From: a virus | Lineage: Duplodnaviria; Caudoviricetes | DNA length: 42,977 nt | IMG/VR virus record: IMGVR_UViG_3300044499_000026 | Span: 1 to 42,977 of that record | Strand: one strand, 5' to 3' | In this document: positions 1-42,977 of the stretch, piece by piece | Numbering within the stretch: the first letter of the stretch is position 1 | How the letters are laid out: each line of letters begins with the position of its first letter | The notes under the pieces: generated by a model | Database searches by the model: none | Told to the model about the DNA's origin: nothing | Seen by the model: the letters and a program-made list of their open reading frames with translations, nothing else | Position numbers and translations under genes: made by a program

Positions 1-26
1 CCTGACGGTGGATAGTCTGAGTCAGA
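1..26 (+). repeat. att-associated direct repeat, copy 1 (CCTGACGGTGGATAGTCTGAGTCAGA)
   Basis: Identical to 42853-42878; ends 98 bp upstream of the integrase start; contains the palindrome TCTGA-G-TCAGA. Confidence 0.85.
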
Positions 27-124
27 ACGGGCGATTGTAGAAGTTGAGGCATGGCTTATGGGGGATTCTATACCACCATTGAGGGGTTCCAATCGGTCAA
101 ACGCACTGTCTAGACTGGTTAGCC

Positions 125-967
125 ATGCGTACATTCATTGACCTTTATCTCCAACATCATGTTGCGCAGTTGACCGTCGCACGCGAAATGACGGGCACGA
201 TCCACCACTATTTTGGCCCGCTCCACGATATCACCTTGGCCGACCTGGCGCCGCTCCAGATCGAAGCCTGGTTCCACGGGATCGGCGCCACGTCGCCCAG
301 CATGGCGAATAAGTGTCTCTCGATTCTCCGCACGATGTTTGAGAAAGCCAAGGATTGGCGCGTCTTCATGGGCAATAACCCCGCGCAGCGTATCAAGAAA
401 TATAAGGAGACATCCCGGAAGCGGTTCATCCAACCCCACGAAATGCCCCAGCTCATGGCCGCGTTACAGCGGGAGCATGAAGAGACGCAGTGCTACTTCC
501 TCTTGTGTCTATTGGTAGGCTGTCGTCGCACGGAGGGTCTCACGCTGCGTTGGCAGGATCTGGATCTCATCACCGGACTCTGGCATAAGCTGCATACAAA
601 AACTGACCGAGCACAAACCGTGCCCGTACCGCTCGCCCTGCTTAGGCGTCTGAATGCCTTGCCGCGACGGAACGAGTTTGTCTTTGCGACGGCCAAGGGC
701 CATTGGAGTACCTCGCTGGCCTTTGAAAGGTGGCAGGTCATTCGGACCGCCGCCGGCTTGCCCGATGTCACCATCCACGATCTCCGGCGCAGCTGTGCCT
801 CGTGGATGGCCTGCAATGGCGAAAACTTGGCGATCATCGGGAACGTGTTGAACCACAGCGGGTTGGCGCATACGGCCGTGTACGCGAGACTCAATGTCTC
901 GCCAGTCAGTCGTGCGCTGGAAGCTAATAGCCGGCGCATGCTAGGATCGGCGATTAAAACCTGGTAA
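125..967 (+). CDS. int: Tyrosine recombinase / phage integrase (280 aa, no N-terminal arm-binding domain)
   Basis: Catalytic motifs GCRRTE (R), HTKT (K), HDLRRS (HxxR), LNHS (H), VYA (Y); an in-frame TGA at 80-82 rules out a long N-terminal extension. Confidence 0.95.
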   Translation: MRTFIDLYLQHHVAQLTVAREMTGTIHHYFGPLHDITLADLAPLQIEAWFHGIGATSPSMANKCLSILRTMFEKAKDWRVFMGNNPAQRIKKYKETSRKRFIQPHEMPQLMAALQREHEETQCYFLLCLLVGCRRTEGLTLRWQDLDLITGLWHKLHTKTDRAQTVPVPLALLRRLNALPRRNEFVFATAKGHWSTSLAFERWQVIRTAAGLPDVTIHDLRRSCASWMACNGENLAIIGNVLNHSGLAHTAVYARLNVSPVSRALEANSRRMLGSAIKTW

Positions 968-1031
968 CCTGGGCCGCGCTCACCCGCCATGCCGCGCGGA
1001 CGTTTCCCAACATAGTGAATGGAGGTGTCCA

Positions 1032-1418
1032 TTGACTCGATTCATCGCACTCCTCATCCCTCTACTGCTACTCAGTGCATGTGCGGAAGCCCCGCCACCG
1101 ATCTTCATGCAGGCCGAGATTGTAAAGAAAATTGTGATTGGGCAATCGACGGAGAATGACGTACAGGCCCTACTCGGACGACCCCAGCAGATCCAAACTT
1201 CTTTAGACCAGACAGGCGCTGCCACGCTCTGGGTCTATCAATACGTTCGGCGCGGGACCTACGAACTCGTGCCCGCTCTCCGTGAACAACTCAGCAAGCC
1301 CGCGCTGCATTCCATCCTCACGGTGCATTTCGATCAGGCGCATTTCGTGCAGAAAGTCGAACGGATGGATCAAGAGATCCGCACGCCAGAAGAGGGCGGT
1401 GTCCTGGTGCCGTTCTAA
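1032..1418 (+). CDS. Lipoprotein with SmpA/OmlA (BamE)-like domain; candidate lysogenic-conversion or superinfection-exclusion protein
   Basis: GGAGG RBS and TTG start; lipobox LSAC; pattern IxxGxSTxxDVxxLLGxP...WVYQY...LTVHFD typical of BamE/BLIP-like folds. Confidence 0.7.
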   Translation: MTRFIALLIPLLLLSACAEAPPPIFMQAEIVKKIVIGQSTENDVQALLGRPQQIQTSLDQTGAATLWVYQYVRRGTYELVPALREQLSKPALHSILTVHFDQAHFVQKVERMDQEIRTPEEGGVLVPF

Positions 1419-1451
1419 CTGACCCACTACCCGATTTCCACCCATGAATAG

Positions 1452-1664
1452 CTAGGCTGGCATCCTAGCGAACCACGCGGCCCACTCGGCCAGATTGTGC
1501 CGTTCCGCCTCACGACGCCAGGCCGCGTCCCTGGCCTGCTCGGCCCGGTTCTGGAGGATCGCGGCGTCAATGCGATTCCCACACTGGATACATTTCCACC
1601 ACCAGCAGGCACGTCGTCCAACGGGTTCGCGCAGCAAGAGACCATGGCAGCGCAGACAGGACAT
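1452..1664 (-). CDS. Small zinc-ribbon protein
   Basis: MSCLRCHGLL...WKCIQCGNRIDAAILQNR; two CxxC motifs. Confidence 0.75.
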   Translation of the reverse strand: MSCLRCHGLLLREPVGRRACWWWKCIQCGNRIDAAILQNRAEQARDAAWRREAERHNLAEWAAWFARMPA

Positions 1665-1685
1665 GAGTATAGGCCTACCAAAGCA

Positions 1686-1955
1686 TTAGGGTTTCGCTGG
1701 CACGGGCGGACTCACCACGTCCTTGACGGCGTTCACGTTGTCTTTGGTATCGTCCACGAGTTTCTTCCCGAGATCATACACGGCCACGCCGGCATCCAGG
1801 ACTTTCTTGATGATGGAGCCGCCATTATCGACGAGCGCGCCGCCATCAGCCCGGAGTTCGCCGATGAATCGTGGACAGCCGGTGAGCGAGAGCGCGGCGA
1901 CGGCCGATAGCACTGCACCCACCACATATCCACCACGTTTCTTTTTCTTCTTCAT
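1686..1955 (-). CDS. Small lipoprotein
   Basis: Start re-called at 1955 (AGGAG RBS); MKKKKKR, hydrophobic core and lipobox LTGC. Confidence 0.7.
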   Translation of the reverse strand: MKKKKKRGGYVVGAVLSAVAALSLTGCPRFIGELRADGGALVDNGGSIIKKVLDAGVAVYDLGKKLVDDTKDNVNAVKDVVSPPVPAKP

Positions 1956-1969
1956 GATCGTTCTCCTGG

Positions 1970-2197
1970 TTAAGGTTTCTCCCGGCACATTTCCAGCGCA
2001 GCCCGGAGTCGAATCACTTCATTGAAGAGATTTGAATGCTCCTTGACAAACGCCTTGCTCACTGACACGCAATCCGCCTCGCACTGCACCGTCGCATCAG
2101 ACGACGGAACACTAAGGTCCGGTTTGCTGGTACAGCTCACGATACTGCCCAAAGAGAGCATCGCAAGCAGGCCAATCATTTTTGGCAATCGCGTCAT
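1970..2197 (-). CDS. Lipoprotein, candidate o-spanin (Rz1-like)
   Basis: Lipobox-like IVSC after a hydrophobic segment; starts inside the upstream ORF in another frame, as in overlapped spanin pairs; end of lysis region. Confidence 0.5.
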   Translation of the reverse strand: MTRLPKMIGLLAMLSLGSIVSCTSKPDLSVPSSDATVQCEADCVSVSKAFVKEHSNLFNEVIRLRAALEMCREKP

Positions 2198-2321
2198 TGA
2201 TCCCTCGTCCAATTAACTTCAGTTTGTTTTCTCGCGTGAGTTCCTGGTAGCCGTTTTCATCGACGGCAAAGCCGAAGACTTTCGTGAGCAAGGTGGCGAC
2301 CGCAGAGACAGGATCGGGCAT
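2112..2321 (-). CDS. Hypothetical lysis-region protein (possible i-spanin partner)
   Basis: GAGG RBS; weakly hydrophobic N-terminus; overlaps the downstream lipoprotein gene. Confidence 0.45.
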   Translation of the reverse strand: MPDPVSAVATLLTKVFGFAVDENGYQELTRENKLKLIGRGINDAIAKNDWPACDALFGQYRELYQQTGP

Positions 2322-2337
2322 CGGTGTTTTATCCTCT

Positions 2338-2586
2338 CTAGGAAGAGTGCGGATCTCGGTACGGGACTTTCTCGGCCAACGTCCCGATCTTCTCCTCGAT
2401 CTTGTTGAGCCGATCCTTCAACCCCAACATCCCCTCCATGGCAGCCTTCATCCAATCTCCAATCCCATCCATACGTTTCAGTTCTACGGTTATGGAATCC
2501 AGCACCCGCAACAAAATGACGGGATCGAGCTGCTCACTCTCCGCGTGCTTGCCTTTCAAGGCGGTGATTTGTTCAGCGAGCGTCAT
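2338..2586 (-). CDS. Hypothetical coiled-coil protein
   Basis: AAGGAG RBS; helical heptad character; fits the operon spacing. Confidence 0.6.
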   Translation of the reverse strand: MTLAEQITALKGKHAESEQLDPVILLRVLDSITVELKRMDGIGDWMKAAMEGMLGLKDRLNKIEEKIGTLAEKVPYRDPHSS

Positions 2587-2618
2587 GATGGATCTCCTTT
2601 ATTCCGATACGCCGGGCG

Positions 2619-2852
2619 TTAGGACGTCGGGGGTACGTCATGCGCGGGCGCGTTGGTCCCACTGTTCGACACTTTGGCGTCCTTCGCTAGAAGATTCCCG
2701 ATGCCTCCGAGTACCAACCCACCGAACAGGAAGTATTCCGGGAGCGTGTTAGGCATCCCCTGCGTCATCAGGATATCCCCGATGAACCCAGTCACACCCG
2801 ATGCAATGGCTATATATCCGACCAATGATGTTCTCCATGATGCACCCATCAC
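2619..2852 (-). CDS. Putative holin (two transmembrane segments)
   Basis: SWRTSLVG N-terminus, two hydrophobic helices, C-terminal AKD motif; GGAGG RBS. Confidence 0.6.
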   Translation of the reverse strand: MMGASWRTSLVGYIAIASGVTGFIGDILMTQGMPNTLPEYFLFGGLVLGGIGNLLAKDAKVSNSGTNAPAHDVPPTS

Positions 2853-2869
2853 AAACCTCCCTTGGTTAA

Positions 2870-3262
2870 CTACTTCTCCGGCCCCTTCCGCTCGTAGTAC
2901 CCGCTGTTCGGACGGCCCATACTGCTGTAGTTCTGCGAGATCGAGTCCAGTTCACGGTCCAGCCTCGACAGTTCGCTCTTCAGTTTGTGATATTCTTCCT
3001 GCACGGTCTCAGGCGCTTTCCGCAGGTCAGGATACCTGGCCTCGATTATCCACAGACGTTGCTCTAAGGCAGCGTAGCGATCCGTCAGTATAGATTGTTC
3101 TAAGCGTTGTCCAATTAATAAAACATCTCCCCTCACTTCCGCCATCTCTGGGTCCGGGGCATGCACATAGCGCCCATCGACGAAGGTCGCGCCGCCGTAG
3201 AGCGCCCCAATCGCCGCGGCCGCCGAGGTGATATAGCCGCCGAGTTTAATCAGGTTTTCCAT
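2870..3262 (-). CDS. Membrane-anchored coiled-coil protein
   Basis: Start re-called at 3262, coupled to the upstream stop; N-terminal hydrophobic segment followed by a coiled coil. Confidence 0.6.
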   Translation of the reverse strand: MENLIKLGGYITSAAAAIGALYGGATFVDGRYVHAPDPEMAEVRGDVLLIGQRLEQSILTDRYAALEQRLWIIEARYPDLRKAPETVQEEYHKLKSELSRLDRELDSISQNYSSMGRPNSGYYERKGPEK

Positions 3263-3453
3263 TACACCGCCAGTTTCAGACAGCGTGGACAGCGGCATTC
3301 CAACCGAAAATCCATGCTCCACGGGTACGCTTCTGCCATATCAAAGCCGATGCGATTGCGTTCAAGCTGGCATGCCTGTTGCGTCGCATAATGCTCCAAC
3401 TCCTGGATGGTATTTATCGGCGGTCCAATGAAAATTATTAAAAGCAACCACAT
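3262..3453 (-). CDS. Small protein with hydrophobic N-terminus and Cys motifs
   Basis: MWLLLIIFIG...YATQQAC...LECRCPRC; start re-called at 3453. Confidence 0.5.
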   Translation of the reverse strand: MWLLLIIFIGPPINTIQELEHYATQQACQLERNRIGFDMAEAYPWSMDFRLECRCPRCLKLAV

Positions 3454-3457
3454 CAGC

Positions 3458-3730
3458 CTAGCTCCGTGGCGGATCGAGCTTCTCCCAGACCCGCTGCAAG
3501 TTGTCCCGGATGTGTGTGAACTCCTGGTCGTCATGGGTTTGGTGGAGTTCCATCCACGTCTCGCTTTTCCCCAGCCGCCCGTTGATCGTCGCCAGGTGCG
3601 TGGTGATGTCGCCTAACGCCTTCAAGGTTTGATCGTTCGTGGAGACCAAGCGCAGTACGCCCCACCAGACGACCACGCCGACACCCACGACCGAGAGCAA
3701 CACCAGGCCTTCGAGTAACGTGGGACTCAT
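3458..3730 (-). CDS. Single-TM coiled-coil protein (holin-like or accessory lysis protein)
   Basis: One long hydrophobic helix followed by a coiled coil; ATGA overlap with the upstream gene. Confidence 0.6.
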   Translation of the reverse strand: MSPTLLEGLVLLSVVGVGVVVWWGVLRLVSTNDQTLKALGDITTHLATINGRLGKSETWMELHQTHDDQEFTHIRDNLQRVWEKLDPPRS

Positions 3731-4485
3731 ACCGGCACCGCCTCAACGATGTGATTAAACTGTACATACCATCGTTTCCTCGCCTCACTCATTTTTCTGC
3801 GTGACTCATCTGATACTGGATGACCCATATGTGATGCACGCATTTTCTGACGTGTTTCCAGGGTGTGTTTCCGTCCCTTCATAGCAGAAACATATGTGGC
3901 CATTCGCTCGACAGAGAACTTCCTACCCTTTTGTACCGCACTTAACTTTGCTCGATGCTCAGGTGACAACGGCTTCCCTCGAAAGGCGACCCCGATGTTT
4001 GTTCGATGCCCAGGCGTGAGCTTCTTCCCAAGATTCGCCGCACGAAGTTTGGCGCGACATTCTTGAGAGATCACACGGCCTCTCCCAGCCTCGCTTATTT
4101 TGGCTCGCGTAGCAGCAGAGAAGATCCTTCCCTTCAGGGATGCACTGAATTTAGCGACGGCTTCAGCAGTCGGCTTATACCTGAATCCTGTGCGAGAATC
4201 GGCGCTCTTTGTGAGATTGAAGAGAGGAAGCTCGTTCTCGTGGTACGCATCAATGAATGCCTGTTCTTTCACGGTGAGGCTAGTCTCTTCACATTCGACC
4301 AACGGCTCAAAGATAAAGGCTACGTCACCATGCTTATTCCAAGAGGCTTGAAGATGCCTGTTTATATGATCGTTACGTTGAAGTGACCGCCGATGCCCGC
4401 GCAATCTGTGCTCAACGGTCACCGATGAACCAATGTACGTTCTGTTGGTTACGGTGTTCACGATTCTATAAATCCCTAAACTCAT
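3727..4485 (-). CDS. GIY-YIG homing endonuclease with NUMOD3-type repeats
   Basis: GIYRIVN...YIGSS motif followed by repeated KxSxExRxKxSxA units. Confidence 0.92.
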   Translation of the reverse strand: MSLGIYRIVNTVTNRTYIGSSVTVEHRLRGHRRSLQRNDHINRHLQASWNKHGDVAFIFEPLVECEETSLTVKEQAFIDAYHENELPLFNLTKSADSRTGFRYKPTAEAVAKFSASLKGRIFSAATRAKISEAGRGRVISQECRAKLRAANLGKKLTPGHRTNIGVAFRGKPLSPEHRAKLSAVQKGRKFSVERMATYVSAMKGRKHTLETRQKMRASHMGHPVSDESRRKMSEARKRWYVQFNHIVEAVPV

Positions 4486-5000
4486 ATGCTGACAGGCTCC
4501 ACTGTATGAGCAAATTGCGCGTGGATAATTCTCAAAGAACCTTCCCTGGTCAAGATCAGTTGCAATCCCAATTCGACCGGCAAGGTCTCAATCGTGTGCT
4601 GAATGCGCAGGACCGCCTGCTCGTCGATCTGTCCACTTTCAAAGCGTGGGCACTGGATGTCAAAGGCGTCCCCGCGACAATGCGGAAACTGCGCGAGCTG
4701 GCCGGCTTGCTGCGCGATCAAGGTATCGTAGAACCCTAGGGCCATGAGCTTCTCTGAGGATGTTCTCTCTGGATTCCGTGCCATCCATATCTTCAACTGC
4801 TGCACCATCTCCTGATTTCTATAGGTCTGGCCCAGCCAGTCCACCCCATAGCGGATCGTGTTCACCGCCATCGCCCGCGCCTGCCCCATCGCATCACGCC
4901 GTCCGGACGTAAAGATCACGTCAGGATGCTCGGCCAGGACCAGTTCGGCGGCCCGCCGAGCATTGGGGGAGAGGTGCATCTCATCGACGGTCAGCCCCAT
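4482..5000 (-). CDS. Putative endolysin, peptidase M15-like (LAS) zinc metallopeptidase
   Basis: TSGRR..Q motif, HxxGxAxD (HCRGDAFD) and distal His (IIHAQF); start re-called at 5000 (GGAG RBS); first gene after the tail module. Confidence 0.65.
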   Translation of the reverse strand: MGLTVDEMHLSPNARRAAELVLAEHPDVIFTSGRRDAMGQARAMAVNTIRYGVDWLGQTYRNQEMVQQLKIWMARNPERTSSEKLMALGFYDTLIAQQAGQLAQFPHCRGDAFDIQCPRFESGQIDEQAVLRIQHTIETLPVELGLQLILTREGSLRIIHAQFAHTVEPVSI

Positions 5001-5069
5001 GGTGTCTCTTTCTCCAACTTCTTTCGGCACCGTGGCAATAACGGGACCAGGGCATGGCACATCCTCACC

Positions 5070-5444
5070 TCACGGCAACGCATCCCATTTCTGCTTGAAC
5101 AACGTCTTCATCTGCAGCACCGTGAGATTCCCGACCTGCGCAATGCACAGGGCCAGGGCCTTCATACGCTTATCAAGCTGGTCGAGGTCCGACTGATCGA
5201 TCGGCGGATCAGGCAGAGGTGGAGGCGGAGGCGCTGCGGCCACCCACCGATCTAACAGAAATTGATATGGGGCGAAATCGGCAAGCGCCACGTTCTCTCG
5301 CCGTGGCTTGCCGTATTCGACATCCCCGTCCGCGCCGTCCCATTGAATGGCGTGGATGCCAGGCTCAAGATCTGACACATCAACCGTGCGTGCCTCGCCG
5401 TCCACGATCACCTTAGCATCATCCACCACCACGCTAATCCGCAT
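5070..5444 (-). CDS. Tail-fibre-associated / assembly protein
   Basis: IHAIQWDGxxGxVEY motif typical of small genes that follow phage fibre genes. Confidence 0.6.
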   Translation of the reverse strand: MRISVVVDDAKVIVDGEARTVDVSDLEPGIHAIQWDGADGDVEYGKPRRENVALADFAPYQFLLDRWVAAAPPPPPLPDPPIDQSDLDQLDKRMKALALCIAQVGNLTVLQMKTLFKQKWDALP

Positions 5445-5742
5445 GAAATCCTCCTGCGTCCACAGGCGTACACAGTAACTCAGGAGCGGTAAAGTCGGTC
5501 TGTGCAGTAACGCGGGCTGCGACGACGCGGTTGCGCAACGACTCGACCGCCGCGGCCCCTTGGCGCACTTCCTTGGCGTTCTCGATCAGCAAGATCGGGA
5601 GCCACCGCACCGCGCAGTCGTACTCGTCGATCTCCTGCCCGGTCTGCGGGTGCGTGCCGCGCAGCTGCGTCCAAAAGAGGCAGTCGAATTGTTTACAGGT
5701 GCCTTGGATGAGCGGGCAGAATGTGGGTTGCGGGCGTTGCAT
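5434..5742 (-). CDS. Conserved Cys-rich phage protein adjacent to the tail fibre
   Basis: CPLIxxxCxxxxCxFWxQLRGxxPQTGxxIDEYDCAxxWLPILLIEN pattern. Confidence 0.7.
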   Translation of the reverse strand: MQRPQPTFCPLIQGTCKQFDCLFWTQLRGTHPQTGQEIDEYDCAVRWLPILLIENAKEVRQGAAAVESLRNRVVAARVTAQTDFTAPELLCTPVDAGGFHAD

Positions 5743-5743
5743 C

Positions 5744-6451
5744 TTAATCCTTCGTGGCTAGAATGATGTCTACGTACTGTAAGTCTATCGTAAAATTATG
5801 CGTATGCCCGCCGCCACCGCCGGCGGAATCCGTAGTGCCGGAATCAACAGGCGCTGATTGGAATGCCCCACTCCCAACAAAGCCACCGGCGGTAGCGGTG
5901 AAATGATTTTGTACGTGCATGTGCGCAGGCATTTCCGCAGTTGTCAACGTGTGGGAAGCTGTCGTAAGGCCGGCCCCGAACACGCTGGTGAACGCCGTGG
6001 CCCCACCAGACCCCACCGCCCCGCTCACGACCCGCAAGGCCTTATCGTTGTGCGTCGCGTTCTTCGTCCACCCGATCGGGGCGGTGGTCTGCTGAAAGAG
6101 CGCAATCGTCCCAGGCTCACCCGTCAAGAGATCATCGTGCATGGCCTTGGTCCACGCCAGCACCATGAGGTAGGTCTTGCCCGCCGTGTTCTTTGTCGTG
6201 GCGCTCGTCCCTTCCTGCGCCCGCGTGATGGTCAGGGTATCCGTGGCGCGCGCCGTGCAGCTCACGATCTCCACCAGCGGGTCATCGGATGGGTCACTGT
6301 AGTCCGTGCTGTTCCACCAGACCAAGGGGAACGGGAACGTGGATGGGAGCTTCGCCCCCGAGCCGGACACGAGCACGATCGAGGTGGCGGCGGCATCGTA
6401 GCCCTGGTTGACTTGAACCTTGCCGAAATTCGTGACGGGTTTCCGTGCCAT
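5744..6451 (-). CDS. Short tail fibre protein with collar-like domain
   Basis: EIVSCTAR...LTITRAQEGT anchor region; FQQTTAPIGW and HTLTTAEMPAHxH...HTH fibre motifs; no signal peptide. Confidence 0.8.
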   Translation of the reverse strand: MARKPVTNFGKVQVNQGYDAAATSIVLVSGSGAKLPSTFPFPLVWWNSTDYSDPSDDPLVEIVSCTARATDTLTITRAQEGTSATTKNTAGKTYLMVLAWTKAMHDDLLTGEPGTIALFQQTTAPIGWTKNATHNDKALRVVSGAVGSGGATAFTSVFGAGLTTASHTLTTAEMPAHMHVQNHFTATAGGFVGSGAFQSAPVDSGTTDSAGGGGGHTHNFTIDLQYVDIILATKD

Positions 6452-7564
6452 CTAGAAGTGACTCCGTTCTGGCGTGCTCTTCATCAGCGTTTTCCAAAAA
6501 TTGACCCACGGGACACGCACCTCGCCGGAGTTGGCCTTAACGCGGTAGCGATACTTGGGACCAGTCGTATACAGCGCGTCCCAATCCACTTCCGTCACGA
6601 GAAAGGTCCCAATCACGGCCAAATCGGGGAAGGTGAGGGTGATGCGCTGCCCAGGGCGCAAACCATCGCGGTCGGTCTCGAAACTGACCTCCGTGTCCAG
6701 CTGGGCATATCGATTCAAAAGGCCATCACCTTTCGCGATGGCTTGTGCCGTGGTGGCTGCAGCATCGTCGGACTCGAATCGTTCATAGCGCCCGCTGCCA
6801 CCCTCCACCCCTTGGCGCTCCGTAATGGCTGCCGTATCCGTGCGCGTTTCCAGAATGCCAGTCGCCCCACGAATGATTTGCACGTTCCGGTATTGATCAC
6901 GCGACCGGCGGGCCCGCACGGTTCGGACCGTGCTATTAGTATTGGATGGATGAAACGGAGCGGTGGATAATTCATTGGGATGAAAATCCAGAACCTTATA
7001 CGGCGAGATGCTCCAGATGTGCCCTGAAATATCACTCAGGTCATCCAGCACTTGGGCCACGCTCTTATCCACAATGTCATAGGTGGTGAGGGTGGGGCCA
7101 GCGGTAGCGGACACGGAAATCGCGTCAGCGGCCAGATAGGTTGCCACTAAATCGCTCACGATGGCCCCCGCGGTTTGGCCGGAATAGCTTCGCGAGGTAA
7201 TAAAGAATCGTTGAGGGATGAGATTGTAGTCCAAACAATCTGTGTCGATCTCGTCCCACTCCTCATCGCGCTCCAGCAGTTGACGCTCTTGCATCTGATC
7301 CACCGTCCCCGCAAACCGCTTAATTGATCCAAGAAACAACTGAATCGTCTGCCCGACACTCGGGCGCCAAGACGAAGGCCGCTTGATTAAAAATGCGAGC
7401 GCAGCTGTCGTGCGCCCATTCAGCACCTCACTCAACCGGACCGCACCCGCCGCGATGCGTGCGGTCACGTTCTCGCCGTTGACGGTCACAATCATGGCCG
7501 TCGTGATCACGCCGGCCACCCCCGATGCCAACTGCCGTGAGCCGAAACTAAACGCGCCAAACAT
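6452..7564 (-). CDS. Tail-tip hub protein (Tal/gp27-like)
   Basis: Directly after the tape measure; motifs AGAIVSDLV, VLDDLSD..WSI, LRPGQRITL...FLVTEV. Confidence 0.75.
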   Translation of the reverse strand: MFGAFSFGSRQLASGVAGVITTAMIVTVNGENVTARIAAGAVRLSEVLNGRTTAALAFLIKRPSSWRPSVGQTIQLFLGSIKRFAGTVDQMQERQLLERDEEWDEIDTDCLDYNLIPQRFFITSRSYSGQTAGAIVSDLVATYLAADAISVSATAGPTLTTYDIVDKSVAQVLDDLSDISGHIWSISPYKVLDFHPNELSTAPFHPSNTNSTVRTVRARRSRDQYRNVQIIRGATGILETRTDTAAITERQGVEGGSGRYERFESDDAAATTAQAIAKGDGLLNRYAQLDTEVSFETDRDGLRPGQRITLTFPDLAVIGTFLVTEVDWDALYTTGPKYRYRVKANSGEVRVPWVNFWKTLMKSTPERSHF

Positions 7565-9789
7565 CAGGCCCCTCCCGCATACAGTCGCGCCACGCGCGGC
7601 AGACCTTTGATCACGGTGCGCAACAAGACAGCCTCGCCCAGTTGGACAATGATCGTCTGCTGCTCCCCGCCGCCCCCCATCCCGAAGGCCTCTTGCAGAA
7701 ACGCCGCGCCGCGCTGGTTTAATGGGATAATGGCTTCCGGGCCGTGCAGGGTCGCTTGGGTCCCGCTGCCGAAGTCCCCGATGCCGCCTTCTTTAAAGCC
7801 GAGGTTGCCGGTGGCGGCGAGGGCGGCTGCAATGAGGGCGATGCCCACTAAGATGGCCCCGGCCCATGGAATCCCGAATATTGTCGCTGTCAGGGCCGCC
7901 GCAATCGCGCTCAGCACGCCCATGACAAAAGTGCCGATAGCAGTCACAGTCGCGACCATCGTCGCCACAATCGCTTCGAACCCCGCCAGTGTCCCGGCGA
8001 AGAATCCAAGGATCGCGGCTGATGCGCCTGCCCATATCCCCACCGTCGCCGTCGCGGCCGCTGCATCGCCCGAAACAATGGCGGCATTCGTCGCCGTCTT
8101 GAGCCCCACCTTGGCCGCTTCCGTCGCCGAGAGAATGCCCATCTCCACCGACGCTTGGAGCGCCCATTGCGCCGCCAATTGCACGCCGGTATTGAGCGCC
8201 CCCTGAATGATTGCCACCTGCGTGGCCTCCCAAGCCGCCTTCGCAAAGTTCCCGCCCTTCACAATGCTATTAGCAATCCCGCTCGTCCAGGTATTGATAA
8301 TTAAGCCGACCGAGAAGGCATTACTCGCCACAATATCTTGCAGTTGTTGCTGCCAGAAGGTTTTCACTTGCAGGCCTGATCTAATACGTTTGGTATCGGC
8401 GTTGACCTGCGCCACCCGAACCTGATTGATCAGTGACGCTTCTTTCGCAGCGGATTCTTCTTTGAACCTGAGCAGGTCGGCCTGACCTTTGGCATCAGTT
8501 GTGAAGGCCGCTGCCTTTGCTGCTATATACACCCGATAATTCTCAAGCATTCGTGTCGTATTATCCTGCTCGAACTTGCCCATATTCATAATCGCTTCTT
8601 GCTGGATCGTGGCAAATTCTCGCGTAGACAAGATGCCAAAGGCGTGCTTCTCTTCCAATTGAGCCATATAATTAGCTTGCTCTGCTTTCGCTAACCGATC
8701 GGCATCGTTGAAGGACGATTCCATGGCGCGCAATTGTGCGTCGTAAAAGGCCTGCTGCTGCGCGGCCACCTTCGCCGTATCGATTAACGCAGGGGGCTGC
8801 TTCCGTGTATCGCCGGTCGGTGCGACGATCTTAGCCATCTCAAACGCCATCCGTAGTCTCGCCACTTGCTTGTCCGACTCCGCCCCGATGAAGGCGAGCG
8901 TGGCCAGCGTTTGTGTCCAAGCTTCGGCAGAGAAGACCTTCGAGGAGAACATGATCCCGGAAAGTTCTTGCATCTGCAGGCCGAAATGCAGGACCTTTGT
9001 GGCCAGCACATCCCACGCCAGCCCGAACTCCGCCGCTTGATTGACTCCGATCACCATCAGATCCTTCAGCAGTTCTGTGATGAACTTAATATTCGGCGCG
9101 AGGGAGACGCCGAGCTGTTGCCCGAAGCGTTTGTAAGCCAGTTGCACATCGTCAATTTGATCGTCCATGTCTTTGAGTACCGCAATCTGCGATGTCGAGA
9201 GGGTGTCGCCTAAGTTCTTGGATGCAGCCCCCAGCGCATTCATCCCTTTTTCTCCGTCTTGAAACATCTTCAACGCCTGCTGCCAGCTCTTCCCTAACAG
9301 ATCCGTCATGATGGCGGTCTTCCCGAATCCATCAGCCAGATTCCCGGAGGCCACCACGATCTTACGAAGCAGATCATCTGTGCTCGTAACCTTCCTGATA
9401 TCAATACCCAACTGCACGAAGCGGGCACCTGCCGTGCCGGTGCCTTGCTTCGCCTGATCGAGACTCTGCGCGACATTCTTCAGCATGACGGCCAGATCCT
9501 GCCCGCTCAGGCCAGCCCGATTGAGCATCACATCATATTCCTGGAGCCGATCAGTATTGATGCCCGTGGCCGTCGCCAACTGATCCAATTCTTCCGCTTG
9601 TTTCCCTGCGGCAATCGTCATGGCCACGGCACTCGTCGCCACCGCGACGAAAGCAAAGGCCGCCGCTTTCCCAATTTGTTCCAGGCCTCGTTGCATTTGT
9701 TTGGCCGAGCCGCCGAGATCGCTGAACGCCTTCTGCAGGCCGCTCGCGTCCGCGCCGATCTTGACGATGAGGGAGCCGATGTCAGCCAC
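7564..9789 (-). CDS. Tail tape measure protein (741 aa)
   Basis: MADIGSLIVKIGAD N-terminus; Ala-rich helices; hydrophobic C-terminal region and FKEGG...HGPEAIIPL motif. Confidence 0.93.
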   Translation of the reverse strand: MADIGSLIVKIGADASGLQKAFSDLGGSAKQMQRGLEQIGKAAAFAFVAVATSAVAMTIAAGKQAEELDQLATATGINTDRLQEYDVMLNRAGLSGQDLAVMLKNVAQSLDQAKQGTGTAGARFVQLGIDIRKVTSTDDLLRKIVVASGNLADGFGKTAIMTDLLGKSWQQALKMFQDGEKGMNALGAASKNLGDTLSTSQIAVLKDMDDQIDDVQLAYKRFGQQLGVSLAPNIKFITELLKDLMVIGVNQAAEFGLAWDVLATKVLHFGLQMQELSGIMFSSKVFSAEAWTQTLATLAFIGAESDKQVARLRMAFEMAKIVAPTGDTRKQPPALIDTAKVAAQQQAFYDAQLRAMESSFNDADRLAKAEQANYMAQLEEKHAFGILSTREFATIQQEAIMNMGKFEQDNTTRMLENYRVYIAAKAAAFTTDAKGQADLLRFKEESAAKEASLINQVRVAQVNADTKRIRSGLQVKTFWQQQLQDIVASNAFSVGLIINTWTSGIANSIVKGGNFAKAAWEATQVAIIQGALNTGVQLAAQWALQASVEMGILSATEAAKVGLKTATNAAIVSGDAAAATATVGIWAGASAAILGFFAGTLAGFEAIVATMVATVTAIGTFVMGVLSAIAAALTATIFGIPWAGAILVGIALIAAALAATGNLGFKEGGIGDFGSGTQATLHGPEAIIPLNQRGAAFLQEAFGMGGGGEQQTIIVQLGEAVLLRTVIKGLPRVARLYAGGA

Positions 9790-10117
9790 GGGGCGTCCTC
9801 CCGAACATCATGGACAGCCGGTCATGAATCTCTTGGGGGGTCATGGTCTTCACGGGCTCCGGTGCGCCGAACGTGGGCATGAAGTCAGACGGCCTGAACT
9901 GATGCCCCTTCTTCGCGTGAATGTTCGCCATGGTGCTCGCCACAATCGCTGCTCCGAGATCGATGCGGTGCGACCCGAACGGATCGAGCTGGTAGTACGC
10001 CGCCCACTCCGCGATCTCATTGGACGAGATCGAACACAGCAATTCCTCGACTGTGCGCCCTAGTGCGAGGGCGAGCCGGAAGAGGAATTGACGGTCAGGG
10101 CGGCCACGGAGTTTTTT
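9782..10117 (-). CDS. Tail assembly chaperone, -1 frameshift extension (gpGT-like)
   Basis: The -1 frame is open from the slippery site: KLRGRPDRQFLFRLALALGRTVEELL...EWAAYYQLDPFG; it ends overlapping the TMP start. Confidence 0.85.
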   Translation of the reverse strand, partial: KKLRGRPDRQFLFRLALALGRTVEELLCSISSNEIAEWAAYYQLDPFGSHRIDLGAAIVASTMANIHAKKGHQFRPSDFMPTFGAPEPVKTMTPQEIHDRLSMMFGRTPRG

Positions 10118-10485
10118 ACTTTCTGCTCCAGGTCCTGCGGTCGAAGCGACGAGAGCCGCTGTGCCACGTCGAAGATCCGATCCAGGGCCGCGGCGTTCTT
10201 CTCGCCCAAGGCCGGCACATCCTCTTCGGAATAGAGCAACTCCCCCGCTTCATTGCAGACGGTCAACGCCAACAGCCGCGCCCGCGTGTTGTCGTGGACC
10301 AGCTCCACGTTGCCGTCGGCTTTGATCCGCACGCGTGAGCCTTCGAACTGATCGCGCCCCTTGCCCTGCAAACTCCTCACATACACCGTTCCGCCCCATT
10401 CCGGCACAAACACCGATTCAATCTGTACATCGATGGCACCGAGCATCTGCTCGCGCGTCAAACTGCCTTTGCCTGTGACGTCCAT
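10060..10485 (-). CDS. Tail assembly chaperone (gpG-like)
   Basis: LTREQML...VPEWGGTVYVRSL motif; start re-called at 10485 (GAGGAG RBS). Confidence 0.88.
   Translation of the reverse strand: MDVTGKGSLTREQMLGAIDVQIESVFVPEWGGTVYVRSLQGKGRDQFEGSRVRIKADGNVELVHDNTRARLLALTVCNEAGELLYSEEDVPALGEKNAAALDRIFDVAQRLSSLRPQDLEQKVKNSVAALTVNSSSGSPSH
10111..10117 (-). promoter_or_regulatory. Programmed -1 ribosomal frameshift slippery site A AAA AAC
   Basis: X XXY YYZ heptamer in the correct phase of the chaperone ORF; the -1 frame joins ORF 9782-10042. Confidence 0.88.
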
Positions 10486-10540
10486 AGCGCACACTCCTCT
10501 CGTTCGTTGAGGTCTCAACGACTCATTGCTGCCTGCTCGG

Positions 10541-10900
10541 TCAACCAGGAATACGCACGACGGCGAAACTGATCCCCGTCGTCGAACCCTTCAGGAACAC
10601 CTTCCCGCCGCTCTGCTCCCACCCTGGCTTACTGCCAAACCAGAAGGCAGCATATTCGCCGATCGTCATCGCGTAGGTCGTGATATCGCCCGTCCGATTT
10701 TGCCCATCGGCTACACTTTCCAGGGTGAAGGTCAGCGTCCCGGAGCTGGTCACGAGAAGCAGTTCTCGGCCGGTGAACGTGAATTCATCGAAGTTGACGG
10801 CATCGCACGCCGTAAAGACAAAATCCAGACTGTTCGCGGCCGGTTGGAGCGTGGGATACGGCCCCTTCGGGTTGATGATGGGTTGTGTCTGCCTTACCAT
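10541..10900 (-). CDS. Putative virion structural/decoration protein
   Basis: AGGAGG RBS; beta-rich 119 aa directly after the tail tube gene. Confidence 0.6.
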   Translation of the reverse strand: MVRQTQPIINPKGPYPTLQPAANSLDFVFTACDAVNFDEFTFTGRELLLVTSSGTLTFTLESVADGQNRTGDITTYAMTIGEYAAFWFGSKPGWEQSGGKVFLKGSTTGISFAVVRIPG

Positions 10901-10954
10901 AACTCCTCCTTCTCAGTACGACAAAATAATCAACGGTGCCTCTGCGTGCTTGAT

Positions 10955-11389
10955 CTATGCCGGGAATGTCGGCGCACCGGTCAAGGTCACGGTCATGTCG
11001 GCTTCGAGCACACCATCCGTCTCCGCCTTCGCCCCGAACGCCGTGATGTAGCCCTCGAAGAGCCATTCCGTGAGTCCGACATCCGGAAACACAAATTTGA
11101 ACTTCGTCTTGATGCGTCCGGTGAAATCCGCAAGCAACGCCTTATGGCCTGATGAGGCCGGGACAAGATTGATCGCGAAGGTAATTTCTCCTGGATCGAG
11201 CAGGCTCGAAATCTTCTCGCGCCACGCCCCAGCCGCCGCCGAGGAATGCGTCGTCACGTCGATGATGTCGCCCTTCATCGACGGACCGCTCATGGATTTG
11301 ACCTCAGCCACCGTGGCATAGGTGCCCGACGCGGGCGCGGTTTCGCGCTTGAGTAGTGTTCCGTAGGCGGGGATTGCTGCACTGGCCAT
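10955..11389 (-). CDS. Major tail tube protein
   Basis: GTLL...VAEVKSMSGP...IDVT...LLDPGEITF...FEGYITAF...TLTGAPT; start re-called at 11389 (AAGGAGG). Confidence 0.9.
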   Translation of the reverse strand: MASAAIPAYGTLLKRETAPASGTYATVAEVKSMSGPSMKGDIIDVTTHSSAAAGAWREKISSLLDPGEITFAINLVPASSGHKALLADFTGRIKTKFKFVFPDVGLTEWLFEGYITAFGAKAETDGVLEADMTVTLTGAPTFPA

Positions 11390-11480
11390 GATGTCCTCCT
11401 TCACAGGTTAGGCTTAATGATGCCGTACAAATGCCGAATGATCGTGGTCCATAATTCCTTCGTCTCTGGTGCCATTCCCA

Positions 11481-11954
11481 TTACACCTGCGCGTAGGGGT
11501 TGGTCCGCACATGCTCATAGACCACTTCAAACCGCACCCCTTTCGAGAGGTGCGGCTCGACGGCTTCCAGCTCCGTTTCCAGATAGTTCGGCGGATCGGT
11601 CTGAATCGCCAAGCCGTCCCAGGTGCGGTTCTCTGCCACACACCGTTCGATATCGGCGACCAAGCTATTCAAGATCTCACCACCGCTCCGTGGATCCGCC
11701 AGTTCGTCGTGCCGGGTAATGGGCACCAGCACCACTTCCATGCGCCGACGGACTGAGGGATACACGGATTGGCTCAATTCCACGGTGCATTCCCCTTCCT
11801 TGACGACGATGGTCGGCATGACCGCCGTCTCGACCCCGCTCAGATGATACCGTTGCACGGAGGCAATCGTGTTGCTGTACCCGTTTGTTACCGTGATCTG
11901 GCCCAGGGCGGCCGTGATCTTCTTCACGATTTGCTCCTGGACGCTGTCAGCCAT
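11481..11954 (-). CDS. Tail terminator protein
   Basis: Position before the tail tube; SVQEQIV...ITVTNGY...LVADIERCV pattern. Confidence 0.75.
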   Translation of the reverse strand: MADSVQEQIVKKITAALGQITVTNGYSNTIASVQRYHLSGVETAVMPTIVVKEGECTVELSQSVYPSVRRRMEVVLVPITRHDELADPRSGGEILNSLVADIERCVAENRTWDGLAIQTDPPNYLETELEAVEPHLSKGVRFEVVYEHVRTNPYAQV

Positions 11955-11955
11955 C

Positions 11956-12465
11956 CTAGAATCTCCCCACGCTCGCCAGCCCCTTCCGCAACGTCACTTC
12001 CGTCGCGCGCTTGCCTGCGTCTCCCACCTTCCGCAGCATGGCCGGCGCTTCGGCGTGGACCTGCTGCCGAAACTTCAGTCGGGCCGGAATCACCACTTTG
12101 TCGGTCACGGCCACAATCGGCCCACGGCCCTTCGCATGCAGGTAGAGCTTGCCGCTTCCCTTCGCGGTGATCGTCATGCCCTTCTCATGGACGTGCAGAA
12201 TGCGGGAGATCCCGATCTTCCCGCCCAACCCTTGCAAACTCTTCCCACTTACAAACGTAAAGACATTCTTACCCTTCCCGAGCACACCCGCCTTGATCCC
12301 CGGAGGCCCATGGAGTTGCGTGCGAATAAAGTTCTTGCGGATTCGTTTCAAGCCCCGACTTAACTCCCCGCGCATAAACCGTAACTGCACCTTCGGCGTG
12401 TCCACGACGGCCTTGAGGAAGGCCGGCAAAGCTGGGATGGATAGCTGGACGAGGCCTGTTCCCAT
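11956..12465 (-). CDS. Tail completion / neck protein (basic)
   Basis: Very basic; HEKG...KVVIPAR motif; located before the tail terminator. Confidence 0.7.
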   Translation of the reverse strand: MGTGLVQLSIPALPAFLKAVVDTPKVQLRFMRGELSRGLKRIRKNFIRTQLHGPPGIKAGVLGKGKNVFTFVSGKSLQGLGGKIGISRILHVHEKGMTITAKGSGKLYLHAKGRGPIVAVTDKVVIPARLKFRQQVHAEAPAMLRKVGDAGKRATEVTLRKGLASVGRF

Positions 12466-12592
12466 TATCGCGTCTCCCTTTATCTACAGGCCTCCCACAC
12501 TCGCGCTTCCCACTTCATCCATTCATACGAAAAATTCCGCCACTGCCCTGCGGTCATGCTACTTGGCACCTTCGGGGCCATCGGCTCCCGCG

Positions 12593-12940
12593 CTAATTCG
12601 TCTGCACATCGGTCGGGACTGCCGGGGCCTTCGTATCGAAAGGGACGGCCACACTCAGCCCTGATTCGTTGCCTGAAGTGTCCACCGCCGTCACGGCGAC
12701 GGTGCCTTCGAGATTCACGGGCAACGTCCAGGACGGGCGCACTCCGATGGCTGTTTGCGGGATCGTGGCGGTCACGGTCGTCTTCGTTGGCACACAGCCA
12801 GCGGGCTGACAGGCGTAGACTTTATAACTCGCAACGTCTGCTTCTGCGTTCCGTGCCCAATTGGCGTTTGTGGCGGCACTAGCCCACCCGACACAACTCA
12901 AGCACAGGACCAGACTGCTGAGAATGATGATGCTCTTCAT
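12593..12940 (-). CDS. Secreted fibronectin type III-like protein
   Basis: Signal peptide ending GWASA; W..NAEADVASYKVY...AVTAVDTSGNESGLS...DTKAPAVP; start re-called at 12940 (AAGGAGG). Confidence 0.8.
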   Translation of the reverse strand: MKSIIILSSLVLCLSCVGWASAATNANWARNAEADVASYKVYACQPAGCVPTKTTVTATIPQTAIGVRPSWTLPVNLEGTVAVTAVDTSGNESGLSVAVPFDTKAPAVPTDVQTN

Positions 12941-13103
12941 GGATGTCCTCCTTGGTGAATTGATATCGACACACGGCACAGAGACCATTGCGAATCAGTT
13001 TCGGCACGGTCACGTCTCCGCAACAGGGGGCAATGACATGGTAGATCGACATGGCGCGTTTGGTAGCTGAGTCGCCACAGTGGCAGGTCGGGCAGTGGAT
13101 CAT
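12879..13103 (-). CDS. Small Cys/His-rich hypothetical protein
   Basis: ATGA coupling to the upstream gene; CPTC, CC and CAVC motifs; 3' end overlaps the Fn3 gene. Confidence 0.45.
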   Translation of the reverse strand: MIHCPTCHCGDSATKRAMSIYHVIAPCCGDVTVPKLIRNGLCAVCRYQFTKEDIHEEHHHSQQSGPVLELCRVG

Positions 13104-14440
13104 TGTATGCGCATCCCACCAGAGCCACGGAGGCCTCCAGCCAACACACTAGACGAGGCAACACCGCCAGTAAATCCGATCTGCGCACAGGAAACGGGCA
13201 CCCCGCTGCGAATATGCACGTTGTCTTCGTACCGGAACGTCACTTGAATCGTAGGTGGCTCTCCAAGGCCTTGATTAGCATTGGCATAATTATTCCACGT
13301 AATTCCGTCTACGCCCCCTGCTGTTCCGAATGACAGTTGATTAAAGTTGATCCCGGAAATGTCCGTGATAAGGGTTTCGGTTGAGGTGCCCGGCTTCTGT
13401 ATCCACTGTCGAATCCGCCCGTTACTCATCGTGGTGAAATCCAGGTCGGCACGAATACACGCCCAGGTACCGAGTGGCCAATCCGTCGATTGCACATAGC
13501 TGGCGGTGCCGTGGTATTGGACATAGACGTTATCGAACGTACAATTGATTGTGCCGGAGGTCGTGACAGCACCAGCAATGGCGCTCGGACAGGACCCACT
13601 AACCAAAAAGTAACCGTAAAAAGGGAACGAGTCGTTTGGCCCCGCTTCCCCAAACCCTGAAATGGCGTCTCGGATCGCCCCACCGTTGCCGGACCATTCG
13701 TTCCACTTCCATGCGCTTTCGGTGATGCGCGAGGTATGCAGATTCGTGGGCAGGGCCACTGCGTAGGTGATCCCGATATGTTTGGTGGCCGTCCAAAACT
13801 TATCACCCAGGATCGAGCCAGTAGATCCCACCGCTACCCGATGCGTGAGGCTCGCGTTCCCGTCGAAGATGCCATTGCCACCGTCCGCAGTATTGGTGGG
13901 CACGGTCAACGTGCCTACCTCAGCAGTAAAATCGGAGTCTTGCGTATAAATCCCCATTACAGGCGTATAGGCGTTCGCCGTCCACAGATTCGCCGCCTCC
14001 CACGTTTTCATGCCATGACAGAGTGCTTCACCACAGACCACCCCAAGAGTAGGACTCGTTGGCTGCCCACCTGCCCAAATGGCATTACTCAAGCCATTGC
14101 CATAGAGATGATTCCAATACGAGTTGTAGCCACGATTCGGCGCACCGCCCCAACCCGTTTCATCGTACCAGGGGCCATAGGCTGCGGTTCCTCCACTCCC
14201 ACGGGTCGAAGCGGTTGTTACCCCGTACCCTGTATTCTGTCGCATGGTCGGGGCTTCAAAATCTTCGCAGACGAGAAGGAGTGGATCAAAAAAGACCCCC
14301 GCAGCGGGCACCACTTTGTCGCAGTAACAATTCGTGCCAAAAGTGCAGGGGGCGGCGCTCGCCTCACCTGCCATTAGAAACAGCCAGAGACAACTACCAA
14401 TTCCAATCAATGCAAGTTTATAGCGAAAGATGGTGGTCAT
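13100..14440 (-). CDS. Secreted beta-sandwich protein (ConA-like lectin / polysaccharide-lyase-like), 446 aa
   Basis: Signal peptide ending GEASA; CEDFE, GTWACI and YEDNVHI motifs; aromatic-rich; 10 Cys in the mature part. Confidence 0.6.
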   Translation of the reverse strand: MTTIFRYKLALIGIGSCLWLFLMAGEASAAPCTFGTNCYCDKVVPAAGVFFDPLLLVCEDFEAPTMRQNTGYGVTTASTRGSGGTAAYGPWYDETGWGGAPNRGYNSYWNHLYGNGLSNAIWAGGQPTSPTLGVVCGEALCHGMKTWEAANLWTANAYTPVMGIYTQDSDFTAEVGTLTVPTNTADGGNGIFDGNASLTHRVAVGSTGSILGDKFWTATKHIGITYAVALPTNLHTSRITESAWKWNEWSGNGGAIRDAISGFGEAGPNDSFPFYGYFLVSGSCPSAIAGAVTTSGTINCTFDNVYVQYHGTASYVQSTDWPLGTWACIRADLDFTTMSNGRIRQWIQKPGTSTETLITDISGINFNQLSFGTAGGVDGITWNNYANANQGLGEPPTIQVTFRYEDNVHIRSGVPVSCAQIGFTGGVASSSVLAGGLRGSGGMRIQ

Positions 14441-15180
14441 TGAGATTGCCTCTTCCGAAAGCCAAACGTCTCAGCACCCCCGCCCGCCGCCGCTTTCAGT
14501 GCCACGCCACTGATGGCCCAGGCAGTGATCGCCGAGATGTCGTCCGTCCAACTCATCGTCACTGACGGTGCTCCTGGCTCAGTGCTCGACCCCAACCGAT
14601 TAAAATTCGATGCGAAACCTATAGCGACTCGTTGCGTCTGCCCCGCCCCCGCTTGTAGCACGGCGGCGCTGTCTATCAGAGTCGCGAACAGGCAATCCAC
14701 GATCAAGTCGTCTGTGGCCCCACTCACATTCACCGTAGGGAGTGCGGACGCCCCAGTGGCGTTCGCGCGTGTTCCCACGGGCGTCGTTTGATGCACTCCT
14801 GAAGCCGTCAGCGCGAAGGCCGCCCACTCATCTGCGGCACTCAAGGTCACTACCACATTGTTTGCTCCTGTGGCGGGAGCAATCAATCGATAGAAACTCA
14901 CGCGTAGGCCGTTGCCATCAAAATCCGCCGTGCCGATAGGCGTAGCCAGGAAATCCACTCCGGCGTAGGTGCCCACGTCTACGGTTGTGACGGTAGAGTG
15001 CACCACGCCCACGGCCATGGCGCGATTCGCGTTGGTCGTCGTCGTGTGGCTCCACGTCTGGGTGGTGTCCACTTGAGAGCCACTGTTGGTGACGGCGTCG
15101 AAGACCACCTCCGCCGCCCAGCTTTGCAGGGGCAGGAGGAGCGTGAGAAGCAGGTTGAGGAGCAGAACGAGTCGTTTCAT
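14437..15180 (-). CDS. Secreted beta-sandwich virion-type protein, 247 aa
   Basis: Signal peptide ending QSWA; FDA...TWSHT...APATGANNVVVT...GVHQTTPV pattern resembling phage accessory-fibre domains. Confidence 0.65.
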   Translation of the reverse strand: MKRLVLLLNLLLTLLLPLQSWAAEVVFDAVTNSGSQVDTTQTWSHTTTTNANRAMAVGVVHSTVTTVDVGTYAGVDFLATPIGTADFDGNGLRVSFYRLIAPATGANNVVVTLSAADEWAAFALTASGVHQTTPVGTRANATGASALPTVNVSGATDDLIVDCLFATLIDSAAVLQAGAGQTQRVAIGFASNFNRLGSSTEPGAPSVTMSWTDDISAITAWAISGVALKAAAGGGAETFGFRKRQSQ

Positions 15181-18170
15181 TAGATCGCCTCCCTTATCAC
15201 TATCTCCACCCCGATCAACCGTGCTGTTGCGGCTAAGGTGTCAGAAGCGTGGGCAGAATCCCGCTGGATCTTCAGGTGCAGAAGTTCGCCAGCGGCACAT
15301 CCTGTAACCGTGACCGTCGTGATTGCAGCATCGTTAGTTTGATTCGTGGTCCCCTTGGCCGTATCCGTGATAGTCGAGGCGGTATTGAACGCCGGATCAT
15401 CTGTCTCTGCATCAGCAACGCAGATGGTCGAGAGTTGCCAGACGACATCACCAGTGGTCGCTGTAGTCAGCCATTTGATATTCGCATCGACGGTACCAGT
15501 CCAGGTCGAGGGAAGTTTGTGCGTGAGCTGCGCAGACAAGTTAGCAGAGTCAGCGAAATCGAGGACGCCCTTGATTGTGTTCGTACCCGCGATAACTGCT
15601 GCAACTGCGCCACTAGCTGCAGGGATATCCCAGATTGGGCCTGCGGTGGCACCATTGGCACCAGCAGCTGGATACCAATACCGTCGTGGGACCGTGATGA
15701 CGTTGCCCGTGCCTTCAGCGTCGAGTGTCGTCCCGGTCAGCGTTTTCGTCCCATCCGTTGTCGTGAAGCCGCCCGCGCCGTTCGTGGCATTGCCCAATCC
15801 TGTAGCGACCCCAGTTCCAAACGCGGTGATGCCGGTTCCACCATTGGCTACCGGGAGCGTTCCTGTCACACCCGTCGTTAACGGTAATCCGGTCAGATTC
15901 GTGGCCACGCCACTCGTGGGAGTGCCCAGAAGCGGTGTCACCAAGGTCGGGCTGGTGTTCATCACGAATGTCGTGCCCGTCCCAGTTTGTGCCGCCACGG
16001 CGGTTGCGTTCCCAGTTGAGGTGATCGGCCCAGTGAGGTTGGCATTGGTAACCGCTGCCCCAGCAGATGTGCCATAGGCCGCGTATTGGAGGGCCGGGGT
16101 CGTTGCGTTATCACAGTACTGCAGCGGCGTCGTATGCACCTGCATTTTGCCGTTCGTGCTGGCCCCACAAGTGAGCGCACCAGCAGCCAAGAAGGCTTGT
16201 TCTGTAGAATCTGTTGTGAGCGTGACAGTCGCATTCTCAGCCCCGCCACCAGAGGAAGTGATTCCTGCACCGCCCGTGATCCCGGCAACATAAGCGCCAG
16301 TCGTACCAGTTGCCAAGGCCACTGCATCGGCATTCACGCCACTGGCGGTAATTGTGCCTGATCCTGAGGTGATGAGTGAACCACCCGTGCCTACGACCAT
16401 CGCAGCAGTGGTATTCGTTCCGCCGGTGATCGTATCGAACGACGGCGTGCCCCCAGTGGTATCAAGATCCGTCGCACTACCGTTTGTACACTTCTTGAGT
16501 TTGTTCTCGGACAAGTCCGCAAAGATGTTGTAATTCCCAGCAGCACAGGTAGGATTGGTGTCCGATTCGTCAAATTCAATCCCAAGGTTATCGGTGACCA
16601 ATTGCCCGGTGAGCGTCCCTCCGACCAGGGGCAAGTAATTGCTAACGGTGATCGTGTCGGGAATCTGCGCATCTGTCGCGGACCCAGAGAGGTTCGAGAA
16701 TGCGGGTTGCGCGCATTCCCCAACCCCAGTGGCACTGACGCCGAGCGCGAAGTTGTTCCCGGAACAATTTCCGCCGTTCGCCGCTAAGGCCGTCGCCGTG
16801 GCAATGTTCCCTCCCGTGGTGGCGTAGATGACCACGGACCCTGCATTCTCGTGGCTTTTCAACAAGGAATCAGCGGAATCAACATATAGATTGTGTTCTC
16901 CGGCGGCTACTCCGGCACCTGGTGCGGTACCTTCAAGCAGCGTTACAACGCCGACCCCAGCAGTCCCCGCTACAAACCCTCCCGCACAGGTCAGTTGATC
17001 GGAGTCATTGATCGTGCAACCGCTGGCTTTGAGTGTGGATCCCCCCGTGCTATCAGCACGAGGCACGGCATTGTTCGTGGTGCCGACGGTGCCGCCGATC
17101 CCGGCCCCTGTCGTGTCCAGATCACTGGACACGCCATTGGTGCATTTCTTCAACTTGGCTTCTGAGGTATCCGCGAAGATATTATAGTTCCCCGCTGCAC
17201 AGGTTGGGTTGACATCACCCTCCGTAAGCTCGATGCCAAGGTTGTCCGTAGTCAGCAAGCCCGTCATCGTGCCACCGGCTAAGGGGAGATAATTTGATAC
17301 GGTGATGGTGTCCGGGACATCGGCATCTGCAATGGCCCCGCAGGTTAGATTCCCACTGGCGGCAATGGCGTTGGCAAATTGATTCGCTGCACAGTCTGTG
17401 GGGTTGGCAGCCAGGGCTGTGGCCGTCGCAATGTTTCCGTTGGTCAAGGCCACAGTACCCGTTGAGGCGGGCAGAGACAAGGTGACGGTGCCCAGCGCGC
17501 CCGTGACCGGTGCCACGGTGATTGTGCCACTCGTGGCATTCTTGAAATCAACTGAGCCGACAGCAGTCCCGGCGACCCCTACTGTCACCTTGCTGACCCC
17601 ATCCGTGAGAATCCCTGCCACCACTTTGGTATCCACGGTACCGGCCCCCAGCACCACTGAATTAGCGGTGAGGTCGCCCCCAACGTTGGTGACAGTCCCA
17701 GAGCCCGCCGCAACGGTACAGCTTTCGACGGCTCCTGACGCATCGACCCCGAGTGGGTATTGCCCTGCCGCACAATTCGCGCCATTCGCAGCCAAGGCGG
17801 TCGCGGTGGTAGCTGGTCCGCCCTCCGTGGTACTTGCGGCATACCCGCCCGTGGTATCCGTGCCCAATGCCACGCTGTCCACTTTGACATTGGCGGTGAC
17901 CACGTTCGCGGTATTGACAAAATCAATATCGCCTGCCGAATCGAAATTGGGATCAACGACGGCCACGCTATCGACCGACACTGCATCCCCACCAGCCGAC
18001 CCCGGACACGCTTGCCAGGTGCCGGTGCCTGGCGCGGTATTGAGCACGCAATCATTCACGCTGCCGCCAGCCGGGAGGCCACTCCCGCCACCCTGAATCA
18101 TCGCACTTTCCACAGGGGCCACGAAGAGGAGACACACACTGAGGAACCCTCCGATCCAGAGTCGTGTCAT
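15180..18170 (-). CDS. Large fibre-like protein with signal peptide (996 aa)
   Basis: Signal peptide ending PVESA; Gly/Thr/Ala-rich; fibre motifs YLPLAGGTMTG and GVTGTLPVANGGTG; internal repeats; globular C-terminal domain. Confidence 0.8.
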   Translation of the reverse strand: MTRLWIGGFLSVCLLFVAPVESAMIQGGGSGLPAGGSVNDCVLNTAPGTGTWQACPGSAGGDAVSVDSVAVVDPNFDSAGDIDFVNTANVVTANVKVDSVALGTDTTGGYAASTTEGGPATTATALAANGANCAAGQYPLGVDASGAVESCTVAAGSGTVTNVGGDLTANSVVLGAGTVDTKVVAGILTDGVSKVTVGVAGTAVGSVDFKNATSGTITVAPVTGALGTVTLSLPASTGTVALTNGNIATATALAANPTDCAANQFANAIAASGNLTCGAIADADVPDTITVSNYLPLAGGTMTGLLTTDNLGIELTEGDVNPTCAAGNYNIFADTSEAKLKKCTNGVSSDLDTTGAGIGGTVGTTNNAVPRADSTGGSTLKASGCTINDSDQLTCAGGFVAGTAGVGVVTLLEGTAPGAGVAAGEHNLYVDSADSLLKSHENAGSVVIYATTGGNIATATALAANGGNCSGNNFALGVSATGVGECAQPAFSNLSGSATDAQIPDTITVSNYLPLVGGTLTGQLVTDNLGIEFDESDTNPTCAAGNYNIFADLSENKLKKCTNGSATDLDTTGGTPSFDTITGGTNTTAAMVVGTGGSLITSGSGTITASGVNADAVALATGTTGAYVAGITGGAGITSSGGGAENATVTLTTDSTEQAFLAAGALTCGASTNGKMQVHTTPLQYCDNATTPALQYAAYGTSAGAAVTNANLTGPITSTGNATAVAAQTGTGTTFVMNTSPTLVTPLLGTPTSGVATNLTGLPLTTGVTGTLPVANGGTGITAFGTGVATGLGNATNGAGGFTTTDGTKTLTGTTLDAEGTGNVITVPRRYWYPAAGANGATAGPIWDIPAASGAVAAVIAGTNTIKGVLDFADSANLSAQLTHKLPSTWTGTVDANIKWLTTATTGDVVWQLSTICVADAETDDPAFNTASTITDTAKGTTNQTNDAAITTVTVTGCAAGELLHLKIQRDSAHASDTLAATARLIGVEIVIREAI
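16453..17316 (-). repeat. Intragenic duplication of a ~70-aa module (about 17107-17316 and 16453-16662)
   Basis: PDTITVSNYLPL.GGT.TG.L.TDNLGIE...NPTCAAGNYNIFAD.SE.KLKKCTNG...DLDTTG occurs twice with diverged codons. Confidence 0.9.
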
Positions 18171-18505
18171 AATGCTTCCTCCGTGCAGGACACCGTCACA
18201 TTCGCCCCCTCCGAGATCATGTAGACGGCGCCGCGTGCTTTGATTTCGATGGACGTGCCCGCCGGGAGGCGCTGCCCCGTCGTCGCCGTCACCGCACTAT
18301 CGCCCCAGCGGACGTGGACCGAGGCATGGTTGTTCGTGCAGGAGAGGGCCATCCGGAAGGTGTTTTCCACCGCCACCAAGGTCGCCGTCCCCGTCACGGT
18401 TACATCGATCTTCGGGGTCACCACAAAGTACTTCTCGTCGGCCCAGGCCTGGCCTAGCCCGATGAGCAACGCCAGGACGACCAGGCTCCATCGTAGTGTG
18501 GACAT
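18167..18505 (-). CDS. Secreted small jelly-roll-like protein (candidate capsid spike/fibre base)
   Basis: Signal peptide ending GQAWA; V..TATL.....R..L...NN....V..G...VT..TG..LPAG pattern; AGGAGG RBS. Confidence 0.65.
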   Translation of the reverse strand: MSTLRWSLVVLALLIGLGQAWADEKYFVVTPKIDVTVTGTATLVAVENTFRMALSCTNNHASVHVRWGDSAVTATTGQRLPAGTSIEIKARGAVYMISEGANVTVSCTEEAL

Positions 18506-18514
18506 GTGTACCTC

Positions 18515-18865
18515 CTAGCTCTGCACCAGCACGAGAAAGGCGCCGCCGCCGCCGGCCACGCCGTCGTCTTCTTTCAGCACTGTCTGCACGATGAAGTCGG
18601 TCTCCGCCGCATCACTGAGGTTCTTCTTGAACAACACATGATCTTTATGTTCGGCGATCGCGGTCACCCCATCGGTGGCATCGTTCGCGATCAGCAACTG
18701 GCGTGTGTTCACGCCGTATCCGTGGCCGTTCGTCTGCTGCACCTGATGTGAGGGGCGATCCCGATCGACGACCACGCGAATGACCTTCGCCACCCCTCCT
18801 GCGGGCGTATAGGTGACGAGCTCCCCGCCCAGTTGAGTGATCAGGTTGACGGTGTCAGTCGCCAT
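18515..18865 (-). CDS. Head-tail joining / head closure protein
   Basis: GELVTYTPAGG...I.VVVDR motif (gpFII-like); start re-called at 18865. Confidence 0.7.
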   Translation of the reverse strand: MATDTVNLITQLGGELVTYTPAGGVAKVIRVVVDRDRPSHQVQQTNGHGYGVNTRQLLIANDATDGVTAIAEHKDHVLFKKNLSDAAETDFIVQTVLKEDDGVAGGGGAFLVLVQS

Positions 18866-19100
18866 TGGCGGGCACCGGCGCAGCCAGGCCGTTGCGCACA
18901 TGCGCGGCCACGCGATGCTCGGGCCAGCCATCGATGTTCGGGCTGATGACCATCCCCGCAGGGCACCGCGCGCCCTTCGCGCTGATACTGTCCGTGGTCA
19001 GTGCGATCACGACCGTCGGCGCGGGAGTGGAGACATGGACAGCCGTGGATGGGACCGTTCTCGCCTGCGGGACAGGACTCGCCGTTTTCTTCTTTGCCAT
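18855..19100 (-). CDS. Small protein after the major capsid gene (gpFI-like position)
   Basis: GAGG RBS; conserved gene position; ends AHVRNGLAAP. Confidence 0.55.
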   Translation of the reverse strand: MAKKKTASPVPQARTVPSTAVHVSTPAPTVVIALTTDSISAKGARCPAGMVISPNIDGWPEHRVAAHVRNGLAAPVPANGD

Positions 19101-19172
19101 GGGCACCTCGTTTCACCGGTCAGACGAACGCCTCTGGATGGAGGCGCCCGCATATATTCAGAATGCCGCGCC

Positions 19173-20129
19173 TTAGCTCAACGTGGCACGAATCGCGTGC
19201 TGCCACATGCCGTAGCCGACGTTGGTGATCTTCTTCACCCCGTAGAGGTGCTCGTTCTCCTTGAATTCGTGCTCCGAGCCCTCGGCAATCGCGCTGATGG
19301 AGATGCCTTCTTCGATTTGCTCAATGAAGGGCTTGGTGCGCCCATCGGCACGGAACACCGCGAACTGATCCGTGGCCGTGAGGCGCGGATTGACCGCCAC
19401 CTGTAACGTCATGCCCATTTTCATCAGCGTGTTATCGACAGATCCGGAACCCGTGTTCAGTTGATTCGCCGTGACCGCCGCTTGCGCGCTCCCCCACATA
19501 TTCACCGGCGTCATAATCAGGAACTGCCGCGCCAACTCATTGATCGGCTCCCCCTGATCGTCTTTGAAAGTGAAGAAATGCTGCAGGACTGACAGAATGG
19601 CGTCCGCCATTTCTTTCGCCGTGGGGACTGCGGGGTCCGCAACGTTGAGAACCGCAAAATCCCCCACGGCGACATCGTTCTTGTGCGTGCCGCTGTCGCC
19701 TTCGGCGTGGTCGGTATCGAAGAAGAACTGCCCGTCGTAGGCGAGTCCGTTCGTTGCGGTCCCGCCGTTGCGGATCAGCGTGGAAATGAGGCTCATCGGA
19801 TGCGCCGCCACCCGATCGGCCATTTCTCGAATCCGCAGCAGGATCTGCGCGGTTTTATCGCGCCGGAGATCGTCCACGGCAATCTTCAACGTCGCTTCGA
19901 ACGTTTTGTTCGTGATGGTCAGGCCGTTCTCGCGCAAGCCCTTCGCGAGCCGTCCGCCGATCCATTCCCGGACCGCCGGCGTGGCGCCCAGCCATTTGTA
20001 GGTTTCACTCTCCTGATCGGAGATGAACCCCATGGCCAACTGTCCCATCCAGGTGCTCCCGATCGCCTGCCCCAAGGTCTCGTAGAAGGTGCCGATAATC
20101 GCCCGGCTCCCCAGTCCTGATCCACCCAT
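19173..20129 (-). CDS. Major capsid protein, Mu gpT-like
   Basis: ETYKWLG..P.VREW.G.R...I.NKTFEAT...YDGQFFFDTDH...GYGMWQHA motifs. Confidence 0.92.
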   Translation of the reverse strand: MGGSGLGSRAIIGTFYETLGQAIGSTWMGQLAMGFISDQESETYKWLGATPAVREWIGGRLAKGLRENGLTITNKTFEATLKIAVDDLRRDKTAQILLRIREMADRVAAHPMSLISTLIRNGGTATNGLAYDGQFFFDTDHAEGDSGTHKNDVAVGDFAVLNVADPAVPTAKEMADAILSVLQHFFTFKDDQGEPINELARQFLIMTPVNMWGSAQAAVTANQLNTGSGSVDNTLMKMGMTLQVAVNPRLTATDQFAVFRADGRTKPFIEQIEEGISISAIAEGSEHEFKENEHLYGVKKITNVGYGMWQHAIRATLS

Positions 20130-20186
20130 GGTTGCGCCCTCCTTGTCCGTTCAGTGAACTGTTGATTCGTCCTCGTGCGGTCAGGA

Positions 20187-20960
20187 TTAGGCTTCCGCCG
20201 TCCAAATCCCTTTGATACTCGCCGAATAGCCGTCGGCATCGCCCAGAAAGATCCGAGCACTGTCGCCCCGGCGCTGCGTGGCTTTCGTGAGTAACAAATC
20301 CTTGTTATCCACGGCGGCGAGATCGGCCGCGCGGATATTGTCCACTGCCGCCGGATCGACCTTGATCTGCGTCGTGCCGAAGGCGTCGATGGCCACGATG
20401 AGGATGTCGTTGAGTCCGTCGGCAATCGCCGGCAGCGTGAGCGCATCGCCATCGGCGGCGGCGGTGCAGAAGAACGCCTTGCCGCAATCCTGCGCATCGA
20501 AGGTCTTGACCCCGGCCAGCGTTTCCCGAATGGGCCATGCGCCGTAGGGATCGGTGAGGCCGGGCGCGTCGAATCGGACGACGACGACACCGGCGGACAC
20601 GAACCGATGCGCGAATCCGATGAAAACACCGGCCGTCGGCACGAAGGAGAACGTGTCGTCGTCACTCGCATACACCGGCTGTCCCAGATCGGTGATCACG
20701 GCACCGGTCACCGGCAGCTGCACCTTGCCGCTCTGCAACACCCTCACGTTCTTCGCTGCGGCGGCGCCGAGCGAGTTGTCGCACCGAGTCATTGCGAAGC
20801 CGGCAAAGCGATCCGCAGCGTTCAACGGGCGGGCATGGCCAGTGGCATCCACCACGCCGACGGCCGCGCCCTCAAAGATGATGTCAGCAGCAATCACGGG
20901 AATGTCGTTCGTCATCCCGAGTTCCTGTGCTCGGGGTTTGTCTACGGCCAATGTCGCCAT
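20187..20960 (-). CDS. Capsid cement/decoration protein with C-terminal extension
   Basis: PVIAADIIFEGAAV...DNSLGAA...DLGQPVYASDDDTF; lies between scaffold and capsid genes. Confidence 0.8.
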   Translation of the reverse strand: MATLAVDKPRAQELGMTNDIPVIAADIIFEGAAVGVVDATGHARPLNAADRFAGFAMTRCDNSLGAAAAKNVRVLQSGKVQLPVTGAVITDLGQPVYASDDDTFSFVPTAGVFIGFAHRFVSAGVVVVRFDAPGLTDPYGAWPIRETLAGVKTFDAQDCGKAFFCTAAADGDALTLPAIADGLNDILIVAIDAFGTTQIKVDPAAVDNIRAADLAAVDNKDLLLTKATQRRGDSARIFLGDADGYSASIKGIWTAEA

Positions 20961-21016
20961 GATGTCGTCCTCCTGTTTCGATTCGAATTAGTGCTAGGGA
21001 CTCTTCCGCGCTCGCC

Positions 21017-21460
21017 TTACTTTTTCAGAATCTTGACCTGTCCCGTTGCCTCCGCTTTCTTGAACGACTGATAGACCGAGAGCTGACCGAATTCTTCACG
21101 GAGTGCCGGTGTGGAGTCCCACTCCACCTTGCAGCGGTCTTCGAGTGGGAGCTTCGAGAGATCGATCACCTGCGTCGTGATCGTCTCGGCCCCTCCACCC
21201 GCCGTCTTCGGTGCGGCCTCGGTGATCTGCGTCAGCTTCCGCTTTTTGAATTCCGTTTCCGCCTCGTCAACCTTGATGCCGAGATCAACCAAGCCGTCTC
21301 GGATTTTGAGTTCCCCTGCGGGCGGTTGCTCGCCCCAGACCGCCGCGAATGACTTATGAATCGCCGCCACGCGATCGCGCTCGGCCTGCACACCTGCAGC
21401 CCGTGCTTCTGCTAACTGTTCATGACTGGTCACTGGTACGGTTGCGGTTGCCTCTGCCAT
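21017..21460 (-). CDS. Nested in-frame scaffold protein (Nu3/gpZ-like)
   Basis: Internal AAGGAGGACGACACC-ATG, nearly identical to the leader of the next gene (CAGGAGGACGACATC-ATG at 20960). Confidence 0.7.
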   Translation of the reverse strand: MAEATATVPVTSHEQLAEARAAGVQAERDRVAAIHKSFAAVWGEQPPAGELKIRDGLVDLGIKVDEAETEFKKRKLTQITEAAPKTAGGGAETITTQVIDLSKLPLEDRCKVEWDSTPALREEFGQLSVYQSFKKAEATGQVKILKK

Positions 21461-22195
21461 GGTGTCGTCCTCCTTGTGAAGTGCCAGGAAGGCCTGGAGC
21501 TGCGGCAGCAGATCGTGCTGCGCCCAGCGATTGAGAAATGCCGTGATCTTCGAGGCGAGACGGTCGCCCTTGTCGAAGAGTCCCCCGGGATTCGCGGCTG
21601 GATCATCGACCACGTCGGACGCGAGTAGGGAATCCACCCTCGTCAGACGCGGGAGCAGCTTCCCCTGCGCGTCTTTCTTCTCCGTCCCATCCTCGTTGAG
21701 CTGCGATTCGAACTTCCCTTCAAATACGATCGAGGCCCCAAACGCATTCGGATCGCGCTCCGCCAAGCCGAGCACGTAGGTATACAGATCGCCTTGCGGC
21801 GCTTCTTTGGCGGATTCGCTCAAGTGGAGATCCCCAAGGACGCGATCACCGGATTTCCGAAAGTTCTTTGTGCGCCCAAGAAAGGTCCCCATCGATGTGT
21901 TGCTCGCGTTCGGATGATCGAAGCGGGACTTGATGCCGTGCGTCGCCTGATTCCCGAGTGCCACCACTTGCTCCATCGTGGTCTGATCGATCGCGGAGTC
22001 GTGGCCCAGTGCCGGACCTTCACTGATCACGGAATACCCGTAGATAATCCCTTGGGCTCGATCCACTGGTGGAGATTCGATCGGCGTCCCGTCACGCAGG
22101 ACAATTCCACGCGCCACACTGGAGCGATGCCAGCGGCCTTCGCCGTCGAGGCCTAAGTCCAGTTCATGATTGAGAACAGCGGCAAGATCGGTCAT
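21017..22195 (-). CDS. Prohead protease-scaffold fusion
   Basis: Position between portal and capsid; FDHP, GASI and DVVDDPAAN motifs; C-terminal ERDRVAAI scaffold-like region. Confidence 0.8.
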   Translation of the reverse strand: MTDLAAVLNHELDLGLDGEGRWHRSSVARGIVLRDGTPIESPPVDRAQGIIYGYSVISEGPALGHDSAIDQTTMEQVVALGNQATHGIKSRFDHPNASNTSMGTFLGRTKNFRKSGDRVLGDLHLSESAKEAPQGDLYTYVLGLAERDPNAFGASIVFEGKFESQLNEDGTEKKDAQGKLLPRLTRVDSLLASDVVDDPAANPGGLFDKGDRLASKITAFLNRWAQHDLLPQLQAFLALHKEDDTMAEATATVPVTSHEQLAEARAAGVQAERDRVAAIHKSFAAVWGEQPPAGELKIRDGLVDLGIKVDEAETEFKKRKLTQITEAAPKTAGGGAETITTQVIDLSKLPLEDRCKVEWDSTPALREEFGQLSVYQSFKKAEATGQVKILKK

Positions 22196-23838
22196 GCGGC
22201 CACCTCTTCGGCGACTGGTGGTCGTGCGGCCGGCCTGGCCGGTGCGTCATCAGCGGGCTGCTCGGTCGGTCGTCCTGGTCCGGACGGCGTGGCCATGGGC
22301 GCGGCGAGTCCCAACTCCTTGCGCTTCGCCTCTTCGCGTTGTCGCTGCGTCATGACGTCTTCCCAATCCCGACCCTGCGAGGCACATTCATCCGCCAGGG
22401 TCGAAAGACCGGTCTCGATCGCGATCTTCGACGATTCCACTTCCTTGACGGGATCGACCCAGCCCCAGCCCGGCGCAATCCACGAGACGCGCAGCCAATC
22501 TTCGCGCTGCTCGGCGAACAGATCGACAGCGGGTAAGTCCTCACGCAACCAGGCCTCCTCCAGTACCCATTCCCAGCACGGTTGACAGAGGCGAGCGGCA
22601 AGCCAGGTTTGATCGGCGCGAAAATATCGGCGGGCTTCGAGTAATGCAGCCCTGGCGCTGCTGTAATTCGTTTTGGAAAAGTCTTTGAGGACCAATTCAA
22701 GCGGGAGCCCGAGCGAGCTTCCGATGCTGCGCAGGACCGCTTCCACGAACGGCGCGAAGGTGCCAGAGGGCCGCTTGGGATCGCCGAAGGTCACGGACTC
22801 CCCGGCGTTTAAGTACTCGATCATCCCAGGCTCGAGTGAATCGAGTTTGCGGCCGGCCGCATCGATGTTCGTGTTGCTCTGGAGGTTGCCGTAGGGATCG
22901 GTCTTGGTGACGAAGGCGGCGAAACAGGCGGCCACGCGTGAGGCCACAATCTCCGCTTCGAACATATCGCCCAAATCTTTGAAGGCCGAGAGGACGGGTG
23001 CAAAGAACGGTTCGCCGCGTGTCTGTCCCGGGCGTTTCACCGCGTAGAGATGCAGCACGTTTTTCCGTCCTGCCGCGTTCACGGCGGGATAGCGCACCCA
23101 GTCCTGTGTGCCAGCGACTCCAGCTTGACCGAGCAGGATGTCGCCCGGATGGCGTTTGCGAATGTGATACGCGATCGGCTGGCCCCGGTCACCGAGCTCG
23201 ATCCCGTCGCGCATGCTCCGATTCGTCGTCTGTCCCGGTGGGGTGCTCACCCGATCGGCTTCGATGACTTCCAGCGCCAACCGATAGCGCCGGCCTGGTT
23301 CGTCCGAGATCATGAGCGGCAAGATAAACACTTCGCCGTTCTCCAGGATCTGGCGCTTCACCAGCCCCTGTATTTCGTAGAAGTCCATGCGGTTCTGGCT
23401 GTCGGCGGTGGGACACCAGCGGCGCCAGGCGCGTTCGGCTTGGCGAGCAAACACGGTGGCCTCCTCCGGCGTGATCGCCAAGGCCTCCGCATCAGGGCGG
23501 CTTTGTGGCTTCAGCCCAGTGCCCACGACATTGGCCACGACGGTGCCAGTGATTGCGCTGGCATGGGCATCGTTGCGGTTCAGATCGCGGGAGCGTTGAC
23601 GGAGCGTGGGCAGATCCCCGAGCAGATCGGCGTCAGCGGAGCCGTTCAAAGCCTTCCAATCGCCACGCAGGCGCGACTTTTCCGCCCCGCGATAGGTGCT
23701 CAGCATTTTCGTGTGGGCCCGGGCCTGCAGGCGAGACAGACCCCAGCGTGGGGCAATCACCGCAATGGCCGAGTCTACGTAGGCGCCGAGCCGTTCCATG
23801 GTCGTAAGCGTGATGCGGGGGACTTCGCGCAGCGTCAT
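22192..23838 (-). CDS. Portal protein, lambda family
   Basis: LRQRSRDLNRND, VVGTGL, RPGQTRGEP, NYSSARAALLE and WVDPVKE motifs. Confidence 0.96.
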   Translation of the reverse strand: MTLREVPRITLTTMERLGAYVDSAIAVIAPRWGLSRLQARAHTKMLSTYRGAEKSRLRGDWKALNGSADADLLGDLPTLRQRSRDLNRNDAHASAITGTVVANVVGTGLKPQSRPDAEALAITPEEATVFARQAERAWRRWCPTADSQNRMDFYEIQGLVKRQILENGEVFILPLMISDEPGRRYRLALEVIEADRVSTPPGQTTNRSMRDGIELGDRGQPIAYHIRKRHPGDILLGQAGVAGTQDWVRYPAVNAAGRKNVLHLYAVKRPGQTRGEPFFAPVLSAFKDLGDMFEAEIVASRVAACFAAFVTKTDPYGNLQSNTNIDAAGRKLDSLEPGMIEYLNAGESVTFGDPKRPSGTFAPFVEAVLRSIGSSLGLPLELVLKDFSKTNYSSARAALLEARRYFRADQTWLAARLCQPCWEWVLEEAWLREDLPAVDLFAEQREDWLRVSWIAPGWGWVDPVKEVESSKIAIETGLSTLADECASQGRDWEDVMTQRQREEAKRKELGLAAPMATPSGPGRPTEQPADDAPARPAARPPVAEEVAA

Positions 23839-24059
23839 GTGGGGCGGCTTTCGAAGGCGGCTAAGGTGCCGAGCCTTCCGTTGGAGGCAGCGGTGGACTG
23901 ACGCAGCATGAGTGATTTTTCTATTTCAAGAAGTTGGTTGTAATCGTGCCGCACTCGACGCCCGTTGTATTCCCACTCGATCGCGCCACCAGCGACGAGC
24001 GCGGTGTTCATCGCGGTGCGCACGTTCTCCAGCATGGTCTCGATCGTGGGTTCTGCCAT
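23835..24059 (-). CDS. Head-tail adaptor (gpW-like)
   Basis: 74 aa before the portal; EWEYNGRRV...LLEIE; start re-called at 24059 (GGAG). Confidence 0.75.
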   Translation of the reverse strand: MAEPTIETMLENVRTAMNTALVAGGAIEWEYNGRRVRHDYNQLLEIEKSLMLRQSTAASNGRLGTLAAFESRPT

Positions 24060-24068
24060 CGGTGCTCC

Positions 24069-24119
24069 AAAAAGATAAACGCCGCCCCAAGAGGAACGAA
24101 TTCCTCTCAAGACGGCGTT
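24069..24119 (-). terminator. Strong intrinsic terminator / attenuator just before the head genes
   Basis: Minus-strand RNA: 19-bp stem AACGCCGUCUUGAGAGGAA / UUCCUCUUGGGGCGGCGUU with 4 G-U pairs, UUCG loop, then UAUCUUUUU. Confidence 0.8.
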
Positions 24120-24152
24120 CAGGGGTATCCTGAAATGGCCGCAACTACTTAT

Positions 24153-24320
24153 TTACGCACTGAGCACATGCTTCGCGGATGGCACGGTTTCTGACGCAAT
24201 GCGTCGATCGATAAAATCCCGTCGCGTGACACCGCCGCGATAACATTCGATGACAATTTGCCCCGTGAAATCCATCGGCAACTGCTCAAGATCCTTCTCG
24301 ACCCAGTGGGGAAGTTTCAT
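24153..24320 (-). CDS. Small 55-aa protein (not in the ORF track), reminiscent of YezD/DUF2292-like proteins
   Basis: Translated by hand: MKLPHWVEKDLEQLPMDFTGQIVIECYRGGVTRRDFIDRRIASETVPSAKHVLSA. Confidence 0.6.
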   Translation of the reverse strand: MKLPHWVEKDLEQLPMDFTGQIVIECYRGGVTRRDFIDRRIASETVPSAKHVLSA

Positions 24321-24394
24321 ACGGTTTCAGGAAGTAACAGAAAACCAAAATGTCGTCAAGAGGGTTGTTGCAACGGTAGTTTAGTCTGTAAGGG

Positions 24395-24706
24395 TTAGTC
24401 CTGCACCGTCTTTTTCAGATACTCGCGCACGAATTCTACCAAATCTGCCCGCAACACGTACCGATGACCGATACTATCGTTGACATAATGCAGCTTCCCT
24501 TGTTCGAGATAATAATGAACCTGCCCACGATTCATATTGAGTAGCACCGCGATCGCAACAGGGCTGAAGGTAGGAAAGTCTGGCACGATCAGCACCAGTT
24601 CCTCAGCCACAGGCGGCATGGGAACCTCCTTCGACGTCGGCGGGACTGGCGGCGTGGGATCGCGTTCTCTGCCTACCCAGCCCTTGCGCCGTGGGTTCCA
24701 GCTCAT
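24395..24706 (-). CDS. Excisionase/MerR-type HTH DNA-binding protein
   Basis: FSPVAIAVLLNMNRGQVHYYLEQGKL...GHRYVLRADLVEF; the true start may be 24619. Confidence 0.65.
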   Translation of the reverse strand: MSWNPRRKGWVGRERDPTPPVPPTSKEVPMPPVAEELVLIVPDFPTFSPVAIAVLLNMNRGQVHYYLEQGKLHYVNDSIGHRYVLRADLVEFVREYLKKTVQD

Positions 24707-25014
24707 GCATGTGTCCTACTCACTCGGAAGGTTTTCTATTTATACGGACGACGCATTTGCAGTGATTCAACGCTTTTGAGTATGTCGCCAAGCCGCGCGA
24801 AGCTTGATCGGCAGTCCTCGACACGCGCGCGCATGACTCTGACCGCTTGCTGTAGCTCCCTCCAGCATTCCTCTTGCTTCGTACTCTTTCTCGCCTTCAG
24901 TCGCGCCCAGAGCTTCTGATGGATTGAAGGTCTGCTAAATCAATTCCAACCGACAGCATCAAGCTCACGCAATAACCCAGTAGATATAATCCTATGTACA
25001 GTTTTTTCATCGCC

Positions 25015-26892
25015 TCATCTCCTCATCCATCCGCCACGCCTGGGCGTGCGCTGCGCGTCGGTGCGCCGCATCCAATTGGGCTTGGTCTCCTCGCGTGGAG
25101 GCGCCGGCGGCTCGGTCTTGGCGAGCGCGTCCAGATTAGGATTCAGGAGTGCCAAGGCCGCCATATTATAAACGGCGAGGTCCAAGCTTTCATTTCTCGC
25201 CCGGATCTTCTGATAATAATGCCCTTCGAGAATGCCGCGTTTATACTTCAGGCGTTTCTCTTCGCTGGCGAGCTGATAAAAGAACTCATCGTCGAACTCT
25301 GGCAGGTCCGGGAAATGAATATAGCCCGGCCCGAAGGTGTCGATCTTGAACCGCTCGAACAGCGTATCTTTCGCCGCGACGGTCCCGACCGAATACACGA
25401 ACCCTCTCCCGACTTTGCTCATACCAGGCCGGGGCGGCACTAGCGGGGCGCCCAGGATCGTGCTCCCCTGAATCGCGTAGATCCTCCCACCACGATAGCG
25501 TTTCACAAAATCATGGGTTTCTTTCGTGAAGTGCCCGCGCGTGTCGACTGTGACGGCTTCGACCCTGAGCGCGAGGCCGGACTGATGCGTGCGCCGCTCC
25601 TGCAGCCAAGCGGACAGGTCCTCCCACGGCTGGAGCTCGGTCGGGACGCCGTCGAACCGTCGATGGGCGATACACCAGGACTCCTCCCCCACCCCCCAGC
25701 CTTGCACGAGGGCTTCGAGCCAGTGGTCCTGGACGTCGATCGCCGCCGTCAGAACCAAGCAGCCGGTCGGACAGGTCGCCGGATAGGCCTCACGGCGTGC
25801 AAACAGGCCCTTCTGCTCGACGGTTTCGCCCTGATCCTGCCAGGTCTCCGCGAGTTTGGTGTTATTGAACTTCTTCAGGTAGCGTTTATCGCCGCTTTTG
25901 GCCTTGTGGGCGGCGAACACGAACTCCTTGGCCAGTGCCTCCCAACTGACCTTAATCCAGCCATACGGGGCGTACAGGCTCGAAATATGGTAGCTTTTGG
26001 TGGGATTGGTGGGATCGTCGTGGACCCACCGCCCCATGTCGAGCATAAACGTCTTGTGATGCTCGGCAATGAGTGCGTGGCACGACTCGCAGCGATAGGC
26101 CGCCCCGTGCGGGTCCTTCACGCCGTCGAAGGTAAACACGATCTGCCCCCAGCTGAGCGGTTGCATGATCAAACACAACGGGCACGGCACATGATAGCGG
26201 GCGCGGCTGCCAGCCTGATACGCGGGTTCGATCACGCTGGTCGTCGCATCGAGCGGCGTGGACATGCGCAGCGTTTTCGAGCGCGCAAAGGTCGCGAGCC
26301 GATTCTTCGCCAGCTCGGACGGTGGCCCTTCGCCGTCGACGTCGGCCGGATAGCCGTCCTCTTCGTCCAGCACGAGATACCGAGCCGACATGAAGCGCAG
26401 CCCCACCCCGCTGTTGGCCCCGGTCATGACGAGATCCCCGCCGGTAAATTCTTTCACCAGCATCGTGTTCCCGGAGTCACGTGACCGGGCTTCCTTCACG
26501 ATGCCTTGGAGGGCTGGCGTGATAGTCAACATCGGCTGGACGCGTTGGCGCGAAACTTTTTTCGCCACATCCACCGTGGGCTCGACAAACAAAATTGAGG
26601 CGGGCGCCCGTTTCATGATGTAGCCGCACCAATGCACGGCCGTCTGCGTGAGCCCGAGCTGCGACCCTTTCATGACGACGACTTCATCGGTGGGATCGCC
26701 GGGACTTAACTTTTCCATGATCTCCCGCAGAAACGGCGTGCGTGCTGTCCGCCAGCGCCCGGCTTCCGCATGCCGGCCCTGTGGCAGCTCGATGTTCTCG
26801 TCACACCAATCCGCAAGGGATTCGTCAGGATCAGGACGGAGGCCGTGACGAAAGATTGGCGTACAACGCTGGTCACGCTCGTGGACGGTCAT
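25015..26892 (-). CDS. terL: Terminase large subunit, lambda gpA family
   Basis: RTPFLREIM, KGSQLGLT, LVLDEED, STP, YHVPCPLC, IDVQD, RNESLD motifs. Confidence 0.97.
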   Translation of the reverse strand: MTVHERDQRCTPIFRHGLRPDPDESLADWCDENIELPQGRHAEAGRWRTARTPFLREIMEKLSPGDPTDEVVVMKGSQLGLTQTAVHWCGYIMKRAPASILFVEPTVDVAKKVSRQRVQPMLTITPALQGIVKEARSRDSGNTMLVKEFTGGDLVMTGANSGVGLRFMSARYLVLDEEDGYPADVDGEGPPSELAKNRLATFARSKTLRMSTPLDATTSVIEPAYQAGSRARYHVPCPLCLIMQPLSWGQIVFTFDGVKDPHGAAYRCESCHALIAEHHKTFMLDMGRWVHDDPTNPTKSYHISSLYAPYGWIKVSWEALAKEFVFAAHKAKSGDKRYLKKFNNTKLAETWQDQGETVEQKGLFARREAYPATCPTGCLVLTAAIDVQDHWLEALVQGWGVGEESWCIAHRRFDGVPTELQPWEDLSAWLQERRTHQSGLALRVEAVTVDTRGHFTKETHDFVKRYRGGRIYAIQGSTILGAPLVPPRPGMSKVGRGFVYSVGTVAAKDTLFERFKIDTFGPGYIHFPDLPEFDDEFFYQLASEEKRLKYKRGILEGHYYQKIRARNESLDLAVYNMAALALLNPNLDALAKTEPPAPPREETKPNWMRRTDAQRTPRRGGWMRR

Positions 26893-27341
26893 GAGTTGGT
26901 CTCCATCATCGCATCGCCAGACAACGCTTCCAAGGCTTGGCGGATCTCTGTCGTGAGTAACGTATGAATTTTATTTTGGTCCGTCTCGGAGGCCAGCACG
27001 GCGGCCAATCGATCCGGGAGGCGCATCAGCGTATCGCGCACAATGCGGGCGTTCCGAAATTCGTCCTTCTCCGCCTGTTCTTTATCGAGCACTGAGCCGA
27101 TGGCTTTGTCGTACTCCAGCTTCGCCATTTTGGCTTCATACTCCTGCTTCACCTGTTTCGACTTATTCGGCTTCTGCGCGGCCAATCGTTGACGGTGCAT
27201 GCGTTCGGTAGCGGCTTCGTCAATCATCGACCCGACCATCTTCACGCGCCCTTTCTTTTTCAGCGCGGTGACACGCGGACGCGAGACCCCAAGCCGTTTC
27301 GCGAGAGAGCTTGCAGAGCCTGATCGTGCCGGTTTCGCCAT
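26889..27341 (-). CDS. terS: Terminase small subunit (Nu1-like)
   Basis: N-terminal HTH, EAKMAKLEY...G, RDTLMRLPDRLA...EIRQALE; ATGA-coupled to terL. Confidence 0.88.
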   Translation of the reverse strand: MAKPARSGSASSLAKRLGVSRPRVTALKKKGRVKMVGSMIDEAATERMHRQRLAAQKPNKSKQVKQEYEAKMAKLEYDKAIGSVLDKEQAEKDEFRNARIVRDTLMRLPDRLAAVLASETDQNKIHTLLTTEIRQALEALSGDAMMETNS

Positions 27342-27370
27342 CTAAACAATTAACCCCCTAAGAAATTCCT

Positions 27371-27430
27371 GGCGGTAGCGCGTTATCGCGCTGCCGCGAC
27401 CCGCATCTCTCCACGGTGCCGGAAGTACCT
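27371..27430 (-). promoter_or_regulatory. Putative cos site (cosQ-like AGGTACT plus cosN-like ATGCGGGTCGCGGCAGCGCG)
   Basis: Immediately upstream of terS; layout resembles lambda GGGTCCT...TACG-GGGCGGCGACCT-CGCG; includes a 10/11 inverted repeat (27372-27397). Confidence 0.6.
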
Positions 27431-27440
27431 TGGAATTAAT

Positions 27441-27839
27441 TCATACATTTCCTTGTTGGTTTCTCTCGAATCGATTCTTTGCACCTTCCAGTTGATTCGT
27501 TACGTCGGTGAGCTGCTTGTCACGTTCAGCTTGTAGGTTGTAGTACAGCCCTCGCAGACTATCTCTGTCCGCCGTCACCTGCGCGAGCTGCTGTTCAGCG
27601 TGATCGGCCCGCGTCTTTTCGGCATACCAACTCCGCAAGGTGGCCTCCGCACCGGCTGGAAGTTCGGTCAGCAGCGCGGTCGCCTGCGCCAGTTGGGTAC
27701 GGAGGGCGGCGTAACAACCATCTATTTTGCGCTGATCGCCCAAGCAGGTATCACAAAACTCTTCACTGCGATTCAGGTTCGTCCAGGTATAACACGAAGC
27801 ACATTGCTTACACGCCTGTTCCCGCGTCACGTCGCTCAT
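27441..27839 (-). CDS. Hypothetical protein (two CxxC motifs plus coiled coil)
   Basis: Start re-called at 27839 (ATGA coupling, GGAGG RBS). Confidence 0.6.
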   Translation of the reverse strand: MSDVTREQACKQCASCYTWTNLNRSEEFCDTCLGDQRKIDGCYAALRTQLAQATALLTELPAGAEATLRSWYAEKTRADHAEQQLAQVTADRDSLRGLYYNLQAERDKQLTDVTNQLEGAKNRFERNQQGNV

Positions 27840-28063
27840 GGCTGCCCCTCCTCCTTCGGCGGCTCCAGCGGGCCAGCTTCGATCCAGTCTGAATGATTGA
27901 TACACCGCACAATGCTATGCAGGTGCCCAAACTCATCGCGCACGGTAAACCGCAGGCCGATGTTCTGACACTCTTGAATACCATCCTCTAAAATATCGGC
28001 GTAGCCGCAGCGGCCACCGATCAGCATCTCCGGCTGCGTGGGCTTCGTGGGGGTCCAGGTCAT
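27836..28063 (-). CDS. Hypothetical phage protein
   Basis: MTWTPTKPTQP...WIEAGPLEPP pattern; coupled on both sides. Confidence 0.65.
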   Translation of the reverse strand: MTWTPTKPTQPEMLIGGRCGYADILEDGIQECQNIGLRFTVRDEFGHLHSIVRCINHSDWIEAGPLEPPKEEGQP

Positions 28064-28242
28064 GGCTGTATTTCTCGAATTTCAACCACCTTGGCCCCTT
28101 TGCGTATATAGCTCTCATCGCCTAGCAACCGTTCAGCCAACTGTTGAACGGTTTCATCACCGTTGAGATCATAGGCGATACAGGCATCAGCCGCATGATC
28201 GCCTCGATAATCAGTCGTTCTAAGCAGAATTGATAACTTCAT
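28060..28242 (-). CDS. Hypothetical protein
   Basis: ATGA overlaps on both sides. Confidence 0.6.
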   Translation of the reverse strand: MKLSILLRTTDYRGDHAADACIAYDLNGDETVQQLAERLLGDESYIRKGAKVVEIREIQP

Positions 28243-28577
28243 CCCCCACCTCTCCGGCTGGCCGCCTGGGCGCGAATATCAGAGGCAATGGCATCACCCG
28301 CATTTTCATGATCTATATTGAAATCTCCTGCGCGATACGCCGCATATTTTGCTCGGCGGTCATACTTATTTTCCGCGATGACCGCCGCTTCCTCCAGCCC
28401 CCGCTGCTCGGCCTCGCGCAGGGCGGCGGCGATGAGCGTTTCTATACGAGCAGATGTGCCGTAGGGCAAGAGCGGCAAGGGCTGTAGAATCTGAAACGTC
28501 ACCGCTCGCGCCCGGCTCTCAGCATTGTCAGTCATAGTATCTCCTTTTGGCACAACCCGCACCCATCGACCGCTCAT
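28239..28577 (-). CDS. Hypothetical phage protein
   Basis: RGLEEAAVIAE...IASDIRA motif common in phage early regions; the start could be the internal Met (MTDNAES). Confidence 0.6.
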   Translation of the reverse strand: MSGRWVRVVPKGDTMTDNAESRARAVTFQILQPLPLLPYGTSARIETLIAAALREAEQRGLEEAAVIAENKYDRRAKYAAYRAGDFNIDHENAGDAIASDIRAQAASRRGGG

Positions 28578-28688
28578 CCCTTCACCCCCAGCGTGGCGAG
28601 GAGGGCCTGGGCATCATCAAACCACCATGATTCACATATAGGCTCGTTAATGTATCGCTCACGCCCCCATCACCCTTGGTCCGTTCGC

Positions 28689-29393
28689 TCATGTCGCCGG
28701 TTCCTCTCGGAGGGTGTCGAGGGTCTCCTCCTCCAACGGGGGGAGCTTATCTTGAAAGAGTTTCTTCAAACCTACCGAGAGCCGCGTGAGTCCCTTCCCT
28801 GACTTATCCCCAGATTTATCCCCTTTTGGTGGTGACACCAAGATCTTAGTCTTCTCTTCTGGGATTGGGATTGGGATTGGGATTGGGATTGGGGTTGAAA
28901 TCCGTTGAACGATCGTTGCCCCTCTGCTTGGATTTCGCTTGCCCCTCTGCTTGGATTGTGCTTGAGCATCTGGTTGAGCGGATGCTGTAGCGCGTGCTTG
29001 AGCAGATGCTCGACCACCTGCTTGACCACTTTGCCGTTTCTTTTCCATTAGTTCACTCACTTGCTGGCGTGATAGTTGATAGTCCAGATAGTCATGGATC
29101 AGGTATCCACCCTTGAAAACCTTCCATCTTTTCGCCTGTAGGAGCTCAGAAATGAGTGTGGACACGCTCACAGATTTACGTTGTCCACAGGGAGCTATCG
29201 GGTCCTCCTCTTCCTTCGTGTACTGGGTGAGATCGAACGATAACAGCGACGTCGCGGCCTGCGGAATGAATCCATCGGTCAGGTGAGTCGCCGCATATAT
29301 GAGCGATCGAATGAAGAGAAGTTGTGCCAGCGGAGACGTGGAAATCGTCTTGCGATGAGTCAGAAAGTCCAGGTCAATATTAATCCGTGGCAT
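28689..29393 (-). CDS. Phage replication initiator / replisome organizer
   Basis: IDLDFLTHRK...TDGFIP...GYLIHDYLDYQ N-domain; GQAGGRAS and (PI)n linker; contains iterons. Confidence 0.8.
   Translation of the reverse strand: MPRINIDLDFLTHRKTISTSPLAQLLFIRSLIYAATHLTDGFIPQAATSLLSFDLTQYTKEEEDPIAPCGQRKSVSVSTLISELLQAKRWKVFKGGYLIHDYLDYQLSRQQVSELMEKKRQSGQAGGRASAQARATASAQPDAQAQSKQRGKRNPSRGATIVQRISTPIPIPIPIPIPEEKTKILVSPPKGDKSGDKSGKGLTRLSVGLKKLFQDKLPPLEEETLDTLREEPAT
28916..29028. repeat. Iteron-like array, putative replication origin
   Basis: TTGCCCCTCTGCTTGGATT twice (28916, 28939), then six TGCTTGAGCA-like units at 12-bp spacing (28959, 28971, 28983, 28995, 29007, 29019). Confidence 0.65.
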
Positions 29394-29419
29394 TGTCTAT
29401 TTCTCCTTCAACGATTCCG

Positions 29420-29899
29420 TCATCCCCTCCACCCCTCCAGAATGTCCTTCGCACCTTGCAGAGTGGCAAGATCATCCGTCAGCTTATTGATAAAACTATT
29501 CAGGACCGTCACGGCGTTACCATTCAGATCTACACTGCTGGCTGGTGTGCTGTTGACAATCCTCGGCTCGGACAGCGTAATCGAGGCGTGTATTCGTTTC
29601 GCTGGGAGTTGAGCGGGCTTGGCTGGCTTCCCCTTAGGATGCAGGCGTGCATAGTTCTCGTTCGCACGTTTCTGTTGGTCCCGATGCCGCACGCACTTCA
29701 CACTGTCGGGCGCTTTCGGTTCCGCGCAGTTCGGATTGTTGCAATGCTCGTTCATCATCGGCTCCTTTGTGGTCAATATCTTGGTCAACCGTTTGTCTAG
29801 CTCGTCATCCGTCTCGCCTTCCTCAAGCGGATGCGCGTGACATCGCTTGGTCAGCGTGAGCTTCTTACATGTCGGATACTCACAAACTTGCAGCGCCAT
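29420..29899 (-). CDS. Hypothetical protein with two C-x4-C...C-x2-H zinc-finger-like motifs
   Basis: CEYPTC...CHAH and CNNPNC...CVRH; TAATG coupling. Confidence 0.65.
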   Translation of the reverse strand: MALQVCEYPTCKKLTLTKRCHAHPLEEGETDDELDKRLTKILTTKEPMMNEHCNNPNCAEPKAPDSVKCVRHRDQQKRANENYARLHPKGKPAKPAQLPAKRIHASITLSEPRIVNSTPASSVDLNGNAVTVLNSFINKLTDDLATLQGAKDILEGWRG

Positions 29900-30153
29900 T
29901 AGAACGGCTGCCCTTCCTTCGCGGCATAGCGTTTCGCTTCATCGAGCGGCATCAGCAAGATGTCCAGCGACTCCTTGTGCGTATGGATGATGATCGTGGG
30001 CATCGACGCCGGCGGCAGACTCCCAAAGATATCGATTTCGCCGTTGATGATCGTCACCTTCGTAAGGCCCGCCTTCCACATGATCAGCGCCGCGATCTTA
30101 TGCCAATGCTCCCGGACTTCTTGCGTCACGGGATGGTGGGGATTCATTTCCAT
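29899..30153 (-). CDS. Conserved-type hypothetical phage protein
   Basis: MEMNPHHPVTQEVREHWHKIAALIMWK; GGAG RBS. Confidence 0.7.
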   Translation of the reverse strand: MEMNPHHPVTQEVREHWHKIAALIMWKAGLTKVTIINGEIDIFGSLPPASMPTIIIHTHKESLDILLMPLDEAKRYAAKEGQPF

Positions 30154-30203
30154 ATTAATAGACTCCCTGGCACGCTTCGAGAAGGCCGTTCTGTTCTGGC
30201 GTT

Positions 30204-30449
30204 TTAGTCCGCATACGGCAACCGATCATGAACCGGCTTGGCTGTATCCCGTGCCGCCACCTGGGCCCGCACCGCTTCGATCGCCTTCCGACAGGCTGCG
30301 CGATGAGAGGGTCCGCCTTTGCTGGACCGATTGAAATGATTGACCGCCTCCTGGAGCGGCCGCGGGACCATCGACCAATGCGTGGAACACATCAGCGCCC
30401 AGGATTGCATGCCGGCCAGACAGCCGGTGAGGGGGCAGGGTTTACTCAT
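30204..30449 (-). CDS. Small Cys/His-rich phage protein
   Basis: CPLTGC...LMCSTHWSMVP pattern; start re-called at 30449 (ATGA). Confidence 0.65.
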   Translation of the reverse strand: MSKPCPLTGCLAGMQSWALMCSTHWSMVPRPLQEAVNHFNRSSKGGPSHRAACRKAIEAVRAQVAARDTAKPVHDRLPYAD

Positions 30450-31138
30450 GGCCGCACCGTGCGAAATAAGAGCACCCAGACCCACGGGTTCTCGATCCAG
30501 GCATCTTCTGATTTTTGAATGTTGCACCAACTCCACCGAAAGGCATCCTTATACGTCGGATACGATTCATCCGAGATCACGCCCTCGGCTCTCGCGTCCA
30601 CCTCGCTGATGTCATTCAACCGTTCCACTCGGACCTCGACAATCTCCAGCCAGAGCCGAGCGGCCCACTTCGGCATGAATAGCGGTGAGCGCCACGGTGC
30701 GCCATTACCTCCACACTCACATTCGCTGAATTGTTGACAGCATGTGCCATCACGTCGATAGACCAACATTCCATCGTCCAGATCAGGTTTCGTTTTGGGC
30801 AACGGCCCTTTGAAATAATCGAAATGATCAATGTAGATGGACTCCTTCACGTAGAGCCGATCGCCGACCGTGCCGAAGGGACAGCGTGGACTGACAAAAC
30901 CACCCGCCTTGCTGGTAAACGGGAAAATTTTCCACTTCAATCGTTCCGCATGGTTGGCGAGCTTCGTCTGATCTGGGTGATGGTCATGACACGCAGCGGC
31001 AAGGCGGCGCGACCACTCGAGGAGTGGGCGCGGCTCCCCATTGGGTTGCGGCGTGAGAATCCGGCGCGTCTGGGTCTTCGTGCCAGCCTCGCACTTCCCG
31101 TAGTTCGCTGGCGTCATCAGTATGGGCGTCTCTTTCAC
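30446..31138 (-). CDS. ASCH-like phage protein
   Basis: PIL...GTKTQTRR...CPFG..GDRLYVKE...WRSPLFMPKWAARLWLEI..VRVERL..ISE.DA.AEG...NPWVWV. Confidence 0.85.
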   Translation of the reverse strand: MKETPILMTPANYGKCEAGTKTQTRRILTPQPNGEPRPLLEWSRRLAAACHDHHPDQTKLANHAERLKWKIFPFTSKAGGFVSPRCPFGTVGDRLYVKESIYIDHFDYFKGPLPKTKPDLDDGMLVYRRDGTCCQQFSECECGGNGAPWRSPLFMPKWAARLWLEIVEVRVERLNDISEVDARAEGVISDESYPTYKDAFRWSWCNIQKSEDAWIENPWVWVLLFRTVRP

Positions 31139-31398
31139 AGTTTCCCCTTCTTGCTAAACATCGCGGCCTTCGCGCAGGTAGAAAAGTGACTCACGAACGC
31201 GTTGCCTTCTGGACTGCCTGGTTGATCGAGCAGATGGGGCTCGACACGGAGAGCGATCACGTTGCCGTCCAAGTCTCGTGCGGCCCAGTAGACAGGGGCT
31301 CGCGTATCCAACGGAATCAAGCCGCCGCCTGGCATGATGGCGAACACGATCGGCTTCCCGCAGCCTTTGCACGGCGTCGTGGGGAGTGGATGTTTCAT
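31135..31398 (-). CDS. Zinc-binding hypothetical phage protein
   Basis: CKGCGKPIVF...IPLD...SHFSTC pattern. Confidence 0.75.
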   Translation of the reverse strand: MKHPLPTTPCKGCGKPIVFAIMPGGGLIPLDTRAPVYWAARDLDGNVIALRVEPHLLDQPGSPEGNAFVSHFSTCAKAAMFSKKGKL

Positions 31399-31577
31399 TC
31401 CTGTTCACCCACAGTTTCCACCGCCAGCGCCCCACACGTCAGGCAATACCGGAGGCGCAAGGAGGGCACCCACTTGAGGTGCCCATCGTATCTATCTGTT
31501 GGCCCAACGGCGAGGCTACCAAGTCGACCACTCATCCGTCCGCGACACACCCGGCAATAGAGGACAGGATCGGTCAT
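31395..31577 (-). CDS. Small zinc-ribbon protein
   Basis: CRVC and CLTC motifs; GGAG RBS; coupled stop. Confidence 0.6.
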   Translation of the reverse strand: MTDPVLYCRVCRGRMSGRLGSLAVGPTDRYDGHLKWVPSLRLRYCLTCGALAVETVGEQE

Positions 31578-31609
31578 GCCCGCAACTCCCTCTCCGCTTC
31601 GGCCAGCAC

Positions 31610-33409
31610 TTAGTTCAAGAACAACACCGGCTGTGCCACGACCAGCCCAGGGCTGGGATAATCAATCAGTTTCAATGACCGCAGCCGGCCCAGATTGTTA
31701 AAATAGCCGCCTGACGTGGGACGTTGCCCAGATTGCTCAGCCAGGATCTCTTTGCTGATCGGATGGGGGTAGCATTCGATCAAGGATTTCAGAATGCAAC
31801 TCTGGGCCGTGGGTAACTTGCCATAGAGCATCTGATGCAACGCTTCGCTCGTCGTGGGGACGTCCACCGGTTCCGCCTGGGCGCGCCCAATAGCGGTCAG
31901 GCTCACCGTACCAGCCTTGGGGTACGCGATCAGACCCGCTGACCGGAGTGATCCCAAATTATTGAAATATCCCCCGCTTGTGGGGCGCGCATCACTCATA
32001 ATGGCCAGTTGCGTCTTGTCCATCTCGGCCAGGCCGATCCCTTCGGCCCACACCAACGCGTTCAGAATGCGCTGCCGGGATCGGCTCAGATCCACATGGC
32101 CGTCAATCGTCGATATCGTTGTGCGAATCTGTGGTACCGGACGTTTAATTATATCGTCAAGATGATGGCTCACCGCACTGGCTAGATTGGCGCGAGTGCG
32201 TAGCGCAGGAGCAGGTTGTTGTGCTGACGACACCGATTTGATCGCCTTCAATAGCGAGTCCGCCACCTGATTCAGGTTACTCCAAAAGATCGACACGGCA
32301 TGGCCGTGTCGTTCGGCTTCCCGCGCCAGCTTGGTGCAGAAGGTGTCGAGTTGGGCCAGCTGCTTGCCTTTGAAGACTGGGACTTCTTTGATCTGCACCT
32401 CGGCCTTCGGTGTCGCTACAGTGTGGGCCTGTTGCAGCTCGCGCTGTAATTCCGCAATCTTTCGCCTGAGTTCTTTTGGGTCCTCCGCCTTAGCCTTCTC
32501 GATCGTGGCAGACATTTGCATTTTGAGCGCGTCGAGATCCACATCGGCCACCTGCTTTGGCGCGACTGGTTTCATGCCTGGCTTTGGGGTGGCCCCTGAA
32601 TCGAAGGTCTCAATCGGTAGGATATGCACACGCTTGAAAATACCGTCCGTCGTCGGCCAGCCAGGAGACCAGAACCAGGCATCTCCGATCGGCAGTGATG
32701 GCAGCGACGCCATCAGTGTTTTGCATTGCGCTTGAGTACCGTGCACATCGATCCAGGCTTTCATCGCCGAGAGGTCTTGAGGCGCGATCGTGCGCAGCGC
32801 AACTAAGACTTGCGCTTGCGTGAGCACATTTTTATTCAACACGGCAGAACGCTGGGACACCAGTACGCATCCGATGCCGCGTTGTCCCCCTCGTCGGACA
32901 ATATCCTCAGCCGCGCCAAGCATCCGTTCTTCTCCATGCTGCGGCTTCTGTGGCGCGATCGCATCAGCTTCGTCAATCACCAGCATCATGGGCGTGCGGT
33001 AGATCTCGCGCGCCTTGAGTCGATAGAGATTCTCCAGGAAGGCCGTCATGAAGGTCGCGACTTCACTCTTCCGGAACGGCGACAGATCCAGCAAGACACT
33101 GACGCGCTCCTCGACGACGAGCTTGGCTACCACTTCACCACTATTCGGCTCCAATCGCACATCGCCGCGCTCGCCACCCAAAATCACGATCGACAGACCG
33201 GGTGCTTTCCCGTCCGCTGCGGACCGGATCCCCCATTGATCGCCTTTTGGATCCACCATCACGATTTGCTGACCAGCCTTGAAAAGTTGTTCAATGAGTC
33301 GCCGCATCGTATAGCTCTTCCCAGCGCGACGTTTCGCGAGGATCGCAATGGTCTGGGTCACCACGTCGAGCGGCAACGACAGATTGTCAGCGAGTCGCAG
33401 CTTAGTCAT
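31610..33409 (-). CDS. HerA/FtsK-like (DUF87) P-loop ATPase with duplicated C-terminal winged-helix-like domains
   Basis: Walker A AKRRAGKS, DPKG, Walker B LVIDEAD, RRGGQRG, SQR; RPTSGGYFNNLGxLRS twice. Confidence 0.88.
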   Translation of the reverse strand: MTKLRLADNLSLPLDVVTQTIAILAKRRAGKSYTMRRLIEQLFKAGQQIVMVDPKGDQWGIRSAADGKAPGLSIVILGGERGDVRLEPNSGEVVAKLVVEERVSVLLDLSPFRKSEVATFMTAFLENLYRLKAREIYRTPMMLVIDEADAIAPQKPQHGEERMLGAAEDIVRRGGQRGIGCVLVSQRSAVLNKNVLTQAQVLVALRTIAPQDLSAMKAWIDVHGTQAQCKTLMASLPSLPIGDAWFWSPGWPTTDGIFKRVHILPIETFDSGATPKPGMKPVAPKQVADVDLDALKMQMSATIEKAKAEDPKELRRKIAELQRELQQAHTVATPKAEVQIKEVPVFKGKQLAQLDTFCTKLAREAERHGHAVSIFWSNLNQVADSLLKAIKSVSSAQQPAPALRTRANLASAVSHHLDDIIKRPVPQIRTTISTIDGHVDLSRSRQRILNALVWAEGIGLAEMDKTQLAIMSDARPTSGGYFNNLGSLRSAGLIAYPKAGTVSLTAIGRAQAEPVDVPTTSEALHQMLYGKLPTAQSCILKSLIECYPHPISKEILAEQSGQRPTSGGYFNNLGRLRSLKLIDYPSPGLVVAQPVLFLN

Positions 33410-33975
33410 GTGGTCAGCCTTTCATAGAGCCGTTCCACCCGCAGCGCGTTCCTGGCCGTTACACGATCTTTATTAAACTGCAAAGCTACCCGCCCACTCC
33501 CGGTCCGTTTGTAGCCAAGCAGCTGCGCCAATCGCGTTTTGGTGTAGCCTTCCACGAGTAACAACCGAATGAGGTTCCAGGTCCGTGCCGCCTTCACATA
33601 CGACCGATCCGCGCGCGCGTCGGTATCGACGTTGAGCAGGCGCCGCGCTGATCGGGCCCGGATCCGTTGGCGGATCCCGCGCGTGAGCCCCTCGATGATA
33701 CCGGCGTTCACGTCCGAGGCCGCGGCGATCGTCTTCCTCCCGAGCCCGGCCCGTTGCAGCTTGCGCAGATGTCTGCGGACCGGCGCCGCGTCGATGATCC
33801 CATTCCAATCACCGTTCTTCCGAGCTCGTAATCGCTCGCACTCATAGCGCGTGTTCGCTTTGCGACAGTCGACACAGTGACAGCCGGCCATGTAGCGTAG
33901 TCGATCGCCGTGTGGCCGATTCGCTGCGAGTTCGGCCAACGGACGCAACCCGCGCTGTTGCAGCAGTGTGTTCAC
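33406..33975 (-). CDS. Zn-binding plus HTH protein
   Basis: HG...Y..GCHCVDCRKAN followed by DAAPVRRHL..L..AGLGRKTIAAAS. Confidence 0.7.
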   Translation of the reverse strand: MNTLLQQRGLRPLAELAANRPHGDRLRYMAGCHCVDCRKANTRYECERLRARKNGDWNGIIDAAPVRRHLRKLQRAGLGRKTIAAASDVNAGIIEGLTRGIRQRIRARSARRLLNVDTDARADRSYVKAARTWNLIRLLLVEGYTKTRLAQLLGYKRTGSGRVALQFNKDRVTARNALRVERLYERLTT

Positions 33976-35453
33976 TTGTCTCCCCAGTCCTCTCCCTCGG
34001 GGAGTCCCATCTCCCGATTCGCCTCTTCGCCGAGTTGGTCGGGCTTCAGGATCTTCGTGAGATCCACGCCCAGATGCTTCGCCAGCTTCGGAAACTTCTC
34101 AAAGGCGTCGTAATCCGTGGCCACACGACACAGAGCGAGCCCGGCCAGATGTCGGACCAGATCGTCCGCGGTTTTGCCACGCGGGATACTCGTCTTCGCC
34201 CGGCCCCAATCACTGAAGGCTTTCACCAGCAGATCCCCCAGCGGTCCGGTCGCTTTCACGGAGAGGCTCGGCAGCGTGGCGTCGATCGCCTTCAGCACGG
34301 TCGGCGCGCACTTCTCCCACTCCGCGCGTTTCCGCTTGAGGCGCTCGTAGTCGTCGTTCTGCCGTGTGCGTGCCGCATCCGCCGATCGATCCGCTTTCGA
34401 CACGGCAGCCGTATTCCCCTGTTCCCGATCCTTCGCGCGCTTCTCTCGAGCCCGGATCTCCGTGCCCCAGTGCACCAGGCATTTGTCCTTCCGCACACAT
34501 AACGCGAACGCCTGGCCGCGTCCCGGACCGGACGCAATCACCCCCAGCACGGCAAAGTCACAGACCGTCGAGTCCTCCTCCCCATCTGCCCTGGTCCAGG
34601 CCCGTTCTCCATAGACCTTCGCCTTGTCCGCGTGCCGGACGTCGTCCTGGGCCAGGTACTCGTGCGTGATTTCGATGATCTTCCGCTTCATCTCGGTCGC
34701 GTTCGTGATCTGCGCCACCGTCTCCGGGAACAACATCGGATCGACGTGCTGGCCGGTGAACCGGACATGCTCATCGATATAGGCCTGAAGCTCCCGGACA
34801 CTCACCGCTTTGACGTGCGGCTCGTCGCCCTGGTCCTCGTCGGGCAGGAACAGCCGATGCTCGGGTTTGAATAAGCCACCATCGGCGTACTCCTGTTTCT
34901 CCGTGCCGATCACCTTCGCTTGTTCAGTCGGCGTCAATCTGGCGAGCAAGATCGCATGCCCGGCGTCGATCATCCCGGACCAGAACAGATCGCGTGCCGG
35001 CTTCGTGAGGGCCAGCAGCTTGATTCGATCGTAGATGTACTTGACGGAACGTCCCACCTTCTCCGCGACCGTCTCGACTTTCATCTTGTACGGCGCCGCC
35101 ATGAGATCCGCATACCCCTTGGCCTCATCGAGCGGATGCAACCCTTCGTGCTGGAGATTTTCAATGTTCAACAACTCCATAAACGCCTGATCGGTCATCT
35201 CGCGCACGAGACACGGCACCAACGCGAGTTGGGCGAGCTTCGCCGCCCGATACCGGCGATGGCCCGCGCCGATTTCATACGAGGGCGCCGTGGGCGTCGA
35301 GTCAGCCGCCGGGCGCACGGTGAGCGGTGTGAGGATGCCGACTTGCGCGATGTTCGCCGCGAGCTGCCGGAGCTTCTCCGCATCGAAGTGCCGGCGCGGG
35401 TTATGGGTGGATTCATGGACTGCTTTTATGTCGATTTCGATCAGCTTCATCAT
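33972..35453 (-). CDS. ParB/RepB/Spo0J-family protein with long C-terminal extension
   Basis: NPRRHFD, GILTPLTVR, GHRRYRAA, ENLQ, LHPLDEA and HTH motifs. Confidence 0.9.
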   Translation of the reverse strand: MMKLIEIDIKAVHESTHNPRRHFDAEKLRQLAANIAQVGILTPLTVRPAADSTPTAPSYEIGAGHRRYRAAKLAQLALVPCLVREMTDQAFMELLNIENLQHEGLHPLDEAKGYADLMAAPYKMKVETVAEKVGRSVKYIYDRIKLLALTKPARDLFWSGMIDAGHAILLARLTPTEQAKVIGTEKQEYADGGLFKPEHRLFLPDEDQGDEPHVKAVSVRELQAYIDEHVRFTGQHVDPMLFPETVAQITNATEMKRKIIEITHEYLAQDDVRHADKAKVYGERAWTRADGEEDSTVCDFAVLGVIASGPGRGQAFALCVRKDKCLVHWGTEIRAREKRAKDREQGNTAAVSKADRSADAARTRQNDDYERLKRKRAEWEKCAPTVLKAIDATLPSLSVKATGPLGDLLVKAFSDWGRAKTSIPRGKTADDLVRHLAGLALCRVATDYDAFEKFPKLAKHLGVDLTKILKPDQLGEEANREMGLPEGEDWGDK

Positions 35454-35510
35454 GGGACCCTCCTTGAATGGGAATTAAAAGAGTCGGTCGTGTTGGGGAT
35501 GGCTTTCTCC

Positions 35511-35936
35511 TCAGAGCGACAACGGCGAGCCACCTTCGAGCCGGATCCGCACGCCGGGCACGGACAAGTGGTTCTCGTAGGTTTTTCGCGCGTTCACATG
35601 CACCACCTGCGCGTCGTCGGCATAGATCACGCCTTTCAAGGAATCTTTAATCGTGCGCAAAAGTTTATCCAAATCTGGCTTCTTTACATGGTCCACGACT
35701 TTCTTGGGCAGACTCTTGGGCCTGGGCAGCGTGAACCAGACGGTCAGATCCACCGGCCCTTGCCAGGGCCCGCCGGCGGGCGCGTGCTGTTGCGCGATGA
35801 GCGTGACCGTATTCGCCCATGGCTTGGTGCGGAGATTGTCCGCTGTCACGATCGGGTACTTCATGCCAGGCCGAAAGAATGCTTTGGTGCTGCCTTTCGG
35901 GATGGGCACGCCGAACACTTCAAATTCGATCTGCAT
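35511..35936 (-). CDS. rusA: RusA-family Holliday junction resolvase
   Basis: GVPIPKGS, KKPDLDKLLR..KDSL, YADDAQVV; start re-called at 35936. Confidence 0.9.
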   Translation of the reverse strand: MQIEFEVFGVPIPKGSTKAFFRPGMKYPIVTADNLRTKPWANTVTLIAQQHAPAGGPWQGPVDLTVWFTLPRPKSLPKKVVDHVKKPDLDKLLRTIKDSLKGVIYADDAQVVHVNARKTYENHLSVPGVRIRLEGGSPLSL

Positions 35937-35941
35937 GATCG

Positions 35942-36172
35942 TTACGCGCTCACCTTCCTGCTCCGCCGATACTGGACCATGTAGTCCAAACACACTTGAC
36001 AATGCTTCTTCGTCGTCACGGCCTTCCGTGCACAGTTCAAACATTTATCGATGCGCCAGTACGGCTCACGCGCGGGCTCCGGCAGCGGGTCGTTCTTCAT
36101 CCATCCACAGATGAGGCAGCGCGTCTCCTCGTACTGCGTCACCACTAATCCTCGACAGCGTGGGCACGTCAT
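35942..36172 (-). CDS. Small multi-CxxC zinc-ribbon protein
   Basis: MTCPRCRGL...RCLICG...CLNC...CQVC. Confidence 0.7.
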   Translation of the reverse strand: MTCPRCRGLVVTQYEETRCLICGWMKNDPLPEPAREPYWRIDKCLNCARKAVTTKKHCQVCLDYMVQYRRSRKVSA

Positions 36173-36174
36173 GG

Positions 36175-36486
36175 CTAGTCCGCCAGCTTCCTCGGGCTGT
36201 GCGCCCGCATCGTCTCCGCAATCCGCGCCGCTCCGTCGAGCTTGGCGTCTCCCAGGATCTCCGGATACTCAGGAATGCCGAACTTCTCCCGGACTGCATC
36301 GACGGCCTGCACCATCGTCAGGCCCGCGTCCATGTGGGTACGGACCCGCAGCTGCGTCATCGTCCAGAAGTCCACGCAGAGGTCGGCGGTGATGTCTTGG
36401 GCAATGAGCGTGAACGAGGGCATGCCCGTGGCCTTCGCTTTCTCGTAACAGGTCTGTTCTCGTGTTTCGTCGGCTGTCTGATCCAT
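36175..36486 (-). CDS. Hypothetical phage protein
   Basis: CYEKA...PSFTLIAQD..A...V..W...RKLAD pattern; AAGGA RBS. Confidence 0.7.
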   Translation of the reverse strand: MDQTADETREQTCYEKAKATGMPSFTLIAQDITADLCVDFWTMTQLRVRTHMDAGLTMVQAVDAVREKFGIPEYPEILGDAKLDGAARIAETMRAHSPRKLAD

Positions 36487-36501
36487 AGAGCTGCATCCTT
36501 T

Positions 36502-37143
36502 CTATTCGTTCGTCAGGGCCTGCTCAATCGTTATGCCGCGAGCCAGTCGATGGCGCACCGTATCGGCCTTCACGCCATACTCCTCAGCCCACGCTGCCAC
36601 CGATTGGCTTCGCCCATTCATCGTGATGATCTTGCTCGTGCGTCGGTTGCGCGCTTGTTGTATTTTGATGGCCCACTGACAGTTCCCAGGTTCGTAGTTC
36701 CCGTTGTTGTCTTTCCGGTCGATCGAGTGTTCCGGCGTCGGCTTAGGACCCATGTCAGTAAAGAACACTTCGAAGCGTCGCCATGGCTCACATACAGTGA
36801 TCCCTCGCCCTCCATAGTTCGGATAGTTCTTGCAGTTCGAGTCGAAACAGCGAGTCTGCATGGACATCCAGGCGCGCCACTCAGAGGTGATACGGCCCTG
36901 GCGTGCCTGCCCATGCGTGGCATTGGATTGCCCCACTTGCGCCATGTTGTCCCGCACTTCACGCAAACGACAGCCGCAGGAAGTGGTATCTCCAGACTTT
37001 AGGCAGCTGCCCGCGACGATCTTCTCCGTGCCGCAATCACACCGGCATAGCCACATCACATGACCGTGCCGCGTTCCCTCTGCGCGTTCCAGCACCACAA
37101 GCCTCCCAAACCGTTGTCCGTGCAAATCGCGAGTGGGACTCAT
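36502..37143 (-). CDS. HNH-like (His-Me finger) putative homing endonuclease
   Basis: GQRFGRLVVL, WLCRCDCG, SCGC, YGGRGITVC, SIDRKDNNGNYEPGNCQWA motifs. Confidence 0.85.
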   Translation of the reverse strand: MSPTRDLHGQRFGRLVVLERAEGTRHGHVMWLCRCDCGTEKIVAGSCLKSGDTTSCGCRLREVRDNMAQVGQSNATHGQARQGRITSEWRAWMSMQTRCFDSNCKNYPNYGGRGITVCEPWRRFEVFFTDMGPKPTPEHSIDRKDNNGNYEPGNCQWAIKIQQARNRRTSKIITMNGRSQSVAAWAEEYGVKADTVRHRLARGITIEQALTNE

Positions 37144-38273
37144 CGTGGGTCTTCTTTTACGAACACTTCAAATCTCAAACCTTCTCGTTTCGCCATATCT
37201 TGGCAAGAAAGAATGAACCCGCGCCTCTCGTGTGGCTTCAGATGCCCGAGGTTCCCGATCCCCATCTTGTCCTTCACCGTTTTCTTGAGCTTCGCCCGGT
37301 CCAGATTGTCGTCGACGTACTCGATGAACTCGTGCCAGAGCACGTCGTCGACCGGCTCGGGCGCGGTCTCCAGCGGGAGTTGCCCGGCTGATTTGGTCTC
37401 AGCCGGTGCAGTGGTGGTCGTAGCGGGCTCTTTGAGTTTGTCCCGGATCTCGTCCATCTTCGTCGTCTCGGCTTCGCTCTGGCTGTTGGAGGTGGACAGC
37501 GTCTCGCTCTCGTCGACTTCGCCAGTCAACGCCGCGAGGCCTTGCGGAATCCCGCTCTCCCCGAGCTCATCGAGCGCCACCGCGGCTTGCAGTTCGATCG
37601 ACGCCGGGAGCATCTTGCAGAGGCGGCGCAGCGGCGTTTTCATGCCCATCTCCCTGAAATTGGTCACCCATGGCCCCTCCTGTGCGGCTTTGGAATAGTG
37701 ATCCCGATGCTCTTCGACCTCCGCCTTACTCATCACGTCGAATTGCACCCCGCCGTCCTTCATGCGGGCCACGGCATAGAAGTATTCGATCTCCCCGCGT
37801 CCGCTCTTGGCCGGTTTGTGAATCAGCACCGGGTTACTGCCGTAGGCATATTCAAACTTGTCCCCGGTCCGGACTTCATGCACATCGATGATGGAGATTT
37901 CCCCGGACCGCCGCGCCAGCACCAGCAGGCCCTTGTAGCCAGGGATCAGCTGGATCTCCATGCGATTGCGTTTGCGATTGTTGAACGGGACGAGGTAGGC
38001 GTGGCCTAACACACTGTTGGGTTCGAGTCCCAATTGTCCGCACTGTAGGAGCGCCCCCATCATGGAGGATGGCGTACACTCGAGCAGCTTGGGATTCTTC
38101 GCCACTTCGGTGAGCACGACTCGGATGAACCGGTCGACCTTGAGGACCTTCGGCAAGATGGCTTCGAGCGTGGCCCGGTTCGACTGGATGAAGTCCTTGC
38201 AGCTGGTAAATTGTCTGTCCTTTTCAGCCTCGTGACTGGGGGCCGGTTGTGGTGGGGCTTGGGTCGTTGTCAT
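37140..38273 (-). CDS. recT: RecT-family single-strand annealing protein
   Basis: LLEC..SMMGALLQCGQLGLEP...AYLVPF...PGYKGL..LARRSG...PWVTNFREMGMKT. Confidence 0.93.
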   Translation of the reverse strand: MTTTQAPPQPAPSHEAEKDRQFTSCKDFIQSNRATLEAILPKVLKVDRFIRVVLTEVAKNPKLLECTPSSMMGALLQCGQLGLEPNSVLGHAYLVPFNNRKRNRMEIQLIPGYKGLLVLARRSGEISIIDVHEVRTGDKFEYAYGSNPVLIHKPAKSGRGEIEYFYAVARMKDGGVQFDVMSKAEVEEHRDHYSKAAQEGPWVTNFREMGMKTPLRRLCKMLPASIELQAAVALDELGESGIPQGLAALTGEVDESETLSTSNSQSEAETTKMDEIRDKLKEPATTTTAPAETKSAGQLPLETAPEPVDDVLWHEFIEYVDDNLDRAKLKKTVKDKMGIGNLGHLKPHERRGFILSCQDMAKREGLRFEVFVKEDPR

Positions 38274-38315
38274 GATGCGCTCCCTTTCGTTCGTGGTGGA
38301 CTAGTTGGTCAGTGG

Positions 38316-39047
38316 TTAGGCGACACAGGCTAACGCCGCCTCGACGCGCTTCTGGGCCCATCGGCACAGCTCACATCCTGGGTGCGGGTCAGGCTGTCCC
38401 CCACTCAGGATCTCCGTGCCGCGGCAGATCAACTCAAAACCACGCTCGTAACTCGATTCAAGCACCTGGACATCGGCACCAAAGGACATATCCTTCGGAC
38501 TCGGCACTGTCGGCGCTGGGATGGTCTCCCCGTCATAGTCCAAGAGTTCTTCGGGGTACAAAAACACGAAGTAGGTTTCACCGGCTGGCGTCATCCCGCT
38601 CGCTTGCAGGTGCACATGGTAGATGTCGCTCTGGACGGTGTTGTAGCGTGCGGCATAGCCCGCGTCAGGGGCTGAGCCGCGCGTCTTCCAATCCAACGGC
38701 GCGATGCCGTTCGGGACCGAGAGCAGATCATCGAAGGCATTGATGAGGCTTACGCGCCCAGAGGGGGTATCGATGATCGGCTTGGTGTTGCTTTGCCATG
38801 TGCGCTTGCGCTTGATCTCCGCCTCTGTCCCCCACAGAGTTCCAGGGATCTTGCCCTCCAGAAACTTCGGCAACCGGCCACGATACTTATCCGCGTAGGT
38901 TTTCATCACCCGATCAATCCCGCCTGGGAGTGAGGGGAAGATGCCACGCGGTCGTTCGATCTTCAGTTTCCCGTAGTCGTAGAAGCAGCGGGGACACTCC
39001 TTCAACAGGGACAGTTTGCTGGCACTCAGGCTAAATTCATAATCCAT
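38316..39047 (-). CDS. PD-(D/E)XK nuclease (RecB/Cas4-like), probable RecT partner
   Basis: LSASKL...ECPRCFY, FDDLL...PLDWKT, Q..IY, C-terminal CELC; start re-called at 39047. Confidence 0.85.
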   Translation of the reverse strand: MDYEFSLSASKLSLLKECPRCFYDYGKLKIERPRGIFPSLPGGIDRVMKTYADKYRGRLPKFLEGKIPGTLWGTEAEIKRKRTWQSNTKPIIDTPSGRVSLINAFDDLLSVPNGIAPLDWKTRGSAPDAGYAARYNTVQSDIYHVHLQASGMTPAGETYFVFLYPEELLDYDGETIPAPTVPSPKDMSFGADVQVLESSYERGFELICRGTEILSGGQPDPHPGCELCRWAQKRVEAALACVA

Positions 39048-39468
39048 GGCTCGCCTCCTTGGTTGGTGATGGTTTCGATGAGGGTGTGACCGGTGGCATC
39101 GGGGACTTCTTCTTGAGTGATTCCTTTTCTTTGGGCTCAAGCGCCCGCTCCTCGACCTTGTCGCCGGTGTCCTCGCGGTAGATCGTGACGGTGTTCTGAT
39201 CGAAATCGATGACTTGCCTACACGCGATCTCTTTCATCTCGAAATTGTTGTTGATCGCTTCCGCGGCGATGGTTTGTTTGTGCTGCGCTTCGACGATCTG
39301 CGCTTTCAGGCTCGTCTGGACGCGCTTCATGTGCTCGGTGATGCGGATCTCCTCGCCTCGAAACTTCGCCATCTCATCGGCCAAAGCGTTCTTCCGATAT
39401 TGATCCAGCCTCACTGGCAGATGCCGCGTGATGAGGAGCCCCTTGGTTTCTTCAGTAGCCGTGGTCAT
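39037..39468 (-). CDS. Conserved-type hypothetical phage protein
   Basis: LPVRL...coiled coil...R.DTG.KVEER pattern. Confidence 0.75.
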   Translation of the reverse strand: MTTATEETKGLLITRHLPVRLDQYRKNALADEMAKFRGEEIRITEHMKRVQTSLKAQIVEAQHKQTIAAEAINNNFEMKEIACRQVIDFDQNTVTIYREDTGDKVEERALEPKEKESLKKKSPMPPVTPSSKPSPTKEASHGL

Positions 39469-39650
39469 GTCGTCACCTCCTCAAGGTGCACGAACCGAAC
39501 CCATGCTCGGAGTTCCATCACCTTCTTGCAGTGATAGGGCCATTCTTCGCCATCGATCGGTTCTTGCCTGTGGATACATACGCGACAGCGCCATCGGAGA
39601 CCGGTGTCGAGGCCAATCGTTTTAGGTTTCTCGTCGATGCCCGTGTTCAT
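39465..39650 (-). CDS. Small zinc-ribbon protein
   Basis: WRCRVC...HCKKVM; coupled on both sides. Confidence 0.6.
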   Translation of the reverse strand: MNTGIDEKPKTIGLDTGLRWRCRVCIHRQEPIDGEEWPYHCKKVMELRAWVRFVHLEEVTT

Positions 39651-40261
39651 GTCAGGGTCCTCCAGCGGAGCAGGTTGACCTCACATTGCAAGGCGACAAC
39701 CGCATTCTCCAACGCGGCCTCGTGCAGCGGCTCCCGATACACTGGGAGGTAATCGTAAGTGCCGTCCGCGTGGATGTAGAGCTGGTGCATCGTCTGGACA
39801 TCCCTGTACTCCTCGAGGGTGCGGTAGCCATTCAACTGCGCTTCGTGAATGCGCTGTTTGATCCCGGTCTTCAGATCCGGCATGTCAAGTTTCTTGGCGA
39901 TCCAGAGCTTGGCGTCTGGGGTGCCTGCGACGTTCCACTTGTCATTGACGGAGGACTCCTCCAAGAGAATCGGCTCCGGTCGGTGGTCGGCGATGAACTT
40001 GCCGATCGCGTCGTAGAAGCCCGCATAGGCCTGTGGGCGCTCAGGGACTTGACAGAGCCCCTTGAGGGATGCCAACCAGTAAAAGAAAATCAGATGCAAA
40101 TCGGTCCCCCGCTGTCGCGCCGCTTCCAACACCGCCTCTCCCACATAGGCATAGACATTCGGGTCCAGCTTTTTTAAGAGCTGACTCGTGGAGAAATACG
40201 GCTTCTTAGTGATCGGGTGGCAGTATTCGAATTGCGCACCCCTCGTGCACAGGAGTTTCAT
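39647..40261 (-). CDS. Second PD-(D/E)XK-like exonuclease
   Basis: STSQLL, RGTDLH, AGTPD, DLKTG and QLNGY motifs. Confidence 0.8.
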   Translation of the reverse strand: MKLLCTRGAQFEYCHPITKKPYFSTSQLLKKLDPNVYAYVGEAVLEAARQRGTDLHLIFFYWLASLKGLCQVPERPQAYAGFYDAIGKFIADHRPEPILLEESSVNDKWNVAGTPDAKLWIAKKLDMPDLKTGIKQRIHEAQLNGYRTLEEYRDVQTMHQLYIHADGTYDYLPVYREPLHEAALENAVVALQCEVNLLRWRTLT

Positions 40262-40292
40262 GCTGAGACATCCTCTAGGATGAGTGCCATGG

Positions 40293-41000
40293 TCACCCCC
40301 GGCTGGTGTAATCGAATTCTTCTTCGACGAGGAGGCCCTGCGCCCTGAGCATCTCGTCCATGCCGGCGATGTTGGCGAGCTTCTTCAGCTGCGGCCAATT
40401 GACCAGAAGGTTGGCCCGCTCGATCTTGAGGAGGCGGGGATCGTTCGCCGGGATCGGCTTCGGATCTTCGTCCGGGCCCAACCCTGGCAGCTTGCAGACC
40501 TTCACCGTTTTCCGAGAACTGGAGAGGCCGTCGTCGGTCTTGATGGTCTTCGCCACCGCCGCCACGATCGGCGCCGCTTTGAGGATCGGCCGCACGCCCG
40601 TTTTCTCGGCGTGGACGATGATGTCTTGGTTCCGGTTGTCCGTCCTGATGTTCACTTTGGCTTGATTCTCGCGCGCGAGGCGGAGTTGCTGCGTGTCATA
40701 CATCCCCATCCGCTTCGAGACGAACGTCTCCCAATCGTCCAAGGTCTTGATGGTGATCGTGTAGGGCGCACGGAGTTCCTCGACCTTCTTCATCATGGAG
40801 AGTAATTGCACATCTTCTTTTTGTTGGCGTTGCGTCTCGCGCCGTTCGGCGCCGAGTTGGGCATGGAGTTCCCCGGCACTCGTCCGCTGGTCGACGGTCT
40901 CAATGGTGGTGACGGCTTTGGCGAGATCGATCAAGCGCCGGACTTTCACCGGGACGCGCTCATCGACGAGTTCGAGCGCGGGGCTGTGGGGTAGGTGCAT
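40293..41000 (-). CDS. Coiled-coil phage protein of the recombination module
   Basis: Start re-called at 41000 (AAGGAGG); long helical region. Confidence 0.7.
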   Translation of the reverse strand: MHLPHSPALELVDERVPVKVRRLIDLAKAVTTIETVDQRTSAGELHAQLGAERRETQRQQKEDVQLLSMMKKVEELRAPYTITIKTLDDWETFVSKRMGMYDTQQLRLARENQAKVNIRTDNRNQDIIVHAEKTGVRPILKAAPIVAAVAKTIKTDDGLSSSRKTVKVCKLPGLGPDEDPKPIPANDPRLLKIERANLLVNWPQLKKLANIAGMDEMLRAQGLLVEEEFDYTSRG

Positions 41001-41014
41001 GATGGGGGCCCTCC

Positions 41015-41179
41015 TTATGAACAATAAATGACGAGTACAAGCGTCCAGACAATCAGATTCGCAATCAGCCCGACGAGGATCTCCGACATCGCGTCCTGTT
41101 GCGCCTCGGTCGGCTCGGGCCATTCGCGGAGCTGAATCCGGCGCAGCACATAGACGAGGAGGAGGCCGTCAGCCGTCAT
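41015..41179 (-). CDS. Small membrane protein
   Basis: ATGA-coupled start at 41179; C-terminal TM helix. Confidence 0.5.
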   Translation of the reverse strand: MTADGLLLVYVLRRIQLREWPEPTEAQQDAMSEILVGLIANLIVWTLVLVIYCS

Positions 41180-41373
41180 GGCTTTTTGTCGGCTCCTTCC
41201 ATAATTGATTTCAGCAGCAAAACAAGGATCAGAAACGGGACATAGACCCAGAACAAGAACCACATCAGATCACTCGCCTCGACCGCCCGAAGAATTTTAT
41301 AGAGGAGATAAAACCAGATCGGTATGGTAATACAGACGGTCAACACCGACGTGATAAATTTCATGGATTTCAT
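41176..41373 (-). CDS. Small two-TM membrane protein
   Basis: Two hydrophobic helices; ATGA-coupled start at 41373. Confidence 0.65.
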   Translation of the reverse strand: MKSMKFITSVLTVCITIPIWFYLLYKILRAVEASDLMWFLFWVYVPFLILVLLLKSIMEGADKKP

Positions 41374-41579
41374 CGCGTCACCCACCAGGCCAGCAGGCCA
41401 CAGAGCGTGAGCATACTGATGAGGCTGATCGCGAACGCCTTCAGCGCCCCCTTCGAGAGGCCCGGCTTCTGCGTGGGAATCGGGGGACAGTTCGCCTGCT
41501 CCAGTTCAAAGGGATCGAGCGGGATCCTGCGCACGTTGGGACGCTTCGGTTCAATGAGCGCACGTGGGCGGGTGGGCAT
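41370..41579 (-). CDS. Small protein with C-terminal TM helix
   Basis: GAGG RBS; basic Pro-rich N-terminus and hydrophobic C-terminus. Confidence 0.6.
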   Translation of the reverse strand: MPTRPRALIEPKRPNVRRIPLDPFELEQANCPPIPTQKPGLSKGALKAFAISLISMLTLCGLLAWWVTR

Positions 41580-41583
41580 GGCA

Positions 41584-41733
41584 TTACCTCTCTTGTTTAG
41601 GCCGTGGATGGTCTGCGTTCCATCGAGACCATCGGCAGGCCGTGGAACAAAAACGCTGCTTCACCCGGCGCGGCTGAAAGGGCGTCTTGCACCAGGCGCA
41701 GGCTTTCGCCCTAAAGACGGTCGGCTTGGTCAT
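41584..41733 (-). CDS. 49-aa zinc-finger protein (not in the ORF track)
   Basis: Translated by hand: MTKPTVFRAKACAWCKTPFQPRRVKQRFCSTACRWSRWNADHPRPKQER; GAGG RBS. Confidence 0.7.
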   Translation of the reverse strand: MTKPTVFRAKACAWCKTPFQPRRVKQRFCSTACRWSRWNADHPRPKQER

Positions 41734-41804
41734 TTCGAGGCCTCACGAAGCGTAGCAACGCGGTATTCGGTACAAATTGACGAGTCTCAGTGTCACACCT
41801 TCGT

Positions 41805-42194
41805 TCAAACCGAGACTTCTGGCTCAAATTCCATGGCTAACTGCCCTACGAAGGCTTTGAACCCGGCTGCACCTCTTGTCATCCTGATGAGCCTAGCGAG
41901 ACTCCGTATCCGTGCTTCGTACTGGCGGCACGTCGCCTCAACCTCACTAGGCGTTTCCGGCCAGAACCAACCATGCGAGGATCCGCAGGAACTCCCGACC
42001 AGATGCCCCGCCTCGACCGCCGCCGCCTTGACGAGTTGCGCCCTCCTCTGCCCGGCCTTGTTTCTGTCGAATCCCAGCCGCCCCGCCATGTCGGCGACAC
42101 TGATCGCCTGGGCCAGGCCGCGATGGGTGGAGAGGATGGCGAGGAAGCGTGGCAGCAGATCTTCGATCGAAGCGGTGACGAGGAGGGTACTCAT
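41805..42194 (-). CDS. Winged-HTH DNA-binding protein
   Basis: H.G...AISVADMA.RLG...G.LVGS.....GWFW..T..E pattern; ATGA-coupled. Confidence 0.7.
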   Translation of the reverse strand: MSTLLVTASIEDLLPRFLAILSTHRGLAQAISVADMAGRLGFDRNKAGQRRAQLVKAAAVEAGHLVGSSCGSSHGWFWPETPSEVEATCRQYEARIRSLARLIRMTRGAAGFKAFVGQLAMEFEPEVSV

Positions 42195-42457
42195 GCGACT
42201 CGTGCCTTGCCGTTGGCAGACTTCTCGATCGGTTCAAACAGATCAGCTTTACTTACCCCAACGAGACGCCCTAGCCTGATAAAGCGTGGGTCGTTCACCC
42301 TGACTTTTCTCCGGCGGTGCATCACCAACGAGAGGGTCGAAGAATCGAGTCCGGCATCCGCAGCCAGGTCACACATTCGCCTTTTATTCAGCTTCACACT
42401 CTCGTATAACTGGCGGCTAATATGGGTTTGCGGGGCCATGAGATCGTTGTAACGCAT
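42191..42457 (-). CDS. Cro/XRE-like HTH regulator, first gene of the leftward (lytic) operon
   Basis: MCDLAADAGLDSSTLSLVMHRRR...RLGRLVGVSKADLF; start re-called at 42457 (GGAGG). Confidence 0.75.
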   Translation of the reverse strand: MRYNDLMAPQTHISRQLYESVKLNKRRMCDLAADAGLDSSTLSLVMHRRRKVRVNDPRFIRLGRLVGVSKADLFEPIEKSANGKARVA

Positions 42458-42479
42458 ATGTCTACCTCCTATGTTCCGC

Positions 42480-42509
42480 AATCTATACCCCATAAGTAGG
42501 AACTGTCAA
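42480..42509 (-). promoter_or_regulatory. Leftward sigma70-type promoter
   Basis: TTGACA (42509-42504), 18-bp spacer, TAGATT (42485-42480). Confidence 0.7.
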
Positions 42510-42531
42510 GACCTATTTTGCGGCAAAGAAT

Positions 42532-42561
42532 TTGACAGGCCTACGCCATCGGCGGTATAGT
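42532..42561 (+). promoter_or_regulatory. Rightward sigma70-type promoter
   Basis: TTGACA (42532-42537), 18-bp spacer, TATAGT (42556-42561). Confidence 0.75.
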
Positions 42562-42605
42562 TGGAATCGGCGGGGCATCAATCTGCCCGCTAGGAGGAGG
42601 TGAGA

Positions 42606-42833
42606 ATGGATATGGTAGTAATGAAGGGACGACCAGCGAAGTACGGCAGCGCCATGAGGAAGACCAGCATTATGTTGCCAGATATGTTGGTAGAGGCACT
42701 AGGGCAGGACGCGAAGAAGTCTGGCTTCAAGCATTGGTCTGAACAGGCCAGATGTGAATTAATGTCGCCTCGTGGAATGTGGAAGGAGATCAAACCTTAC
42801 TTACCGACTCAGGGGGCCCCTGGTAAGGCCTGA
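42606..42833 (+). CDS. Ribbon-helix-helix-like regulator (candidate repressor)
   Basis: AGGAGGAGG RBS; GRPAKY followed by RKTSIMLPDMLVEAL...WSEQAR (beta-strand-helix-helix pattern); divergent from the lytic operon. Confidence 0.65.
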   Translation: MDMVVMKGRPAKYGSAMRKTSIMLPDMLVEALGQDAKKSGFKHWSEQARCELMSPRGMWKEIKPYLPTQGAPGKA

Positions 42834-42852
42834 TGTCGGAAGAATTTTGGGG

Positions 42853-42878
42853 CCTGACGGTGGATAGTCTGAGTCAGA
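42853..42878 (+). repeat. att-associated direct repeat, copy 2 (phage-host junction)
   Basis: Identical to 1-26; here the palindrome extends to AGTCTGA-G-TCAGACT (42866-42880). Confidence 0.85.
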
Positions 42879-42976
42879 CTGTGCGCCTGTATCCGATCCA
42901 CCGTTAGGCTTCCCAGAATCCGGTCTTTGATTTTCAACGGGACGGCGATCCACGCCTTGGTCTGCGTCAGCAGGGC
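42868..42976 (-). CDS. Fragment of a host GAF-domain protein gene interrupted at the phage junction
   Basis: Minus frame reads ALLTQTKAWIAVPLKIKDRILGSLTVDRIQAHSLTQ (GAF-like 'VPL...xLG.L' motif), then continues into phage sequence and stops at 42809. Confidence 0.7.
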
Positions 42977-42977
42977 G

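Follow-up and report, generated by a model that had tools for sequence, protein, structure and literature searches.

Assembly of tailed-phage particles is held to take place entirely in the cytoplasm. Among the closest described systems, the head spike of RcGTA is composed of a base pentamer, Rcc01079, and a fibre, Rcc01080, according to the passages of the report that deal with it (PMC7296036). The spike protein P1 of PM2 (PDB 2vve, 2w0c) forms homopentamers at the fivefold vertices, as outlined in part of a further paper (PMC5656799). Excerpts of two other papers report disulfides in the virions of phages 7-7-1 and Milano (PMC12796354, PMC10811340), and 11 vertices of 7-7-1 that each bear a single fibre. 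Signal peptides are mentioned in PMC6811365 in the methods only, and a search of the literature found no description of a route by which tailed-phage spikes are exported and then dock.

The window considered here, which is the whole stretch of DNA analysed (42,977 nucleotides), comes from a sediment phage, a lambda-like siphovirus, and contains a block of leader-bearing genes inside its head-tail operon. The initial annotation had noticed five co-oriented genes, and all five do lie on the minus strand where it had placed them, the first four being coupled through ATGA, TAATG and ATGA overlaps; its tally of five leader genes holds, with the addition of a sixth, leaderless and cysteine-rich gene in the block that had been overlooked. 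The flanking genes, also on the minus strand and all without leaders, encode on one side a head-closure protein (18515..18865; Pfam Phage_attach, E 0.0035, below the cut-off) and, by family matches, a Mu gpT-like major capsid protein and a cement-like protein (19173..20960), and on the other a probable tail-completion protein and a tail terminator (11481..12465). Within the latter pair, 11481-11954 matches phrog_5078 (E 1.7e-5), and 11956-12465, which has no family match, is probably the tail-completion gene, a label given by position only. PHROGs, Pfam and NCBIfam leave the five leader-bearing proteins unnamed, except for phrog_553 for the third and two families of unknown function for the first. 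Promoter and terminator scans stayed at chance level, with no promoter found inside the block, and RNA run X13 yielded short contigs only, in which no transcription was seen. An assembly artefact was rejected, as contigs of run X2 cover 13047-18082 in three pieces with zero letter differences and the relative L002 preserves all shared reading frames. Homologues of the genes occur within phage contigs, and scanning of species genomes with a profile of the first protein gave no usable locus. The reading favoured here, which is considered fairly probable, is that the products of these five late genes make up a modular capsid spike for attachment to the host, with export-type leaders and paired cysteines, that is matured in the periplasm and docks after lysis.

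Leaders were called with a crude, home-made von Heijne rule rather than SignalP, requiring a short basic n-region, a hydrophobic h-region and small residues at -3/-1. The rule fires on all five proteins, for each of which a Sec/SPase I-type leader had been proposed, and on 0/16 of the other virion and packaging proteins in the window (among them the capsid, cement, portal, tube and tail fibre proteins), against a background of 4-6% of interior 44-mers (65/1466; 187/3117). A leader is kept by 109/120 of the base homologues listed, a count from a search with the full protein, which may favour leader-bearing matches, and by 109/120 of the fibre homologues listed, which were found by the knob alone, so that this count is free of leader bias. 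Homologues that mostly start downstream without a leader, the case named at the outset as damaging to export, were thus not what was found for either protein. The leader sequences drift, yet the h-region and A-x-A type sites are kept in about nine in ten homologues. One of the cleavage sites first proposed, VESA| in the fibre, probably needs correction: the invariant Ala of the homologues is the first mature residue, which places the cut probably one residue earlier, at VES|AMIQG. In the mature chains of the five proteins no membrane anchor was found, and no lipobox was found besides a loose one (IGSC) in the leader of the 446-aa protein.

The mature cysteine counts given in the initial annotation, 2, 18, 1, 10 and 2 in gene order, were verified, and the capsid, tube and tape measure proteins of the window contain zero cysteines. 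Mature fibres have an even count in 105/109 leader-bearing homologues (33/35 after clustering), and this falls to 71/109 once leader cysteines are included. Even counts were likewise found in 49/54 leader-bearing as against 51/122 leaderless ORFs of the fetched loci, and in the family of the 247-aa protein in 21/26 members with a leader as against 50/94 without, so that the bias is confined to leader-bearing relatives. Moreover, knob cysteines 838 and 859 are lost jointly in the same 2/121 sequences, and 818 and 825 are gained jointly in 15. The window's own 247-aa protein has an odd mature count (1), which counts against the favoured reading, and paired cysteines alone are no proof of periplasmic folding, given the disulfides of the 7-7-1 and Milano virion proteins. 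Taken with leader conservation, the parity and co-variation of the cysteines lend good support to the proposal of export and disulfide folding, and make it likely that the five proteins pass through Sec and fold with disulfides in the periplasm.

The first gene (18167..18505, minus strand) encodes the candidate spike base, 112 aa, made up of a 22-aa leader and a 90-aa predicted jelly-roll (model pLDDT 93) with invariant cysteines C56 and C107, which probably pair within the chain. Its best solved match is the PM2 spike P1 (Z 11.0, rmsd 2.9, 86 aligned, 15% identity), and the Atlas clusters closest to it come from viruses. The modelled fold is of a kind that suits the spike base originally suggested, and docking on the capsid would be a further step; since many proteins share this fold, with cupins at Z 8.8 and Ena pili at Z 8.7, a vertex role is a lead. 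A PDB sequence search with the base gave nothing significant, the mature base was unmatched in cultured-phage records, and Rcc01079 was absent among the fold and sequence matches listed for it. The idea that a base is fused into knob fibres found no support either, the N-terminal domains of some of these giving no match to the base profile (best E 0.31).

The second gene (15180..18170, minus strand) encodes a long Thr/Ala/Gly-rich protein of 996 aa, which has a leader and cysteines in nine closely spaced pairs (41-55, 133-151, 260-277, 324-343, 385-395, 469-486, 542-561, 668-686 and 917-958). Its identification as a fibre is in keeping with the predicted fold, which has a knobbed end. The predicted mature N-terminus (residues 23-31; 18078..18104, minus strand) consists of a putative docking motif, A-x-I-x-G, and a Gly linker, the Ala being invariant in 21/21 rows of alignment A3. 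The C-terminal knob (residues 815-996; 15183..15728, minus strand; net charge -8) is 67-88% identical across 120 listed homologues and is modelled, with pLDDT 94, as a galactose-binding-domain-like jelly-roll of the CBM6/35/36 type (CBM36 match Z 13.5, rmsd 2.4, 123 aligned). Because this fold is that of sugar-binding modules, the knob may itself act as a lectin; a PDB sequence search with it gave nothing significant. Cultured-phage records contained one match to the fibre, in EBPR siphovirus 2. In two knob fibres, P0238 and P0239, the leader is followed by a tail-fibre adaptor domain (phrog_1640, E 6e-33).

Two putative tip proteins follow, both on the minus strand. The first, of 247 aa (14437..15180), has a leader, a minor-tail-protein-like domain (phrog_553, E 4e-6), a Gly linker and a basic C-terminal tag 1 of the F-x-x-R-R type at about 14440-14475; in its family the leader takes the place of the start Met in register. 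The second, of 446 aa (13100..14440), has a leader, a putative polysaccharide-lyase-like beta domain and a C-terminal tag 2 (GG-x4-GG-x-R-I-Q) at about 13103-13141. It has no Pfam match, and the Atlas (0.92, 151 shared features) and structure rows for Polysacc_lyase/PL14 (TM about 0.5, low-confidence model) are leads only, with which the role predicted for it at first is consistent. In a strain variant it is precisely the slot 15180-13124 that is exchanged, and among relatives the tags are constant while their passengers vary. These observations suggest a grammar of three tags, new here, in which the fibre N-motif is joined by tags 1 and 2 on swappable passengers. The N-motif occurs at 23/28 base loci as against 0/20 knob fibres without a base, the fibres of the window and of L002 failing the strict pattern through a Ser before the Ala. 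Tag 1 follows 14/32 knobs as against 5/285 other ORFs, and tag 2 occurs in 8/32 knob loci as against 2/285 other ORFs, all these patterns having been written after the sequences were seen and the relatives not being independent; at 14/32 knob loci neither form of tag 1 lies within the fetched DNA. On the knob tree tag 1 is clustered (3 changes, shuffled mean 10.1), which is not counted as co-evolution because kinship explains such clustering, and the RRxVxV variant is unclustered (159/500 shuffles as low).

Two small genes complete the block, again on the minus strand. The leaderless one (12879..13103) encodes 74 aa with CxxC motifs, is ATGA-coupled behind the 446-aa gene and runs into the start of the gene that follows; homologues hold the same position in L002 and L043, and comparison with L002 gives 16 synonymous and 6 non-synonymous codon changes. 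The last (12593..12940), preceded by an AAGGAGG ribosome site, encodes a small beta protein of 115 aa with a leader and one cysteine pair. A 131-aa version was rejected, its upstream ATG being missing from a strain variant. The protein may be Fn3-like, a label that goes back to a motif only and gained no family match and no significant PDB match (best E 0.33 and 0.41).

In the favoured reading, Sec would export the spike parts and their disulfides would form in the periplasm, until lysis mixes the compartments and lets the spike dock on the finished capsid. Removal of the leader would expose the A-x-I-x-G strand at the new N-terminus of the fibre, and this strand may bind the base, an oligomer (probably a pentamer) that would sit on the capsid vertices. 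The acidic knob could then hold the 247-aa tip by its basic tag, a second tag would hang the 446-aa lyase-like tip, and the tips would bind or cut host surface glycans as a variable host-range slot. A link with the virion is suggested by the coupling of the genes inside the head-tail operon, together with a base fold nearest to a fivefold-vertex spike. It is suggested further by the knob shared with a leaderless tail-region protein of EBPR siphovirus 2 and by the knob fibres with leader and tail adaptor, and also by mature chains without a membrane anchor and the viral Atlas neighbours of the base. Against the vertex spike, the base gene accompanies unrelated capsids across relatives, which is not obviously expected of a capsid-specific binder.

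It is unlikely, on balance, that the exported parts join the particle elsewhere, in a neck or tail attachment or as an Ena-like filament of the base tipped by the fibre. Foldseek places spore-appendage subunits, Ena1/Ena3, at the head of its matches for the base, and they reach Z 8.7 and 7.4 (the former with rmsd 3.8 and 94 aligned, part of the leader included), but PM2 P1 outscores them, and Ena pili share the jelly-roll subunit with a base whose only two invariant cysteines are probably taken up by a pair within the chain. Placement of the block is not fixed to the head-tail locus: in podoviruses it lies at other sites, often after the tail-fibre gene, which together with the tail-adaptor fibres favours a tail attachment, although among relatives it also comes after capsid genes or before the terminase.

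A role outside the virion appears just as improbable and has been weakened, namely that of a secreted or cell-surface kit of adhesin and depolymerase acting on the infected cell, its capsule or a biofilm. This is the usual meaning of signal peptides, which occur on 5% of soil-prophage CAZymes (PMC13507307), and it has a precedent in the MAT fibres of Bdellovibrio, described in parts of PMC10769870 as secreted phage-like trimers. In addition, the 446-aa protein seems lyase-like, and an O-antigen-ligase-like membrane gene adjoins the base in four relatives (three matches below the cut-off). Nevertheless, the genes are coupled to those of the virion, the promoter scan turned up none within the block, the anchor or lipobox of a surface protein is missing apart from the loose IGSC, tail-adaptor domains stand behind leaders, and leaderless relatives lie among tail genes. 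Furthermore, the tag-1 protein is leaderless in L002, where its ATG directly follows the fibre stop, and in L046; such partners could meet an exported knob only at lysis, and while the cell lives they would have no way into an exported complex. That the leaders act as uncleaved membrane tethers, or that internal starts leave them out, with cytoplasmic folding and assembly and oxidation after lysis, is very improbable: disulfide-rich virions are known from 7-7-1 and Milano, with export unmentioned in the excerpts concerned, and the leader rule is crude, but diverging leaders keep their h-region and cleavage sites, the 247-aa family replaces the start Met in register, and cysteine parity is biased only alongside leaders.

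If the appendages do pass through Sec, virion assembly gains an extracytoplasmic step, during or after lysis, and host Dsb, possibly with glycosylation systems, would shape phage host range. Many genes of phages that a signal peptide has caused to be classed as secreted auxiliary enzymes may then encode virion tips, and the short tags, if real, would amount to a natural plug-in display of disulfide-bonded domains on phage particles. A wider proposal is offered tentatively, doubt slightly outweighing conviction: many uncultured tailed phages may split morphogenesis between a cytoplasmic capsid and tail and an exported, oxidised, perhaps glycosylated plug-and-play spike, with signal peptidase arming the docking strand, three tags joining kit and particle at lysis, and a ten-residue tail letting any passenger, exported or not, hang on the virion.

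Compared with RcGTA, the locus likewise has a small jelly-roll base gene (about 90 residues here) beside the fibre, the extreme N-terminal peptide of the fibre is again the proposed anchor and a glycan-binding role would fall to the far end. In the relevant passages of PMC7296036, however, the anchor is an alternating Ile/Leu-Gly star on one fibre chain and no export signal is named, whereas here leaders are present, A-x-I-x-G and its Gly linker would come into play only after leader removal, and the spike gains another two tips, each with a tag. PM2 has a membrane but no tail, and its P1, as partly described, is a single 335-aa chain that carries a receptor domain of its own. The MAT fibres (PMC10769870, in part) are similar in being phage-like mosaic fibres of about 1000 aa that bear a signal peptide and differ at their tips; they are surface adhesins encoded by the cell, in which a conserved 130-aa beta domain comes straight after the leader, whereas the present genes are phage late genes for a fibre with a tiny N-terminal motif and linker and a conserved knob, the tagged tips being separate proteins. 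The uncharacterised gp74 of EBPR siphovirus 2 (JF412297; 388 aa, tail region) ends in the same knob family (E 8e-25), but is leaderless and has one cysteine overall and none at the knob cysteine columns. The Agrobacterium phages 7-7-1 and Milano are, like this phage, tailed phages with disulfides (predicted here); in the portions of PMC12796354 and PMC10811340 concerned, it is capsid and tail cores that are cross-linked, while here leaders occur on appendage genes only. The folds are thus of known kinds, and it is the route and the tag grammar that would be new.

The block consists of five minus-strand open reading frames (a 112-aa base, a 996-aa fibre, 247-aa and 446-aa tips and a 115-aa protein). 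The initial annotation was right about these frames and how they overlap, and about the numbers of cysteines in the mature chains (2, 18, 1, 10 and 2). Leaders (Sec/SPase I-type signal sequences) were scored by a simple rule, not SignalP, combining an uncharged hydrophobic 8-mer near the start with small residues at -3 and -1. The rule was positive for 5/5 block proteins compared with 0/16 other virion and packaging genes, against a background of 4-6% of interior stretches, and a search for membrane segments in the mature chains of the five found none. Among the 120 listed of 126 base homologues found with the 112-aa protein, 109 passed; in the failures a hydrophobic leader was visible by eye in all but one 86-aa entry. 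Fibre homologues were sought with the last 147 residues alone, and 109 of the 120 listed (of 266 found) passed; of the remaining 11, six were apparently cut at the N-terminus, four had leaders that the rule missed and one had no leader. The leader-bearing block is thus a genuine, conserved feature for which known assembly routes of tailed phages offer no explanation, and export of its proteins is very likely.

Mature fibres (548-1582 aa) had an even cysteine count in 105/109 cases, and in 33/35 with one fibre taken per cluster; even counts fell to 71/109 once leader cysteines were included. Spacing alternates between short gaps (median 18) and long gaps (median 70). In the C-terminal knob of the fibre (residues 815-996), Cys 838 and 859 are lost jointly in the same two of 121 sequences, the window phage being one, and Cys 818 and 825 are gained jointly in 15. 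In the loci of relatives, base homologues left out, even counts were found in 49/54 leader-bearing compared with 51/122 leaderless ORFs. The 247-aa family is leaderless in 94/120 members, with a Met start at the same register, and is biased towards even counts only when a leader is present (21/26, compared with 50/94). EBPR siphovirus 2 gp74 carries a knob of the same family with neither leader nor knob cysteines. Because the parity bias tracks the leader in both sets, and gp74 has neither, we infer that ordinary cytoplasmic virion modules here gained leaders and cysteine pairs together. Cysteines alone are no proof of a periplasmic step, since the virions of phages 7-7-1 and Milano are disulfide-linked, according to the available text of PMC12796354 and PMC10811340; the claim rests on the leaders.

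The base is predicted to be a jelly-roll (pLDDT 93) whose best solved match is spike protein P1 of PM2 (Z 11.0, rmsd 2.9, 86 aligned), with cupins (Z 8.8) and Ena pili (Z 8.7) lower; its predicted structural neighbours are mostly uncharacterised phage proteins of 83-140 aa. P1 at the fivefold vertices is a homopentamer in the available part of PMC5656799. With the Ena match on one side and the stronger P1 match on the other, a filament of Ena type, or a different attachment site on the particle, is improbable. The knob, modelled at pLDDT 94, resembles CBM6/35/36 modules (Z 13.5, rmsd 2.4, 123 aligned) as well as domains from phage and giant-virus fibre proteins, and may itself bind sugar. The 247-aa protein matches phrog_553, a minor tail protein. 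A modelled likeness of the 446-aa protein to polysaccharide-lyase jelly-rolls is a lead only, as is one neighbouring cluster that is mostly Nitrospirota.

Base loci comprised 9 viral and 31 metagenome sequences, several of them duplicates and two of them weak matches that were dropped; knob loci comprised 32 viral sequences. Siphoviruses, and podoviruses with unrelated capsids, repeatedly show the order base, fibre, ~250-aa tip, large Cys-rich tip, and the block lies behind tail-fibre genes, behind capsid genes or ahead of terminase. L002, a relative whose base is 98% identical, keeps the base and fibre genes along with the small gene and the gene for the 115-aa protein, but has other genes in both tip slots. 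In a strain contig from sequencing run X2, 15180 is joined to 13124, so that the fibre stop is followed by the final codons of tag 2, the C-terminus of the 446-aa tip. A sixth gene (12879-13103, minus strand), coupled behind the 446-aa gene, encodes a small, leaderless, Cys-rich protein with CxxC motifs and shares 62 nt at its 3' end with the next leader. It is conserved in L002, where 16 synonymous versus 6 non-synonymous codon changes indicate purifying selection, and has a remote homologue in locus L043; its product is possibly a zinc-binding regulator or chaperone. At four loci a membrane protein adjoins the base gene (L022 5128-6201, L024 840-1928, L028 412-1473, L030 1445-2536), 3/4 matching O-antigen ligase Wzy_C below cut-off, and could glycosylate exported Thr/Ser-rich fibres; the window's block has no membrane protein of that kind. 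Leaderless, beta-rich ORFs of 93-118 aa just upstream of knob fibres (L045 1214-1495, L057 1916-2206, L062 8631-8987, L063 3326-3622), with no PHROG match, might be bases of a different, cytoplasmic family.

In base-adjoining fibres the predicted cut would expose A-x-[IMV]-x-G followed by a Gly linker. This motif was present at 23/28 base loci compared with 0/20 leader-bearing knob fibres without a base; the latter open with different domains, in P0238 and P0239 a tail-fibre adaptor that follows a leader. Tag 1 (a Gly linker plus F-x-x-R-R, as at the C-terminus of the 247-aa tip) ends the gene after the knob in 14/32 loci versus 5/285 other ORFs, with the similar tail RRxVxV in another 4 of the 32 (versus 0/285), and tag 2, GG-x4-GG-x-R-I-Q, comes next in 8/32 versus 2/285, the patterns having been written post hoc from the same data and the relatives counted not being independent. 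A tag-1 partner in either form was missing from 14/32 knob loci within the DNA examined. Unrelated passengers bear the tags, and both tags are basic, the knob being acidic (net -8); tag interactions are plausible. Leaderless tag-1 passengers lie directly behind an exported-type knob fibre in L002 (6214-7782) and L046 (10712-11734). There is no room for a leader in L002, whose passenger is a beta-helix with 10 cysteines. If tag 1 does bind the exported knob, such leaderless proteins would meet their partner only once the cell breaks; on that condition they speak more strongly than anything else for assembly during lysis.

The window, one 42,977-base contig, is a lambda-like temperate siphovirus with integrase, RecT, RusA, ParB, gpA-type terminase, lambda portal, Mu gpT-like capsid, cement-like protein, tube, tape measure, hub and 235-aa tail fibre. 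The block was found in sediment metagenomes in 15/15 runs among the matches listed, with at least half its words in 6; one of the runs may be the source of the contig. The late operon ends with two small lipobox proteins (1686-1955, 1970-2197) that may be spanins, which would point to a diderm host. Other host hints are a 70-aa CxxC protein (1452-1664, minus strand), which we take to resemble small Nitrospira proteins, and a moron encoding a lipoprotein with a BamE domain (1032-1418, plus strand). An exact 26-nt repeat near both contig ends (1-26 and 42853-42878), adjoining the integrase gene, falls short of a complete terminal overlap and could be an att site or an arm site for the integrase. 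A GIY-YIG/NUMOD3 homing endonuclease (3727-4485, minus strand) is inserted between holin-like and probable endolysin genes, the latter (4482-5000) with no family match. Also on the minus strand, the tail tube and chaperone genes flank an unannotated 119-aa gene (10541-10900) that has a strong ribosome site, and in the early region a HerA/DUF87-type ATPase (31610-33409) adjoins a ParB-like gene.

Attachment of the block proteins to the virion is likely, and the proposal of the initial annotation, a periplasm-matured exported spike docking on capsids at lysis, is fairly probable as a whole. The five proteins would be made late and exported by Sec; in the periplasm they would be cleaved and oxidised. 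The fibre end freed by cleavage would bind the base, the tips would attach through their C-terminal tails, and docking at lysis would provide a long first-contact arm whose swappable tips bind or cut glycans. Late uptake of fibres by completed particles is known from T4 and P22 extracts. The cement-like capsid protein (20187-20960, minus strand) has an extra C-terminal domain of ~125 aa past its family match, which might anchor the base or the 115-aa protein on the capsid side. A secreted or cell-surface kit, with which the lyase-like look of the 446-aa protein would agree and the leaderless tag-1 partners less so, is unlikely. Unused leaders with cytoplasmic folding, with which the disulfide-linked virions of 7-7-1 and Milano would agree, are very improbable beside a parity bias that follows the leader.

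For the exported spike, no description of exported virion appendages of tailed phages was found in titles and abstract openings, mostly from open-access journals. In the available text of a soil-prophage study (PMC13507307), CAZymes with leaders were treated as secreted enzymes and structural genes filtered out. The RcGTA head spike, as far as the accessible part of PMC7296036 describes it, works in a way similar to that proposed here, but the (I/L)-G fibre motif of the RcGTA family is not found in the block's fibre. The RcGTA base protein Rcc01079, to which the block's base may or may not be homologous, did not appear among the fold matches listed. Bdellovibrio MAT proteins, in the portion available of PMC10769870, share a leader and a mosaic fibre with the block, although they are cellular and the block is phage-encoded.
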